Of a DNA stretch of 64,000 bases, positions 1 through 64,000 are shown piece after piece. The DNA is taken from assembly GCA_964435855.1 (NCBI GenBank), contig CAYTAU010000001.1, positions 6,633-70,632 on the forward strand. Direction: 5' to 3'. A program made the position numbers and the translations under genes. The notes under the pieces were generated by a model. The model made no database searches and was not told the DNA's origin. It was given only the letters and a program-made list of their open reading frames with translations. Origin of the DNA: an uncultured Bacteroidales bacterium (GTDB lineage Bacteria > Bacteroidota > Bacteroidia > Bacteroidales > CAYTAU01). Every line of letters begins with the position of its first letter. Positions within the stretch are counted from its first letter, which is position 1.

Positions 1-647
1 TTATTAAATAAAATGAAAAAGAATACTGTTAAAAGGTAAGGTGCAAATTTTTTGTATTTTTTTTCACCAATATTCGGTATCGCAATGTCGTCTCTGATAA
101 ATAGTATTAATGGTTCCATAAAAGATTGTAAACCTTTTGGTCTGCCGGGTCTATTTTTATAACTTTTTGCAACACTAATAAATATAAACAATATTAAAAG
201 TGATGCAAACATCATTGCTGCAACATTTTTAGTAATTGAAAAATCCATTGGCATTACATTAATTACATGATGTTCTTCATCAAAATCAAGAGAGTTCTGT
301 TTGTTTGCCAGATATATTTTTTCGTGATGTATAATGTAAGTTCTATTATCTTTTACAACAGCTTTTTCTCCATGATGAAATTCACTGGATAAAAAGATAT
401 CTATATTTCCGTCGTAATAAAGTATTATTGGTAAGGGAATTGTTGTATGATGTTCTTCTCCTGTTTCTTTATCTGTTATTGTCCATAGATGCCAATCGTG
501 TACATCGGAAATATGGTGCATAATGACTTCTGTAGCATTAAATTCTTCCTCATGATTATTATTTTCAGTTTCATTATGTTCCTTGTGTTGCGAAAATAAA
601 TTGAACGAAAATATTATAATAAAAACAAATACAATGTAATACCTCAT
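1..647 (-). CDS. atpB: F0F1 ATP synthase subunit a, N-terminal part (gene runs off the left edge of the window)
   Basis: Absent from the supplied ORF track because no stop codon lies in the window. A reverse-strand ATG at 647-645 opens a frame that stays open to base 1. It reads MRYYIVFVFIIIFSFNLFSQ...ISDVHDWHLW...DFSITKNVAAMMFASLLILFIF...KGLQSFMEPLILFIRDDIAIPNIG...FAPYLLTVFFFILFNN. This matches the long N-terminal extension plus first helices that I associate with Bacteroidota subunit a. Confidence 0.7.
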   Translation of the reverse strand, partial: MRYYIVFVFIIIFSFNLFSQHKEHNETENNNHEEEFNATEVIMHHISDVHDWHLWTITDKETGEEHHTTIPLPIILYYDGNIDIFLSSEFHHGEKAVVKDNRTYIIHHEKIYLANKQNSLDFDEEHHVINVMPMDFSITKNVAAMMFASLLILFIFISVAKSYKNRPGRPKGLQSFMEPLILFIRDDIAIPNIGEKKYKKFAPYLLTVFFFILFN

Positions 648-720
648 TATTTAATACACTTTCAATATTAAAATAATCACTCTGTAAAAAAAAATAAATT
701 TATATATTTTTACATTAATT

Positions 721-754
721 AACTACAAATAAAATATAAATTTTATTTGTAGTT
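721..754. repeat. Perfect AT-only inverted repeat (15-bp arms, 4-nt loop)
   Basis: aactacaaataaaat-ataa-attttatttgtagtt read directly. It lies between the rfaE2-like stop (836) and the atpB start (647). Confidence 0.6.
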
Positions 755-835
755 TTTATCTTCATTCTCAAATCATTAACTAATTAACACTGATACAAGG
801 CAATAGGGGCTATTGTTTATTTGTCAGGTATTGTT

Positions 836-1336
836 TTATGTGTGAGTTTCATTTTTCAATTTTTCAATAATATTACTTGTAGAATAACCGTCAATAAAAT
901 CAATAGTTTCAATACTTCCTCCTTTTGAAAGAACAATATCCGCACCAACAATATCTTCTTTTTTATAATCAGCTCCTTTTACCAAAATATCAGGTTGAAT
1001 CTTTTTAATAAGGTCAAGAGGTGTATCTTCATCAAAAAATACAATATTTGTAATAAAATATAATGAAGCAAGAATTAAAGCTCTTGAATTTTCATTTTGT
1101 ATGGGACGGGTATTTCCTTTTATTTTTCTAACAGAATTATCGGTATTTAAACCAAGTATAAGAATATCTCCTAAATCTGCTGCTTTTGATAAATATTCAA
1201 TATGCCCGCGATGTAAAATATCAAAACAACCATTTGTAAAAACTATTTTTTTATCTTTAAATTTCCAGAAACTTAATAGTATATCTAATTGTTTATGGTC
1301 AATTATTTTGGATTGTATTACTTCGAGTTTTGTCAT
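836..1336 (-). CDS. rfaE2: D-glycero-beta-D-manno-heptose-1-phosphate adenylyltransferase-like cytidylyltransferase (stand-alone RfaE domain II type)
   Basis: 166 aa. The FTNGCFDILHRGHIEYL nucleotidyltransferase H-x-G-H motif and the length fit the RfaE-II / HldE C-domain family. Confidence 0.8.
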   Translation of the reverse strand: MTKLEVIQSKIIDHKQLDILLSFWKFKDKKIVFTNGCFDILHRGHIEYLSKAADLGDILILGLNTDNSVRKIKGNTRPIQNENSRALILASLYFITNIVFFDEDTPLDLIKKIQPDILVKGADYKKEDIVGADIVLSKGGSIETIDFIDGYSTSNIIEKLKNETHT

Positions 1337-1340
1337 AAAA

Positions 1341-2330
1341 TTATTTTTTATTAATTATAGGCAAGGCTATTAATGAAAGAAAACCTACAACTACCAACAT
1401 AAGTGTTTGAACGCCATGAACGATTAAAGCAAAGGCACTTGCATTAGTTTCTGATATGCCGTATATTATTAAAACTCCGATAACCATAAAATGCCATGCA
1501 CCAATACCTCCTTGCACCGGAGCCACCATTCCAAAACTACCAAATACAAACACAGTAAGTGCTGTGATTAAAGTTAGGTTTGAAGTAAAATCGAAAGCAT
1601 AATATGTTACATAAAGCATTAAAAAATACATAAACCATATAAATACTGTATGAGCAAGAAAAATTGGAAGATTTTTTATTCTTTTTATAGATTTTATCCC
1701 ATCCATAAATTCTTTTAAAAGTTTTTTAAACTTAATATAAACAAAAGTATTTTTAATCTTATTTTTAAATATATAAAATAAAATTATAAGCAAAATTATA
1801 GTTGATAATAAAATAATGATTAAATTACCTGATAAACTAAAATTTTGAAATTTATCACCAACAGAAGGATTATTATTTATAAATTCACCAACAACTTTAA
1901 ATTGAGTTATTACAACAATAATTGCTAACAAAATTAGTGAGATCAAGTCAATAATTCTTTCTATAACAACTGTCCCAAACGACTCAGAAAAAGGGATTTT
2001 TTCGTATCTTTTAATAATAGCAGCTCTAGAAACTTCTCCCATACGCGGGAATGCTAAATTTGCAAGATATCCAACCATAATTGCTAAAAAAGCTGTTAAA
2101 ACAGAAGGTTTATAACCTAATGATTGACCAAGCATTCTCCAACGCATCGCTCTACTTATATGGCTTAAAATACCTAAAAATAAAGATAAAACTAACCAAG
2201 AATAATTAACGGTTTTAAGTTCTTTTAATAATTCCTTAATGTCCTGATCTTTATACACGAACCAAAAAAGAAATGCTCCTACTCCAAGGAATATTAAAAA
2301 TTTTAAGGCATTTAGGATTTTTTTTTTCAA
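1341..2330 (-). CDS. UPF0104 / lysyl-phosphatidylglycerol-synthase-TM-domain-like (flippase-like) membrane protein
   Basis: 329 aa and multi-pass hydrophobic throughout. Gaps of 4 nt and 2 nt to its neighbours suggest one operon panC-panD-this-rfaE2. The family call is from general resemblance only. Confidence 0.6.
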   Translation of the reverse strand: MKKKILNALKFLIFLGVGAFLFWFVYKDQDIKELLKELKTVNYSWLVLSLFLGILSHISRAMRWRMLGQSLGYKPSVLTAFLAIMVGYLANLAFPRMGEVSRAAIIKRYEKIPFSESFGTVVIERIIDLISLILLAIIVVITQFKVVGEFINNNPSVGDKFQNFSLSGNLIIILLSTIILLIILFYIFKNKIKNTFVYIKFKKLLKEFMDGIKSIKRIKNLPIFLAHTVFIWFMYFLMLYVTYYAFDFTSNLTLITALTVFVFGSFGMVAPVQGGIGAWHFMVIGVLIIYGISETNASAFALIVHGVQTLMLVVVGFLSLIALPIINKK

Positions 2331-2332
2331 AC

Positions 2333-2686
2333 CTATTCAATTAATTGATTTGTGGAAGTATCTGGAAAAACAAATTGTGGTTTAAAAGTCTTTGCTTCTT
2401 CAAATTCCATTGTTGCATAAGAGATAATAATTATAACATCACCAAGTTGCACTTTTCTAGCAGCGGGTCCGTTAAGGCATATTACCCCGGAACCTCTTTC
2501 TCCCTTAATAACATAAGTTTCCAATCGTTCACCGTTATTTATATTAACGATTTGAACTTTTTCATTCTCAATAATATTTGCAGCATCCATTAAATCTTCA
2601 TCAATTGTAATACTGCCAACATATTGCAAATTAGCTTCTGTAATGCTAACCTTGTGTATCTTTGATTTTACTACTTCAATATTCAT
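2333..2686 (-). CDS. panD: Aspartate 1-decarboxylase
   Basis: 117 aa. It has KSKIH..., the YVGSITID Gly-Ser self-processing site, and the LNGPAAR motif. Confidence 0.95.
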
Positions 2687-2735
2687 TTTTGAAATAAAAA
2701 ATAGTTTTACGGTGCAAAGTTATAAATTATATTTA

Positions 2736-3581
2736 TTAATAATTAAAATTAATATTATCTATTAATCTTATTTTTCCAATTTTTATTGCAATACATCCTG
2801 TTATTTTACACTTTTTATCCCAATTAACAATACTTTTAAGTGTTTCGGTATTAACAACATCAAAATATTCAACTTTCATTAATTTATTTGAATTTATTTG
2901 TTCAACAAGCCATTTTTTTAATTCCTCTATATTCAAATCATCGGCTTTTTTTACAGCTTTTTTTAATGTTTTAAATATTAGTGGTGCAATTTCCCTTTGT
3001 TTATTAGTTAATAATTTATTTCTTGAACTCATTGCTAATCCATCTCTTTCTCTGATTGTTGGACCTGCAACAATATTTATATTATAATTATATTGTTTTA
3101 CAAGATTTTTTATTATTGCTAATTGCTGAAAATCTTTTTGTCCGAAATATGCATTATCAGGTTTAATAATGTCAAAAAACTTACTAACAATAGTTGCAAC
3201 TCCATTGAAATGCCCTATGCGATATTTTCCTTCCATTATTTTTTCAATATACCCAAAATCAAATTTTCTTTTTTCCTGATTGAGATACATTTCTTCAACA
3301 TTAGGAATAAATACAATATCGCAATGAGCTTTGTCAAGTTTTTCTATATCTGTATCTATGGTTCTTGGGTAATTTTCAAGATCGTTTGGGTCATTAAATT
3401 GTGTAGGGTTAACAAAAATACTCGCTATTGTAACATCATTTTCTTGTATTGAATTTTTTATTAAAGAAATATGCCCTTCATGTAATGCTCCCATTGTAGG
3501 AACAAATCCTATGCTTTTTTCTTCTTTTTTTAAAGCGGAAATTCTTTCAGTAATAGTATTTATTTTTTTATAAATTTCCAT
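2736..3581 (-). CDS. panC: Pantoate--beta-alanine ligase
   Basis: 281 aa. It has the GFVPTMGALHEGHISLI signature and is adjacent to panD. Confidence 0.95.
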   Translation of the reverse strand: MEIYKKINTITERISALKKEEKSIGFVPTMGALHEGHISLIKNSIQENDVTIASIFVNPTQFNDPNDLENYPRTIDTDIEKLDKAHCDIVFIPNVEEMYLNQEKRKFDFGYIEKIMEGKYRIGHFNGVATIVSKFFDIIKPDNAYFGQKDFQQLAIIKNLVKQYNYNINIVAGPTIRERDGLAMSSRNKLLTNKQREIAPLIFKTLKKAVKKADDLNIEELKKWLVEQINSNKLMKVEYFDVVNTETLKSIVNWDKKCKITGCIAIKIGKIRLIDNINFNY

Positions 3582-3659
3582 AGATTAAAATTACTAATCC
3601 CGAATACTCGGGATAAAATGACTAAAATAAATTAAATTTCAAAATAATTGAAAAAGCCG

Positions 3660-3716
3660 CCACAGATTACACTAATTATCACAGATTTAGCTTTTAAAAA
3701 ATCTGTGAATCTGTGG
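3660..3716 (-). terminator. Compound hairpin downstream of the M23 peptidase gene, T-runs on both sides
   Basis: ccacagat..tcacagat..loop..atctgtga.atctgtgg forms nested arms. It is followed by gttttttaag on the + strand and by cggcttttt on the - strand. It lies 41 nt past the stop of the 3757..4893 gene. Confidence 0.45.
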
Positions 3717-3756
3717 GTTTTTTAAGTTTTTATGACTTTTCGGAGCGAACTCATTG

Positions 3757-4893
3757 TTACCAAATTGTTCTGATTATCTCGTTATTAACATATTTACATA
3801 TAGCAGCATTATTTAAAATATTTTCATTAAGCAATTTTTGTTTGTAATGCTTTGCTTCTTCCTCACTTTCAAAAAATCCAATTGTATATTTATACCATAA
3901 TTTTCCATTAATCTCAACTTTATCCCATTTAATACATGAAACTTTATATTTATTTTTCAATTGTTTAAGTTGAATATCACTTAGCTTTTTGTGATGAGCC
4001 TCAATTTGTATAGCATAAAATTTATTGTTAACTATTGTTTTAGGTTTTGAAATTGTTTTAATTTCATAATTTACCTCCCTTTTTATATCAATTTTTTTGT
4101 TTTCAGCAAAATATACATTTTCAATAATCCTGCTTTCTTTTGATTTTATTTTTGTTATATTTTCAATTTTATTTTTCACAACATGATATTGTTTTTTAGA
4201 TCTGTTAGATATGTTTGTCAACAAAACAGGATTTAGGTCTGGTTTGTAAAACATATAAGAATTAATACTTTGATATTCCGCAAGATATTCTGTATTAATA
4301 ATTTGAGCCTTATATAGTGGCAATTTAATTATTTCATATTGAAAAGAAACAACATCATATTTTTCCAGGAATTTATAATTTTTCAAATATCTAATTGGAT
4401 TAATTGTGCCTTTTGGATTATTCCATTTAACTTTAGTATTATCACGTATTTCAAAATGCAGATGAACTCCTTTTCCTCCAATTGTTGAAAAAGTTGTACC
4501 TGAATTGCCCATTTCTCCAATTTTTTCACCTGTAATTACACTATCTCCTTTTGAAACCGAAAAACGTCGCAAATGGCAATAACAAGTACTGTAACGTTCA
4601 TCATGCTTTATTTCAACATATCTGCCATAACCTGCATTCCACCCAACAAATACAACTTTACCTGATTTGGCTGCATAAATAGTTTCGCCGTATTTTCCTG
4701 CAATATCAATCCCTCTGTGAAATTTTCGTTCTTTTATTCCAATACTATTTTTTTGCATACGCCAACCAAACATTGATGTAAGTTTTCCTTTTGTTGGAAC
4801 ATGAAAATTTAATTCGGGAAGCGAACTTTCTTGTTGAGATAAAAGAGTAATACTGCCAAAAAGTAATATTATAAGAATAATTATTAATCTCAT
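3757..4893 (-). CDS. M23 family metallopeptidase with C-terminal SPOR domain
   Basis: HRGIDIAG and GVHLHFEIR are LytM/M23 motifs. The C-terminal FYAIQIEAHHKK...WYKYTIGFFESEEEAKHYKQKL is SPOR-like. I start at the internal Met (MRLIIILIILLFGSITLLSQ signal peptide) rather than the track start at 4947. Confidence 0.85.
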   Translation of the reverse strand: MRLIIILIILLFGSITLLSQQESSLPELNFHVPTKGKLTSMFGWRMQKNSIGIKERKFHRGIDIAGKYGETIYAAKSGKVVFVGWNAGYGRYVEIKHDERYSTCYCHLRRFSVSKGDSVITGEKIGEMGNSGTTFSTIGGKGVHLHFEIRDNTKVKWNNPKGTINPIRYLKNYKFLEKYDVVSFQYEIIKLPLYKAQIINTEYLAEYQSINSYMFYKPDLNPVLLTNISNRSKKQYHVVKNKIENITKIKSKESRIIENVYFAENKKIDIKREVNYEIKTISKPKTIVNNKFYAIQIEAHHKKLSDIQLKQLKNKYKVSCIKWDKVEINGKLWYKYTIGFFESEEEAKHYKQKLLNENILNNAAICKYVNNEIIRTIW

Positions 4894-5111
4894 AAATGAA
4901 TTAAATTTTTGAAGTGGCAAATATAATATAATTTGTAATATCCACACTTATTTACATATTATGATTTTAACTTGACAAATTGAAAATTTGCGTAAACTTC
5001 TGATATTAACAGGCATTTGTTTATATCTTTTTGTGCGAATAAAAATCGAGGCTTTTTGTATTGGTATATTCGCACTAAATATTTGTTGTCGTATAATTAA
5101 AATTATAAATT

Positions 5112-5909
5112 ATGCCATACAGGCGTCTACCAAATACAGAAACAGCAAGATATAGAGCTTTAAAAATTGCATTACAAAAGGGTGAAGATTTACCACCATA
5201 TAAATTGCCTTACGGTCAAAAGTCTTTAAGGCAACTAAAAGGATTTTTCCCTGAATATGAAAGGCAATTTAAACAATGGCAGGAAGCTAAAAACGCTGTA
5301 AGTGTAAAAAGTAAAAAATATTATGATCTGCAGAAAAAAGCAAAAATTTATATTTCTCATTTCATACAAATAATGAATTTCTCAATTATAAGAGGAGAAT
5401 TAAAGCCAATAGCAAGAACTTTTTATGGTTTAAAAGAAAATGATTGTAAAATTCCAAAAATAAATACTGAGAAAGACCTGATTAAATGGGGGGAAACAAT
5501 AATTAAGGGTGAACCAGAAAGAATAGCTCAGGGAGGAAATCCTGTAACAAACCCAACTATTGCCGTTGTTAAAGTAAGATACGATCAGTTTATTGATGCA
5601 TACAGACATCAAAATACTTTAAGGAATAGCTATAAAAGACTTTCTGATAAAATTGCTGATATGCGAAGCGAAGCAGATAGTATAATACTAAATATCTGGA
5701 ACGAAGTAGAGGTATTTTACAATGAATTTCCTGATAAAGAAAAAAGAGAAAAAACAAAAGAATATGGTATAATTTACTTCTTTAGAAAAAATGAAAAAAA
5801 CAGAATTGATAAAATTGAAAATGATGATGAAGCTAATGTTTTATTAAAAAATAACATTAAAAAAAAGCAACCCGATTCACAGTTTTCGCTTTCCCTTTTT
5901 AAAGATTAA
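5112..5909 (+). CDS. Hypothetical protein (MPYRRLPNTE... family, function unknown)
   Basis: 265-aa ORF with protein-like K/E-rich composition. Its last 33 nt overlap the convergent CPBP protease gene. Confidence 0.6.
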   Translation: MPYRRLPNTETARYRALKIALQKGEDLPPYKLPYGQKSLRQLKGFFPEYERQFKQWQEAKNAVSVKSKKYYDLQKKAKIYISHFIQIMNFSIIRGELKPIARTFYGLKENDCKIPKINTEKDLIKWGETIIKGEPERIAQGGNPVTNPTIAVVKVRYDQFIDAYRHQNTLRNSYKRLSDKIADMRSEADSIILNIWNEVEVFYNEFPDKEKREKTKEYGIIYFFRKNEKNRIDKIENDDEANVLLKNNIKKKQPDSQFSLSLFKD

Positions 5910-6788
5910 ATATAGTAAAATACTTACAATAATAATACTTACAATTGCATAAATAATTGTTGAAAAATCCATCCCTACTGTTTCAATATCCTTTGATAAA
6001 GATTCAATGTTTATAAAATATGAAACAATTACAGCAAATGCATTATTTGTGAAATGTGCCGCAATTGGCAACCATATAGAGCCCGACCAAACAAATAAAT
6101 ATCCAAACAGTAAACCCATTAAAAATCTTGGTAAAAAACCATAAAACTGCATATGAATAGCACTAAAAAGAATAGCCGAAAATATTACCCCAAAATGAAT
6201 ATTTTTAGACCAATTTATAAATATTTTTTGGAAAACACCCCTAAAAACTAATTCTTCACCAATTGCTGGAATTATTGCTATTATAATAATATTTATTAAA
6301 AGACCGTTAGTTGTATCTACTTTTAAAAATGCTTCAGTAGTTTTCATCGCAACTTCTTCCATATTTTTCATCCAGTTATTTGGAGAAAAGATATAATCAA
6401 GAGCTCTGGCATTTATTTCAGCAAACAAATTAATTACAGGAATCGCGCAGATCATTAATACAACAACTGCTATAATTAAAGATGTTTGTGGTTTAATATT
6501 TAATTTAAGATATGAAAAACTATTACGGTTAAACAAATATCCAATCAAAAAGGGTGGTATTATAAACAAGCCAACAGATTGAACAATTTGCAGATATTTA
6601 AGAAATGAAATATTTTGATTATCGCTAATGTTTAGAATATCCTGAATACCAATGTTGAATAAGGTTTTTGCCATCAAAATTCCTATTATACTGAAAAACA
6701 AAAAACTAAATCCAACAATTAATAACACAATCGTTAATTTGGCGAAATGTGGTAAATCTTTAAATATTGCTCGTTTTTGTATGTTCAA
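5877..6788 (-). CDS. CPBP (CAAX) family intramembrane glutamic endopeptidase
   Basis: 303 aa and multi-pass. It carries the EELVFRG, FSAIHM and HFTNN motifs typical of the Abi/CPBP family. Confidence 0.85.
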   Translation of the reverse strand: MNIQKRAIFKDLPHFAKLTIVLLIVGFSFLFFSIIGILMAKTLFNIGIQDILNISDNQNISFLKYLQIVQSVGLFIIPPFLIGYLFNRNSFSYLKLNIKPQTSLIIAVVVLMICAIPVINLFAEINARALDYIFSPNNWMKNMEEVAMKTTEAFLKVDTTNGLLINIIIIAIIPAIGEELVFRGVFQKIFINWSKNIHFGVIFSAILFSAIHMQFYGFLPRFLMGLLFGYLFVWSGSIWLPIAAHFTNNAFAVIVSYFINIESLSKDIETVGMDFSTIIYAIVSIIIVSILLYLIFKKGKRKL

Positions 6789-6821
6789 TTTTATTAATTT
6801 TGCAGCAAAAGTAATTTTTTT

Positions 6822-7799
6822 TTGTTGAAGATAGGAAACATATCATTTAAAAAATATCCAATTTTTTTGGCACCTATGGAAGATGTTACAGATACCTCAT
6901 TCAGGTATATGTGCAAGAAATTTGGTGTAGATTTTATGTTTACTGAATTTATTTCCTCTGATGGCCTTATCAGAGGAGGAAAAAAGGGATTAAGAAAGCT
7001 CGAATTATTTGATTACGAAAGACCAATTGGGATACAATTATATGGTCATTTGATAGAATCAATGGTAGAGGCAGCTAAAATAGTTGAACAAGCAAAACCT
7101 GATGTAATTGATTTGAATTTTGGTTGTCCTGTAAAAAAAATAAGTAACAGGGGAGCAGGTGCAGGAATGATGAAAGATATTCCTAAAATGGTAGAAATAA
7201 CAAAAAAGATAGTTGAAACTGTTAAAATTCCTGTTACTGCAAAAACCAGACTTGGCTGGGATACAGATTCTCAAAATGTTGAAGAAATTGCTGAAAAATT
7301 ACAAGATATTGGAATAAAGGCATTAACAATTCATGGCAGAACTAGGACACAGGTTTATAAAGGAGAAGCTGATTGGACATTAATAGGAAAAGTGAAAAAT
7401 AATTCAAGAATTCATATTCCAATAATAGGAAACGGAGATATTACATCAGCAGAAAAAGCAAAAGAAATGTTTGACAAATATGGTGTTGATGCAATTATGA
7501 TTGGCAGAGCAAGTATTGGACGACCATGGTTATTTAAAGAAGTAAAACATTATTTAGATACAGGAAAACTTTTAGATCCATTAAGTATTAAAGAAAAAGT
7601 TGAAATTGCAAAAGAACATCTAAAAAAATCAATAGAATGGAAAGGTGATTACGGCGGAGTAATTACAATGCGACGACATTTTGCAAATTATTTTAAGGGT
7701 TTATCGCACTTTAGGGAAACACGTATTTCTTTGCTTACTGCAAAAACAAAAGAAGATGTATTAAGTATATTAAATGAAATTGCTGATAAGTTTGAATAA
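6822..7799 (+). CDS. dusB: tRNA-dihydrouridine synthase
   Basis: 325 aa. It has LAPMEDVTDTSFR, a GCP active-site Cys and the TIHGRT motif. The start appears to be TTG at 6822. Confidence 0.9.
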   Translation: MLKIGNISFKKYPIFLAPMEDVTDTSFRYMCKKFGVDFMFTEFISSDGLIRGGKKGLRKLELFDYERPIGIQLYGHLIESMVEAAKIVEQAKPDVIDLNFGCPVKKISNRGAGAGMMKDIPKMVEITKKIVETVKIPVTAKTRLGWDTDSQNVEEIAEKLQDIGIKALTIHGRTRTQVYKGEADWTLIGKVKNNSRIHIPIIGNGDITSAEKAKEMFDKYGVDAIMIGRASIGRPWLFKEVKHYLDTGKLLDPLSIKEKVEIAKEHLKKSIEWKGDYGGVITMRRHFANYFKGLSHFRETRISLLTAKTKEDVLSILNEIADKFE

Positions 7800-7816
7800 T
7801 AATTAACCGTAAACAA

Positions 7817-7836
7817 TTGACAGTTGACAATTGACA
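7817..7836 (+). repeat. Three tandem heptads TTGACAG/TTGACAA/TTGACAT, 18 nt after the dusB stop
   Basis: Read directly: caattgacagttgacaattgacat. Confidence 0.6.
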
Positions 7837-7996
7837 TCTTGTACTCAAGGGCATTTTTTTAATAAATAACAATTTTATGGCACAAAACTTTAACTATTTA
7901 ATAAAAAGACTTTTTACCTTAGCAATGAATATTTTGCCTACTGTTAATTTTCAATTTTTTATTTTTAATATTTAAAACATGTAAACGATTATAATA

Positions 7997-8260
7997 ATGA
8001 TTAGAAAAATTATCATATTTCCTTTTATAATTTTAATTAAGTTTTACAGACTTACAATTTCTCCAATTTTACCTTCAAGTTGCAGACATATTCCCACATG
8101 TTCTCAATATTCAATTGAAGCTTTTCAAAAACATGGATTATTTAAAGGTTTTTGGCTTTCGCTTAGGAGAATTTCTAAATGCCATCCATGGGGTACTCAT
8201 GGATTTGATCCTGTTCCAGAAATTTACCCTGAAAAAAAGAATGAAAATAAATTTAATTAA
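7997..8260 (+). CDS. yidD: Membrane protein insertion efficiency factor YidD
   Basis: 87 aa. It has the signature [27 protein letters not shown]. Confidence 0.9.
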
Positions 8261-8284
8261 AATTATATCTTTGTAAATTATATT

Positions 8285-8358
8285 GGGGGATTAGCTCAGT
8301 TGGCTAGAGCGTTTGACTGGCAGTCAAGAGGTCAGCGGTTCGATTCCGCTATTCTCCA
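8285..8358 (+). tRNA. tRNA-Ala (anticodon GGC)
   Basis: Hand-folded 74-nt cloverleaf. Acceptor GGGGGAT/ATTCTCC has the G3:U70 Ala identity pair. D arm is GCTC-AGTTGGCTA-GAGC. Anticodon arm is TTTGA-CTGGCAG-TCAAG. T arm is AGCGG-TTCGATT-CCGCT. The discriminator is A and no CCA is encoded. Confidence 0.9.
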
Positions 8359-8409
8359 CTTTAACTGTTGCATATTGATTTAGTAAGAAGCTTGATAAAC
8401 GAAATAAAT

Positions 8410-8961
8410 TTATCTTGAAATAGTAAATGTTGCAGTAAAAACCTCCTGTTCAATATTAATATTAGACGTGGAAACATATTGCCTTGTTTCTGTTCCAATA
8501 ATTTCTGCATTTATTCTATTACTTAATTCACCTGTATAAAGTACGATGCTTTGATCAATATCAAAATTATCATAAGCATTTTCAGTTTCTCCACTAAGTA
8601 TGCTTTCTATTAAATTTGTAAAAAAAGAATTCTCAATTTTATTAATAAGAAAAGTCCCGTCATTAAGTATAATATATCTATATTGTACATTATATGAATT
8701 TAAATTTAAATCATATTTAAATTCAACTGTGCTTTTTGTAAAAGTAACTGTTCCTGCATTTGTAACAGTTCCAATATCAATTTGCATATCAATTGTAGAA
8801 TCTACACCCTCATAAACATAAGTGTATTCTATTTGATCAATATTCCATTCTCCATCTCTTTTTGTAAGTCTGTTTTCTGTAATTTTTTCTTTAGAACAAG
8901 CTATTAATAAAATTCCTGAAACAGAAATTAAACTCCAAAATATTATATATTTAAATTTCAT
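8410..8961 (-). CDS. Hypothetical lipoprotein
   Basis: Internal Met gives MKFKYIIFWSLISVSGILLIAC with a lipobox (LIAC). This is preferred over the track start at 9024. Confidence 0.6.
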   Translation of the reverse strand: MKFKYIIFWSLISVSGILLIACSKEKITENRLTKRDGEWNIDQIEYTYVYEGVDSTIDMQIDIGTVTNAGTVTFTKSTVEFKYDLNLNSYNVQYRYIILNDGTFLINKIENSFFTNLIESILSGETENAYDNFDIDQSIVLYTGELSNRINAEIIGTETRQYVSTSNINIEQEVFTATFTISR

Positions 8962-9068
8962 CACTATAGGGTTTTGGTGAAAATATTTATAAATCAAAAG
9001 TATAACTTTTTTAAAAAATAGCATGTAAATATAATAATTAATTATTGTTGCTCTTTTGTTTTAAATTA

Positions 9069-9227
9069 GTGAAAAGTTTAAAATAAGTTCGCCAGAGATG
9101 ACGATGTTATTTTTTTCTTTGTCGAGTTACAATTTTCAAGCATAGCAATAGTTACGGTTTAAAATTTTAATGAAGAAAAAGGGAAAAAGAACAAGTCAAA
9201 ATGTGGAAGTTATTTTGAACCTTTCAC
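9069..9227. repeat. ~160-nt imperfect palindrome (two diverged inverted ~75-nt arms)
   Basis: The left end gtgaaaagtttaaaataagttc matches the reverse complement of the right end, gtgaaaggttcaaaataacttc. Similarity continues inward with many mismatches. Confidence 0.6.
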
Positions 9228-9237
9228 TTATACACAT

Positions 9238-10101
9238 TCATACAACCGAGTCTGCCTCATGCTGATTCATACTGCCTTTTTGTGAATAATGTGAATTAAG
9301 AATGTTTTTTCTACTCCTGTAAATAAACTTAATAATACCACCAATTATTATAAGCATACCAATAATAAATACATACCAGTTGAAATTTTGTGGAACATAA
9401 TTATTTGCCAGTTCAATTGAATCATCTATCCATGTCCATGTAAATATTTCATTATAGGTATAATATTTATGTAAGAAAGCAACATAATCCATAGTAAATG
9501 ATACTATAACAACGATACTCCCAATAATAAGAATTAACCATTCAAATAACTTTATCCTAACATTATCATATTTTTCTTGCAAGTAAATTATTGCAAATGC
9601 AAGAAATATCATCGCAATTGAGCAAATTACGGGAGTTATTACAGGGCCTACCCAGGTTACAGGAATTAAAAACAGGATATCCCATGTTAAAAATGATTCA
9701 GGCCAATCCAGTAAAAATTTTAAAAATACATAATAAAATATGTCCCAGATAGCAAATGAATAAATGAAGTATGCAAACTTTTGCAATTTAGTTTTTGCTG
9801 CAATAAATCCGATTGATACTAGCATTATTAATGTGGCAAATTCTCTTAAGAACTCGGTATATCCAATATCTATATCTATTGGCTGCAAGGGGAAATGAAA
9901 TCCGTTTGGATAATATAATGCACGCAAATATACTACAACCGAACTTTCTATAAATGCCATCCCAATACTAAATATTGTTACCCAAATTATTATTTTTATT
10001 GTTTCTTTTTTCATCTGTTTAAATTTTGCTATTTCCTTGATATTTTTGATTATATGTTTTGTCATGATTTTTGCAAAAAAGCAAAAATAACGCCAGAACA
10101 C
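9238..10101 (-). CDS. Multi-pass membrane protein, unknown family
   Basis: 287-aa ORF with about 7 hydrophobic segments. The true start may be Met13 (10065) or Met30 (10014). It is the last gene of the same-strand run that contains the exosortase. Confidence 0.6.
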   Translation of the reverse strand: MFWRYFCFFAKIMTKHIIKNIKEIAKFKQMKKETIKIIIWVTIFSIGMAFIESSVVVYLRALYYPNGFHFPLQPIDIDIGYTEFLREFATLIMLVSIGFIAAKTKLQKFAYFIYSFAIWDIFYYVFLKFLLDWPESFLTWDILFLIPVTWVGPVITPVICSIAMIFLAFAIIYLQEKYDNVRIKLFEWLILIIGSIVVIVSFTMDYVAFLHKYYTYNEIFTWTWIDDSIELANNYVPQNFNWYVFIIGMLIIIGGIIKFIYRSRKNILNSHYSQKGSMNQHEADSVV

Positions 10102-10121
10102 TTTTCTCTTTTTATCTTAAT

Positions 10122-10141
10122 CCCCGACTTAAAAGTCGGGG
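10122..10141. repeat. GC-rich hairpin ccccgac-ttaaaa-gtcgggg
   Basis: Read directly. It has the same ttaaaa loop and aatcccc lead-in as hairpin 3 of the tyrS-flanking elements. Confidence 0.6.
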
Positions 10142-10207
10142 CTATTATATTTTGCTTCGTTGGGGCTTGCTTAACCCAAACTATCGTTAGAAATAAAAAA
10201 TAAATTT

Positions 10208-11554
10208 CTATTGCATATTTTTCATTTTTCTAATTTCATTTTCAAGGTCCTTTCTATTTTCACAACTTACATTTATTAATCTAAAAGCATTCTCTCCTTT
10301 AATTGTTCTCCATCTCCAATCCCATTGGTCAATTGTTTGATAATCGCCATTATCATACCACCATGAAGTATAGAGTTTATCTGTGCCATTTACCAACAAA
10401 GCGGTATAAACTTTCATGTTATCTATTGTTTCAATATTTATATTTTCGAACATATAACCACTTCCTTTCCAGCAAATATAAGGATTATGATCGCTTCCAT
10501 AAAATTGAGTTGGCGGCTTTATATATATTAAAGCATTATCATTATATAGTTTAGTAACGTTATGTTCTGCAATCTCTATATTATAAGCCTGATAATTTGC
10601 CGTATTAATATCAATATTAGCTATACTGTTTGGTTGATAAACAATATTATAATAAATCAAAGCAATTGTTATTGGTAAGATCAATAATGGAACATACTTT
10701 CTATTATCTTTTGAAAATCTATTTGATCGTTTCATCTTTTTACCCAGAAATGTAATTACAAATGGTGTAATAAAATACAAAGGCACTATTGTATATAAAA
10801 ATATGCTGAAAATACCTATTATTTCATGAGAAAATGTTCCAGGTTCTGACCTAAACAAAATTAAGGCAATTATTCTTGCCAAATTACTGATCATAATTAA
10901 AATTATAGTTATAATAACCTGAAAAATAATTCCGTAAATTGAAAGAACTTGTCGATTCCTCCTCTCAAAAATACTGGTAAATAACAACATCATAAGAAAT
11001 CCGGTAACAACCATTTTTAATCCTATACATTCAGGGTCGACTGAAAAAGAAGAACCTGCATGAGAAATAATATTTCCGCTAACAGTATTTTCATATCCAA
11101 TAAAATTTAATAATTTTCCTGATAAAGCACTTAATTCTAACCTAATTGAAAAACTAAAGATATTTACGAAATATCGTGTAATTGACCCGAGAATAAAAAT
11201 CAGGACCAGTATTGCATTATTAATTTTCCCAAACAGATTTTCAACAATAAATATAAGTGCAAAACAAAATGCGAAATAATATATGGTAAGAACAGGTACA
11301 AAGTAATACAGAACGAGCATTACCAAACTGTAAAACCCATAACGTAATGAATAAATATTTTTATCTTTTACATAAATAATCATGGGAAACATCAATAATC
11401 CGAAATATAAGTTAAAATCTGAAATAAGATATCTCGACAACATTGAAAACCCGGCAACAATAATAAGTATTACAGAACCCAAGGCAAAGATTGCTTGTCG
11501 CTCAGTGTAGAAGCGAATAAAATAATATAATATTGAATAATTTTTTGCCAACAT
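10208..11554 (-). CDS. Exosortase-family protein (Bacteroidota XrtK/XrtN-like) with fused C-terminal EpsI-like domain
   Basis: 448 aa. The polytopic N-terminal ~300 aa carries candidate exosortase catalytic motifs in the usual order: VDPECIGLKM (Cys), SNLARIIALI (Arg) and SHEIIGIF (His). The soluble C-terminal ~140 aa has GSDHNPYICWKGSGY, resembling the EpsI H-x-P-x-x-C-x-x-G-x-G signature. Confidence 0.75.
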   Translation of the reverse strand: MLAKNYSILYYFIRFYTERQAIFALGSVILIIVAGFSMLSRYLISDFNLYFGLLMFPMIIYVKDKNIYSLRYGFYSLVMLVLYYFVPVLTIYYFAFCFALIFIVENLFGKINNAILVLIFILGSITRYFVNIFSFSIRLELSALSGKLLNFIGYENTVSGNIISHAGSSFSVDPECIGLKMVVTGFLMMLLFTSIFERRNRQVLSIYGIIFQVIITIILIMISNLARIIALILFRSEPGTFSHEIIGIFSIFLYTIVPLYFITPFVITFLGKKMKRSNRFSKDNRKYVPLLILPITIALIYYNIVYQPNSIANIDINTANYQAYNIEIAEHNVTKLYNDNALIYIKPPTQFYGSDHNPYICWKGSGYMFENINIETIDNMKVYTALLVNGTDKLYTSWWYDNGDYQTIDQWDWRWRTIKGENAFRLINVSCENRKDLENEIRKMKNMQ

Positions 11555-11590
11555 TCTTCTTAAACTATTTTAAGTATTTTGAATTATTAA

Positions 11591-12268
11591 TTATATATGC
11601 CGATTCGGTATATTCAGGTATTTTACAGTCAGATATCCTAAGATAAAAAAGCATGAGAAAAATATTGTCATACCATAAACAGCCGCGTTACTAAATGGAT
11701 GAATAATAATATCTAACATATCTCTAGCAAGAGCTAAAGGATTTGAAATAATATCCCAACTATTCCATCTTAGATAACGCCCTATATATATTCCAAAACT
11801 ACCTGTGAAAATTGCTACAATAGCAAAGCTCCATGATATAAAGTTCCCAAATCTTCTTTTTATAATTCTTTGCAAAATTATTAGTGAAAAAAAGCCTAAC
11901 ACCAAGCCATTCCATGCAAATGAAAGAAGTAATATCAAATCGAACCACAAGGGCATTCCCGGTTTTTGCCATAAATGAAATAAGTCCGTTATTATATACG
12001 GTGCATTAGGAAAAATAGGCAACCACACAATTACTGTGAAAAACAGCATTATTTTAGATTTGAATGTTTTATCGTATAAACTGTAAACAAAACTTATTAT
12101 AAAAGGTAACCAGGCTAAGAATAAGTTCCATCCTAAAAATATAAATGTAATTCGTGAAGTATATGTCATTCTAAATATTAACAATGCTACACTAAATAAT
12201 GAAGAGAATATTAAAACCCATAATGCTCCCTCTTTCTTTTGTCTTCTTATTTTCTTATAAATATTCAT
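11591..12268 (-). CDS. DUF1361-like integral membrane protein
   Basis: 225 aa with 6-7 TM segments. The family assignment is from recollection of the WNLFLAWLP / APYIITD type motifs and needs an HMM check. Confidence 0.55.
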   Translation of the reverse strand: MNIYKKIRRQKKEGALWVLIFSSLFSVALLIFRMTYTSRITFIFLGWNLFLAWLPFIISFVYSLYDKTFKSKIMLFFTVIVWLPIFPNAPYIITDLFHLWQKPGMPLWFDLILLLSFAWNGLVLGFFSLIILQRIIKRRFGNFISWSFAIVAIFTGSFGIYIGRYLRWNSWDIISNPLALARDMLDIIIHPFSNAAVYGMTIFFSCFFILGYLTVKYLNIPNRHI

Positions 12269-12388
12269 TTACGATATTGTCTAAACTAATTAAATTTAAA
12301 ATTTTGTCATCTTTGAAAAAATATAATAATTATTACAATATTCTTTTATTTAGCAGATTAGCTCGCCAAAAAGTTTGAATACAAATTT

Positions 12389-13771
12389 TTATAGTTCTTT
12401 AATTTCACTTTTTAGCTTCGCTACCTTATCCTTTTTATCGTTATCATCAACTTTTAGATTATACCAGTCTATTTTTCGAGAAAAATACATAACAAGAGCT
12501 AGAATAATAAATAAACCAATACATCCAAATAACAATGCATAGCCTTGTAACTGAATTATTACAAAAATAAATGTGTACATAATAACAAGAATCCCAGATA
12601 CGAGAAATACGAGATTATTAATCTTAAGAACAGATTTCATATAAGCAGTAATTAATATTAAAGTTAGCAATGCTGAAATAATATATGCCAAATCAAAATT
12701 CAAATGTTCTGACATAGAAATTAATAAAGTGTAAAAAATTACTAATGCAATTCCAACTAAAATATATTGAACAGGATGAATAAATACTTTCTTTAACACT
12801 TCAACAAAAAAGAATACTATAAAAGTAAGAGAAACAAATAAAATTGCATACTTAATAGACCTCATTGATTTTTGATACCCATCAACAGGTAATCGCAAAT
12901 TTACTCCAAAAGATGAACTTGTAATATTATGTTTATGACCTGTCCATGCTTGAGGAAAATTCCTATTAAGATTTAATATGCTCCATTTAGCCGTAAATCC
13001 TTTTTCATTAATTTGTCGTGAATCCGGTAAAAAAGTGCCATCAAAACTTGGATTATTCCACTTAGAACTTATTTTAACATCGGTTGTTTTACCAACAGGA
13101 ACAAAATACAGTAGTTGACTCCCTCTTAAATTAATATCAAACGAAAACTCGAATGACATGCTATCTGCCTTATCAATATTTATTGGACAACTAATTCCAT
13201 TATAAAAAATTTCATCAGTTATAGCTCCAGGATTAAACAAGTTTTTTTCATTATTCCATTTTAATTCTACTTGTTTTTTAATTCCCTTGAGGTCGCTAAT
13301 TCCAATGCTAACAAACGCTTTGTCAAAATGTATGTGTTGTTTAAAAATCTCGAATTGTTTGTAATCAATTGAATTAAATTTTCCATGAAAATTGAGATTT
13401 GAGTTATATACAACAATTTTATAAATCCCCCTATATCGCTCTTTTGGGTCTATGTTTCCTATAATATTTAATTCGTCAGGAAGAATGTGCATGTATTCTA
13501 CGGTTTTTATAATTTTATCCTCGCGGTCACGTTCCGAATATTGTTTTACATATTTATCATAAGGAATTGTAATAATTGGTCCTGCTATTGTTTGCTTTTC
13601 GCCCCATTTCGAGCTAACTTCATTTATTGCATCACTTTGTATAAACTCTCTTTCCGTAATAAGATTTTTCAAAAGAGTTGTTGGTATTAATAGCAACACT
13701 ATTAAAATTACGATAATACCTGCTTTTAATAGAATATTCGATTTTAATTCTTTCATTTCAATTTCCTCCAT
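12389..13771 (-). CDS. creD: Cell envelope integrity protein CreD
   Basis: 460 aa. It has one N-terminal TM, a large periplasmic domain, then 5 C-terminal TMs. The N-terminus KAGIIVILIVLLLIPTTLLKNLITEREFIQSDAINEVSSKWG is typical of CreD. Confidence 0.8.
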   Translation of the reverse strand: MEEIEMKELKSNILLKAGIIVILIVLLLIPTTLLKNLITEREFIQSDAINEVSSKWGEKQTIAGPIITIPYDKYVKQYSERDREDKIIKTVEYMHILPDELNIIGNIDPKERYRGIYKIVVYNSNLNFHGKFNSIDYKQFEIFKQHIHFDKAFVSIGISDLKGIKKQVELKWNNEKNLFNPGAITDEIFYNGISCPINIDKADSMSFEFSFDINLRGSQLLYFVPVGKTTDVKISSKWNNPSFDGTFLPDSRQINEKGFTAKWSILNLNRNFPQAWTGHKHNITSSSFGVNLRLPVDGYQKSMRSIKYAILFVSLTFIVFFFVEVLKKVFIHPVQYILVGIALVIFYTLLISMSEHLNFDLAYIISALLTLILITAYMKSVLKINNLVFLVSGILVIMYTFIFVIIQLQGYALLFGCIGLFIILALVMYFSRKIDWYNLKVDDNDKKDKVAKLKSEIKEL

Positions 13772-13839
13772 TTTTAATTTTTACATTATTTATAGTAATA
13801 CTGTATATATTCATATTTTTGTAAATCATCACATTTTGT

Positions 13840-14217
13840 TTACAGTTTTGCTACCTTAGAAACAAAAACAATAAGTCCTATACTTGCCGATGTAATAGCT
13901 GCTATTAGTGCAGCACCTGCCGCAAGATCTTTAATTTTTCCTGCTTTTTCATTATGTTCGGGCGATACAAAGTCTACAAAATACTCTATAGAAGTATTTA
14001 TTATTTCTGTCATAAAAACAATCCCAATTGCAAAAATTATAAAACACCACTCTATAGTATTTATTTTTAATAAAAACCCGGCTATAATAACCAAGATTGC
14101 TATAACTGTATGTATCCAGACATTATGCTGAGTAGTAAAAAGTATTTTTATACCATTGAAAGCATAGACAAAACTCTTTGCCCGTTTTTTACTTGAAAAT
14201 TTGTTTTGTGTTTCCAT
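13840..14217 (-). CDS. dgkA: Diacylglycerol kinase family (DgkA / undecaprenol kinase-like) small membrane kinase
   Basis: 125 aa with 3 TM segments. It carries the SFVYAFNGI..., EIINTSIE and DLAAGAALIAAI motifs of prokaryotic DAGK. Confidence 0.8.
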   Translation of the reverse strand: METQNKFSSKKRAKSFVYAFNGIKILFTTQHNVWIHTVIAILVIIAGFLLKINTIEWCFIIFAIGIVFMTEIINTSIEYFVDFVSPEHNEKAGKIKDLAAGAALIAAITSASIGLIVFVSKVAKL

Positions 14218-14228
14218 AGTTTATTATT

Positions 14229-16736
14229 TTAAAATTTAAATCTATAAAATAAGAATCCCGCTACTAACAACCCCATAATAATTAATGCCCACTCATGAGG
14301 TTCAGGAACTGCTCCGCTTGATTCCGTAAAAGCATTTTCCAGGCTTGTATTAGCATCTGTTTTTTCAATATCAAATTTATCGTAATCTTCTTTCGATTCA
14401 AGAACAATAAGGCTTGATACCGGAGTAACAACATAAGCTTCTTTAGCAATATTTATTATTTCATTATTAATATATTCTTTATCAAGAAATTTATTGCCAA
14501 TTTCATTCATGATCCTATTGTACGCAAACAATCTTAATAAATGATCAGGGGCTTCACTTTTATGTGCAATTGTATCTTTAACTATTGCAATATTTGAAGT
14601 TTCTAATGCAACCGTGTTTTCATATTCTTTGATTATCGGAAAAGTATTCTCTTTTAATATTTGTTTAAGTTCATCAATAGTACCTGTCGCGTAATCAAAT
14701 GAATCATATTCTTTTAAAACCTTCAAATATGATGTTATGTTATCTCCAATATCAAACAGCTTTATTTTACCTTTATTACTTTTTAAATATTCAAGTGTAA
14801 AAAATTTAAAGGCAGTATTTTCAAGATCTTCAAGCATTGGAGAATCCGATTTTGATTCTGTTATTAATAATGAATTCTTAGGGGTCTCAATTTTGTAAAT
14901 GGGAAATAGAGAAAAATTCAAATTGTGTAGCTTAACAAAAACTCCTGCTCTATTATCCTCAGTAATTTGAGTCAATTCATTAGTAAATACAAATACATTT
15001 TTTTCCTTTATCAGTTTCCAAATCTCATTAAATTTACTCTCTGACCAACTATTATTAATGTCAAGATATACATTCTTTATATTAATATTCTCTTTGGTTT
15101 TGGTAATTTCTTTAATTTTATATGAATTGCCATTAAATGAAAAATACTTTTTTGAGAGTTCCGTTTTTGGCATTTTTATTTTCCAATTTGCTCTATATTT
15201 TCCTTTATATGTATATTTATCGTTCTTCTTTTTAAAGAACTTTGGAATATCAATATTTTTAAACTCTTCCGCATTCTTAACAATAATTTCTATGCTCTCT
15301 TTTGTGTCAGAGTAGTCAGGACCCTGAAAGTATACATTATCAAAGATCAATTCATTATCATTAATTCTCAATGGAACTGTTACGCCTAATTTAAATTTCC
15401 TGTCTTCTTTAGGAGTACAAGGAAAAACTCTAACTATTAACCTGTTTCCTTCCTGCCAATGAACAACGGAAGGATCTCTAACTTCAACACCAACAATTGT
15501 AGTATAAGCACTATCGGCTTTTTCTTTAGTTGTTAATCTTGCTTTTTCTTCAACACCGTTTATCCATAATGATAAAGAAGTTGCAACTGCTCCTTCAGGT
15601 AAATGAAATGTATACACAGCTTCTCCTTCAGGCGACCACCATCCGTGGGGATCATAATATGTATTCTCAATAGTTATTTTTTTCTCGATATATGCGAGCC
15701 TGTAGTCGGGCATCAATTCTACTTCTGTCTCAATATTTTTTGTAATTAGATCATCATCAGACCAAAGTCTGGGAATAGCTTCATGTCGGTATTTAAATTT
15801 TGTTTCTAATATTTTTATTTGATTATCTCTATAAATTCCGAGGTCTCCGAGTATATTATGTGATATCATTGTAAAAGGATCGTGTCTTTTAATGAAATTA
15901 GATGAACCAAAACCCCACATATCAAATCCCCAAAGATCTGTCCTTGTTTCATTAATTAAATCACTTTCCATTGCCCACTCTGTAAAATAGTCGTCAGGTA
16001 AATTTTGGCTAAGCATAACCCACTCGGGAATATCTTTATTTATATTCGCATTTGTATCTTTTACAAGTTCTTGTGTTTGTGACCATTTGAACATAAAAAA
16101 TATTGCGATAAATATAGGTATTACGGCTCCTGTTAAGAATGAGATTTTTGCAGGTCTGCTTTTTATTTTAAAAACAGGAATCAGAAATACAGCTAACCAA
16201 ATCCATTGTATTATTCCATTTAAAGAAATTCCAAAAAACCAGCAAAAAAGTAAACCAAATACTGAAATTGGAAATAATACTATTGAGAAATACAATGCAA
16301 TAGTTGCACCTGCTCCAAAAATAAAGAATATGGCTTCTTTTACATTATCAGATAGTTTTTCTTTATATGCATATAGTATCAAAGCAATTTGAGTAATAAT
16401 TATGTATATCTCTAACCATAGTACAGGCTCTGAAAAAGCACGCATACTTCTATTTAAGGCAAAAGCGCTTATTGTAAACAAGACAACAAATAACCTAAAA
16501 CTTCCGCCATCAAGTTTAAAAATATTCCATCCCTGAAATATTATTCTTCTTAATAATATAAAGGAAAAATACCCTAATGCAAGTATGTAATTAATGAAAA
16601 ATGAGCCTGTGAAAAAATCACTACTTGTTCCTTTATCATAAATGTCGGATAAAATAAATACTGATACAGACAAGCATATTGCTATTAGACCAATTAGTTT
16701 TGGTAGTTTTTGCGAAATTTCTATTTGTTTTTTCAT
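14229..16736 (-). CDS. Polytopic membrane protein with VIT-like domain and C-terminal VPEP-CTERM sorting signal (putative exosortase substrate)
   Basis: 835 aa. The N-terminal ~220 aa is multi-TM. The middle segment YTFHLPEGAVATSLSLWINGVEEKARLTTKEKADSAYTTIV...DPSVVHWQEGNRLIVRVFP is VIT-like. The extreme C-terminus SGAVPEPHEWALIIMGLLVAGFLFYRFKF is a PEP motif, a TM helix and a basic tail. Confidence 0.8.
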   Translation of the reverse strand: MKKQIEISQKLPKLIGLIAICLSVSVFILSDIYDKGTSSDFFTGSFFINYILALGYFSFILLRRIIFQGWNIFKLDGGSFRLFVVLFTISAFALNRSMRAFSEPVLWLEIYIIITQIALILYAYKEKLSDNVKEAIFFIFGAGATIALYFSIVLFPISVFGLLFCWFFGISLNGIIQWIWLAVFLIPVFKIKSRPAKISFLTGAVIPIFIAIFFMFKWSQTQELVKDTNANINKDIPEWVMLSQNLPDDYFTEWAMESDLINETRTDLWGFDMWGFGSSNFIKRHDPFTMISHNILGDLGIYRDNQIKILETKFKYRHEAIPRLWSDDDLITKNIETEVELMPDYRLAYIEKKITIENTYYDPHGWWSPEGEAVYTFHLPEGAVATSLSLWINGVEEKARLTTKEKADSAYTTIVGVEVRDPSVVHWQEGNRLIVRVFPCTPKEDRKFKLGVTVPLRINDNELIFDNVYFQGPDYSDTKESIEIIVKNAEEFKNIDIPKFFKKKNDKYTYKGKYRANWKIKMPKTELSKKYFSFNGNSYKIKEITKTKENINIKNVYLDINNSWSESKFNEIWKLIKEKNVFVFTNELTQITEDNRAGVFVKLHNLNFSLFPIYKIETPKNSLLITESKSDSPMLEDLENTAFKFFTLEYLKSNKGKIKLFDIGDNITSYLKVLKEYDSFDYATGTIDELKQILKENTFPIIKEYENTVALETSNIAIVKDTIAHKSEAPDHLLRLFAYNRIMNEIGNKFLDKEYINNEIINIAKEAYVVTPVSSLIVLESKEDYDKFDIEKTDANTSLENAFTESSGAVPEPHEWALIIMGLLVAGFLFYRFKF

Positions 16737-16747
16737 TTTTTTAATTT

Positions 16748-18247
16748 TTATTGTTTAATTCTTTGTGCTATTGTTATTAGATTTTCATATGAATTACTAC
16801 TCGCATAACTCCACGACAACCATGATTTTTCTTCTTTTGAATAAATAAAGTCCTCAATTCTTTGGTCAAGTATTTCTATTGAATTTTCATTCTTTAAAAA
16901 ATTTGAATTGATAAACTTATCTCTGTTTTCATCAAGAATATATAAAGTATTATCTGACATTCTTAAAAGAAAGTCTGCCTCCATGTTTTCAGGAAATCGG
17001 TGATCAAGATTATGCTTTGTAATTATTATATCCCAATTAAAGAATGATATAAAGATCATCATTAAGAATACAGCCCATGCATTTGTTTTTAGAAGATAAA
17101 ACCCAGAACGTTTTTTCTGTATTTTAAGGAATATTGTAATTAGACCAACAATAGTTAAGCATAGAAATATTAATACTCCTATTCTTTTGTACGCTAATCC
17201 AAAATAGTTTATATAATGATAATTACGAATTATAACAGAGATTATCATAATAATATTTTGACCTAACCACGCATAAACACCATATTTCAATAGTTTGTTT
17301 TTAGAGAAAAAATTCAAATTCCCTCTAAAATAGATCAGTATTAAAGTCATTGATAAAAGAATACTAAGGATTAATAAGTAAGTTCCTTCGTGAACCAATT
17401 GTTTAAGATCCATTCCTTCTTTAAGCTCAAAATTCAGCCATATCCAGTTAATATCAATAATGTTGACTATTAGAACAAGTATATTTATCAGGATTACAAG
17501 AATTAATGCTCGTTTATATTCATTTTGTAAGGCAAGGAATTTTCCGAATCTTTTTCTTTTGGCTTTTATTGATTCTCTTGAAATATGCTCGTTTCTTTTT
17601 GATTCGCTTGAAGTAAAAAAGTCAAGTTTTGCATTATAGATAATGCCAACAGTAATTGAAAACCCTAACACAAGAAAAAAGAACTGTGCCCAAGTATAAT
17701 TTATAAACAATTCTTCTAAGAAAACACGTATGCTTTTACCAATATCTGCTGTAAACTTATGAAATACAGGGTTGGCGCCTTTAAAAATAAAATAGAAAAC
17801 GAGAAGAATAAGAATGGGAAATAAAAATAATTTAAGCCATCTCCAGAATGAAGTTTTACCTTTTCTGTTTTCTTTTTTTGATTTAAGGTCAAGAGCCAAC
17901 AATCTTGGTGCAACAAAGAAATTTAAAAATCCTGCCGACCAAGATGTTAGCACTGACCTTAAACTTGGCTGAAATATAAAGCCAAGCGTTAAAATAAACG
18001 AACAAATAAATGCGAACTTACTTGTTCCTGAGTTATAATAAACTACTAAAACTGCCGATATTAATGTGCCTACAAGGGCTATAAATATGTTCTTTTTCTT
18101 AAAACTGTCCGCTTGTAAATAAAATACTAATCCGAACATTATTACACTATATATTAGTGTATTTATTCCAAGATTTTCTCCCCAGAAAAAAGTATAAAAT
18201 ACTATTGTTCCGGCTACTAAAGCTAATAATCTTACTGTCCTTTTCAT
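16748..18247 (-). CDS. Large polytopic membrane protein (DUF4153/DUF4173-like)
   Basis: 499 aa with more than 10 TM segments. It lies 11 nt upstream of the VIT/PEP-CTERM gene. The family name is tentative. Confidence 0.6.
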   Translation of the reverse strand: MKRTVRLLALVAGTIVFYTFFWGENLGINTLIYSVIMFGLVFYLQADSFKKKNIFIALVGTLISAVLVVYYNSGTSKFAFICSFILTLGFIFQPSLRSVLTSWSAGFLNFFVAPRLLALDLKSKKENRKGKTSFWRWLKLFLFPILILLVFYFIFKGANPVFHKFTADIGKSIRVFLEELFINYTWAQFFFLVLGFSITVGIIYNAKLDFFTSSESKRNEHISRESIKAKRKRFGKFLALQNEYKRALILVILINILVLIVNIIDINWIWLNFELKEGMDLKQLVHEGTYLLILSILLSMTLILIYFRGNLNFFSKNKLLKYGVYAWLGQNIIMIISVIIRNYHYINYFGLAYKRIGVLIFLCLTIVGLITIFLKIQKKRSGFYLLKTNAWAVFLMMIFISFFNWDIIITKHNLDHRFPENMEADFLLRMSDNTLYILDENRDKFINSNFLKNENSIEILDQRIEDFIYSKEEKSWLSWSYASSNSYENLITIAQRIKQ

Positions 18248-18266
18248 CTGATAATTGTTTTAAAAT

Positions 18267-18337
18267 AATTGCCAGATGGAACTCGCCACTATCATCATTT
18301 CTTTGCATGTTAAGCTAATTGACATGGCTCGTTTCAT
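18267..18337 (-). repeat. 71-nt intergenic element, copy 1 (reads ATGAAACGAGCCATGTCAA... on the transcribed strand)
   Basis: 58/71 ungapped identity by hand count to the copy at 39227..39297. It ends 20 nt upstream of the DUF4153-like start codon. Confidence 0.8.
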
Positions 18338-18426
18338 AAACAATTATTTGGTTAAATTTCTAATTTGCAGTATCAGTAGTAAATAACCCTATAATTCGCA
18401 TTTAATTGTTCATGTTAAAACCTTTT

Positions 18427-18726
18427 TCAGCTTCCTCCTTTTATTAATTGTTCAAGAGCATCAAGATGTTGTTTGAAAGCTCTTTTACCTTTTTCTGTTA
18501 CTTTATATGTTGTATTCGGCTTTTTGCCAATAAATTGCTTTTTTACCTCAATAAATTTTTCTTTTTCTAATGCATTTATGTGACTTGCTATATTTCCATC
18601 ACTTGCATCGAGCATCTTTTTTAGTGATTTAAAATCTACTTTATCATTTACCATAAGTATTGACATTATTCCTAAACGAATCCTGTTTTCGAAGATCTTA
18701 TTAATATTTAGAATAATGTTTTTCAC
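18427..18726 (-). CDS. Small winged-helix transcriptional regulator (HTH_34 / PadR-ArsR-like)
   Basis: 99 aa. It has RLGIMSILMVNDKVDFKSLKKMLDASDGNIASHINALEKEKFIEVKK, then a wing and a C-terminal helix. Confidence 0.75.
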   Translation of the reverse strand: MKNIILNINKIFENRIRLGIMSILMVNDKVDFKSLKKMLDASDGNIASHINALEKEKFIEVKKQFIGKKPNTTYKVTEKGKRAFKQHLDALEQLIKGGS

Positions 18727-18747
18727 TTTTAATTCTTTGTTTCTTGT

Positions 18748-19398
18748 TTATTTCTTTTCGTATTTATAATACATTATAATACCATAAAGAATATGAAATA
18801 CACCAAAACCAACAGCCCAAATTAATAAACCATAACCGGGAATAAAACATGCTGTTAATCCAAGCAATATTTCAATTATCCCAAGATATTTAATATCATT
18901 TAAAGTATATTTGCTTGCATTTAACAATGCTAATCCATAAAAAATTAGTGTTACAGGAGCAATAAGAAATATTGCACCATAAAATAAAAGCACTATACAA
19001 AAAATCCCTCCAGTAACAACCGGAATTATTAAAGCTGAAAGCATTTGTTTAACAGCTTTTGACCAAATTTTATGACCACTCTTTTTTGCTTTTCTTGTTG
19101 TAAGGATAATTGCAAAAAATAATGAAAAAACAAAAACCAAACCTGCATCAACAAAAAGGAAAATTAAAAAGTCGGGTAAGGGATAACCTCTATAATCGAA
19201 TATCTGATTAAAAAGTTCAGGAGTATAAAATTCATAATTGAAATACCAAAAAGCTACCGCTGCTCCAATTAATGCGAATATTCCTGCAAGAACGCCCGAT
19301 AGTCCGCTAAGAGATATAAAACGAGAAGAATGTTCCATTATAGAACGTATCTCTATTAAGTTCTCTAAGTGTTGTGTCTGTTTTGTTTTATCATCCAT
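18748..19398 (-). CDS. Membrane protein (5-6 TM), unknown function
   Basis: 216 aa. It lies 21 nt upstream of the wHTH gene on the same strand. Confidence 0.6.
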   Translation of the reverse strand: MDDKTKQTQHLENLIEIRSIMEHSSRFISLSGLSGVLAGIFALIGAAVAFWYFNYEFYTPELFNQIFDYRGYPLPDFLIFLFVDAGLVFVFSLFFAIILTTRKAKKSGHKIWSKAVKQMLSALIIPVVTGGIFCIVLLFYGAIFLIAPVTLIFYGLALLNASKYTLNDIKYLGIIEILLGLTACFIPGYGLLIWAVGFGVFHILYGIIMYYKYEKK

Positions 19399-19557
19399 TA
19401 CTCAATAAATTAATTTGTTTTAAAAAGTACTTTGCAGTACAAAGTTAAATATAATAATATTCCTACCAAATTTTTTAACATTTTTTTTGAAATTAATTTA
19501 TAATATGCTGATTATCTGGGTGATTTTAAATTAGCTTTGTATTACTTAAATGTTTTT

Positions 19558-19589
19558 TTTGACAAACAGGCAACTATTTTGTATATTTG
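19558..19589 (+). promoter_or_regulatory. Candidate Bacteroidota sigma-A promoter (-33 TTTG, -7 TATATTTG)
   Basis: TTTG at 19558-19561 and TATATTTG at 19582-19589, with a 20-nt spacer. The -7 box ends 38 nt upstream of the ATG at 19627. Confidence 0.35.
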
Positions 19590-19626
19590 TGTGTCTTATA
19601 AATATTGAATTCAAAATTAAAATATT

Positions 19627-22600
19627 ATGAAAAAATTTCTACTTATCTGTATATTCTTAATTGTATCCTTATATTCATTTGGGCAATTTGGTGAAAAACA
19701 AGTTTTGAATCATGCAATGGGTGGTATATACGAAATTATACCAATTGATTATGATAATGATAATGATAATGATCTTATAGTTTCAACTATTAATGGGAGC
19801 AAAGTTGTTTTTTATGAAAATATTGGAAATGATTCATTAAATATTCAAAAGGTTATTTGCACTACTGCTCACATGAATATTGATACAGGAGATATTAATC
19901 TTGATGGATTAACAGATTTAATAATTGGTAATAATTTAGGTGTTGGTTGGTATGAAAATTCAGGAACAAATAATTTTTCAAATTATCATTTGGTATATAG
20001 CTCAAATGATTTATGTTTTGGTACTGCTGCAGATATTGATAATGACGGAGATTTCGATATTGTAGCAGGATTTTATAATACATCAAAAATATCATGGTTT
20101 ACAAATGATGGATTAGGTAATTTTGGATCTGAGCAAATAATTACAAATTCTGCAACAGATGTTAATACTATTCAAGTAGAAGATATGGATAATGATGGAT
20201 TTAAGGACCTGGTTGTTACGTCTGCTATGGATTATGCAATTGACTTTTATCATAATAATGGTAGTTTAGTTTTTACATGTTCTAATTTATATCCTGCAAA
20301 TAATACGATCCCTGTTAATAATGCCCCACAATTAATTGATATTAATAGTGATGGTCTAAAAGATATATTATTTCATTTATGGAGCACTCTTCAAATTACA
20401 AATTTAGGAGGAGGTAATTTTAATACTGCTGGATTTTATAGTACAAATGCAATGGGCTATGTTTTAGATTTTAACGATTATGATAATAATGGCAGTTTGA
20501 ATGCTGTTTATGGTGCAGGTATTTTTGCTGGTTATGTTGAAATTGTAACGACAAGTCAAATATTTTTTATGAATGATGATAATATTTTTTCCACAGATAT
20601 ATTTTTTACAGATTTCAATAATGATGGTTATTTAGATATTATTGAAGGGAGAATTTCAGGAAGGATTTTTTGGTATGAAAATGATGGTGCTAATTATTTT
20701 TTAAATCCTGTTCCGCTTAACAACAAATGCTATTCTCCTTTAAGAATATATGCTGAAGATTATGACTTTGATGGAGATCAGGATATTCTTGCTGCATATA
20801 CTTATGACAGATTTTTAGCACTTTACGAAAATCAAGGAGGAGGAGTCTTTGCATCCGAACAAGTTATTATTGATACATTAATTAATTATGTGGTATCAGA
20901 TAAAACTTCTTTAAATGATCTTGATAATGATAATGATCTTGATTTTGTTTATAGAGGTGATGATCAGTTGATAATACTTAAAAATAATTCTGGTATATGG
21001 GATACAACAACAATCGACACTACTAACATTAGAAGTATTTGTATAGAAGATATGGATCTAGATGGATTTAAAGATATTGTTTTTTCAAATTTTAATAATA
21101 CATATTTATTAATAAATGATGGTACTGGGAATTTTCCAATTGCCCAATTATTAGATACACTTTCGTCATATGATTATTATGATTTTATTAATGCTATTGA
21201 TATGGACAATGATTTAGATATGGATTTAGTTGTTGCAACTTCAAGTGGTGAAGTTTATTGGACAGCAAACAATGGTTCATGTCAATTTGATACCATCCAT
21301 CTGGTTTTTAATACTGGTAGTAATTTTTTTGGATTGCTTACTAAAGATTTAGATAACGATGGAGATATGGATATTATCCCTTTTTCAGGTCATGATATTT
21401 TTTGGGTGAAAAATGATGGCAATTTTAATTTTAGTAGTTCTGTAATTTTTTCTGATTGGACAGATTTCGTTCATAGTATAGATATTGCCGATCTTGATAA
21501 TGATACTGATATGGATATTGTTTTTACGTATAACAGTATTGTGTATTGGATTGAAAATGAAAATGGTGTTTATTTAAGTCCAATTATTGCTGAAGGAAAT
21601 TCTATACAACCAGTACCAGTAGTAACTGGAGATTTTGATATGGATGGTTTTATTGATATCGCATTTGGAACAGATGGGTCTAATGAAGTTGCCTGGATAA
21701 AAAATTATGTAAATTGTCCATACAAAATTATGGGTGAAATATTTTATGATGCAAATCAAAATGGAATAAGAGATACTTTGGAGGCAGGTTTTTTAAATTC
21801 AAATATTCAAATTTCTCCTGGCTCTCTGGCTTCATACACAAATCAATATGGTGAATATTGGAAAGCTGTTAGTGTTGGAAATTATACAGTTGATTATACT
21901 CCATTAAATTATTGGGGAATAACAACTGCATATCAAAACTATAATGTTGACATAACAATAAATCAGCAAATTGTTGATACATGTGATTTTGGATTTTATC
22001 CCGATTCAGTAGTTACAGATATTGCAACAGACTTAATATTTGATCATGGTATGTGTGGATATTACGGTCAATTCTGGATACATTACAGAAACATTGGAAC
22101 AAATCACGACAAAGGGATTATTGAGTTGAAACTAGATACTATGACAGATTTTTATTATTCCACATTTACTCCCGATTCTATTATAAATGAATACGTATAT
22201 TGGCATTTTGATTCATTAGATTATTTTGAAGAAAAAACATTTTATGTTTATACTTCATGGCCGATAACTACATCTATGAATGATACTATCGTAGAAGTTC
22301 TTAATCTTTATGTTTTGGACAGTATTGGAAATAATACATACACATCTATTGATACAACACTTATTGAAGTTACTTGCTCATACGACCCTAATGATAAGAG
22401 AGTTGAGCCTGTTGGTTATTCTGTTGAACATCATGTTTCTAATAATCAAAGACTAACTTATACCATTCGTTTCCAAAATACAGGAAATGCAACAGCAATT
22501 GATGTTGAAATTATTGATACATTAGACCAGAATCTTAATTTATCAACTTTTGAGCTAGTAGCATCAAGTCATTCAGTTAGAACAACTATAGATAACTATA

Positions 22601-23250
22601 TTCTTAAATTTGAATTTGATAGTATAATGTTACCAGATAGTACTGCAAATGAAATGGAAAGTCATGGGTTTGTTAGATACAGTATAATACCTGATTCGGG
22701 ATTAGTTCCAAACACTACAATTTTAAATAAAGCTGAAATCTATTTTGATTACAATCCTGCTATTATTACAAATACCGTATTTAATAATATTGAGTGCTGG
22801 ATTTCTCCTCCAGTTCCGATAATAGAATACTCCACAGGTAATTTAATTGTTAATACTACAAATAATATTCAATGGTATATAAATGATACAATAATTAATG
22901 GGGAAAACAATACAAGTATTAATCCACTCTGGACAGGAAGCTACATGGTTGAAGTAATTAATCAATACAATTGCGGCACATTCTCAGACACTTATGATTA
23001 CGTGGTTAATATTGATGAATTCAATAATAATAATTTTGTTTTATACCCAAATCCAACAAGTGGTATTCTTTACTTCAAAAACATTAAAAATGCACAAATT
23101 ACTATTACAGATTTAACAGGAAGAATTGTAATAAGAAAAAATAATGTGAATAAAAGTATAGATATTAATTTATTGAAAACCGGATTATATATAGTTAGGA
23201 TTAAACAAGCAGAAAATTTTGTAACAACAAAAATTATTAAAACTCATTAG
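19627..23250 (+). CDS. FG-GAP/VCBS-repeat secreted protein with T9SS C-terminal sorting domain
   Basis: 1207 aa with a signal peptide. It has many D-x-D/N-x-D-G-x-x-D repeats (DIDNDGDFDIV, DMDNDGFKDLVV and others) and a CSYDPNDK...FQNTGNATA adhesin-type module. It ends LYPNPTSGILYF...GLYIVRI.... Confidence 0.85.
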   Translation: MKKFLLICIFLIVSLYSFGQFGEKQVLNHAMGGIYEIIPIDYDNDNDNDLIVSTINGSKVVFYENIGNDSLNIQKVICTTAHMNIDTGDINLDGLTDLIIGNNLGVGWYENSGTNNFSNYHLVYSSNDLCFGTAADIDNDGDFDIVAGFYNTSKISWFTNDGLGNFGSEQIITNSATDVNTIQVEDMDNDGFKDLVVTSAMDYAIDFYHNNGSLVFTCSNLYPANNTIPVNNAPQLIDINSDGLKDILFHLWSTLQITNLGGGNFNTAGFYSTNAMGYVLDFNDYDNNGSLNAVYGAGIFAGYVEIVTTSQIFFMNDDNIFSTDIFFTDFNNDGYLDIIEGRISGRIFWYENDGANYFLNPVPLNNKCYSPLRIYAEDYDFDGDQDILAAYTYDRFLALYENQGGGVFASEQVIIDTLINYVVSDKTSLNDLDNDNDLDFVYRGDDQLIILKNNSGIWDTTTIDTTNIRSICIEDMDLDGFKDIVFSNFNNTYLLINDGTGNFPIAQLLDTLSSYDYYDFINAIDMDNDLDMDLVVATSSGEVYWTANNGSCQFDTIHLVFNTGSNFFGLLTKDLDNDGDMDIIPFSGHDIFWVKNDGNFNFSSSVIFSDWTDFVHSIDIADLDNDTDMDIVFTYNSIVYWIENENGVYLSPIIAEGNSIQPVPVVTGDFDMDGFIDIAFGTDGSNEVAWIKNYVNCPYKIMGEIFYDANQNGIRDTLEAGFLNSNIQISPGSLASYTNQYGEYWKAVSVGNYTVDYTPLNYWGITTAYQNYNVDITINQQIVDTCDFGFYPDSVVTDIATDLIFDHGMCGYYGQFWIHYRNIGTNHDKGIIELKLDTMTDFYYSTFTPDSIINEYVYWHFDSLDYFEEKTFYVYTSWPITTSMNDTIVEVLNLYVLDSIGNNTYTSIDTTLIEVTCSYDPNDKRVEPVGYSVEHHVSNNQRLTYTIRFQNTGNATAIDVEIIDTLDQNLNLSTFELVASSHSVRTTIDNYILKFEFDSIMLPDSTANEMESHGFVRYSIIPDSGLVPNTTILNKAEIYFDYNPAIITNTVFNNIECWISPPVPIIEYSTGNLIVNTTNNIQWYINDTIINGENNTSINPLWTGSYMVEVINQYNCGTFSDTYDYVVNIDEFNNNNFVLYPNPTSGILYFKNIKNAQITITDLTGRIVIRKNNVNKSIDINLLKTGLYIVRIKQAENFVTTKIIKTH

Positions 23251-23303
23251 AATATTTGTTTTCAACCATTTTTCTTCGTATATTTGTTTCAAATATTATC
23301 ATT

Positions 23304-23555
23304 ATGAAAAAATTTGCAATTTTATTATCTCTAATATTAACAGCAAAATTTTCATTTGGTTTGAAATGCGGTGTAAATAATCAGGAATACTTGCTGTTAA
23401 TAATACCTGCTTCAATACTTATTCTTATGTTTCTATACTCATTCATAAAAAGAAAGATAAAGCAGATGATAATTGCTTACAAAGAGAAGAAGGCACAATT
23501 AGCTCTTGAAGAAGAACATATTGTATCTGCAGATGAATTTATTTTGCTTACTTAA
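23304..23555 (+). CDS. Small membrane protein
   Basis: Internal Met gives MKKFAILLSLILTAKFSFG, which is signal-like. A second TM and a charged tail follow. Coding status is uncertain. Confidence 0.4.
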   Translation: MKKFAILLSLILTAKFSFGLKCGVNNQEYLLLIIPASILILMFLYSFIKRKIKQMIIAYKEKKAQLALEEEHIVSADEFILLT

Positions 23556-23743
23556 ACAATTTTAACAAACTTACGCAAGTTGCACTTTGCAACAGGGTGA
23601 TAGTCAAAAGAACCTCAAACTTAATATTAGTCAATTAGTAAGTGTACAAAATGACTTTTGAGCTTTTCGGTATTTATACCACTCTGCTTTTATAATTCCG
23701 ATTTACTGAAATAGAAAATATATATATGAAAACTCTAATCAGA

Positions 23744-24244
23744 TTAAGTAAATATTATCTGAGTATTTTCACCACCACACATTCCATAAAAATCGCCTAT
23801 AGTTAATACATCGCTTACATGTTCACTGAGATCTTCTTTGGATAATTTAAACATATCCATTGCCAGTTTGCATGCATATATTTCACCACCACCAGCAGTT
23901 ATCATTTCTAAAAATTCATCAACAGGTGGAATATCCAGTTTCTCCATCTGGCTTTTCATCATTGCCGACACACCATATTCAACAAATGGCAATGTTCCAA
24001 GAATTGTTGGAAAAGGAATATTCCCTGGCATTCTCATAGCTGAATTACCCACCGTAGCTGTTCGTAATTTTTTCATTCTTTTCTTGGTAATGGCATCTAA
24101 TCCAAAAAATGTAAAGAATATTTTTGCTTCAATTCCTTCCATAACTGCTCCATTTGTCATTACTAAAGATGCATAAACATCTTCTATTGCTCCTTTTGCG
24201 CAAATAATACAAACTTTTTTTAATGGTTTTTCTTTGTTATTCAT
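23744..24244 (-). CDS. DsrE/DsrF-like family protein
   Basis: The segment KKVCIICAKGAIEDVYASLVMTNGAVMEGIEAKIFFTFFGLDAI resembles DsrE/F-like sulfur-relay fold proteins. The start is moved to Met10 (24244), which removes the overlap with the TusE-like gene. Confidence 0.7.
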   Translation of the reverse strand: MNNKEKPLKKVCIICAKGAIEDVYASLVMTNGAVMEGIEAKIFFTFFGLDAITKKRMKKLRTATVGNSAMRMPGNIPFPTILGTLPFVEYGVSAMMKSQMEKLDIPPVDEFLEMITAGGGEIYACKLAMDMFKLSKEDLSEHVSDVLTIGDFYGMCGGENTQIIFT

Positions 24245-24261
24245 AATTTCATAATTTTTAA

Positions 24262-24573
24262 TTAAATACAACTGGCAGGTTTTGGAACTCCTGCAATTTT
24301 TGTAGCATTTTTTAAGGGTGCTCCTGGAAAAAGTTGATAAAACCCTTTAATATCAACAATCCCGGATTTCCCTATTGCTCTAATAGTTAATGTTGCTCCG
24401 CTAGCAAGCTTTTCTCTGATAAATTCTAAAACTTCGAAATGTTTATCAGTTAGTTCAAGATTACCCTCTGCAGCAATTGCTTTAGCAACTTCTTTATTCC
24501 ATTGCTCCGAATTAGTCATGTATCCATCGTCATTCACTTCGACAGATACACCTGCATATTCTTTTTGGTTCAT
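24262..24573 (-). CDS. TusE/DsrC/DsvC family sulfur relay protein
   Basis: 103 aa. It has EQWNKEVA...LTDKHFEVLEFIR and the C-terminal GVPKPASCI with the conserved penultimate-region Cys. Confidence 0.85.
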   Translation of the reverse strand: MNQKEYAGVSVEVNDDGYMTNSEQWNKEVAKAIAAEGNLELTDKHFEVLEFIREKLASGATLTIRAIGKSGIVDIKGFYQLFPGAPLKNATKIAGVPKPASCI

Positions 24574-24596
24574 AATTATTTAATTTAAATGTTTAT

Positions 24597-25214
24597 TTAT
24601 TGTTTTAGTTCTTTATTAAGTTCTTGAATAATCCTTAATGAGTATGATATAGATTTTCTCACTTCAGGTTTTTTCATTTCTTTATATAATTTATAAAACG
24701 ATTTATTATCCAGTTCATCATCCATTTTAACATTTGATATTACTGTTGTCATTTTTTCAATTGCACTTAGTACATCCGGGTTTGTAAGATTTTGAATTGT
24801 CTTGAAAATTTTATCTTTATTATCATACAAGTTTTTGAAAATGGAGAAATATCCCTTTTTTTCTAATTCGGCAATTTCAGCAATAACATCCATACTTAAA
24901 TGTCTAAGAATTGGACTTAAATCGGCAGCAAGGTCATTCATGCTTTCCATCATGCTGATAATTTTATTAAGATTTCCTACATTTTTAATGAGTTTAACTA
25001 ATAGCATCATTAATGCGTCCGTATCTAACTCAACACTTTTATTTTCAAGTTCTTCTACAGTAGCTTTAAACATATCATTTCCAACAAGCGATACATCACT
25101 AACTAGGTCTTCTAGCATTTGGGTTTTTAATCTCTGTTGTTCAACATATTTTAAAACCACATCAAGTTTATTGTTGATATCGCTAATTTGTTCTTGTATT
25201 TCGACTTGTTTCAT
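24597..25214 (-). CDS. DUF1641-like protein
   Basis: 205 aa, helical and acidic. It sits directly downstream of an SQR-like flavoprotein, which is the usual DUF1641 context. The family call is tentative. Confidence 0.6.
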   Translation of the reverse strand: MKQVEIQEQISDINNKLDVVLKYVEQQRLKTQMLEDLVSDVSLVGNDMFKATVEELENKSVELDTDALMMLLVKLIKNVGNLNKIISMMESMNDLAADLSPILRHLSMDVIAEIAELEKKGYFSIFKNLYDNKDKIFKTIQNLTNPDVLSAIEKMTTVISNVKMDDELDNKSFYKLYKEMKKPEVRKSISYSLRIIQELNKELKQ

Positions 25215-25226
25215 AATTATTATTTT

Positions 25227-26465
25227 TTATTCATATAATTTTTTTCCGGCCATTGACATATGTGTCGATATAGGCATTTCTTTTCCTTTAAGTAAAATAT
25301 GCCAATACATCCATCTAAAAATCATTTTTCCGTAATGATTCATTCTTGTAACTTTTAGTAAGCCAAACGGACCAACACCTGGTAAGGGAAAAGTTCCGGG
25401 TAATGGCTCTGTATCATAATTAAAGTCAATTAAAGTACCTTTTCCATGTCCTGTAACAATGTAACAATTTGCGTGACCGTCAAATTCACCGGTATAAGGT
25501 CTGTTTTCAATTGCACAGAAAAAGTTTTCCATTAATATTTCGCTTGCAAAATGAGCTACAGAGCCAGCTTTTGATGTTGGAATATCGCTGGCATCACCTA
25601 TAACAAAAATATTTTTGTAATTTTTTGCTTGTAATGTTTTGGGGTCGGTTGGAACATAATTAAGATCATCACCCATTCCACTTCGTTCTATTATTTTATC
25701 ACCCATATTTGTGGGGATAGAAACTAAACAATCAAATGGTATTTCAAGTCCGGCATAGTCAACTATTTTTTTCTCTTTATTATCAACACTTGCGATATTA
25801 TAATCGGGAATAATTTTTATATTCTTCTCTTCTAACAAATTACTAAGTAATTTTGTTGCTTTTGGTTTGGTAAATGCGCCCGATAATGGAGTTGCCATTA
25901 TGATATTTACTTTGTCTCTCATTCCTCTTTCTGTGAAGAAAGCATCTGCAAGAAATGCAAATTCTAAAGGAGCAACTGGACATTTATAAGGAATTTCAGC
26001 AATATTTATTACAAGATTACCACCTTTCCATGTCTTAAAATATTTGGCTAGTTCAACTGAACCTTCAATGGTATAAAAATCAAAAATATCTTTATACCAA
26101 AGTTCTCCTTTTAATCCCTCTACTTCTTCAGGTGCTGTTTTGCATCCGGTTGCGACAAATAAATAGTCATAGTTTAATACTTTTGATCCTTCTACAAGCA
26201 ATACTTTATTTTCGTCTGGTAGAATTTTATCAATTTCTGAATAAATTACATTAACTCCAATTGGGAAAAAATCATTTTTAGGTTTTATTACATCTTCTTT
26301 TTTATATATCCCAAAAGGAATAAATAAAAATCCAGGTTGATAATAATGTTGTTTGATTTGATCAACAATTGTTATTTCCCATTCGTTTTTTTCAAGGGCA
26401 TTGCGCATTTTATTAGCCATCATTGTTCCGGCTGTTCCTGCTCCTAATATTACAAGTTTTTTCAT
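25227..26465 (-). CDS. Sulfide:quinone oxidoreductase-like NAD(P)/FAD-dependent oxidoreductase
   Basis: 412 aa. It has the N-terminal ILGAGTAGT Rossmann motif, YKCPVAP (SQR-type Cys), FVIGDASD and HANCYIV (a second Cys). Confidence 0.8.
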   Translation of the reverse strand: MKKLVILGAGTAGTMMANKMRNALEKNEWEITIVDQIKQHYYQPGFLFIPFGIYKKEDVIKPKNDFFPIGVNVIYSEIDKILPDENKVLLVEGSKVLNYDYLFVATGCKTAPEEVEGLKGELWYKDIFDFYTIEGSVELAKYFKTWKGGNLVINIAEIPYKCPVAPLEFAFLADAFFTERGMRDKVNIIMATPLSGAFTKPKATKLLSNLLEEKNIKIIPDYNIASVDNKEKKIVDYAGLEIPFDCLVSIPTNMGDKIIERSGMGDDLNYVPTDPKTLQAKNYKNIFVIGDASDIPTSKAGSVAHFASEILMENFFCAIENRPYTGEFDGHANCYIVTGHGKGTLIDFNYDTEPLPGTFPLPGVGPFGLLKVTRMNHYGKMIFRWMYWHILLKGKEMPISTHMSMAGKKLYE

Positions 26466-26538
26466 TTCTAGTTAATTTTTAATAATTTTGCCTTAACAAA
26501 GATACGTCGGACATAATCTGAATTTTTATTTATCTGTA

Positions 26539-26550
26539 TGATAAATATCA
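26539..26550. promoter_or_regulatory. Fnr/Crp-type palindrome TGATaaatATCA (box 1)
   Basis: Read directly. It matches 8 of 10 positions of TTGAT-N4-ATCAA. It lies about 80 nt upstream of the SQR-like ATG and about 30 nt upstream of the Fnr-like ATG. Confidence 0.45.
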
Positions 26551-26555
26551 GTTTA

Positions 26556-26567
26556 TGATTTATATCA
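26556..26567. promoter_or_regulatory. Fnr/Crp-type palindrome TGATttatATCA (box 2)
   Basis: Read directly. Its centre is 17 nt from the centre of box 1. It ends 6 nt before the Fnr-like ATG. Confidence 0.45.
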
Positions 26568-26573
26568 TAATAT

Positions 26574-27269
26574 ATGGAAACAAGTAAAAAGGCATGTAAC
26601 TGTATAGATTGCGGTTTTAGAGCAGCTGTTTTTGAAAATCTAATTGACAGCGAAATAGATATTATTTGTCTTAGCAAAAAAGAAGTTGGATTTAATAAAG
26701 GTGATGTAATTGTATCAAAAGGTCAGGAAGTTGACGAGTTCCTTTATCTGAAAAGCGGACTGGTAAAGCTTTTTGAACCTGATGCAAAAGGAAAAGAGCA
26801 TATAATCAGAATAGCAAAACCTCTTGATTTTGTAAGCTTACTGTCAGTATTTTCGGAAACTCATTATAATTTTTCAATTACGGCTTTAAACGAGACCGTT
26901 GTATGTTATATAGACCTTAATTCTATAAAAGAACTAATAAAAAGCAACGGCAAATTTGGTTTGAAACTCATGGAAAAAATGAGTAATAACTTCGATAAAA
27001 TAATAAAAGCAAATATCAATATTAATAGCAAACAACTAAGAGGAAGAATTGCATATATATTAATATTTTTTGCCGATGAGATATATAACAGCTCAATTTT
27101 TGAATTACCTATTTCACGAAAAGAAATAGCTCAATTAATTAATATGACTACCGAAAATGTTATAAGGATTTTTTCAGAATTTAGAAAAGATGAAATTATT
27201 AAAATAAATGGTAAAGTTATAGAAATAATTAATAAAGAAATGCTGGAAAAAATTTCAAAACACGGTTAA
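26574..27269 (+). CDS. Crp/Fnr family transcriptional regulator with N-terminal Cys cluster
   Basis: 231 aa. It has an N-terminal C8-x-C10-x2-C13 cluster plus C111, a cNMP-binding-like barrel and the C-terminal HTH ISRKEIAQLINMTTENVIRIFSEFRKD. Confidence 0.85.
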   Translation: METSKKACNCIDCGFRAAVFENLIDSEIDIICLSKKEVGFNKGDVIVSKGQEVDEFLYLKSGLVKLFEPDAKGKEHIIRIAKPLDFVSLLSVFSETHYNFSITALNETVVCYIDLNSIKELIKSNGKFGLKLMEKMSNNFDKIIKANININSKQLRGRIAYILIFFADEIYNSSIFELPISRKEIAQLINMTTENVIRIFSEFRKDEIIKINGKVIEIINKEMLEKISKHG

Positions 27270-27307
27270 AATAAAAAGAAAACGTCAATATTTATACTTA
27301 CAATCTT

Positions 27308-28450
27308 CTATTTTAAAATACTTTTAGAAATAACAACTCTTTGTACTTGGTTTGTACCTTCGTATATCTGACAAAGTTTAACGTCTCTCATAATTTTTTC
27401 TACAATAAAACCGGTAGTATATCCATCGCCTGCCATTACTTGTACTGCATCTGTGGCAACTTTCATTGCCATATCAGAAGCATACATTTTTGCCATAGCA
27501 GAAAGCATTGATGCATCTCTGCGTTTTGCATCATAAGCCCAGGCAGCTCTATATATAAGCATACGTGCAGCTTCAATTTCCGTAGCCATATCAGAAAGCA
27601 TAAAAGCGATAATTTGTTGTGCTGATATTGGTTTACCAAATTGAATTCTATTTTTTGCCCAATCTTTTGATATTTCGAAAGCTTCACGTGCTGCACCAAG
27701 ACTTAATGCTCCAACTCCTGTTCTGGTACGGTCAAAAGTTTTCATTGCAATTAAAAATCCATGTCCTTCTTCTCCAAGTCTGTTTTCTTTCGGAATTTCT
27801 ACATCTGTAAAAATAATTTCATTCTGCACAGATGCTCTTTGTCCCATTTTTTGTAATCGGGGTTTAATTTCAATACCCGGAGAATCTTTATGAACTATAA
27901 ATGCGGTTAAACTTCTTGCTCCCCTTGCAGGGTCGGTTAGTGCAAAAACTGTAAAATATGTTGCAACTTCTGCGTTAGTTATAAAACGTTTATGCCCGTT
28001 TAAAATATATTTATCTCCTTTAAGAATTGCTGATGATTTAATACCTGCTACATCAGAACCCGCATTTGGTTCAGTAAGACAATATGCTGCTACAGCTTTT
28101 TGTTCTACTATTTCGGGAAAAAATTTTTTCTGTTGACTATCAGTTCCGGCAAGCACTAATGGAGTGAGAGCAAGTGCATTTGCGTCAATACATATACCTA
28201 TTCCTGCACAACCTGCGCCAAGCTCTTCCGATTGTATTGCACACCTTACAAGATCAAAGTCTTGTCCTCCAAATTCTTTTGGTAATATTCCGTTCATTAT
28301 ACCATTATCGTAGGCAGCTTTTACAATATCCCATGGAAATTCGGCAAGCTCGTCATATTTCATTCTATTTGGTTTGATCCATTGATTTGTAAAATCTCTA
28401 TACTTTTCTTGTACAGCTTCTTGTTCTTTGCTTAATGAAAAATCAATCAT
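27308..28450 (-). CDS. Acyl-CoA dehydrogenase (short/butyryl-CoA dehydrogenase-like)
   Basis: CLTEPNAGSD, FITNA and QIYEGTNQVQR are ACAD signatures. The start is set at MIDFSLSKEQ (Met17 of the track ORF). Confidence 0.9.
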   Translation of the reverse strand: MIDFSLSKEQEAVQEKYRDFTNQWIKPNRMKYDELAEFPWDIVKAAYDNGIMNGILPKEFGGQDFDLVRCAIQSEELGAGCAGIGICIDANALALTPLVLAGTDSQQKKFFPEIVEQKAVAAYCLTEPNAGSDVAGIKSSAILKGDKYILNGHKRFITNAEVATYFTVFALTDPARGARSLTAFIVHKDSPGIEIKPRLQKMGQRASVQNEIIFTDVEIPKENRLGEEGHGFLIAMKTFDRTRTGVGALSLGAAREAFEISKDWAKNRIQFGKPISAQQIIAFMLSDMATEIEAARMLIYRAAWAYDAKRRDASMLSAMAKMYASDMAMKVATDAVQVMAGDGYTTGFIVEKIMRDVKLCQIYEGTNQVQRVVISKSILK

Positions 28451-28678
28451 AGTATTTTTTTTAAAAATTGTGTATTTTTTGAGGTCGCTAATATACAAAT
28501 TTATTTATTATTTATTATTTTTATTTTTTTAAATAAAAATTATTCAAATAATAGACAAGTAAGCAAAATAAAATTTTAATTTGATTAATTTATTGGAAAG
28601 CATTTATTCCCATCCAATAGGCTATTTGGGAAGCAATTCGCAATGACAAAAAGATACTTCTTAGACTATATTCATATT

Positions 28679-30634
28679 TTACTTAAGCAAAGTAATTTTT
28701 TGTGTTGAAATGCCCTGCTCTGTAATAAGTTTTACAATGTAATTACCATTAGATAAATTAGAAATATCAATTTTGCCGGTATTATTAATTTGCCCAACGG
28801 TTTTTACAATATCTCCCATAATATTATAAATATAAACATCTGCACCATCTGCATTACTAATATTTAACATACCGGTTGTTGGGTTTGGATACATTTTTAC
28901 ATTTTCTAATTTTGAAATTGTACCAACACTCTCCCAACAAGGTTCAAAGTTAGCTCGTAACATTATGCTTTTTGCATAATTTGAAAAACTTGTAAAATTA
29001 GTATCTGCTGCAATTTTCCAAAAAGTTGCTATTGGAGATTGTGGAGAATTACCATCTTCACCAATATAGAAATCTCCACCATTAAATGAATCTATTTCAA
29101 GAACTGCCAAATAAAATCCGGGGACTAAAAATTCTGAAAATCCATCCTTTATGAGGTTAAGAGTTACCCACTGTGCTGAATCTGTTGATTGAATATCATA
29201 ATAATCAGTAGTAAGAATTTCACTGAAAGAACCTGTTCCTGAATCATACATCCAAATTGCGCCCCTGATAGTTGGTGTTGTTCCTGTAAAAGTAGTTTGT
29301 GGATGAACATAAAATTCAAGTGCCATAATTTCACTTGGTGGAAAACATCCTGCTGTATCATTGTTTATATCAAAAGAAATACCAAACATATCACCATTAT
29401 TTCCTCCACTTACCCAGTTTGCCGGACTAACACTACCTGTTAAAATACCGCCATCACGTGCATAAACGTTATTTGTTACCTGAAAAGTACGGAATGCGGA
29501 ATCATTTGCAGGATTTTGGTCAACAGAATCCATTGAAAGATAATATGAAATATCATAAGCCCCAAATTCAGTAGCAGTAAATGCTGTTGGTAACCATGCA
29601 GAACCCGTATCCACACCAAGAGTAATTGTATCTCTTCCTAAACTTGCCAAACTTGGTACAGGATACTCTGCAAAACTATTCTCTGAATAATAAGGATATC
29701 CGTTATGTGTAATATCTACATTTAAAACTACATTTGTTGCAGCATTAGTACCATAATTATAAACTGCTGCTTCAAATGCTATTGGGACATACATACATTG
29801 CGATACTGGTATTTTTCCGTACCAACCATTGTCTAATGCAAAAACATGGGCATAATCTTTTTCTAAAATAATATCATTAGTATATCCTTCAAGAAATTCA
29901 ACATCATCTATCATCCAGTAATAATGGCTAAGTCCGCTAATACGAAATCTAACATTAACAGCTGCTTCGTTACCGGCAATATTAGAAATATTTATTTCAA
30001 TTTGATTAACTTCTGTTGGACCACAAGAATGGTCGGCTATTGAAGAATAAGTTGAACCTACTTCAAAAGAAGTCCAGGTAGTACCATCATTACTAATATC
30101 AGCATACAAATCTACTCCTGTATTATAAATACAACAGCATCTATATCTTTCTTGGAAAGTTAAAATAACAGTAGGTTGTCCTGTAAAATCGAGAGATTCA
30201 GTTTCAATATAAGAATTATGATCTACAGGACTAGGAACAATTACTCCTGTTGCTTGATCGGTATTATAGTTGTCTGACGGAAATAACATAAAACCATTTG
30301 CACCTGTTGTTGATGCTAAAGGAACAATTGGGTCATCCCAATTTGGATTTCCTGTATAAGCACCAATTGGACCAATGTCAGACCAAGTCCATACGTAATT
30401 ATTGCCTGTATTATCTGTAGTAGTCCAGCCTGCAGGTAAAGAACCGTTAAAATCGTAAGAGTAAATTACATCACCCGGAGCTTTTGTCTGTGGTGTTGGC
30501 TTGTTCTGATAAGTGTTAAGATTTTCTTTGTTAAGATTTCTTAGGCCTTTCTTAGTAGGGAAATTATTAAGTTGTTGAGCAAAAGTAAAACTAACTATTA
30601 AGGTCGCAGCTATAATAAAAGTAAAAAATTTCAT
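28679..30634 (-). CDS. Secreted protein with T9SS C-terminal sorting domain
   Basis: 651 aa with a signal peptide. The C-terminus is MYPNPTTGMLNI...GNYIVKLITEQGISTQKITLLK. Confidence 0.8.
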   Translation of the reverse strand: MKFFTFIIAATLIVSFTFAQQLNNFPTKKGLRNLNKENLNTYQNKPTPQTKAPGDVIYSYDFNGSLPAGWTTTDNTGNNYVWTWSDIGPIGAYTGNPNWDDPIVPLASTTGANGFMLFPSDNYNTDQATGVIVPSPVDHNSYIETESLDFTGQPTVILTFQERYRCCCIYNTGVDLYADISNDGTTWTSFEVGSTYSSIADHSCGPTEVNQIEINISNIAGNEAAVNVRFRISGLSHYYWMIDDVEFLEGYTNDIILEKDYAHVFALDNGWYGKIPVSQCMYVPIAFEAAVYNYGTNAATNVVLNVDITHNGYPYYSENSFAEYPVPSLASLGRDTITLGVDTGSAWLPTAFTATEFGAYDISYYLSMDSVDQNPANDSAFRTFQVTNNVYARDGGILTGSVSPANWVSGGNNGDMFGISFDINNDTAGCFPPSEIMALEFYVHPQTTFTGTTPTIRGAIWMYDSGTGSFSEILTTDYYDIQSTDSAQWVTLNLIKDGFSEFLVPGFYLAVLEIDSFNGGDFYIGEDGNSPQSPIATFWKIAADTNFTSFSNYAKSIMLRANFEPCWESVGTISKLENVKMYPNPTTGMLNISNADGADVYIYNIMGDIVKTVGQINNTGKIDISNLSNGNYIVKLITEQGISTQKITLLK

Positions 30635-30742
30635 AATATTTATTTTTAAGATTAATAAACAAAAAAATCTTAGTCCTCTATTTAATTCATTGATATATTA
30701 TTCTGCAAATTAATTAAGAATCTGCATAATAGATGCCAGCAG

Positions 30743-32665
30743 TTACTTTGTAAAAACCACCTTTTTTAAATAAGATTTATTATCTAAGGTAATTTTAAGG
30801 TAATAAACTCCATTAGAGATATTATTTGCATTAAAAGATATGGAGTGCTTACCATTTGTTTGTTTTTCATTAATTAATCGTTCAATTGTTTTTCCGTTTT
30901 CATCAAACATTAAAATATTAACAAAACTATAATTATCAAGTTCGTATTCAATATTTAACTTATCGGTAAAAGGGTTGGGAAAAATATTTACAGTAAATTG
31001 TTCATTGACATTAATAATACCTGAATTATCAGCTATATGTATTAATGTATCAACAATAAAATCAAGGTCTGTGATTGATAATTCTGTTGCTGTAATTTCC
31101 AAATTACTATAGGTTGTAAGCATAGGAAAACCCGGGATATCAACAAATATTTTAAATAATAAGCCTTCCGGTATTCCATCAACAATATAATCGCCCAAGG
31201 AATCAGTTTCAGTATTGAGTACCGGTTCATCATTTGGTTCTTGTTCTATATATACTTCAGCACCTGGCACAGGTTCGCCTGCTGATTTATTGTTACCGTC
31301 ATCATATGAAATATTTCCGGAAAAAATACCATTACCGGTTCCAATATCAATTGGGAAAAATGCCATATTTAAAATTATATTTTGCCAATCGCATTCAAAT
31401 AAGCTTACAATAGACGCTTCTTCCCAATTGTAAGTTGTGATTGTATCATTTGTATAATATGAATTAATCATATCAAGATGTGCTGTTCCGGGTTTTACAA
31501 CAGCTTTTATATAATAATTACCCGGCTCTATATTTTCAAACATAAAAGTTGTTTGCATAAAAGTATCAATTACAGCAAATAAAGAATCAGAACCATTTGC
31601 AGCAGGGTAAGTAGGAGAGTACAACTCCAAAGTAACATCATGATAATCTAACATGCTTCCTTCATAATTTACATAAACTTGCAAACTTGCTTTTACATCC
31701 AATTTTGCAACACCCATACTTGTAGCAAACCAAATATTACCGTCAAGGTCAATTTCAATATCATAAACAAGGTCGCTGGGAAGTCCGTTAGAAGTATTAT
31801 ATGTTGTCCATGTTGTTCCATCATATTTATGTGCGCCGAGATATGTTCCAAACCAAATATTTCCGTTCATATCAAATTCTACACAATTAATATAATCATT
31901 TAAAGGGCTATTACTATAATCAAATATTTCAACATTAGTACCATCAAATTTTATAACATTATTCATAGATGTCAAAATCCATATATTGCCATCCATATCA
32001 GCCTCAATTTTGTTAATATATATTAAGGGAATTGTATCTGCAAACTTATATGTTATCCAATTTGTACCGGTAAATTTTGTAATTCCTGTATCGGAATATT
32101 CTCCTGAAGCAAACCATACATTATCATAAGCATCAATTGTAATATCAATAATATTGTTGCTAACCAAGCCACTATCTTGTGTAAATGTATACCAGATATT
32201 ATTACCGTTAAAATAAGTAACTCCATCTGATTTTGCAGCCGGATCTGCACTAAACCAAATGCCTCCATAGTTGTCGGACTCAACATCAACAATTTCATCT
32301 CCCAAAAGAGAGCTGTTTAGCGAATTATAAACAGTCCATGCTGTATCAAACCTATATACACCATTATAAGTTCCTGCCCAAATATTACCATTATTATCTA
32401 CTTCAAGCATAGGGATAGAGTATTCATATAAACCTGTAGAAGCATTATGTAATTGCCAATTTAAAAACCCATCATATACTGCAATACCATAATCCGTAGC
32501 CATCCATAAATTACCATCATGGTCAACTTCAATATCATTTACATAATTGTTGGGCAAACCACTATTACCCATATCATATAATGTCCAATCACATTGACTT
32601 TGCACATTTACAGAGAACAAAAAAGTGATTGTTAGGGGCAATATAATTTTCAAGTATAATTTCAT
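30743..32665 (-). CDS. Beta-propeller (two-component-regulator-propeller-type repeats) secreted protein with T9SS C-terminal sorting domain
   Basis: 640 aa. It has repeated D..GN(I/L)W(F/M)(A/G)T blades, a carboxypeptidase-regulatory-like middle region, and the C-terminus IFPNPFTDKLNI...GVYYLKITL. Confidence 0.8.
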   Translation of the reverse strand: MKLYLKIILPLTITFLFSVNVQSQCDWTLYDMGNSGLPNNYVNDIEVDHDGNLWMATDYGIAVYDGFLNWQLHNASTGLYEYSIPMLEVDNNGNIWAGTYNGVYRFDTAWTVYNSLNSSLLGDEIVDVESDNYGGIWFSADPAAKSDGVTYFNGNNIWYTFTQDSGLVSNNIIDITIDAYDNVWFASGEYSDTGITKFTGTNWITYKFADTIPLIYINKIEADMDGNIWILTSMNNVIKFDGTNVEIFDYSNSPLNDYINCVEFDMNGNIWFGTYLGAHKYDGTTWTTYNTSNGLPSDLVYDIEIDLDGNIWFATSMGVAKLDVKASLQVYVNYEGSMLDYHDVTLELYSPTYPAANGSDSLFAVIDTFMQTTFMFENIEPGNYYIKAVVKPGTAHLDMINSYYTNDTITTYNWEEASIVSLFECDWQNIILNMAFFPIDIGTGNGIFSGNISYDDGNNKSAGEPVPGAEVYIEQEPNDEPVLNTETDSLGDYIVDGIPEGLLFKIFVDIPGFPMLTTYSNLEITATELSITDLDFIVDTLIHIADNSGIINVNEQFTVNIFPNPFTDKLNIEYELDNYSFVNILMFDENGKTIERLINEKQTNGKHSISFNANNISNGVYYLKITLDNKSYLKKVVFTK

Positions 32666-32799
32666 AATTTATAATATTTTTATACATCCTGTTTTATATA
32701 GACTACAAAAACAACAAAAAGGTTGTATGCGGTGAATAAAATAATTATTTATTTTTACGTAAATTTTTTATAAAATGTTTTATAAATTTATGAAGATAT

Positions 32800-32823
32800 A
32801 AAAAACCCCCGAAATCGGGGTTT
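32800..32823 (-). terminator. Rho-independent terminator of rpmE2
   Basis: On the - strand: aaaccccgatttcgggggttttttatat. It has a 5-bp GC stem, a 4-nt loop and a T-run, and begins 5 nt after the stop codon. Confidence 0.7.
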
Positions 32824-32827
32824 AAAT

Positions 32828-33091
32828 TTATTTTTTATTTTTATCCATATGTTTTTGATACCTGTTGCGGAATTTATCAACACGCCCTGCGGTATCTACA
32901 AATTTCATTTTACCTGTATAAAATGGGTGGCTTGTATTTGAAATCTCTAATTTAAAAAGTGGATACTCTGTACCATCAATTTTTATTGTATCTTTTGTAT
33001 TTACAGTTGACTTTGTTATAAAAGTATACTCATTTGACATGTCTTTAAAAGCTACAAGTCTATATTTATCGGGATGTATTCCTTTTTTCAT
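32828..33091 (-). CDS. rpmE2: 50S ribosomal protein L31 type B
   Basis: 87 aa starting MKKGIHPDKY with ...HPFYTGK. The CxxC zinc ribbon is lacking, so it is type B. Confidence 0.9.
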   Translation of the reverse strand: MKKGIHPDKYRLVAFKDMSNEYTFITKSTVNTKDTIKIDGTEYPLFKLEISNTSHPFYTGKMKFVDTAGRVDKFRNRYQKHMDKNKK

Positions 33092-33127
33092 CGTTCAATT
33101 CTTTAATATATTTATTCTAACGGGCTG

Positions 33128-33135
33128 CAAAATTA
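33128..33135 (-). promoter_or_regulatory. Candidate -7 box TAATTTTG for rpmE2
   Basis: The - strand reads TAATTTTG, which fits TAnnTTTG. It lies about 37 nt upstream of the ATG at 33091. Confidence 0.3.
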
Positions 33136-33186
33136 TATACTTTTAAGCAAAATACAAAATTATTTTTCTAAACTTAAACATTTTTT

Positions 33187-34365
33187 TTATGTTCGTTTCA
33201 TTTTATCGCTTGTTTCATTTGTAAATCTCTTAAACTCAGCATTTCTGTCAAATAAGTATCTATATGTGGCATGTTTTTTCACTATAGGAATTCCTAAAGT
33301 TGAATATATTTTATTAACAGAAACATTATAATCACCCACCCATGACATTTCCAATTCTTTATAACCATTCTCTATTAATGCATCAATCATTTTCATAAAC
33401 AATGCTCCAATAATATATGTTCTTTGTTGGCTGGGAACTACACCTGTCATAAACAATCGTGCTCTATCAATTTTCTTTTTATTTATAACAAATTTTATTT
33501 TATTTATTAAATTAAGTTTCCCATTTAATTTTTTAAGCACCTGATTTACATCCGGCAATAACATAACCATTGAAACCGGCTTACCATGTGCATATGCATA
33601 AAGGATAATCTTTTCATCAATAATAGGTTTTGCATCATCAAAGACTTTCTTAATATCATTATAATCCATAGGAACATAATCTTCATGAAAATCCGCCCAC
33701 ACTTCATTAAATATATAAGTCAAATCTTCTATATATTTTTTGCTTTTTTCAAATGTAAAATGTTCAAATGAGTAACCTTCTTTTGTTCCAACATGTCTTG
33801 AAAATTTTTCCAGCCTTTCTGGAAAAGGTTCTGATAAGTCTTTATGATACGTGTATTGTTGAAAATATTCTTGAAATCCATAATCTTCAAAAAGGTCTTT
33901 GTAATATGGAAAATTGTATTGCATTCCATAACCTTGATGCATAAATCCTTCTATTAACAGTCCCCAATTTGTAATATTCTCTCCGAAGTTTATCGGACCG
34001 TCCATAGCTTCTATATTTTTATCTTTCAACCATTTTTGAGCTGTGTCAAAAAGAAGGGCAGATGCTTTTTTATCATTAATACACTCGTAAAAGCCTATTC
34101 CACCAGTTGGTTGTTTATTATTAATATTCATTTTATTTTTATCATAAAATGCAGAAATTCTTCCGATTAATTCATTACTGTCACTTTTTAATATCCACCT
34201 TATTGCTTCGCCATGATTAAAACATTTATTATTTTGCGGATTAAATATTCCTTCAATTTCTTCATCTAAAGGGCATGTCCAATTTTTGTCATTTTTATAT
34301 AATAATTTCGGGACTTTTAAAAATTCTGTAATTGTACTTTTTTCTTTTACTTCTATGATATTCAT
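33187..34365 (-). CDS. Hypothetical protein, possibly acyl-CoA N-acyltransferase (GNAT)-fold
   Basis: 392 aa and soluble. It lies 6 nt downstream of the PLP enzyme gene. The fold assignment is a weak recollection, not motif-proven. Confidence 0.5.
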   Translation of the reverse strand: MNIIEVKEKSTITEFLKVPKLLYKNDKNWTCPLDEEIEGIFNPQNNKCFNHGEAIRWILKSDSNELIGRISAFYDKNKMNINNKQPTGGIGFYECINDKKASALLFDTAQKWLKDKNIEAMDGPINFGENITNWGLLIEGFMHQGYGMQYNFPYYKDLFEDYGFQEYFQQYTYHKDLSEPFPERLEKFSRHVGTKEGYSFEHFTFEKSKKYIEDLTYIFNEVWADFHEDYVPMDYNDIKKVFDDAKPIIDEKIILYAYAHGKPVSMVMLLPDVNQVLKKLNGKLNLINKIKFVINKKKIDRARLFMTGVVPSQQRTYIIGALFMKMIDALIENGYKELEMSWVGDYNVSVNKIYSTLGIPIVKKHATYRYLFDRNAEFKRFTNETSDKMKRT

Positions 34366-34371
34366 AATAAT

Positions 34372-35841
34372 TTATAATTTAAACCAATTTTCTATTTTAA
34401 TATCAGACTTATAACTTACATGTTGAAATTCATTTGTTGATTGACAATATTTATAATCTTTTTCCCATGTTTTATAATTTTTCATAATTTCGTTAATAGC
34501 ATTAATTATGCTATCAATATCATTGTCTGTCATTGTAGGGTGTAACGATAAACGAACCCATCCCGGTTTCTCAGACAAATTACCGGAATTAATTTGGTTT
34601 GTTATTTTTTTGGAATATTCTCTATCTATATCTAACAAAAAATGCCCATAAGTACCGGCACATACACATCCGCCCCTAACCTGAATACCAAATCTATCGC
34701 TTAATAACTTTACAAATAAGTTATAATGAATATCATCAGCATAAAATGATACAACTCCAATTCTATCTTTAATATTGTCAGCAAATATATTAATCCTATT
34801 AATGTTCTTTAATCCGAGAAACAATTTTTCAACTAATTCATGTTCTCTTGCAAGTATTTTTTCAACACTCATAGAATTTTTCAACTCTAATACCAACGCA
34901 ATACGTATTGCTTGTAAAAATCCCGGTGTTCCACCGTCCTCACGTACTTCAATATCATCAAAATATTTGTATTCACCCCAAGGATTTGTCCAGTCAACAG
35001 TTCCTCCACCAGGATTATCTGGAACAGATTGCTTATACATCGATTTATCAAAAATCAAAACACCTGAAGAACCAGGACCTCCCAAAAATTTATGTGGAGA
35101 AAACATTATTGCGTCTATCTTTTCCATTGAATCTTCAGGGTGCATATCAATATCGACATATGGAGCAGAAGCTGCAAAATCAACAAAACACAAACCGCCA
35201 TATTCATGCATCAATTTTGCAAGTTTATAATATTGTGTTTTAATACCAGTAACATTGGAACATGCTGTAAATGAGCCTATTTTAAATTCCCTATTTTTGT
35301 ATTTTTCAAGTTTCTTTTTTAGATCATTTATATCTACAAGCAATTCATCGTCAGGTTTTATTATTTCAACATCAACATGTGTTTCATACCACGATGTATG
35401 ATTTGAATGATGTTCCATGTGTGTTATAAAAACAACAGGACGTTCTCTTTTTTGAATACATTCGGTTTTATATAACTCTCCACAAGTCTTTAAGCCAAGT
35501 ATTCTTTGAAATTTATTTATTACTGCTGTTAGTCCAAAGCCAGCCGTAATAATTACATCATCAGGTCCTGCATTTACATGTTTTTTAATTAGTTGATGAG
35601 CTAATTTGTATGCTTTGGTCATTCTTGTTCCTGTCTCACTTGCTTCAGTATGAGTATTTGCAACATAAGGTCCAAATTCATTCTTTATTTTGTCTTCAAT
35701 TGGCCCATATAACCTACCTCCTGCAATCCAATCTGCATAAATAATTTTTTGCTTTCCATAAGGAGAATTATAAGTGGCATTATACCCAACTATATTTTTC
35801 CTAAACGGTTCGAAATATTTCTCTAGTTCTCTTTTTTCCAT
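34372..35841 (-). CDS. Aminotransferase class V-fold PLP-dependent enzyme (cysteine-desulfurase-like)
   Basis: 489 aa. It has NTHTEASETG, DAIMFSPHKFLGGPGSSGVL (the PLP lysine motif S-x-H-K) and a class V layout. Confidence 0.8.
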   Translation of the reverse strand: MEKRELEKYFEPFRKNIVGYNATYNSPYGKQKIIYADWIAGGRLYGPIEDKIKNEFGPYVANTHTEASETGTRMTKAYKLAHQLIKKHVNAGPDDVIITAGFGLTAVINKFQRILGLKTCGELYKTECIQKRERPVVFITHMEHHSNHTSWYETHVDVEIIKPDDELLVDINDLKKKLEKYKNREFKIGSFTACSNVTGIKTQYYKLAKLMHEYGGLCFVDFAASAPYVDIDMHPEDSMEKIDAIMFSPHKFLGGPGSSGVLIFDKSMYKQSVPDNPGGGTVDWTNPWGEYKYFDDIEVREDGGTPGFLQAIRIALVLELKNSMSVEKILAREHELVEKLFLGLKNINRINIFADNIKDRIGVVSFYADDIHYNLFVKLLSDRFGIQVRGGCVCAGTYGHFLLDIDREYSKKITNQINSGNLSEKPGWVRLSLHPTMTDNDIDSIINAINEIMKNYKTWEKDYKYCQSTNEFQHVSYKSDIKIENWFKL

Positions 35842-35870
35842 AATTTACAATAATCTTATGAAACCTTTTT

Positions 35871-36054
35871 AAATCCAAATTGAGCGATTTGTTATCACAA
35901 AATCTCTCAATTGACTTAATAATTGTACGGATTTCGTCAATTTTCTTTTCACTCAATTGATGAAATCCAACAATATTTACACAGGATTTATTCCTAAATA
36001 AAGCTATTGTTCACCCAAATAGCTATTGTAGTTTCAATCGCTCAACTTAGATTT
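35871..36054. repeat. ~185-nt nested palindromic element
   Basis: Outer arms are aaatccaaattgagcgatttg and its near reverse complement gtttcaatcgctcaacttagattt, with 2 mismatches in about 19. The inner hairpin is ggatttcgtcaatt...caattgatgaaatcc. agctattgt is also duplicated directly. Confidence 0.6.
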
Positions 36055-36119
36055 AATTAAACCTTCAAAAATACATTATTTTATTATTTATTCTGTATGT
36101 TAAAAAATAAAAATAAAAT

Positions 36120-37457
36120 TTAGTAATGCAAAATATTAAACTCAATTATCAAATATATAAAAACTGTTATCAGGGAATAAAAAATATGCCATGGAATTGG
36201 AATATATTTTGAAGGTTTTATTTTTAAATATTTATAATTAAAAATTATCAATATTAATTTTTCAATAAAAAATGCTATTACAGTAGCAATTGCTACTCCA
36301 ATAATCTCAAAATATTTAATTAATATTAAACTCAACACAACATTAATAACCAACTCAATAACCGTTACAAACAAAATAAATTTCGTCTTTTTTAATCCTA
36401 TTAAAATTGTCTGAGGAAACACCAACCGGCTAACAATTAAAAGCAAATAGACATTAAAAACACCTGCACTTTCAGAAAAATTACTATTAAAAATAATCGG
36501 ATAAAAATAATTGCTTGTTAATATTAGCAATATTGTAATTGGGAATAAAAAATGCATTAAGCGTTTAGATTTACTTTTAATTGTTAATAATGCCTGTTTT
36601 AGGTTATTGGTTTTTGAAAATACCGGCAACATTGCATTACTAAATGCATTTGCTAAAAGAACAACTATTGGTAATTCTCTGGCCCCGTATCTAAAAACAG
36701 CAAACACAGTTTCATCATATCTGTTTGAAATAATAATTCCATCAATATATTGTGCCGAACCGCTTAAAAATACACTAAGAACCAAAGGTAATCCAATACT
36801 AATATGTTCTTTTATATATGTGAAAGAAAATTTAAAACTTGAATATTTAAGTACTAAAATAAATAACCAAATAAGTCTTACTATTGAAATTCCTATTAAT
36901 CCTAATAAACATACCTCTATTCCATAACCTAACAAAGGTGGAAATCCAACTATTAAAAATTGAACAAAAAAAGTTAAACCTCCATATATTATTATCTTTT
37001 TCGGTTTATTCTTTACCAAGTATATATATTCGATTAAAAACCCTAGATTACTCAATAATATATACCATAATAAATAATTTACATACGGGATATTTTCGTT
37101 TTGCACAAATACTTTAGCAATGTAATTTTTGAAAAAGAATACAAACAAAAAGGCACATATACTGAAAAATAGGAATATTAAAGAAGTATTAAATATCTCC
37201 GGAGATTTTTCAGTTTTATTTTCTTTAAATGTATTGTTATTATTAAATAATGAGATAAAAGATTGTAGAAAACCTGAAACCCAAAAAAAACTCACGCCGC
37301 CTGCAATAAATACTAAAGTTTCATAGGTTCCAATATCTTTTGGCGACAAATTACTCTTTGCAAATAAAATTCCTATTAAAAATAATGTTCCAAATCTAAG
37401 TAATTGAAAAAACTGTAGCCCTGAAATATTATTTACATGTTTATTAATATACTTCAC
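36120..37457 (-). CDS. Polysaccharide/oligosaccharide flippase (Wzx/MOP superfamily)
   Basis: 445 aa with 12 or more TM segments in a MOP-type layout. Confidence 0.7.
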   Translation of the reverse strand: MKYINKHVNNISGLQFFQLLRFGTLFLIGILFAKSNLSPKDIGTYETLVFIAGGVSFFWVSGFLQSFISLFNNNNTFKENKTEKSPEIFNTSLIFLFFSICAFLFVFFFKNYIAKVFVQNENIPYVNYLLWYILLSNLGFLIEYIYLVKNKPKKIIIYGGLTFFVQFLIVGFPPLLGYGIEVCLLGLIGISIVRLIWLFILVLKYSSFKFSFTYIKEHISIGLPLVLSVFLSGSAQYIDGIIISNRYDETVFAVFRYGARELPIVVLLANAFSNAMLPVFSKTNNLKQALLTIKSKSKRLMHFLFPITILLILTSNYFYPIIFNSNFSESAGVFNVYLLLIVSRLVFPQTILIGLKKTKFILFVTVIELVINVVLSLILIKYFEIIGVAIATVIAFFIEKLILIIFNYKYLKIKPSKYIPIPWHIFYSLITVFIYLIIEFNILHY

Positions 37458-37513
37458 TTGGTTATAATTTGTGTTTTATTTAATAATTGAAATTTAAAAT
37501 TAGATTTTAAACG

Positions 37514-37614
37514 GTCATTAATCGTCATTAAGTCATTCATTGTCATCCATTGGTTAAAACAATATAATGACGTGAAACAAATGACACGAAGTTAATGATG
37601 CTAAGCATAATGAC
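37514..37614. repeat. Array of four GTCATT words followed by four inverted AATGAC words
   Basis: GTCATT/GTCATC occur at 37514, 37524, 37532 and 37542. AATGAC/AATGAT occur at 37566, 37580, 37594 and 37609. Spacings are 8-10 nt and 14-15 nt. Confidence 0.6.
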
Positions 37615-37814
37615 AAATAATAAAACGCAATTTATGCCAGAGAACAGTATAAATCTCATACATCAATGTATATTAATGCTTTTGGCAAATATTCAATTAT
37701 TTTTTTATTATTTGCAAATTTTTATAATTTTTATTAAACAAGAGATATTAATTAAATCAAATTAAAAACTGTCAAATAACATATAATTAATAACGAAAAT
37801 ACATTAAAAAAATA

Positions 37815-37822
37815 TACATTTG
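37815..37822 (+). promoter_or_regulatory. Candidate -7 box TACATTTG upstream of nqrA
   Basis: It matches TAnnTTTG and ends 28 nt before the ATG at 37851. No clear -33 TTTG was seen. Confidence 0.3.
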
Positions 37823-37850
37823 TTGCCAATAATTATTTATTATTTTAAAT

Positions 37851-39203
37851 ATGTCAAAAATAATTAAATTAAGGAAAGGTCTTAATATCAAATTAAAAGG
37901 CGAAGCTGAAAAAATATTTGGCAAAACCATTTTTCCAAAGCAAATCGCAATTAAACCTACTGATTTTCATGGAATTACATCGAAACTAACGGTAAAAGTT
38001 GAAGATGAAGTAAAAGCAGGAACAAGATTGTTTTTTGATAAAAATAATCCTGAAATTGCATTTACATCTCCGGTAAGTGGTAAAATATCGGCTATTAACA
38101 GAGGTGAAAGAAGAAAGTTGCTTGAAATTGTTGTTAATGCTGATGAAAAAAATGAATATGAAAACTTCACGAAAGAAGACCCTAATAAACTTTCAAAAGA
38201 AGATATTTCTGAAAATATTGCAAAAAGTGGAATATGGCCTTTTATAAAACAAAGACCATATAATATAATCGCAAATCCACAAGATGAACCAAAAGCAATA
38301 TTCATATCAGGGTTTAGTAGTGCTCCATTAGCTCCGGATTCTTCGTTTTTATTTGAAGGTGAAGAAAAAAACTTCCAAACCGGCATTAATGCTCTTTCAA
38401 AATTAACTAGTGGCAAGATTCACCTTACTGTTAATGGAAAAGAAGAAGTACCGTCAATTTTTGCAAATACAAAAGGAGTTCAATTAAATAAAATTTCAGG
38501 ACCTCATCCTGCAGGAAATGTTGGTGTGCAAATTCATCATATTGACCCAATTAATAAAGATGAAATTGCATGGACAATAGACCCTTATGGAGTAATATTA
38601 ATTGGAAGATTATTTGAAAAAGGAATTTTTGATGCTTCACGTATTATAGCCTTTACCGGTTCAGAAGTTATTGAGCCGAAGTATTACAAAACAGTTTTAG
38701 GAGCTAATCTTTTTTCAATATCTGAAAATAATGTTGGTAGTGAAAATGTAAGATATATTAGTGGTGATGTATTTACCGGAACAAAAATTGAAGAAAATGG
38801 GTTTTTATCATTTTACGGTAATCAAATTACAGTTATTCCTGAAGGTGATCATTATGAGTTTTTAGGTTGGGCATTGCCAGGGCTTAAAAAACTTAGTGTA
38901 TCCAGAACTTTCATTTCATGGTTAAGACCAAATAAAAAATACAAATTACATACTAACCTTTTTGGAGGAGAAAGAGCATTTGTATTTACAGGTCAATATG
39001 AAAAAGTTTTCCCAATGGATATCTTACCTATTAATTTATTAAAAGCAATTATAGTAGAAGATATTGACAACATGGAAGATCTTGGAATTTACGAAGTTGC
39101 TCCAGAAGATTTTGCATTATGCGAATTTGTATGTACATCAAAAATAAATTCACAATCAATAGTTCAGAAAGGTATTGATTTAATGATTAAAGAATTAGGT
39201 TAA
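37851..39203 (+). CDS. nqrA: Na+-translocating NADH:quinone reductase subunit A
   Basis: 450 aa starting MSKIIKLRKGLNIKLKGEAEK. It is the first gene of a six-gene nqr operon. Confidence 0.95.
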   Translation: MSKIIKLRKGLNIKLKGEAEKIFGKTIFPKQIAIKPTDFHGITSKLTVKVEDEVKAGTRLFFDKNNPEIAFTSPVSGKISAINRGERRKLLEIVVNADEKNEYENFTKEDPNKLSKEDISENIAKSGIWPFIKQRPYNIIANPQDEPKAIFISGFSSAPLAPDSSFLFEGEEKNFQTGINALSKLTSGKIHLTVNGKEEVPSIFANTKGVQLNKISGPHPAGNVGVQIHHIDPINKDEIAWTIDPYGVILIGRLFEKGIFDASRIIAFTGSEVIEPKYYKTVLGANLFSISENNVGSENVRYISGDVFTGTKIEENGFLSFYGNQITVIPEGDHYEFLGWALPGLKKLSVSRTFISWLRPNKKYKLHTNLFGGERAFVFTGQYEKVFPMDILPINLLKAIIVEDIDNMEDLGIYEVAPEDFALCEFVCTSKINSQSIVQKGIDLMIKELG

Positions 39204-39226
39204 AAATCATATAATAAAAATAATAT

Positions 39227-39297
39227 ATGAAACGAGCCATGTCAACAAGCTTGGTATACAGAGGAATGATTATAATGGGGAGTTACATATGGCAATT
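39227..39297 (+). repeat. 71-nt intergenic element, copy 2 (ATGAAACGAGCCATGTCAA...TGGCAATT)
   Basis: It lies inside the nqrA-nqrB spacer and ends 21 nt upstream of the nqrB ATG. Ungapped identity to 18267..18337 (reverse complement) is 58/71. Confidence 0.8.
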
Positions 39298-39317
39298 AAA
39301 AAACAAATTATTAACAT

Positions 39318-40493
39318 ATGAAATTTATTAGAAAACAAATAGACAAAATAAAACCAAATTTTGAAAAAGGCGGGAAACTATATATGTTTCATTCTGCCTT
39401 TGAATCAGTTGAAACTCTCTTTTTTATACCAAAAAAAGTTACATCATTAGGTTCTCATATCAGAGACAGTATTGATATGAAAAGAGCAATGATAGTAGTT
39501 TGGGTTGCATTAATGCCAGCATTATTGTTCGGAATGTGGAACACAGGTTTGCAACATTATCTATCAATAGGTGAAGCAACAGAGTTTTGGCAAAACTTTT
39601 GGTACGGATTTTTGAAAATTTTACCAATCATTATTATTTCTTATGGGGTTGGCTTGGGTATTGAAATAATATTTGCACAAATTCGACATCATGATGTTAA
39701 TGAAGGATTTTTTGTTACAGGATTATTAATTCCTTTAATATTGCCTGTTGATTGTCCTTTATGGATGGTTGCAGTAGCTACTGCTTTTGCAGTTATTATT
39801 GGTAAAGAAGTTTTTGGTGGTTCAGGAATGAATATTTTAAATCCCGCACTTATTGCTCGTGCATTTCTATTCTTTGCTTATCCTTCATGGATGTCAGGGG
39901 ATAAAGTTTGGATTGCAGGTATACATGATGGTGGTGCTTCAATAGTTGATGGATTTTCAGGTGCAACACCTCTAGCTGATGCTGCCGCCGGTAATATGAG
40001 TAATTTACCTTCTATCACTGAAATGATAATAGGTAATATTCCGGGATCAATTGGTGAAACATCGGTAATAGCAATAATGCTTGGTGCTGCAATCCTTTTG
40101 TTTACAGGTATTGCAAGTTTCCGAATTATGTTTTCCGTTTTTGTTGGTGGTTTTGCTATGGGATACTTTTTAAATTTAGTTGCTCCTGATGGTCACGCAT
40201 ACATGAATATGCCGTCATATTACCATTTACTTCTTGGTGGATTTGCATTTGGTGCAGTATTTATGGCAACAGACCCAGTTACTGCAGCTCAAACAGCTAA
40301 AGGAAAAGTAATCTATGGATTTCTTATCGGAGTATTTGCAGTTATTATTAGAGTATTTAATCCAGGATACCCTGAAGGAATGATGCTTGCAATTCTATTT
40401 ATGAATGTGCTTGCACCTTTAATTGACCATTATGTTGTTCAAGGTAATGTAAAACGTAGATTGAAAAGATTAAAAGTTTCTAAATCAAGTTAG
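39318..40493 (+). CDS. nqrB: Na+-NQR subunit B
   Basis: 391 aa and polytopic. It has the FSGATPL FMN-attachment motif and GSGMNILNPALIARAFLFFAYP. Confidence 0.95.
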   Translation: MKFIRKQIDKIKPNFEKGGKLYMFHSAFESVETLFFIPKKVTSLGSHIRDSIDMKRAMIVVWVALMPALLFGMWNTGLQHYLSIGEATEFWQNFWYGFLKILPIIIISYGVGLGIEIIFAQIRHHDVNEGFFVTGLLIPLILPVDCPLWMVAVATAFAVIIGKEVFGGSGMNILNPALIARAFLFFAYPSWMSGDKVWIAGIHDGGASIVDGFSGATPLADAAAGNMSNLPSITEMIIGNIPGSIGETSVIAIMLGAAILLFTGIASFRIMFSVFVGGFAMGYFLNLVAPDGHAYMNMPSYYHLLLGGFAFGAVFMATDPVTAAQTAKGKVIYGFLIGVFAVIIRVFNPGYPEGMMLAILFMNVLAPLIDHYVVQGNVKRRLKRLKVSKSS

Positions 40494-40517
40494 TTAATAC
40501 TTAATAAATAAATTGAT

Positions 40518-41216
40518 ATGAAAAAATTCAGTAATACATATATTTTTCTTTATGCAGCAGGATTAGTAATAATTGTCGCAGCTATGTTGTCTTTTACTGC
40601 TATTCAATTAAGACCTGCTCAAAAGAAAAACATTGAAAATAAAAAAATGCAGGATATTCTTTCTTCAGTAAATATTGAAAGTACTACGCAAACTGTTGAC
40701 GAACTTTACAAAAAAAATATTTCATCTTCTTACATAATAAATTCAAAAGGAGAGAAAATAGAAGGAGATGCATTTAAAGTTGATTTAAATAAGGAAAAAT
40801 CAAAAGCTGTTGAAGAAAGAAAACTTCCTGTTTATGAGTGTACACTTGATGATGGCAACAGTGCGTATATTATTCCTGTAAGAGGGAAGGGATTAGGTGG
40901 ACCAATTTGGGGATTTATTTCATTTAAAGAAGATATGAATACTGTAATTGGTACAACTTTCGATCATGATGCAGAAACACCAGGCTTGGGTGCTAAAATT
41001 ACTCTTAAAGAATTTCAAATGTCTTTTAAAGATAAACAAATTTTTGATGAATCAGGAGATTTTGTATCAATATCATTATTAAAAGGAAATAAAGCAACTG
41101 GCAATCCCCATGCTGTTGATGCAATTTCAGGAGGAACTATAACCAGTAAAGGTGTTGATGCAATGTTTAAAGAATGTCTTAAAATATATGAACCTTTTTT
41201 AAAGAAAAATAAATAA
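40518..41216 (+). CDS. nqrC: Na+-NQR subunit C
   Basis: 232 aa with a single N-terminal TM and the AISGGTITSKGV FMN-attachment motif. Confidence 0.95.
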   Translation: MKKFSNTYIFLYAAGLVIIVAAMLSFTAIQLRPAQKKNIENKKMQDILSSVNIESTTQTVDELYKKNISSSYIINSKGEKIEGDAFKVDLNKEKSKAVEERKLPVYECTLDDGNSAYIIPVRGKGLGGPIWGFISFKEDMNTVIGTTFDHDAETPGLGAKITLKEFQMSFKDKQIFDESGDFVSISLLKGNKATGNPHAVDAISGGTITSKGVDAMFKECLKIYEPFLKKNK

Positions 41217-41225
41217 TATTATACT

Positions 41226-41873
41226 ATGAATAATAATAGAGAACCTTTATTTTCAGCAAAAAACATGAGACTGGTTAAGCAGCCTCTCAGTTTCAGTAAC
41301 CCTGTAACAGTACTAATTCTTGGTATTTGTCCTGCACTGGGTGTTACAGTTGAATTAAAACCTGCAATTGTTATGTCAATTTCTGTTATGGTTGTTCTTT
41401 CGGTTGCAAATGTTGTTATTTCATTATTGCGAAATACTATTCCTCCAAGAATAAGAATTATTGTACAACTTGTAGTAGTTGCTGCATTAGTAATCCTTGT
41501 TGATCAAGTATTAAAGGCTTATGTTTTTGACGTAAGCAAACAACTTTCTGTTTTTGTTGGTCTTATTATTACCAATTGTATTATAATGGGAAGACTTGAA
41601 GCATTTGCTTTAGGAAATAAGCCATGGGCAGCATTTTTAGATGGAATTGGGAACGCAGCAGGTTTTGGTTTAATACTTATTTTACTATCATTTTTCAGAG
41701 AACTATTTGGTTCAGGTACAGTTATGGGTTACCCTCTTATTGACAAAATTGGCATGTATGATATTGGCTACGAAGACAACGGACTTATGATATTGCCTCC
41801 AATGGCATTAATAACACTCGGTATTTTTGTTTGGATTCATAGAAGTAGGAATAAAGAATTGATTGAAAAATAA
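41226..41873 (+). CDS. nqrD: Na+-NQR subunit D
   Basis: 215 aa. Its NqrD/RnfE-like helices include LGICPAL and ITNCIIMGR. Confidence 0.95.
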   Translation: MNNNREPLFSAKNMRLVKQPLSFSNPVTVLILGICPALGVTVELKPAIVMSISVMVVLSVANVVISLLRNTIPPRIRIIVQLVVVAALVILVDQVLKAYVFDVSKQLSVFVGLIITNCIIMGRLEAFALGNKPWAAFLDGIGNAAGFGLILILLSFFRELFGSGTVMGYPLIDKIGMYDIGYEDNGLMILPPMALITLGIFVWIHRSRNKELIEK

Positions 41874-41906
41874 TAATAGAAAATTTGAATTAAGAAATAT
41901 AATAAC

Positions 41907-42524
41907 ATGGAAAATTTAATAAACATATTTGTAAAAGCAGTTTTTGTTGATAATATGGTATTTGCATTTTTTTTAGGAATGTGTTCATTTCTTGCAGTAT
42001 CAAAAACAGTAAAAACAGCCACAGGATTAGGAATTGCAGTATCTTTTGTATTGCTTATTACTGTCCCTGTTGATTATTTAATGTATACATATATACTTAA
42101 AGATGGTGCTTTAGAATGGTTAAGCCCAGGTCTCGCTGAGGTTGACCTTAGCTTTTTAAGTTTTATAATGTTTATAGCTGTAATTGCTTCAATTGTGCAA
42201 TTAGTTGAAATGATTATTGAAAAATTTGCACCTGCTTTATATGCACAACTTGGTATATTTTTACCGCTTATTGCTGTAAACTGTGCAATTCTTGGTGGTT
42301 CTTTATTTATGCAACAAAGAGAATATAATACAATTGGTGAAGCAACTGTATTTGGATTAGGTTCAGGAATTGGATGGTTTTTGGCAATTATTTCTCTTGC
42401 TGCTATTCGTGAAAAAATACGCTACTCTAATGTTCCTCCGGCATTAAGAGGATTAGGAATAACATTCATTATTGTTGGATTAATGGGATTTGCTTTTATG
42501 TCTTTTATGGGCATTAAATTATAA
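41907..42524 (+). CDS. nqrE: Na+-NQR subunit E
   Basis: 205 aa. It is NqrE/RnfA-like, with [11 protein letters not shown] and [10 protein letters not shown]. Confidence 0.95.
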
Positions 42525-42562
42525 TATTTGATTGATTAATAAATTGAAATAAATTTAAAGAT

Positions 42563-43813
42563 ATGCTTTTAAATGTAGGAATAGGAATAATAGTTTTAAT
42601 TAGTATAGCTGTTTTTCTTTTAACAATTTTGCTTTTAGTTCTACTATTATTATTTGCAAGGGCTAGATTAGTTTCTTCAGGTCCTGTAAAATTAACAATT
42701 AATGACAAAGAACTTGAAGTACAGTCGGGTTCTACTTTACTTAATACATTAAGTAGTAACAAAATATTTTTACCAGCTGCTTGTGGTGGTGGTGGAACAT
42801 GTGGTATGTGTCGATGTCAGGTTGAAGAAGGTGGAGGATCAATTTTACCTACAGAAACAGGTTTCTTTTCTAAAAAAGAACAAATGAATAACTGGAGACT
42901 TGGTTGTCAGGTTAAAGTAAAAGAAGATATGAAAATTAAACTTGCACCTGAGATACTTGATATTAAAAAATGGGAATGCGAAGTTATTTCTAATAGAAAT
43001 GTATCAACATTTATTAAAGAATTTGTTGTTAAACTTCCCGAAGGAGAACATCTTAATTTCAAATCAGGTGGTTATGTACAAATTGACGTTCCAAAATGTG
43101 TAATCAATTATAAGGATTTTGAAATAGAAGAAGAATATAGAGATGAATGGGATCAACTTAACATGTGGGGTTTAACAATGAAAAATCCTGAACCAACTTA
43201 TAGAGCATATTCTATGGCTTGTTATCCTGCCGAAGGAGATATTATTAAACTTAATATTAGAATTGCTACCCCACCATGGGATAGAAAAAAGAATGGTTTT
43301 ATGAAAGTTAACCCTGGTATTTGTTCGTCTTATATTTTTGCACAAAAACCAGGCGATAAAGTTACTATTTCCGGTCCTTATGGAGAATTTTTTATTAGAG
43401 AATCCGAAAGAGAAATGATGTATATTGGTGGAGGAGCAGGTATGGCTCCTATGCGTTCTCACTTATTTCATCTTTTTAAAACAGTTAAAACTGGTAGAAA
43501 AGTTTCTTTTTGGTATGGAGCACGTACAAAAAAAGAAATTTTTTACGAAGATGAATTTAGAGCAATAGAAAAAGATTTTCCAAATTTTAAATTTAATATA
43601 GCTTTATCGGAACCGAAAGAAGAGGATAACTGGACAGGTTTAACAGGTTTTATTCATCAGGTAATTATTAACGAATACCTTAGCAAACATGAGGAACCTG
43701 AAGAAATTGAGTATTACCTTTGTGGTCCACCTCTAATGAATCAGGCAATTGTTAAAATGATTTATGATTTTGGCATACCTGACGAAATGCTTGAATATGA
43801 TGATTTTGGGTAA
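42563..43813 (+). CDS. nqrF: Na+-NQR subunit F
   Basis: 416 aa with an N-terminal TM. It has the 2Fe-2S motif ACGGGGTCGMCRC and the FAD/NADH motifs RAYSMA and GGGAGMAPMRS. Confidence 0.95.
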   Translation: MLLNVGIGIIVLISIAVFLLTILLLVLLLLFARARLVSSGPVKLTINDKELEVQSGSTLLNTLSSNKIFLPAACGGGGTCGMCRCQVEEGGGSILPTETGFFSKKEQMNNWRLGCQVKVKEDMKIKLAPEILDIKKWECEVISNRNVSTFIKEFVVKLPEGEHLNFKSGGYVQIDVPKCVINYKDFEIEEEYRDEWDQLNMWGLTMKNPEPTYRAYSMACYPAEGDIIKLNIRIATPPWDRKKNGFMKVNPGICSSYIFAQKPGDKVTISGPYGEFFIRESEREMMYIGGGAGMAPMRSHLFHLFKTVKTGRKVSFWYGARTKKEIFYEDEFRAIEKDFPNFKFNIALSEPKEEDNWTGLTGFIHQVIINEYLSKHEEPEEIEYYLCGPPLMNQAIVKMIYDFGIPDEMLEYDDFG

Positions 43814-43848
43814 TCGTTTGTCGTTTATCGTTTGTTGTTTGTCGTTTG
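43814..43848 (+). repeat. Five tandem heptads (TCGTTTG TCGTTTA TCGTTTG TTGTTTG TCGTTTG) starting at the first base after the nqrF stop
   Basis: Read directly. The nqrF TAA is at 43811-43813. Confidence 0.7.
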
Positions 43849-43925
43849 ATACCCACTAAATCCCATAGAGGAAATTTTTGACTTTTGATTTTTGGCTTTT
43901 AAATTAATTGTTCTAATTTTAAGCT

Positions 43926-44606
43926 GTGAATGTTTACAAAAACATATTATTATTACTTGTCTTATTGTTTATTACAATTGGTTTTACACAAGCGCAAATA
44001 AACGACTTTGAACTGTGGACAGGTGTTAAACTTAGCAAAAAAATTAACGACAAACTCAGCATTAGTTTTGAAGAGGAATTTCGTTTTAACGAAAATGCTA
44101 CATCAATAAAAAAATTCCACTCCGATATTGGTGTCTCATATAAATTACACTCTAAAATAAAACTTGGAGTTTATTACAGGTTTATTCAAAAGCAAAAGAT
44201 AAACCATAATTACAGTTCAAGACACAGATATTATATCAACCTGACTATTTCTGAAAATATTCAACGACTTAAAATTAGTATTAGAAACCGTTTTCAAACA
44301 AAATATACCGATTTATATAGCGACGATATGGGAATGGTGCCAAATAATTATTTAAGAGAAAAGCTCGCTTTTGAATATAATATCAGAAAAAACCCTGTTA
44401 CTCCATATATCTCGGGCGAAATTTATTATCAGTTAAATGGTATTAACAGTCATCAATTTAATAAATACCGTATAACAGCCGGAGTAAAACGCAAAATTAA
44501 CAATAACAGCAGTATTGGATTATATTACCGTCAGCAAAACCAATTTAATGTAGAAAATCCTGCACATTCATATATTTTGGGAATATCTTATTCTTATAAG
44601 TTTTAA
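43926..44606 (+). CDS. DUF2490-like outer-membrane beta-barrel protein
   Basis: 226 aa with an apparent GTG start and a signal peptide ending FTQAQ. It has an alternating beta-strand pattern and ends ...YSYKF (aromatic terminus). Confidence 0.65.
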   Translation: MNVYKNILLLLVLLFITIGFTQAQINDFELWTGVKLSKKINDKLSISFEEEFRFNENATSIKKFHSDIGVSYKLHSKIKLGVYYRFIQKQKINHNYSSRHRYYINLTISENIQRLKISIRNRFQTKYTDLYSDDMGMVPNNYLREKLAFEYNIRKNPVTPYISGEIYYQLNGINSHQFNKYRITAGVKRKINNNSSIGLYYRQQNQFNVENPAHSYILGISYSYKF

Positions 44607-44775
44607 TGCCGATTACACAACTTTTTCCGATTTATTAGGAAAATGCTTAATGCCTTTTGAAAATTTTGTGTGGAAACTGCAAGTAGTTCGACTTTTCAAG
44701 TCTCCTATTGCATAATCGGGGTTTAATGATTTTTACTTTTTTGTTGCCCTAACTAACGCATACCCCGTCAAATTT

Positions 44776-46878
44776 TCAAGAAATAGCACTCCAATTATGT
44801 TTACTTTTCGATAGTTTTTTTAATTGCTTAACAAGTAATTGGTTTTCTTCTTTTTCAAGATTAGTGTCATTTTCAAGAATTTCTTCGGCTACTCTACGGG
44901 CATACTCAAGTATTTTTCCGTCTTTGGCAAGTTGTGCAATTTTAAGGTCAAAAGCTATACCACTTTGTTGTGTACCGCCAAGGTCGCCCGGACCTCGTAA
45001 TTGCAAGTCAACTTCCGAAATTTCAAAACCATCGTTTGTACGTAACATTGTTTCGAGGCGTTTTTTACCATCATCCGATATTTTATTACCTGTCATCAAA
45101 ACACAATACGATTGTTCGCCTCCTCTCCCAACCCTTCCTCTTAACTGATGCAATTGCGATAATCCAAAACGTTCAGCACTTTCAATTATCATAACAGTAG
45201 CATTTGGAATATCTACTCCAACCTCAATTACAGTAGTTGCAATCATTATATTAGTTTGTTTATTGATAAACAATTGCATTGATTTTTCTTTCTCAACGGT
45301 TTTCATTTTTCCATGAACAACACTAATAGCATATTGCGGAGGAGGAAAAGCTCTTGAGATACTTTCCAAACCATCTTCAAGATCTTTATAATCCATTGTC
45401 TCCGACTCCTTGATTAAAGGATAAACAATATAAATTTGTTTGCCTTCTTTAATCTGTTTTTTAATAAAACTAAATACCAACAATCGTTTTGAATCGTTGT
45501 AATGTATTGTTTTAATTGGCTTGCGTCCCGGTGGCATTTCATCAATAACAGAAACTTCAAGGTCGCCATATAATGTCATTGCCAAAGTTCTTGGTATTGG
45601 TGTGGCAGTCATCACCAATATATGAGGAAGATTAATATTCTTTTTCCAAAGTTTTGCCCTTTGTGCAACACCAAATCGGTGTTGTTCATCAATAATTACT
45701 ATACCTAGATTTTTAAAATTAACGGTATCTTCAATCAATGCATGTGTGCCAATAAGTATTTGCAATTGCCCGTTTAAAAGCTCTTCGTGCAAAACATCTC
45801 TTTCAGCTTTTTTGGAAGAACCTGTAAGCAAGCCAATTTTAATATTTAATCCTTTAAGAAAGTCCTCTATTGTTTTTAAATGCTGATTTGCCAGAATTTC
45901 GGTTGGTGCCATTATACAAGCCTGATATCCGTTATCTAATGCAATTAGCATGCTCATTAATGCTACAAGAGTTTTTCCGCTCCCCACATCACCTTGCAAA
46001 AGTCTGTTCATCTGTTTGCCGGAACCAATATCAGCACGAATCTCTTTAAGCACTTTTTTTTGTGCATTTGTTAACTCAAAAGGTAAATTTTTTGAATAAA
46101 AAGAATTGAAATAGTCTCCAACTTTTGAAAAAACAAATCCATTAAACTTATTGTAACGATAAAACTTTTGTTTAATAAGATTTAATTGAATATAAAACAA
46201 TTCTTCAAATTTCAGACGATATATTGCTTTTTGCAATAAGCTGTTGTCTTGAGGATAATGGATGTTTAACAGTGCTTTTTTTAATGAAATAAAATTATAT
46301 TTTGAAATAATATAATCGGGCAATGTTTCCTGAATATACGGGTAAATAGTTTTAAGCAACGCCTTTTGTAATTTGCTTATTGTTTTTGAAGTAACAAAAC
46401 TATTTTTAAGTTTTTCACTGGTGTGATAGCCTGCTTGTAGGGATGCATTTATTTTTTCATCAATTTCTGCTACTTTTTCTATTTCAGGATGAGGAATATT
46501 TATCTGCTTATTGAAAATATTGGGCTTTCCGAAAACAATATATTCTTCGTCTATACTTAAACTACTTTTTATCCATTTTATTCCTTTAAACCAAACAAGT
46601 TCAATTGTGCCGGTGCCATCGGTAAAACTTGCTTTTAAGCGTTGTTTTCTTGCGTGCCCTGCTGTTTCAAAACCTGTTATTTTACCTTTTATCTGTATGT
46701 ATGGTAAGCGTGGATTGATTTCATTTATTTTATAAAATTTTGTTCTGTCAATATATTTATATGGGAAATAATAAAGCAGATCTTCAAAAGAAAATACATC
46801 TAATTCTTTGTTTAGCAATTCTGCACGCTTGGGTCCTACGCCCAAAAGAAATTTTATTTCGTCTTTTAAATCCGGCAT
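44776..46878 (-). CDS. recG: ATP-dependent DNA helicase RecG
   Basis: It has GDVGSGKT (Walker A), DEQHRFG, an N-terminal wedge/OB region and the LRGRVGRG motif. The start is set at MPDLKDEIKFLLGVGPKRAE (the track start is 46890). Confidence 0.95.
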   Translation of the reverse strand: MPDLKDEIKFLLGVGPKRAELLNKELDVFSFEDLLYYFPYKYIDRTKFYKINEINPRLPYIQIKGKITGFETAGHARKQRLKASFTDGTGTIELVWFKGIKWIKSSLSIDEEYIVFGKPNIFNKQINIPHPEIEKVAEIDEKINASLQAGYHTSEKLKNSFVTSKTISKLQKALLKTIYPYIQETLPDYIISKYNFISLKKALLNIHYPQDNSLLQKAIYRLKFEELFYIQLNLIKQKFYRYNKFNGFVFSKVGDYFNSFYSKNLPFELTNAQKKVLKEIRADIGSGKQMNRLLQGDVGSGKTLVALMSMLIALDNGYQACIMAPTEILANQHLKTIEDFLKGLNIKIGLLTGSSKKAERDVLHEELLNGQLQILIGTHALIEDTVNFKNLGIVIIDEQHRFGVAQRAKLWKKNINLPHILVMTATPIPRTLAMTLYGDLEVSVIDEMPPGRKPIKTIHYNDSKRLLVFSFIKKQIKEGKQIYIVYPLIKESETMDYKDLEDGLESISRAFPPPQYAISVVHGKMKTVEKEKSMQLFINKQTNIMIATTVIEVGVDIPNATVMIIESAERFGLSQLHQLRGRVGRGGEQSYCVLMTGNKISDDGKKRLETMLRTNDGFEISEVDLQLRGPGDLGGTQQSGIAFDLKIAQLAKDGKILEYARRVAEEILENDTNLEKEENQLLVKQLKKLSKSKHNWSAIS

Positions 46879-46949
46879 TTGTAAATACAATAATCTTACA
46901 AATTTAAAACTTTTAACGCAGCTAATGTAGATTTAAGAAAAAAATTATG

Positions 46950-46957
46950 TAAATTTG
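46950..46957 (+). promoter_or_regulatory. Candidate -7 box TAAATTTG upstream of rpiB
   Basis: It matches TAnnTTTG and ends 24 nt before the ATG at 46982. Confidence 0.3.
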
Positions 46958-46981
46958 TAATATACACTAAAACAAAAAGCT

Positions 46982-47428
46982 ATGAACTTAAAAATTGCTC
47001 TTGCCTGCGACCATGCAGGTGTTTCCACAAAACTGGAAATTATAGAATTTCTTAAAACAAAAGGATATGAAATTAAAGATTTTGGAACAGATTCTGAAAA
47101 AAGTTGCGATTATCCCGATTATGCTCACCCAATGGCAAAGGCAGTTGAAAAAGGAAAATTCCGGTGTGGTATTTCGCTGTGTGGAAGTGGAAATGGTATA
47201 AATATGGTTGCAAACAAATATCCGGGTATTAGGTCTGCATTATGCTGGAACAATGAAATTGCACGGCTAGCACGCCTACACAACGATGCTAATATTTGTG
47301 CCATACCTGCCAGATTTATTACAAGCAATAAAGCAAAAGAAATTGTAGAGATATTTTTAAACACCAAGTTTGAAAAAGGAAGACACCAACTCAGAATTGA
47401 TAAAATTCCTATTAAGAAAAAATGTTAA
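46982..47428 (+). CDS. rpiB: Ribose-5-phosphate isomerase B
   Basis: 148 aa. It has IALACDHAG, LCGSGNGI and the RpiB/LacAB family layout. Confidence 0.9.
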   Translation: MNLKIALACDHAGVSTKLEIIEFLKTKGYEIKDFGTDSEKSCDYPDYAHPMAKAVEKGKFRCGISLCGSGNGINMVANKYPGIRSALCWNNEIARLARLHNDANICAIPARFITSNKAKEIVEIFLNTKFEKGRHQLRIDKIPIKKKC

Positions 47429-47429
47429 A

Positions 47430-47449
47430 CCTGCCTGCCGGCAGGCAGG
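47430..47449 (+). terminator. Perfect 20-nt GC-rich palindrome followed by a T-rich tract (rpiB terminator, possibly bidirectional)
   Basis: cctgcctgccggcaggcagg is followed by ttgttaatttgttatttg. It starts 2 nt after the rpiB stop. The convergent gene ends at 47535. Confidence 0.65.
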
Positions 47450-47534
47450 TTGTTAATTTGTTATTTGTGGACGTAAACAAGAGCCTACGCCCAACCTTTA
47501 GATTTGTATTTAAATATCTTCGGGGGGATATAAT

Positions 47535-48791
47535 TTATTTATTAGCTTCCCATCTTTCTTTATGTTCTTTAAGAAATTCTCGATATTCATCAATTAATTT
47601 TGTTTCTTTTTTTGAAGGATTTAAACCAACTATTTTATTTAAATATTCTTCTGATTTGTTATAATTATTAGTCCAAATACAAGCCTCTACAAGATTAAAT
47701 AGGGTAATAATCGTTATATCTGAATTAACTCTAGCTTTTTTATCAGATGGATTTGATTCCGTAAGTGCTTTTTCCCATATTGCAATAGCGCTTTTGATTT
47801 TCTCAATAGCAGATGTATTATCGCTAACTAATAGATTGTATCCTGCGGTAGTAGATTCAAATGCCTTTTGATAATCATCATAGTTCAACTTTTTTGCATT
47901 AACTCTATAAACAGTTATGTTTCGTTTTACTTTCGAAAAACCATAATTACTATTAATATATTCTTCGAGAGATTTCATATTGCTTTGCACTATTTTATCT
48001 TGAAGAATTTTAGCAAATTTATTTATATTAAAACTGGGAGCTTTTCCTTCTTTCGAAGAACTTTTTGCAATTGTGTATTCATTAAATTGCTCAAGTATTT
48101 CGTCTAAAATCACTTCACCGTCTGGTGTTTCTATTTTAAGATTTATAGGGTGTCTGTGCGATACTTCATACCAATATTTAAATGTTTTTGTTGTTGTTTT
48201 TGTTTGTTTATTATAAAAATTTCCTTCTCTAGATTTTAATTCTTGTTCTAGATTTTCGAAACCTTGTAATGTTGCTGTTATTTTTACAGCGTTTTCGGTA
48301 GATTTTTTATATCCTGACAATTTTAAATATGTATTAGCAAGTGTTTCTTTATTAAATATTTTTTGATGATAAACTATTTTTAAACGTGGTGCCATTGAAG
48401 GTCTAAAATCGCCAGGTTTTACAGGCTTATTTTTTTCATCTAATAATGTTCTTTCCACAATTTTGCTCCCTGTAGATTTTTCTTTCCATGCTTTCATGTC
48501 AGCTTCATATTCTGCAACAATTTCTTTGTGTTTAGCTTCGGCATCTTTAACCTTTTGGGGATGCTCAGTTGTAGCCTTCTCAAAATCATCTTGTGCTTTT
48601 TGTTTTTCGGCAATAATATCTGCTTCATAAGCCATTTCTAACTGACTTGAATAATTTTTGATACTTTTATTCAAAGGTTTTTTTGGTAATTGGTTGTATT
48701 CAAATTCAAGTTTTTGTTTGTCAATTTTCTGAGAAAACCCTGTTGCTACAAGAAAAATGAATAATACTAAAAAAATGTTTTTTGTTTTCAT
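47535..48791 (-). CDS. Secreted hypothetical protein (coiled-coil/TPR-like C-terminus)
   Basis: Internal Met gives MKTKNIFLVLFIFLVATGFSQ, a signal peptide. The protein is about 418 aa and K/E-rich. Confidence 0.6.
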   Translation of the reverse strand: MKTKNIFLVLFIFLVATGFSQKIDKQKLEFEYNQLPKKPLNKSIKNYSSQLEMAYEADIIAEKQKAQDDFEKATTEHPQKVKDAEAKHKEIVAEYEADMKAWKEKSTGSKIVERTLLDEKNKPVKPGDFRPSMAPRLKIVYHQKIFNKETLANTYLKLSGYKKSTENAVKITATLQGFENLEQELKSREGNFYNKQTKTTTKTFKYWYEVSHRHPINLKIETPDGEVILDEILEQFNEYTIAKSSSKEGKAPSFNINKFAKILQDKIVQSNMKSLEEYINSNYGFSKVKRNITVYRVNAKKLNYDDYQKAFESTTAGYNLLVSDNTSAIEKIKSAIAIWEKALTESNPSDKKARVNSDITIITLFNLVEACIWTNNYNKSEEYLNKIVGLNPSKKETKLIDEYREFLKEHKERWEANK

Positions 48792-48942
48792 AACATATAA
48801 TTTTAAATTAATAAACTGTTTATTTACCAAAAGTAATAAAAATAAAAGAGAAACCCCCTCCTTTATTTTAAAATATCAAAAAATAAATCGGCAAGAAAAA
48901 AAAGCAAACAAATAATAGCACCAAGTATAATTAATGCTATTC

Positions 48943-48977
48943 CCATTAACCACCAGTTGCAAACTGGCGGCAGTTGG
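48943..48977 (+). repeat. 35-nt direct repeat, copy 1 (ccattaaccaccagttgcaaactggcggcagttgg)
   Basis: It is identical over 35 nt to 51668..51702. It contains the hairpin ccaccagtt-gca-aactggcgg. Confidence 0.85.
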
Positions 48978-49153
48978 TGAATACCCAATTTCATATTTTT
49001 CAATCGTATCATTTTGTAAATAAAATATTACCAGGCTTACCTTTTCCTGTCTCCTCATCTTCTGCCGTTTGATTACATGCGATAACTAGTGTGCAAGTTT
49101 GTAACAAAATGAATATTTAGAACGTCGAATAGATATAAGAAAAATGAGAATCC

Positions 49154-51085
49154 ATGAAAAATAATATTAAAATCGCAACAATTGCTGTAATAATAATTCA
49201 CTTATCGCTTACTTCACTTTTTTCAAAAAGCAAAATTGGTGAAGCTTACAAAGCATATCGTAATTGTTTATATACCAATGCCAATAAGCAATATCTAGAT
49301 ATATGGAACGATACCAATTCTTCGGCAGAAGATAAAGCAGATGCAGGTAAAAGGCTGGCATATTTATCATGGCATATTAAGCAAGATATTGACAAAACAA
49401 GAGAATACATTAACTTAAGTATAGAGCTAAAAACCAATGAAGTTGATTTGTTGCTTGAATTATCTAAATATGAATTAGAAGCGCAAAATTTTAAGCAAGC
49501 GCTTCAATTATGTGAAAAAGCAATAAAGTACGTTAAGAATTCATCACAGGAAATTGAGATTCGAGTTCAGGAAACTAAAATAGCTCTAACAGAATCTATT
49601 CTTCAGATAAAAAGGAAGGAAAATTTAAACTTAAATACACTAAACGATGCATTAAAGAAAATAACTGAAATCAATAAAAAAGAATCGGGCCGACTCGATG
49701 CAAATGAAATACAACTTGGATTGGCTCTTATATTAAACGATGGTAAATTAGCCTACCAGGCCTGGAAAGGATATTTTAGAATAGCACCAAATGAAAGAGC
49801 AAAAGGAATTTTATCTGAAGCTGATAAGAATTTGGAAAGTGTACTTACAAATTGGAAAGAAAATAAACTTGCATTTGATCAACGAAATAAACTAATACTT
49901 GGTTTAGCAGATTCTCGTTTTTATCATTACGCAGATATAGTGAATATGATTTTACCATCTCTTGAAAATGAAAATCCAGATGAAATTAAGGATATTCTGA
50001 ACTATTATGCATTCTGCGAATCCGTAAATACAATATCAGATGACTATCATCGAAATATTGCAATAGATAATGGTGTTAGCAGTGAAGGTAGAGAGAAATT
50101 CTATCAGGATGTAAAGGATGCAGAACTTAGCTTATGGAATAAGTTAACATGGAATGAAAAACCGCTGAAGTTTTCTGATTCAAACTTTAAAGATGAAATG
50201 TATAAGCGCTTTGGAACTATATTTAAAGATGTTAAACCTTATTATACAAGTTTAGGCAAAACAGGATTGTTCCTTTTTGCTCATACCATTAGTGACAGTC
50301 AAAAGTTGATAGAACAGTATGGTTACTCAACAACAATCCATTTTGTAAATTTAGATTTTATGTGTGCAAATTCTTATGATGGTTGGTTTTTAGGAAGTGA
50401 AACAGGTCGTTTGGGCGGTTGGAACGGAAAATCATTAATAGTACAAATGCGAAGAGCATACTCTAATGCACCGCTTTTTTACTGGAAAAAAATTACAGAT
50501 GAGGAATTAAGAAAAGAATGGGAAGAAAAAATAAAAGAACTTACTATAAAAGACGAAACCATTGCAAAAGAAAATCCTTATGCATATTTACCTGGCTTAG
50601 TTGATAGAATGCTTTATAAATCTTTAATTAAATTAAAAGATTCATTAGAGAAACAAGGCTTAAGTGGTAATGAATTAAGAATTGCATTTATTTCCGAATT
50701 TGAAACATATACCATTAATGCTTCTATTGTTGGACATGAAGGAAGGCATACAATTGATAAAAAATATCGTCTTATTTTTGAGCCATTTTGTAAAGATTTC
50801 GAATATCGTGCTAAACTTTCTGAAATATTATTTTCTAATGATCCGTTTTTTTCATTTGCATATAGTGCTGTGTACTTAAGAAATATGACATCAAAAAGTA
50901 AACACTCACAGGGGAGCAGAAAAGTGGTTATGAATCTGGTAAATTGGATGAACCAAAATAAAAATGATATTGAAGGATTTAATACAGAAAAAGCAACTCT
51001 TACTCAATTAGATTTGCTAACAAAAGCACAGTTTTTAAGCGCATTTAAAGAAATGGACCCATTGTATAAAAAACGTGGCAATTAA
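49154..51085 (+). CDS. Secreted protein with TPR-like N-terminal region and an HExxH motif (putative metallopeptidase-like)
   Basis: 643 aa with a signal-like N-terminus. VGHEGRHTID contains H-E-x-x-H. No other family signature was recognised. Confidence 0.55.
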   Translation: MKNNIKIATIAVIIIHLSLTSLFSKSKIGEAYKAYRNCLYTNANKQYLDIWNDTNSSAEDKADAGKRLAYLSWHIKQDIDKTREYINLSIELKTNEVDLLLELSKYELEAQNFKQALQLCEKAIKYVKNSSQEIEIRVQETKIALTESILQIKRKENLNLNTLNDALKKITEINKKESGRLDANEIQLGLALILNDGKLAYQAWKGYFRIAPNERAKGILSEADKNLESVLTNWKENKLAFDQRNKLILGLADSRFYHYADIVNMILPSLENENPDEIKDILNYYAFCESVNTISDDYHRNIAIDNGVSSEGREKFYQDVKDAELSLWNKLTWNEKPLKFSDSNFKDEMYKRFGTIFKDVKPYYTSLGKTGLFLFAHTISDSQKLIEQYGYSTTIHFVNLDFMCANSYDGWFLGSETGRLGGWNGKSLIVQMRRAYSNAPLFYWKKITDEELRKEWEEKIKELTIKDETIAKENPYAYLPGLVDRMLYKSLIKLKDSLEKQGLSGNELRIAFISEFETYTINASIVGHEGRHTIDKKYRLIFEPFCKDFEYRAKLSEILFSNDPFFSFAYSAVYLRNMTSKSKHSQGSRKVVMNLVNWMNQNKNDIEGFNTEKATLTQLDLLTKAQFLSAFKEMDPLYKKRGN

Positions 51086-51362
51086 CAAAATAGCATTTAT
51101 AAGAGTACTGCGTTATGTTTAGTGCAATTTATTAGTCTCGTTTTAAACAAGACTCAAGAGAACGTTTTGCAATTGTCTGTATCAATTTGTTTTTGGGGCT
51201 TTCTTAAAACTTATAAAAAATGCTCCTCTGGTGCGAGATTGCAGCTTGTATCCTTATTAGCGTGAGCGGTAAAACCACTCATGAGCTGGAGTCATTAAGG
51301 TATTGGTTTTATTTTTTATGAATAAAATATTATCTTTAAATTTTACTAAATATATTTAAGCT

Positions 51363-51623
51363 ATGAAATTTAATGTAAATAAGGTTGAAGCTGAACGCTT
51401 GAAAAACGAACTTTCTTCTCAAATAGGAAATGACTTCATCCTAAACAATGCAAATAGGAAGTATAAGCTATTAGAAGTAAAACGTCTTACAAAGCATGTA
51501 AAAGATAAAAAAACAGATAAAACCTATGAAGTAATTGTTAAATGTTATGATTATGAAACACCACAAATTCCCTTAGTGGAAAAAGCTCAAACATTTCTGA
51601 AAAACTTTTCTGAATTTAAATAA
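51363..51623 (+). CDS. Small hypothetical protein
   Basis: 86-aa ORF with protein-like K/E/N composition. No recognisable motif. Confidence 0.4.
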   Translation: MKFNVNKVEAERLKNELSSQIGNDFILNNANRKYKLLEVKRLTKHVKDKKTDKTYEVIVKCYDYETPQIPLVEKAQTFLKNFSEFK

Positions 51624-51667
51624 TCCCCAAATCCCGCAAGTTTCTGAACTTTTGGTCTTTGCTTTTT

Positions 51668-51702
51668 CCATTAACCACCAGTTGCAAACTGGCGGCAGTT
51701 GG
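51668..51702 (+). repeat. 35-nt direct repeat, copy 2
   Basis: It is identical to 48943..48977 and in the same orientation. Confidence 0.85.
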
Positions 51703-51743
51703 CGAAAAGAGGGAAGAAAAACGCTTGAGTGGAGATGAAAAAA

Positions 51744-52550
51744 TTATTTTATGGTTATTTTCAAAACTAATATATCATACTCTAGTATTACTTTTTCTCC
51801 GACATCCAGCTTAAAATGATTTTTATTAAAATCATCTAAACAAGACCTAATAGTCCTATTATTTCTTTTGCCTCTGCTATGAATATATAAAACCTGAAGC
51901 CCATAAAGTTTAGCCGATTTAATCTTATTCTTAATTATAGAAATAATTTCGCTTTTCTTTAAGTCTCGATGGATAAATAAGGTTAAGGCTTCTCTCTTTA
52001 CAATAAGGTCATAATAATATTTGAAATCATCTTCAGAAGTTTTGCCAATTGGGATTAATAACTCTTCAAAATATCCTGCTGTGCATAAATTTGCTATGTG
52101 TCCTCCTCGTTTCCCAAACCTATCACTAATATTTTTTTTATAATCATAGATATTTGTAGGATTATGATTTACCATTAAGTTTCTTAGAAAAAAGGATAAT
52201 TCTAATGCCGAATAATCATCATCATTTATCTTACCGTTAAAAAAAGATAAGTGTTTACTAAAATCATTCCCTTTGTTGAACTCATAGAGTTTTTCTAAAA
52301 TATCAAAAGAATTGTTTTCTAAGAGATAGTTGCCTTCATCAATACTCTTTGATGTAATCTCTTTAAATTGTTCTTTTTGTTTATCGTCAAATTGCTTTAA
52401 ATCTACATTTAGAACTTTATTCTTATCATCTAAAACTATTGGAGAATTATGTGAATTTTTGGTTATATTTATAGTGATAAAACTATTGTTATTGAAGCTA
52501 AACTTCCCATCAATTAACTTTGTGAGTTTATCAAAAAACCAATTATTCAT
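51744..52550 (-). CDS. Hypothetical protein, downstream partner of a tightly coupled pair
   Basis: 268 aa. Its ATG directly abuts the TAG of the upstream 74-aa ORF. RFGKRGGH fits an R-x6-H pattern. The C-terminal LYIHSRGKRNNRTIRSCLDDF resembles the IHGKG segment of Smr domains only weakly. Confidence 0.55.
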   Translation of the reverse strand: MNNWFFDKLTKLIDGKFSFNNNSFITINITKNSHNSPIVLDDKNKVLNVDLKQFDDKQKEQFKEITSKSIDEGNYLLENNSFDILEKLYEFNKGNDFSKHLSFFNGKINDDDYSALELSFFLRNLMVNHNPTNIYDYKKNISDRFGKRGGHIANLCTAGYFEELLIPIGKTSEDDFKYYYDLIVKREALTLFIHRDLKKSEIISIIKNKIKSAKLYGLQVLYIHSRGKRNNRTIRSCLDDFNKNHFKLDVGEKVILEYDILVLKITIK

Positions 52551-52775
52551 CTATATTTTACTAAGTTCCATTAAGGAGGGAAGGTCATTTTTAATAAATA
52601 CTTCAGACCCTTTTCTGATTCCAGCAAATTCCTCTATTTTAACTTCTTCACCGTCAATGTTTAACACTTTTTGGTTAGCGTTATCTTTTTCAACAATATA
52701 CCCACTGGCATCCACCGCTTTATCTAAGATGTCTAAGACTTCACTCTTAGATTTTTCATCAAATGTTATTTTCAT
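52551..52775 (-). CDS. Small hypothetical protein, upstream partner of the pair
   Basis: 74 aa, acidic and soluble-looking. There is zero spacer to the next gene. Confidence 0.5.
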   Translation of the reverse strand: MKITFDEKSKSEVLDILDKAVDASGYIVEKDNANQKVLNIDGEEVKIEEFAGIRKGSEVFIKNDLPSLMELSKI

Positions 52776-53133
52776 AATTATATTGAATGTTATTTTGAAT
52801 AGTAGTTCAAATATCGTACAATTTTACGAAAACTAAACGTATATTTTACTATTATAACAAAATTATTTTTATTTATAAATATTCTTAATAATAATATAAA
52901 TATTATTATTTTCAGCAAATATACTAAAACAAATATTAATTTACAATAATATTATACAACACTTAAAGTGCAATGCATTAGATTTAAACGTAAATAATAC
53001 TAATAAAAGTATAATATTTGGATACAAAATTAATACTTTATTTTTATGAATAAACTATTAAAAGCTATAAAAATCAAATCTGCAATATAGAAAAGAACAC
53101 AAAGAATTGCTAAATAATAATGTTATTATGCTT

Positions 53134-53343
53134 TTATCTAACTCCTGCTCTTGACTTACTTAAAACAAATGTGATTGATACCATATTGCCATCACTAAAA
53201 GGTATTGTCTCTTTGACTATGTATCCTTTTTCTAAATATTCATTTAATTCTGGGTATTCAAATGAAGAATATCCACTATTGGTTAAATTACTTTCTTTTT
53301 CAAAAAAGATATTTACATTGATTGTTATTACTTTATATGCCAT
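53134..53343 (-). CDS. Small hypothetical protein (DUF4177-like?)
   Basis: MAYKVITINV...ELNEYLEKGYIVKETIPF...ITFVLSK recalls the DUF4177 pattern. The opposite-strand 91-aa ORF at 53120..53395 looks like a low-complexity shadow. Confidence 0.35.
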   Translation of the reverse strand: MAYKVITINVNIFFEKESNLTNSGYSSFEYPELNEYLEKGYIVKETIPFSDGNMVSITFVLSKSRAGVR

Positions 53344-53570
53344 AAAAAAAGTTATTAAATTAATATTCAAATCAAAATTACTAAATAAATATTAATATAT
53401 TGCAATAAATATAGCATTAATGATTACAAGTGGTTTGAGCTTAGTTTTTGTCTGTCAATATGGCAAAAATTTGTGAAATTTTTTAATTTACTGTACTTTT
53501 GGGGATAGTTGCCTAACTTTTTTAGGTTTATCCGTTAAGCAGAGAAAGTTTTCCTAAAACTTGTATAAAA

Positions 53571-54845
53571 CTAATACAATTTATATTTCTTTATTGAGTA
53601 TTTTTTTACCATTTCCTCATTCACTATTTCTATGTCTAATATACTATCATTTGCATTTTGCAACTGGTATTCATTTCTGTAAATATTGCATAAGTCTTCA
53701 CTATTTAACTCTTTAATTAGGATATTATTGACGGAATACACAACATCACCCGGGCGAATTCCTAAATCATATGCTTTTGAATTTTTGTAAACAGATGAAA
53801 TAACAATATTGCCATTTTGAGGTACATAATTAATTCCATAGCCACTATCTTGAGTAGTTGTTTCTTTTCTTTTAATAAAACCTATTCGTTGTTTTTTGTA
53901 ATCTAATGTAATAATAAAATCCTTAAGAAACTTATTGCCAATAAATCCTGTAAATTCACGTTCTTCAGAATTTGTTATATTTATTTTAACATCAGTTTGA
54001 GCAATGTCTCCTAAAGTAAATTTCGATGCTAAAAATGATATTGATTCTTGAATGGAATCGGATTCCCCTCTTATTCTAATAGTAGGTTGTGAAATAAACT
54101 TTTTTGCTTTAATATTGCTATCATTAGCCAACTTGTAATATAATTTTTCAGAGTTTAGACTAATTCCTCCGCTGTTTCCTGTATCAAAAAATAAGCTAAT
54201 TTTAATACTGTCGTTTATTATTGCTTTAAGAATTGGAGTTTCCTGATTTATGGATGGCTCATAATTAATCCATTGAATATTGTTATAATTGGGAAGTTTA
54301 TTTATATCATCAGTAAAAATAATTTCTTTTTTTTCGTAGTCAATTTGAGAGTAAAGTGTTTGAAGTATATTATAACCTAATATTCCATAAGGAGAAACAC
54401 AGTTTAACATTCCCCATTTTGAATTTTTTGCAGAAATAGAACCAATGTTCTTAAAAGAGATTTTTTCTATTATCAAATTATGTAGCGTAATAAGTTCATT
54501 ATTGAAAGAATTTGTGGAAGCGGTACTGTCTTCTTTATAAGAGTAACTATCGTATTGCTCTTTTCCAATAATATTTAATAATGAATCTAATAAAACCGTT
54601 TGTGCACCAGTATCAAAAATAAAGGGGAATTTTTCATCACTGTCGGTTACTTTTACTTTTACCAGAATCCAATTATTAACTAAGTCAAAAGGAACAGAGG
54701 TGTAAAAATTTTTATTTTGAATTTCACAACCAACGAGTTTATTTTCCAATTGATGTTGTAAATATTTTAAACCAAAATATCCTACGCCAAAAATGATTAA
54801 CAAAATTGATGTTGTAATGATTAAAAATTTCTTTAATTTTTTCAT
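53571..54845 (-). CDS. Retropepsin-like aspartyl protease (two DTG-type lobes) with C-terminal PDZ domain
   Basis: 424 aa with an N-terminal TM/signal. FIFDTGAQTVLLD and LFFDTGNSGGISL are two Asp-Thr-Gly motifs. GIRPGDVVYSVNN is PDZ-like. Confidence 0.75.
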   Translation of the reverse strand: MKKLKKFLIITTSILLIIFGVGYFGLKYLQHQLENKLVGCEIQNKNFYTSVPFDLVNNWILVKVKVTDSDEKFPFIFDTGAQTVLLDSLLNIIGKEQYDSYSYKEDSTASTNSFNNELITLHNLIIEKISFKNIGSISAKNSKWGMLNCVSPYGILGYNILQTLYSQIDYEKKEIIFTDDINKLPNYNNIQWINYEPSINQETPILKAIINDSIKISLFFDTGNSGGISLNSEKLYYKLANDSNIKAKKFISQPTIRIRGESDSIQESISFLASKFTLGDIAQTDVKINITNSEEREFTGFIGNKFLKDFIITLDYKKQRIGFIKRKETTTQDSGYGINYVPQNGNIVISSVYKNSKAYDLGIRPGDVVYSVNNILIKELNSEDLCNIYRNEYQLQNANDSILDIEIVNEEMVKKYSIKKYKLY

Positions 54846-54923
54846 AATATCTCTTTTTACTTTTGGTTAACACACGTATATACCTATTATAGTTATTAGC
54901 TATTAATTTCTTTTTAATTCATT

Positions 54924-54949
54924 TAACAAATATAACAAAAAAGGAGAAA
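54924..54949 (-). promoter_or_regulatory. Promoter-like block tttctccttttttgttaTATTTGtta (contains TAnnTTTG)
   Basis: The - strand reading shares about 26 nt with the block at 57185..57212. The -7 box is 54927-54934, about 82 nt upstream of the protease ATG. Confidence 0.35.
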
Positions 54950-55061
54950 ACTCACAAATCCCGTCCCGAGTACTTGGGATAATATTGGAGTGAGCGGTGT
55001 AAATGATGAATTCCCTTTCAATTCATGTTGGGTTTTTTTGACGTTCTGATTATCTATTTAT

Positions 55062-55436
55062 TTAATTCTTAGTATTAGTGAATTCAGAAACTTTTGAAAG
55101 AAATAAATCTACATTTAAAGGTTTTGTCATAAAACAATTGCATCCAGCTTTTAGGCATTTTTCCTCTTGTTCGGGAAATGCATAGGCTGTTAATGCAATA
55201 ATTGGTAAATCTTTGCTAAATCCTCTTATATTTTTGGTTGCAGCTATACCATCCATTACTGGCATTCTTATATCCATCAAAACTAAATCAATAAGCTTAT
55301 TCTCTTTACAAATATTTACTGCTTCCAGCCCATTTGTTGCACGAATAATATTTATCATTGTTTTTTTCAATACTATTTTTACGAGTAAAAACATACTATC
55401 GTCGTCTTCGGCTATTAAAAGAGTAAAATTATTCAT
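55062..55436 (-). CDS. Stand-alone response regulator receiver protein
   Basis: 124 aa. It has LLIAEDDD, the phospho-acceptor motif LVLMDIRMPVMDG, and IIALTAYA. Confidence 0.9.
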   Translation of the reverse strand: MNNFTLLIAEDDDSMFLLVKIVLKKTMINIIRATNGLEAVNICKENKLIDLVLMDIRMPVMDGIAATKNIRGFSKDLPIIALTAYAFPEQEEKCLKAGCNCFMTKPLNVDLFLSKVSEFTNTKN

Positions 55437-55450
55437 AATATTGTTCCTAA

Positions 55451-57064
55451 TTATAAGGTAAATTTTAAATAAAATGTTGAACCACTTTTTAGTTTTGATT
55501 TAAGTGAGAATTTTGCTCCTAATAATCTTGCAAGTTCATTTGATATAGTTAGCCCAATTCCAATTCCTCTATATAGAATTGTTTTATCTTCATCAATTTT
55601 TCTAAATCTTTCAAATATCATTGTTTGGTTCTTTTCATCTATTCCAATTCCAGTATCTTTTATGAATAAAACCAAATCACTATTTTCTTTATAATAACCA
55701 ATTTCAATAGTCCCTTGTTTTGTAAATTTAATACTATTATCAATAAGATTAGATAAAATTTGTTTTAATCTGTATGCATCTGTATTGATATAAATTTCTT
55801 TATTTGGCAGTTTTGTAATCAGTTGGATGTTTTGTAATTCATTATTGTTGTACTTTGAATGAGATTCTTTTACAAGCTCATTAAAAAGAGCATTAATATC
55901 ACATTGCGTTTTTTTAATAATAATATTTTTTGAATAAATTTTTGAAAGTGTAATTATACTATCAATTCTACTTGTGAGTTCATATCCATGATAGTTAATT
56001 ATTTTTACAAATTCGTTTTTTGAATTTACATCTAAATCCTGATTATTCAATAATTGAGAAAATCCCATAATTGCATTCATTGGTGTTCTTATTTCATGTG
56101 ACATGTTTTCGAGGAATGCTGTTTTTAATTTATCAGACTCTTCTGCGTTAGTCTTAGCTTTTTCAAGTTCCAATGTTCTTTTTTTAACCAATCTACGTAA
56201 AATATATATAAATGAAATTGCAATTACTATCAGAAATGATAATACATATAATGACAATTTTAACCAAACAGGAAATTTCACCTTATCATAAGGTAATATC
56301 CATTTATTTAAAGCCTTATAATATAATGAAGATTTGTCTTTTTTTAATCTTACACAATTCTTATCTATTGTTGTTAAAATATCTTGGTTTTTCCCTTTTT
56401 GTGTAGCATAAAATAACTGGTATGGGCTCAATCTAATATGAGTTGGATATATTTTATATTTATTTTCGTTTAATTGCCCAATTAATCTGCTAATAACTCC
56501 TGCATCAACTTTTTCTTCGTCTATTAACTTTATTGCATCTTCAAAATTATCTACTTCTATATAATTGCAGCTTACAACATAATTCTCAAGCATTTCTGTT
56601 AGCCTGTAGAATGCAATATCCCCCCTAACATAAGCAACTTTTTTCCCTTCAAGGTCAAAAATTGTATTTAGCTTAGTTTTTTTATTTATATAAATAGTGC
56701 TCCAATTGGTCAATAAACATTCTTTATTAAAATCATATTTTTCATTCCTGATTTTTGAATAAGCAACATCTGGCATAACATCTATTTCTGACGAGTCTAT
56801 GCGGTTAATGCATTCATCCCATGTGCCATTTATATATATTAATTTCCAGTTTTCTTTGGTAGCAATATGGTTTAATATTTCTATAAAAAATCCATCTGGT
56901 TTTCCTTGCTCATTAGTGAATATCTTTGGCGGATTTTGATATACTCCTACTCGTATTGTTTTTTGTGCATGTACAAAATTGGTTATTAAAACAGAAGTGC
57001 AAACAATAAAAAATATATACAGTTTGTGTTTTACGCATAAAAAGGACTTTATACTCTTCAACAT
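55451..57064 (-). CDS. Sensor histidine kinase with periplasmic solute-binding (SBP family 3-like) sensor domain
   Basis: 537 aa. It has a signal/TM, a ~230-aa periplasmic domain, a second TM, the H-box FLENMSHEIRTPMNAIMGF, and the ATPase N/G boxes NLIDNSIKFT and DTGIGI. Confidence 0.9.
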   Translation of the reverse strand: MLKSIKSFLCVKHKLYIFFIVCTSVLITNFVHAQKTIRVGVYQNPPKIFTNEQGKPDGFFIEILNHIATKENWKLIYINGTWDECINRIDSSEIDVMPDVAYSKIRNEKYDFNKECLLTNWSTIYINKKTKLNTIFDLEGKKVAYVRGDIAFYRLTEMLENYVVSCNYIEVDNFEDAIKLIDEEKVDAGVISRLIGQLNENKYKIYPTHIRLSPYQLFYATQKGKNQDILTTIDKNCVRLKKDKSSLYYKALNKWILPYDKVKFPVWLKLSLYVLSFLIVIAISFIYILRRLVKKRTLELEKAKTNAEESDKLKTAFLENMSHEIRTPMNAIMGFSQLLNNQDLDVNSKNEFVKIINYHGYELTSRIDSIITLSKIYSKNIIIKKTQCDINALFNELVKESHSKYNNNELQNIQLITKLPNKEIYINTDAYRLKQILSNLIDNSIKFTKQGTIEIGYYKENSDLVLFIKDTGIGIDEKNQTMIFERFRKIDEDKTILYRGIGIGLTISNELARLLGAKFSLKSKLKSGSTFYLKFTL

Positions 57065-57184
57065 ATTAATTATCAGTTTTATTCGCTATTATTTTTTCTT
57101 AACATATTTCTTTTAATCTACAATGTTTGTTTTTAGTATGGTTGCCAACTCTGCAATAAGTAAAAGCATGCAAAAACTTAGTAA

Positions 57185-57212
57185 TAACAAAAGTAACAAA
57201 AAAAAGGAGAAA
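57185..57212 (-). promoter_or_regulatory. Promoter-like block tttctccttttttttgttaCTTTTGtta (contains TAnnTTTG)
   Basis: It is a paralogous block to 54924..54949. The -7 box is 57188-57195, about 124 nt upstream of the kinase ATG. Confidence 0.35.
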
Positions 57213-57238
57213 TTCTGTTATTCGTGACACGTGCTTTC

Positions 57239-59386
57239 CTAAAACTCATAAACAAATGCTCCGTCTTGCAAAACATTCATATAATCAACATTGTGTGTTT
57301 CGCATTCATCAATCCAATTATCTACTATCCAATTAGAATTTGACGAATCGATAATTAGCAATTTAAAATCAAAGAGTTTAACAATATCTTCAATTTTTAC
57401 TTTTACATTTTTTGACAGAACTATAAAATCAATGTCAAGTTTTTTCTCTGATTTTTTATTAAGATATTTATCATTATCGATAAATAATATGCTTTTATCG
57501 TAAAATTTATAAAAAGAATTTTTATTAAAAACCCTTTGATTATCGCTTACAAACAAATTTGTGAAAAGAAACTGCTTGTTTGATCTGTTAAGGTCAATTA
57601 TTTTTTCATTGTCAAGTCCCAGTTTCAACCAATTGTTTTTTACCGAATACATAAGCTGACTTGGGTTCTCTTTTACAACAATATCGCTGTAAAGTATATT
57701 ATCGTTGCCATCAATAAAATTGAATGCCGTATTGCCTCTAATATTATAAACAATAAATTGGCGCTGTTTTATAGAATCTAAATTATTGTAAATATTAATA
57801 GCAAAAAATAAAACTATTGATACAAGAGCAAACTGTAAAATTCTTACACGTTTATACAAAAAGTAAAAAGCTATTAATAAAAATATGGCATAAAGTATAA
57901 GTGTTTCGGGCATATTAATTGAAATATCATTTGTGGTTGAATATGGCAATTGTTCGATATAGTTTATCGAAAAATTTAATCCTTTAATTATAAGCGAAAG
58001 AATATAGGCAAGAAAAGATGATATTGCCGGAATAAAAGAAGTAACAAGCACAGCCATACCCATGCAAAGAATAATTGTGGCAGCAGGAATAACAATAAAA
58101 TTTGTGATAAAGAAATAGTTTGGAAACTGATGAAAATAATAAATGGCAATTGGAGCAGTACCCAGTTGGGCGGCAATAGAAACAGTAAATAATGCCCAGG
58201 CTTTATCAAATAATTTATATTTGAACGATATCCATTTATACATCTTAGGCTGAAAAAATACAATTGCAAGTACAGCCAGATAGCTCAATTGAAAACCTAC
58301 TTCCATAATAATATACGGATTAATTAAAACAAGCAAAAAAGCAGAAGCAGCAAGTGTATTGTAGATGTTTGTTTTTCGGTTAAAAGTTTTGGCAACAATA
58401 ATAAACGAAAACATTGTAGATGCCCGCAAAACCGAAGGTGATAAACCGGTAATATATGCATAAAACCATAAAACAAGCAGCAACAAAATAGTTTTAAATA
58501 TTCTGCTGTATTTATTTTTATCTAAAAAGAAAAGCAGTGAACTAAATATTAAATAAATAATACCAACATGCAGCCCCGACACAGCCAAAACATGCATTGC
58601 TCCCGCCGATGAATACGACCTTTTTATTTCTTCGTTAAGTTTGTCCTTATAACCCAGTGTTAATGCTGAAGCAATTGAAAGTTCGTCTCCTGTAATACCG
58701 TTTTCTTCATAAATACTTATAAGCCTATTTCTTATTTTATCGGCATAGTATTGTATAAAATTGCCCTTATCGCTTTTTATTAGTGTCCAGCTATCCGATT
58801 TTAAATATGCCTGTTTTGATATAAGATGAAAAAACAAATATTTTTTATAATTAAATTCATGAGGATTATTTGTACTTTGAATATCATTTAGATTTGGTTC
58901 AAAAGCTATTCTGTCTCCAATTTCAAGATTTTTTGAAATACTATCTTTTTCAAAATAAATTATTGCTTTGCCCGATGTTTCTAACCAATCATTATTATTT
59001 TTTATTGCAAAAACTTCTACAACAGCTTTAATTGAATTGGGTTTTTCTGATACGGGTTCAACAATATTTGCAACTATTACTCCATTTATGTTAGTAGTAT
59101 CAACATTAAGTATTTTTGTTTGTTGATACTGTGTAATAACAATTCCCGAAAAACACAGAAAAATATTTACCAATAGACCAAATATCCAGCTTCGTTTGTA
59201 CGATGAACCAATATTCTTTATCAATAAAAAGGCAAATATTAAAATAAAAGAAATTGCTACTGTATATAAAATAAAAGTTGGCTGAAAATTGAGTTTTATT
59301 TGCAGAATAATACCAAGTAAGAAAGGGGCAAAGAATCTTACAAAAGGAATTTTTCTTATTGATTCAAATAGAGTAAACACAATCAT
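57239..59386 (-). CDS. comEC: ComEC/Rec2 family competence membrane protein
   Basis: 715 aa. It has an N-terminal OB-like DUF4131 region then a polytopic competence domain (AGAMHVLAVSGLHVGI). No metallo-beta-lactamase HxHxDH motif was seen in the C-terminal part. Confidence 0.85.
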   Translation of the reverse strand: MIVFTLFESIRKIPFVRFFAPFLLGIILQIKLNFQPTFILYTVAISFILIFAFLLIKNIGSSYKRSWIFGLLVNIFLCFSGIVITQYQQTKILNVDTTNINGVIVANIVEPVSEKPNSIKAVVEVFAIKNNNDWLETSGKAIIYFEKDSISKNLEIGDRIAFEPNLNDIQSTNNPHEFNYKKYLFFHLISKQAYLKSDSWTLIKSDKGNFIQYYADKIRNRLISIYEENGITGDELSIASALTLGYKDKLNEEIKRSYSSAGAMHVLAVSGLHVGIIYLIFSSLLFFLDKNKYSRIFKTILLLLVLWFYAYITGLSPSVLRASTMFSFIIVAKTFNRKTNIYNTLAASAFLLVLINPYIIMEVGFQLSYLAVLAIVFFQPKMYKWISFKYKLFDKAWALFTVSIAAQLGTAPIAIYYFHQFPNYFFITNFIVIPAATIILCMGMAVLVTSFIPAISSFLAYILSLIIKGLNFSINYIEQLPYSTTNDISINMPETLILYAIFLLIAFYFLYKRVRILQFALVSIVLFFAINIYNNLDSIKQRQFIVYNIRGNTAFNFIDGNDNILYSDIVVKENPSQLMYSVKNNWLKLGLDNEKIIDLNRSNKQFLFTNLFVSDNQRVFNKNSFYKFYDKSILFIDNDKYLNKKSEKKLDIDFIVLSKNVKVKIEDIVKLFDFKLLIIDSSNSNWIVDNWIDECETHNVDYMNVLQDGAFVYEF

Positions 59387-59502
59387 TTATAAAAAAATTT
59401 GAAATTAATTATTAAAGAATTATTATCAAAATATTTTGAACTCAATATTTTTTAAATTTCACTATACAATTAAAAATTTATACTAGCTTATTTTTATATT
59501 TC

Positions 59503-59621
59503 GCCCACTACGGGGCTCTGATTTAATATTAATCGTTTTACTACAAATATATCGCCTCTAACGAGGCTTTAAAAATGCCTTTGAAACATCAATACTACCA
59601 AAATTTCATCCCTAACGGGAT
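59503..59621 (+). repeat. Three ~50-nt-spaced hairpin units with compensatory stem changes
   Basis: tatatttc-GCCC-actac-GGGGC is at 59503. atatatc-GCCTC-taac-GAGGC is at 59554. aaatttc-ATCCC-taac-GGGAT is at 59608. The A/T-rich lead-ins and the loops are similar, but the stems differ. Confidence 0.7.
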
Positions 59622-59648
59622 TTCAAAAAAAGCAAACAATTGTCTATT

Positions 59649-59773
59649 CAGTTGCCCCGTCCTTTAGGACGGGGTATAGATTTAAGCAACACCCAACTCT
59701 GCGAAATTTTGAAAATTTCGCAGAGGGCGTCGTGAGTTTATCCTTGTCCACGCCTTAAAAGGCGTGGCTACTG
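59649..59773 (+). repeat. Three-hairpin element, copy A (upstream of tyrS)
   Basis: The outer arms are cagttgcc...ggctactg. Hairpin 1 is ccccgtcc-ttta-ggacgggg. Hairpin 2 is ctctgcgaaatttt-g-aaaatttcgcagag. Hairpin 3 is ccacgcc-ttaaaa-ggcgtgg. Confidence 0.8.
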
Positions 59774-59875
59774 ACTTTTTCATATTACTCAAATTTCTGA
59801 AATATATTTAAACTTACGATTTCATATTTCGTACTTTTTTTTTCTTTATTATCTTTACCAAAAAAAAACTGAGAA

Positions 59876-61168
59876 ATGAATTTTATAAAAGACCTGAAAT
59901 GGCGTGATATGATACACGATATCAAGCCCGGAACAGAAGAGCAACTTGAAAAAGAAATGACATCGGCATATATAGGCTTTGATCCAAGCTCCGATTCGTT
60001 GCATGTTGGCAGTTTTGCACAAATAATGTTGCTAAAAAGATTTCAGATGGCTGGTCATAAACCAATAGTCTTAATTGGCGGAGCCACAGGTATGATAGGT
60101 GATCCATCTGGGAAATCAGCAGAACGTAATTTATTAGATGAAAAAACACTAAATAAAAACCTTGAGGGAATAAAAAATCAGCTTTCAAAATTTTTAGATT
60201 TTAATACTTCAATACCAAACCATGCCGAAATTGTAAATAATTACGACTGGATGAAAGAATACAATTTTCTTAGTTTTATTCGCGATATAGGTAAACATAT
60301 TACAGTAAATTATATGATGGCAAAAGATTCTGTAAAAAAACGACTTGGAGCAGAATCGAAAACAGGTATGTCGTTTACGGAATTTTCATATCAGCTTGTG
60401 CAGGGCTATGATTTTTACTGGTTGTATAAAAACAAAAACTGTAAACTGCAAATGGGCGGTTCTGACCAATGGGGCAATATTTTAACAGGTACAGAATTAA
60501 TAAGACGTAAAGATCAGGGAGAAGCTTTTGCGCTTACAATACCTCTAATTACCAAAGCCGATGGTGGTAAATTTGGCAAAACAGAAGAAGGCAATATATG
60601 GTTAGACCCAAAATATACATCACCGTATAAATTTTATCAATTTTGGGTAAACGTAAGTGATGAAGATGCAGAAAAATATATCAAAGTTTTCACATTGCTT
60701 AATAAAGATGAAATTGCAAATTTGGTAAAAGAGCATAAAGAAACACCACATTTGCGTCCACTGCAAAAACGATTGGCAAAAGAAATTACCACAATGGTAC
60801 ATTCTGTTAATGATTATAATATGGCTGTTGATGCATCTAATATTTTATTCGGCAAAGCAACTTCCGAAACTTTAAGAAAAATTGATGAACAAACATTTTT
60901 GTCGGTTTTTGAGGGAGTGCCAAACTCCGATATTTCAAAAAGCGAACTAAAAGCAGGTATTAATATTATTGATATTCTAGCATCGAAAACAGAATTTTTA
61001 AAATCGAACGGAGAAGCACGACGTGCATTAAAAGAAAATTCTATAAGTATTAATAAAGAAAAAATATCTGATGCCGAAGCAACAATTGATAATAGTTTTC
61101 TTATTAATGAGAAATATATTTTATTGCAAAAAGGAAAGAAAAATTATTTTCTTGTTAAAGTAATTTAG
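59876..61168 (+). CDS. tyrS: Tyrosine--tRNA ligase
   Basis: 430 aa. It has the HIGH-type motif [13 protein letters not shown], the KMSKS-type motif KFGKT, and a C-terminal S4-like domain. Confidence 0.95.
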
Positions 61169-61209
61169 TAAAACCCTGAGTTCGGCAGAATAAACATGGA
61201 AATGCATAT

Positions 61210-61360
61210 CAGTTGCCCCGTCCTTCAGGTCGGGGATAATGAATATCCCTTTTTTACACTTGCAAAATTTGTGAAAATTTAAAATTTTTAAATTTTCACA
61301 AATTTTGCAAGGGAGTGGTTGATTACTTTTAATCCCCCGCCTTAAAAGGCGAGACAACTG
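61210..61360 (+). repeat. Three-hairpin element, copy B (downstream of tyrS)
   Basis: The outer arms are cagttgcc...gacaactg. Hairpin 1 is ccccgtcc-ttca-ggtcgggg. Hairpin 2 is a longer, different-sequence perfect palindrome, cttgcaaaatttgtgaaaattt...aaattttcacaaattttgcaag. Hairpin 3 is cccgcc-ttaaaa-ggcgag. Confidence 0.8.
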
Positions 61361-61471
61361 ATTCCCTGATGTTTGACACAAACTCTTATGTCGAACTCAT
61401 ATTAAAAGCAATTTAGCAATGTAACAATTTATTTAGGGAATTATCTCGGGAATGTTTAATATAAAATCGGT

Positions 61472-62938
61472 TTAATCCTTATCGTATTTAATTATTTGGT
61501 ATAATGCTTTAAGACTTATTAGTCGGATACCGAATGCTATAATCATTGAAATAAATATCATTAGAGCTATTCCTATTCTCCAATCCTGAATATTTTCGGT
61601 AACAATAAATCCTAATCCTATAATACCACCAATATAAATAAATAATAATAAAAGGTATCTGTAGTTGATTTTTAATTTAAATATTCCAACAGCAATTATA
61701 ACTTGTGCCAAAGCTGTTAATGCCTGAGTTATAAGACTCGCAATAGCAGAACCATAAGCTCCGTGCATTGGTATTAAAATAAAATTTAATATAATATTAA
61801 TAGCCATCCCAGATGCTGCCATAATATTAAGGTGCTTTAAACTGCCATTTGCAGTAAGAAGAGTTCCAAAAATGTAAGTAGTAGAAATCGAGATAAAGCC
61901 AATTATAAGTAAACTAAATATTTTCGACGAAGCATTAACGTGTTCAAGATAAAGCAAGTCCATAATTTCATAACTGTAGAATAAACATGCAATAGCACCC
62001 GCAAGTGCGGGGACAATAATTAAAGAGTATGATAACTTTAATAATTTCTGAATAGACTCTTTTTGTTTTATCATTTTTGCAAACATTGGCAAAAGCAAAG
62101 CACCAAAAAGCAAAGCAAAATTAGATGCCGCATCTAGAATTCTAAATCCTTGAGCATAAATTCCTGCTTGTACTTTCCCATACAAAACAGCATCAGGGTC
62201 ATCTGGCAATAATCTTTCTATCATTACAGAATCTATACGATAATAAAACGACATTAATAAAATAAGCAATGCAAAAGGAAAGCTCTTTTTTAATATTGCA
62301 ATAAAAAATGTTCTATCGTAATTTAATTTCAAAAATTCTGTTTTTGATAAAACCACAAAAAATGCAGTTAGGGCAGCAAGCAAATATGCAAGAGTTTGTG
62401 CATATACAAACCATTCTATCTGAAATGGAGTATCTGTTACATTTCCCCATAGCAGAACACCACATATAATAATCATAAGGGTGCGATCAAGTACAGAAAT
62501 TATGCTATCGGTACGAAAAAACTGTAAGCCACTAATATTTGACCTTAAATAAAGTACAAATGAAGATAAGAATTGGTTAAATAAAAGTATTAAAAGAAAT
62601 TTTATTTCGTGCCAACCCCAACCAATTGCCATTGCAGCAATAATAGCAATAGTAAAATAAACAAGAGCAAGTATGAATTTCAATACTATTAGACTTGAAA
62701 CATATTTGCTTATTAATTGATGATTTTGGGCAATATTTCTGTTGTTGTAATTAGTTATGCCAATATCCAACAAAATATTTAACATTACTGAGAAACCAAA
62801 AAGCGAGAAATAAAAACCATAGTTTTCAGCTCCAACTGCATTCTGTACACTTACTTCAATTCCAAATATCCAAAAAGGCTTAACTAATAGGTTTAAAAGT
62901 AAGACTAATGCTAAATTTGTTATAAATTTTCTATTCAA
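61472..62938 (-). CDS. Oligosaccharide/polysaccharide flippase (Wzx/MOP superfamily)
   Basis: 488 aa with about 14 TM segments in a MOP-type layout. Confidence 0.75.
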   Translation of the reverse strand: MNRKFITNLALVLLLNLLVKPFWIFGIEVSVQNAVGAENYGFYFSLFGFSVMLNILLDIGITNYNNRNIAQNHQLISKYVSSLIVLKFILALVYFTIAIIAAMAIGWGWHEIKFLLILLFNQFLSSFVLYLRSNISGLQFFRTDSIISVLDRTLMIIICGVLLWGNVTDTPFQIEWFVYAQTLAYLLAALTAFFVVLSKTEFLKLNYDRTFFIAILKKSFPFALLILLMSFYYRIDSVMIERLLPDDPDAVLYGKVQAGIYAQGFRILDAASNFALLFGALLLPMFAKMIKQKESIQKLLKLSYSLIIVPALAGAIACLFYSYEIMDLLYLEHVNASSKIFSLLIIGFISISTTYIFGTLLTANGSLKHLNIMAASGMAINIILNFILIPMHGAYGSAIASLITQALTALAQVIIAVGIFKLKINYRYLLLLFIYIGGIIGLGFIVTENIQDWRIGIALMIFISMIIAFGIRLISLKALYQIIKYDKD

Positions 62939-63088
62939 ATCTAATTATGTTTACAAAGAGCAAAAATAAAAAAGTTAATTAAAATTACTTAACAATTACA
63001 TAAATAAGACTAATAAAAGAGATAAAAGGTTGTATATATTTTTTGTAAGAAAAAATTTTTATATTTTTGACGCTGAAAAATCACAGGA

Positions 63089-64000
63089 ATGAGCGATAAT
63101 ATTAAATTTAATTTTGATTCCCCAGATCTTTTAACTTTTATTTTTAAAAGAAAAAAGCCATTAATAATACTTACTATTACTGCTTTTCTTATTTCTGCTA
63201 TTACTGCTTTTTTTATTATTAATCCTAAATTCAAATCAACTGTAGTTATTTTCCCTACATCTTCAAGTTCTGTTTCTCATGAACTATTAACAAGTAATCT
63301 TTATGAAAAAAACATCTTAAAATTTGGTGAAGAAGAAGAAGTGGAACAATTATTACAAATACTTAGTTCTGATGATATAAGAAATAAAATTATTAATAAA
63401 TATAATTTATTTAAACATTATCTTATTGATAAAAATTCACGTTATCCTAATACAAATCTTAACAATAAGTATAAAAATAATGTTAAGTTTACTAAAACAA
63501 AGTATTTATCGATAGAGATAGACGTACTTGATGAAGATCCTCAAATGGCTGCTGATATTGCTAATGATATTGTAATATATCTTGATACAATTATTAATAA
63601 AATGCAAAAAGAGCGAGCTATTCAGGCATTGAAAATTGTTGAAAAAGAATATTTCTTTTTAAAAAACCATATTAAATTTTTACAAGATTCAATGTTACAA
63701 ATCAGAAGACTGGGGATTTTTGATTATGAATCACAATCAGAAGTTTTTAATGATGCTTATGCAACCGCATTAGCATCAGGAAGGTTGGTCGGTATAAAAA
63801 ACTTAGAAGATAAATTAGCAATATTAGCTGAATATGGTGGAGCATACACTTCAATACGTGATTTATTAGAATATGAGATTAAAAAATTAAGTATTTTAGA
63901 ATCAAAGTATCAAGAAGCAAAAGTTGATTCGGAACTTGATCTTCCACACAAATTTGTTGTAAATCATGCGGAAAAATCTGAAAGAAAAGCATATCCAATA
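63089..64000 (+). CDS. Wzz/GumC-like polysaccharide chain-length-determinant protein, N-terminal part (runs off the right edge)
   Basis: Absent from the ORF track. An ATG at 63089 opens a frame for 304 codons to the window end. It reads MSDNIKFNFDSPDLLTFIFKRKKPLIILTITAFLISAITAFFII (Wzz-type N-terminal TM), followed by a long coiled region (...MQKERAIQALKIVEKEYFFLKNHIKFLQDS...). Confidence 0.65.
   Translation, partial: MSDNIKFNFDSPDLLTFIFKRKKPLIILTITAFLISAITAFFIINPKFKSTVVIFPTSSSSVSHELLTSNLYEKNILKFGEEEEVEQLLQILSSDDIRNKIINKYNLFKHYLIDKNSRYPNTNLNNKYKNNVKFTKTKYLSIEIDVLDEDPQMAADIANDIVIYLDTIINKMQKERAIQALKIVEKEYFFLKNHIKFLQDSMLQIRRLGIFDYESQSEVFNDAYATALASGRLVGIKNLEDKLAILAEYGGAYTSIRDLLEYEIKKLSILESKYQEAKVDSELDLPHKFVVNHAEKSERKAYPI

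Follow-up and report, generated by a model that had tools for sequence, protein, structure and literature searches.

An exosortase N locus of an uncultured Bacteroidales bacterium, probably co-regulated with a phylum-wide set of membrane-protein genes

Introduction

Exosortases carry the EpsH motifs Cys-x-Gly, Asn-x-x-Arg and His-x-x-x-Gly, and their Cys/Arg/His arrangement is common to transpeptidating sortases (PMC1569441). Substrates of ArtA and of rhombosortase reach a lipid-modified end state (PMC11980579), although even ArtA has not been proven to transpeptidate in one step (bioRxiv 10.1101/2023.06.07.544157). For Bacteroidota, exosortase N (XrtN) with a one-to-one VIT-domain substrate is already catalogued; in the literature that we searched, we found no experimental study of XrtN and no mention of it. 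Here we compare with these systems an XrtN locus in a 64-kb stretch of Bacteroidales DNA (the window).

Results

Nine same-strand genes include XrtN and its substrate

Positions 9238 to 19398 of the window hold nine open reading frames, all on the minus strand, of 287, 448, 225, 460, 125, 835, 499, 99 and 216 amino acids as first called, with gaps of 11–179 nt, as a sequence-only reading had described. Families were assigned with hidden Markov models from TIGRFAM/NCBIfam and Pfam, the latter at gathering thresholds. These searches confirmed the exosortase, VIT substrate, CreD, DgkA, DUF1361, DUF4153 and winged-helix regulator that had been proposed; DAGK_prokar, DUF1361, DUF4153 and HTH_34 all scored above the Pfam gathering thresholds, and g216 and the g287 protein matched no Pfam or NCBIfam family. 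The features, in the direction of transcription, are as follows.

19424..19470, minus strand: promoter and candidate operator (pattern TTTG-N17-23-TAnnTTTG; full 22-nt consensus)
18748..19398, minus strand: g216, small polytopic membrane protein, first gene of the unit (open reading frame; no family)
18427..18726, minus strand: wHTH, 99-aa winged-helix regulator (HTH_34, PF13601, 106 bits)
18360..18383, minus strand: possible decayed second operator copy (tentative; 9-nt stretch in common with the intact copy)
16748..18247, minus strand: DUF4153 polytopic membrane protein (PF13687, 153.6 bits)
14229..16736, minus strand: VIT protein, XrtN substrate, 835 aa (TIGR04477, 869 bits; Pfam VIT)
13840..14217, minus strand: DgkA-family lipid kinase, of the diacylglycerol or undecaprenol kinase family (PF01219, 116.7 bits)
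12389..13771, minus strand: CreD-family inner-membrane protein (NF008712, 517 bits, cutoff 275; PF06123)
11591..12268, minus strand: DUF1361 membrane protein (PF07099, 139.5 bits)
10208..11554, minus strand: XrtN (exosortase N), 448 aa (TIGR04476, 345 bits)
10122..10141, no strand assigned: GC-rich 8-bp hairpin in the XrtN–g287 spacer (z=-2.9)
9238..10014, minus strand: g287, conserved polytopic membrane protein, 258 aa, start corrected (alignment; no family)

Each of the eight non-regulator proteins contains 4–12 hydrophobic 19-mers and the regulator contains none, in keeping with the earlier statement that all but the regulator are membrane-embedded. No paralogs of the nine genes were found elsewhere in the 64 kb. 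The length of 287 aa first given for the last protein had to be revised: alignment with six orthologs (66 invariant columns) places the true start at the ATG at 10014, which gives 258 aa and widens the XrtN–g287 gap from 106 to 193 nt. This spacer contains the only GC-rich 8-bp hairpin in the window, which may be a transcript end or processing site, followed at 10089 by a -7-like box, TATTTTTG. The spacer is absent from the relatives L085, L091 and L092, in which XrtN and g287 overlap.

XrtN and the VIT protein carry the features of an exosortase and its substrate

The 448-aa protein exceeded the cutoff of 200 bits for TIGR04476, as did the 835-aa protein that of 250 bits for TIGR04477 ('XrtN system VIT domain-containing protein'), bearing out the earlier guess that an exosortase with a VIT-domain partner would be XrtN. 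The polytopic core of XrtN contains C176-I-G178, N224-L-A-R227 and H243-E-I-I-G247, which agree with the EpsH motifs; both named residues of each (C176/G178, N224/R227 and H243/G247) are invariant among 34 XrtN homologs, so that the catalytic Cys, Arg and His align as expected of an exosortase. A further transmembrane helix (residues 284–305) leads into a periplasmic, beta-rich C-terminal domain (about 320–448) with the invariant motif H356-x-P-x-x-C361-W-x-G-S-G-Y. In the AF2 model (pLDDT 87.8), this domain has a weak likeness to the DcrB/PsbP/Eag fold. The protein had been described as an exosortase–EpsI fusion. The exosortase part of that description stands and the EpsI part is weakly supported, as neither EpsI model reached threshold (PF11984, E=0.12; TIGR02914, no match); the C-terminal ~130 aa fall within the span of TIGR04476.

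The VIT protein has about seven N-terminal transmembrane helices (residues 14–216), a periplasmic VIT and vWA-like body (about 330–790; Pfam VIT at 354–450) and a sorting tail, in which GAVPEPHEWA is followed by a transmembrane helix (813–834) and RFKF. Residues G808, P811, E812, P813, E815 and W816 of this tail are invariant among 37 homologs, and no other PEP-CTERM-like tail was found in the 64-kb window, as had been claimed. Classical PEP-CTERM proteins have a signal peptide, whereas the VIT protein keeps an N-terminal membrane anchor, which makes 'sorting' to the surface unlikely. The best Foldseek matches of its AF2 model (pLDDT 84) were to inter-alpha-inhibitor heavy chain 1 (6fpy/6fpz, E=1e-15, about 600 columns), which resembles the VIT/vWA body. 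In inter-alpha-inhibitor heavy chains (ITIH), the C terminus left by cleavage is joined to a glycan by an ester bond.

Only the VIT gene is co-conserved with XrtN

In a dereplicated set of 31 XrtN loci with complete flanks, the VIT gene was near-universal (29 of 31) and adjoined XrtN; where both genes were present, the gap between them was at most 100 nt in 55 of 68 dereplicated loci. By contrast, the counts for the accessory genes in the 31 loci were 6 for DUF4153, 4 each for DgkA and DUF1361, 2 for g287 and 0 for CreD, and 13 loci had VIT–XrtN with no accessory gene detected. The g216 and wHTH genes occurred in 15–16 of the 31, upstream and on the same strand, in several families. Co-conservation of CreD, DgkA, DUF1361, DUF4153 and the regulator with the exosortase, which the sequence-only reading had put forward as a check, was thus not seen.

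The accessory genes also lie in clusters of their own. In L087–L090, g216–wHTH is followed by DUF4153, CreD, DgkA or g287, with no XrtN or VIT within 8 kb. DUF4153 is present in L087, L088 and L090 and is frequent cargo of g216–wHTH clusters, whether or not XrtN is there. DgkA is found in clusters with XrtN and in clusters without it, such as L089, and CreD accompanies XrtN in L070, L091 and L094 and occurs without it in L089. Homologs of g287 (E ~1e-75) in L087 and L090 point to its membership of a wider regulon. Because these genes head or join clusters that lack XrtN, they are not XrtN-specific accessories, and their distribution argues for a wider regulon with XrtN–VIT as an optional member. 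The g216 and VIT families also differ in size: 7,999 or more homolog clusters (at 55–60% identity) for g216 and 1,354 for VIT, an at least sixfold difference. Wherever both are found, wHTH directly follows g216, and we propose that g216 is a partner or sensor of the regulator, whose nearest solved structure is PH1061 (PDB 1ub9, E=7e-12).

The gene order of the window recurs in L091 (XrtN 47% identical), where junctions are tight or overlapping, and in L092 and L002. DUF1361 usually adjoins DgkA in XrtN loci, a PAP2 phosphatase gene adjoins XrtN in L003, and DgkA or PAP2 genes are present in several XrtN neighbourhoods; no exopolysaccharide (EPS) or glycan-synthesis genes were found to recur near XrtN in the loci examined.

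A palindrome recurs upstream of g216, after wHTH and upstream of VIT

Upstream of g216 we found a palindrome with the consensus ACTTTG-N5-CAAAGTACTTT, which overlaps a Bacteroidota-type -7 box. The window promoter consists of a -33 TTTG (19470–19467), a 19-nt spacer and the -7 box TAACTTTG (19447–19440); the palindrome itself, ACTTTG-TACTG-CAAAGT with an ACTTT extension (19445–19424), stops 25 nt short of the g216 ATG. This is the only exact match to the full 22-nt consensus in the 64 kb, and the only full promoter of the form TTTG-N19-TAnnTTTG in the intergenic gaps of the run, of which those of 179, 120 and 68 nt could have room for promoters outside the search pattern.

Every one of the 29 loci with a readable region upstream of g216 has this element there. 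Strict matches numbered 85 in 1.16 Mb of related loci, against about 0.3 expected by chance (our estimate from base composition), and all were module-associated: 32 precede VIT, 29 precede g216, and 24 stand between wHTH and cargo genes, immediately past wHTH; no match fell outside these three kinds of site. A -33 TTTG stood 19–22 nt upstream in 31% of instances, compared with 5.6% for background. Of 19 assessable VIT–XrtN loci without g216–wHTH nearby, 15 also carried the palindrome ahead of VIT; in the other four (L015, L044, L050 and L055), the 1.5 kb before VIT contained no operator. The cultured genomes of Pontibacter kalidii and Pedobacter metabolipauper have a matching layout. By co-localisation, wHTH is a candidate binder of this element.

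In other lineages, a second operator copy lies just downstream of wHTH, ~20 nt past its stop codon. At 18360..18383, the window has TTTACTACTGATACTGCAAATTAG, which has the 9-nt stretch TACTGCAAA, loop included, in common with the intact copy and is possibly a decayed relic; this assignment is tentative because the consensus is not matched there within five mismatches. L091 likewise has a single operator, no second copy having been found.

Discussion

The locus is probably a genuine exosortase N system that sits within a phylum-wide set of genes for inner-membrane proteins and is regulated together with them. The sequence-only reading had instead taken the nine genes for one dedicated envelope system, with DgkA, CreD, DUF1361, DUF4153, g216 and g287 as specific factors for processing or anchoring the VIT protein. 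Common strand, close spacing, the order retained in three other loci and the position of accessory genes between VIT and XrtN in this clade fit such a machine, and DgkA or PAP2 beside XrtN would suit a lipid-transfer step. The sparse accessory counts, the bare VIT–XrtN pairs, the XrtN-free clusters and the size of the g216 family make it very unlikely; what survives of the nine genes acting together is co-regulation, for which the promoter, the palindrome and the order in L091 now speak in addition to strand and spacing. Mere adjacency of XrtN–VIT to an unrelated g216–wHTH cluster, with no common regulation or function, is scarcely credible: about half of XrtN loci lack g216–wHTH nearby and four unlinked loci lack the palindrome, yet the two sets are neighbours on one strand in about half of the independent loci, the palindrome precedes VIT in most loci where they are apart, and in this clade the genes are interleaved, not juxtaposed.

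Two further alternatives concern mechanism. Instead of an HTH_34 operator, the palindrome might be the site of another factor or an RNA element, such as a hairpin at the 5' end or, past wHTH, a weak terminator or attenuator. As RNA, ACUUUG-N5-CAAAGU and the ACUUUU after it might fold into a weak 6-bp hairpin with a U-rich tail, and the second copy occupies a terminator-like place. We consider this improbable, since the element also lies upstream of g216 and of unlinked VIT, where a terminator would have nothing to act on; the -7 box falls on its left arm, with the -33 TTTG at the right spacing; the outer positions of its two arms change independently of each other (G..T and A..C are seen, compensatory G..C is not); a centre-to-centre distance of 11 bp is apt for a dimeric winged helix; and there is no Rfam match. 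A live alternative to transfer, though on balance a doubtful one, is that XrtN is a protease only, clipping the C-terminal helix of the VIT protein with water as acceptor, for maturation, activation or release of the C-terminal end. The retained seven-helix anchor leaves a new one unneeded, no EPS or glycan-synthesis genes recur, and the ArtA precedent for one-step transfer is itself unproven; the sortase-like Cys/Arg/His arrangement, the lipid-modified substrates of ArtA and rhombosortase, the glycan ester of the structural twin ITIH and the DgkA or PAP2 neighbours argue against it.

In the co-regulation model that we favour, an HTH_34 dimer would bind the palindrome and repress transcription by blocking access to the -7 box and start site; a signal from the envelope or membrane, passed on by g216, would lift the repression. 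The regulon would consist of polytopic membrane proteins in varying combinations (DUF4153, CreD, DgkA, DUF1361, g287, g160 and VIT–XrtN). This clade would have lost the second operator after wHTH, and its VIT–XrtN pair would have been split by DgkA–CreD–DUF1361, so that a single promoter and operator would serve the eight genes from g216 to XrtN as one operon; beyond the hairpin, g287 may be transcribed from a start of its own. If XrtN works as ArtA, rhombosortase and sortase do, its Cys176, which faces the periplasm, would attack VPEP at the membrane surface and remove the C-terminal helix. The new C terminus would then pass to a nucleophile, with a lipid head group or envelope glycan favoured over water. 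Still anchored by its N-terminal seven-helix domain, the VIT protein would present in the periplasm a VIT/vWA module that is tethered twice or activated.

In our reading, wHTH controls a membrane-protein regulon found throughout the phylum, of which XrtN–VIT is an optional part, and the phylum-wide conservation of the palindrome points to a single small regulator for all genes of the run.

The nine-gene run

The sequence-only reading had picked out nine same-strand genes with short gaps, all but the regulator membrane-embedded, around a dedicated exosortase with a VIT-domain target and with no second PEP-CTERM protein in the window. We recovered the run in full:

9238–19398 (−): nine open reading frames with gaps of 11–179 nt, in transcription order g216 (216-aa membrane protein), wHTH (99-aa HTH_34 regulator), DUF4153, VIT, DgkA, CreD, DUF1361, XrtN and g287 (287-aa open reading frame)
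14229–16736 (−): VIT, the 835-aa XrtN target, 2.7 kb upstream of XrtN on the same strand
10208–11554 (−): XrtN, the 448-aa exosortase N

The eight proteins other than the regulator carry 4–12 hydrophobic segments. Exosortase and target both scored above the cutoffs of their dedicated models (TIGR04476 and TIGR04477), and a single PEP-CTERM-like tail was found in the 64 kb searched, part of a 181-kb contig. No paralogs of the nine genes were found within the 64-kb window.

The 460-aa protein is CreD (equivalog NF008712, 517.4 bits against a cutoff of 275; PF06123, 545 bits), and DgkA matches PF01219 (DAGK_prokar, the DAG/undecaprenol kinase family) at 116.7 bits against a gathering score of 22.3. 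Pfam assigned the DUF1361, DUF4153 and HTH_34 proteins of the run, and NCBIfam and Pfam searches gave no family match for g216 or g287. Alignment of g287 with six orthologs relocated its start to the ATG at 10014, which yields a protein of 258 aa. We considered DUF4153 as a Cache-like sensor and dropped the idea, as the family has been taken out of that clan (PMC4822843). Searches for DUF4153, DUF1361, HTH_34 and CreD with Bacteroidetes found nothing relevant in the searchable literature.

The exosortase and its target

XrtN scored 345.2 bits against TIGR04476 (cutoff 200), covering model positions 4–406 of 406; the second-best exosortase model was XrtK, at 27.6 bits. In an alignment of 34 XrtN homologs, which are 28–58% identical to the window protein, the residues C176, G178, N224, R227, H243 and G247 were invariant. 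The motifs read C176-I-G178, N224-L-A-R227 and H243-E-I-I-G247, which is exactly the Cys-x-Gly, Asn-x-x-Arg, His-x-x-x-Gly signature proposed as catalytic for exosortases by Haft 2006 (PMC1569441). The assignment of the 448-aa protein to the exosortases, with its Cys, Arg and His aligned to the catalytic triad, is thus confirmed.

The AF2 model of XrtN (pLDDT 87.8) shows a polytopic core, a basic stretch at 271–283, a further helix at 284–305 and a beta-rich C-terminal domain at about 320–448, which in this model should face the periplasm. No stretch of the family is more conserved than H356-x-P-x-x-C-W-x-G-S-G-Y, which lies in this domain. Foldseek returned only weak matches for XrtN, all confined to the C-terminal domain, with a weak likeness to DcrB/PsbP/Eag-type folds (E=0.035), and a PDB sequence search with the XrtN profile found no related solved structure. 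A match to the EpsI model PF11984 begins at the H356-x-P-x-x-C motif (E=0.12, 12.5 bits, cutoff 26.1), the EpsI model TIGR02914 gave no match, and the domain weakly matches the XrtD C terminus (E=0.036); an exosortase–EpsI fusion is a plausible but tentative reading. No mention of XrtN or exosortase N was found in the searchable literature.

The VIT protein scored 869.4 bits against TIGR04477 (cutoff 250), and its Pfam VIT domain (PF08487, 35 bits against 26.5) lies at residues 354–450. In its AF2 model (pLDDT 84) about seven N-terminal transmembrane helices precede the body, and the last helix, 813–834, ends in RFKF. Because the N terminus and the loops at 63–81, 124–133 and 191–198 are basic, we infer an N-in topology with residues 230–810 in the periplasm. 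Foldseek aligned the periplasmic body with inter-alpha-inhibitor heavy chain 1 (ITIH1; 6fpy/6fpz, E=1e-15, about 600 columns) over a part that comprises the VIT domain and a vWA-like domain. Residues 559–563 of the latter read D-I-N-N-S (DxNxS, where the canonical MIDAS is DxSxS); D559 is invariant and N561 is kept in at least 90% of homologs.

The sorting tail, GAVPEPHEWALIIMGLLVAGFLFYRFKF, consists of a motif, a transmembrane helix and a basic cluster, the tripartite PEP-CTERM type. Across 37 VIT homologs G808, P811, E812, P813, E815 and W816 were invariant, so that the motif GAVPEPHEWA has a PEPxxWA flavour. Generic tail models fell below threshold (TIGR02595, 13.1 against 16; PEPxxWA-CTERM, 21.6 against 35). 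The protein would retain its N-terminal anchor after any cleavage, and therefore classical 'sorting' to the surface is not what the system would do.

Conservation of the neighbourhood

We gathered 94 related loci and searched their six-frame open reading frames with the nine window proteins. The neighbourhood statistics are drawn from metagenome contigs and 12 exact-protein look-ups, and co-conservation was counted over the 31 full-flank loci left after dereplication at 80% XrtN identity.

Occurrence of the window's genes in full-flank XrtN loci
VIT: 29/31
wHTH: 16/31
g216: 15/31
DUF4153: 6/31
DgkA: 4/31
DUF1361: 4/31
g287: 2/31
CreD: 0/31

CreD does accompany XrtN in L070, L091 and L094, which lie outside the 31-locus set. 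The accessory genes always lie on the XrtN strand and their order varies: L009 and L024 read g216-wHTH-VIT-XrtN-DUF4153-DgkA-DUF1361, and L023 reads g216-wHTH-DUF4153-VIT-XrtN-DUF1361-DgkA. VIT stands directly 5' of XrtN, with a gap of at most 100 nt, in 55 of the 68 loci holding both. Gaps of more than 700 nt were seen in just four relatives (L091, L092, L002 and L047), and in the first three of these accessory genes lie between the two, as in the window. L091, whose XrtN is 47% identical, keeps the window's gene order apart from one additional gene, and its genes lie close together or overlap.

The same accessory genes also occur without the exosortase. The g216 family comprises at least 7,999 clusters, 55–60% identical, and the VIT family 1,354. 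In all four g216 homologs that were looked up on large contigs, wHTH lies directly downstream, followed by DUF4153 in L087, L088 and L090 and by CreD-DgkA in L089; XrtN and VIT were not found within 8 kb of g216-wHTH in any of these four loci. L087 and L090 also hold g287 homologs (E about 1e-75). De novo clustering of neighbours, from which several 'families' were removed as antisense shadow open reading frames, gave one recurrent gene beyond the window's own. This family, g160, consists of membrane proteins of 157–171 aa that are 40–60% identical to one another; it is absent from the window and recurs both with and without XrtN in clusters controlled by the candidate operator described below.

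Members of the g160 family
L086: 6838–7344
L087: 9129–9644
L088: 10835–11344
L090: 9754–10242
L091: 7122–7595
L092: 3296–3775

The idea of a single nine-gene XrtN system is not supported by these counts: VIT alone is near-universal, CreD, DgkA, DUF1361, DUF4153 and wHTH accompany XrtN in 0–16 of the 31 loci, and the accessory genes appear in XrtN-free clusters as well. Of the run, VIT alone is specific to XrtN; the other genes would form part of a broader regulon.

Individual loci hold further genes. In Aridibaculum aurantiacum (L003, 11442–12269) a PAP2-family lipid phosphatase lies directly 3' of XrtN. Its presence, like that of DgkA at other loci, may indicate that a lipid-phosphate step operates close to the XrtN system. 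The XrtN-free g216-wHTH clusters of L087 (13256–14008) and L090 (8987–9730) encode proteins of 247–250 aa with weak rubrerythrin/ferritin-like matches, possibly soluble or di-iron components of the regulon.

A palindrome at the promoters

Upstream of g216 the window carries TTTG-N19-TAACTTTG, the Bacteroidota −33/−7 promoter pattern and the sole site of its kind in the intergenic gaps of the run. The pattern is not enriched in the window (13 sites against 8.6 expected), and therefore only its position carries weight; a sigma-70 promoter scan was uninformative (89 sites against 79 expected). The −7 box doubles as the left arm of the palindrome ACTTTG-TACTG-CAAAGT-ACTTT at 19445–19424 (−), 25 nt upstream of g216. 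The full 22-nt consensus has one match in 64 kb, this copy, and the same element lies 5' of g216 in 29 of the 29 other loci with a readable region.

Across 1.16 Mb of related loci we found 85 matches to the strict pattern [AG]CTTTG-N5-CAAAG[TC], against a chance expectation of about 0.3 estimated from base composition. These candidate operators lie upstream of g216 (29), upstream of VIT (32) or after wHTH (24), and none was found outside these three positions in the 1.16 Mb. The 24 post-wHTH copies sit about 20 nt past the stop codon; the gene that follows is DUF4153, CreD, g287 or a small unlabelled one. TTTG is found 19–22 nt upstream of 31% of operator instances against a background of 5.6%. 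The arms change independently (G..T and A..C are seen, the compensatory G..C never) and the loop is free, and therefore a pair of DNA half-sites fits better than an RNA stem. The adjacent regulator wHTH is similar to PH1061, a winged-helix protein (PDB 1ub9, E=7e-12).

Where g216-wHTH is not nearby, the operator is upstream of VIT in 15 of 19 assessable loci, and some of these loci have tandem palindromes 60–66 nt apart.

Tandem palindromes upstream of VIT
L004: 7441–7523
L037: 2811–2893
L042: 578–660
L078: 7356–7432
L084: 7344–7426

No recognisable operator was found within 1.5 kb 5' of VIT in four loci with unlinked VIT-XrtN (L015, L044, L050 and L055). In L015 a different palindrome, CACACTCGCGTATGAGTGTG, occurs in the 260 nt upstream of VIT. 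XrtN lacks an adjoining VIT target in L021 (9640–10040) and L063 (8048–9832); the former has a half operator (GCTAAAGTACTTTTTAT) and an IS-like remnant upstream of XrtN, and in the latter an Omp85-like 594-aa gene precedes XrtN. Two cultured organisms, Pontibacter kalidii (CP111079.1) and Pedobacter metabolipauper, carry g216-wHTH, two operator copies and VIT-XrtN. Rfam has no family for the palindrome, and we found no description of the element in the searchable literature.

On the other side of the promoter region, a divergent gene at 19627–23250 (+) encodes a 1207-aa protein whose repeats are FG-GAP/VCBS-like and whose C-terminal tail is of the T9SS type, as would fit a Bacteroidota host. 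It has its own promoter-like site, TTTG-N20-TATATTTG, at 19558–19589.

Features that set the window apart

In most lineages an operator-promoter precedes g216 and another follows wHTH; the window and L091 have the g216 copy but no second one. The 179-nt gap between wHTH and DUF4153 holds no match to a second operator within five mismatches, and the sequence at about 18360–18383 is at most a possible decayed relic of one. With VIT and XrtN interleaved with DgkA, CreD and DUF1361, the regulon appears here as consolidated into one unit.

XrtN and g287 are separated by a 193-nt spacer (10015–10207) that relatives lack, as the two genes overlap in L085, L091 and L092. The spacer contains a GC-rich 8-bp hairpin, CCCCGACTT(AA)AAGTCGGGG, at 10122–10141, unique in the 28%-GC window and followed by no T-run; Rfam has no family for it. 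Past the hairpin lies a −7-like box, TATTTTTG, at 10089, and this arrangement suggests that g287 may be transcribed separately.

Relation to known systems

The XrtN–VIT core is an already catalogued family (TIGR04476/TIGR04477), defined by comparative genomics alone. The window shares with it the one enzyme and one substrate, the Bacteroidota context and the tail of VPEP, transmembrane helix and basic residues. VIT and XrtN are usually consecutive, whereas in the window, L091, L092 and L002 DgkA and DUF1361, in some cases with CreD as well, lie between them, and the pair shares a single operator with the g216-wHTH unit, into which it has been merged. The other Bacteroidota single-target system is XrtK/MSEP-CTERM (TIGR04287/TIGR04286). 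Its MSEP-CTERM model picks up the VIT region (E=6e-9), and XrtN is a weak match to XrtK; however, the scores are far under the cutoffs and the window tail is VPEP, not MSEP. The XrtN and XrtK systems appear to be sisters, each pairing one enzyme with one substrate, and the substrates seem related.

XrtA/EpsH belongs to the same superfamily and shares the motifs, the tripartite signal and an upstream DNA motif linked to a dedicated regulator; there the motif is a sigma-54 cis-site that ties substrate genes to PrsK/PrsR (Haft 2006, PMC1569441). XrtA, however, has many signal-peptide substrates, EPS loci and a sigma-54 and two-component regulator, whereas the window has one substrate with a 7-TM N terminus, a palindromic site and a small HTH_34 protein. 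We rejected a classical XrtA/EPS system for the run, given a TIGR02602 score of 17.3 against 105.6 and the single 7-TM substrate; EPS or glycosyltransferase genes are absent from the run, and none recurs in 44 loci. The wHTH-g216 pair is like BlaI/BlaR1-type and PadR-membrane-protein pairs in placing a wHTH of about 100 aa without a sensor domain beside a membrane protein, and in having a palindromic site that overlaps both the promoter of the pair and another one that serves cargo genes. It differs in that NCBIfam and Pfam recognise no protease or sensor domain in g216. No characterised member of an HTH_34–g216 pairing was found in the literature searched.

For the substrate, further parallels come from outside the exosortases. 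ITIH proteins are cut near the C terminus, and the end exposed in this way forms an ester with chondroitin sulfate. A dedicated sortase has TIGR03788 proteins (VIT, vWA and LPXTG; marine proteobacterial) as its only target, and the VIT region weakly matches their model (E=0.017). By analogy, these cases suggest that VIT-vWA proteins with processed C termini may be a recurring theme. The VIT body has the same VIT and vWA-like architecture as ITIH1 (PDB 6fpy), but sequence identity is only 14%, the motif is DxNxS and not DxSxS, and ITIH has no N-terminal 7-TM domain; ITIH chemistry applied to the VIT protein is an analogy that offers a lead.

Proposed mechanism and meaning

We read XrtN–VIT as an optional exosortase module within a wider wHTH-controlled regulon of membrane proteins. 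A wHTH dimer would sit on the palindrome and block the −7 box and the start site, and g216 would pass a membrane or envelope cue to this control. The putative members, all inner-membrane proteins, are DUF4153, CreD, DgkA, DUF1361, g287, g160 and VIT-XrtN.

At the exosortase, Cys176 of XrtN would cut the VIT protein at VPEP, and a lipid or glycan nucleophile would resolve the acyl intermediate. The cleavage and transfer scheme is drawn by analogy with ArtA and rhombosortase (PMC6098224, PMC11980579) and, from general background, with ITIH esterification. In ArtA/PGF-CTERM of Haloferax volcanii and rhombosortase/GlyGly-CTERM of Vibrio cholerae, the C-terminal helix is removed and a lipid-type moiety attached (PMC6098224, PMC11980579), and ArtA shares with XrtN the enzyme superfamily and the Cys-centred triad. 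The two systems nevertheless belong to another domain of life or another enzyme family, with other motifs and otherwise soluble substrates, and their processing is experimental, whereas XrtN is known here from its sequence. A strong alternative is that XrtN acts as a simple protease on the VIT protein, with no transfer. Our fuller proposal is accordingly a tentative one, possible rather than probable: that g216, HTH_34 and ACTTTG-N5-CAAAGTACTTT constitute an undescribed, phylum-wide Bacteroidota regulon of envelope or membrane homeostasis, in which the XrtN arm covalently tethers the VIT C terminus to a lipid or glycan. We found neither this proposed regulon nor its candidate operator described in the searchable literature.

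Exosortases are widespread and, to our knowledge, almost nothing about them has been demonstrated experimentally. The chemistry of XrtN is not revealed here, yet the question is now more tractable: there is a handle in the form of a candidate regulator, a 17–22-bp candidate operator and a partner membrane protein, and the system is approachable in two cultured organisms, P. kalidii (CP111079.1) and P. metabolipauper. If the regulon is true, it would give the orphan XrtN system its first regulatory and functional context, and would provide a first context for DUF4153, DUF1361, Bacteroidota CreD and three unnamed families.
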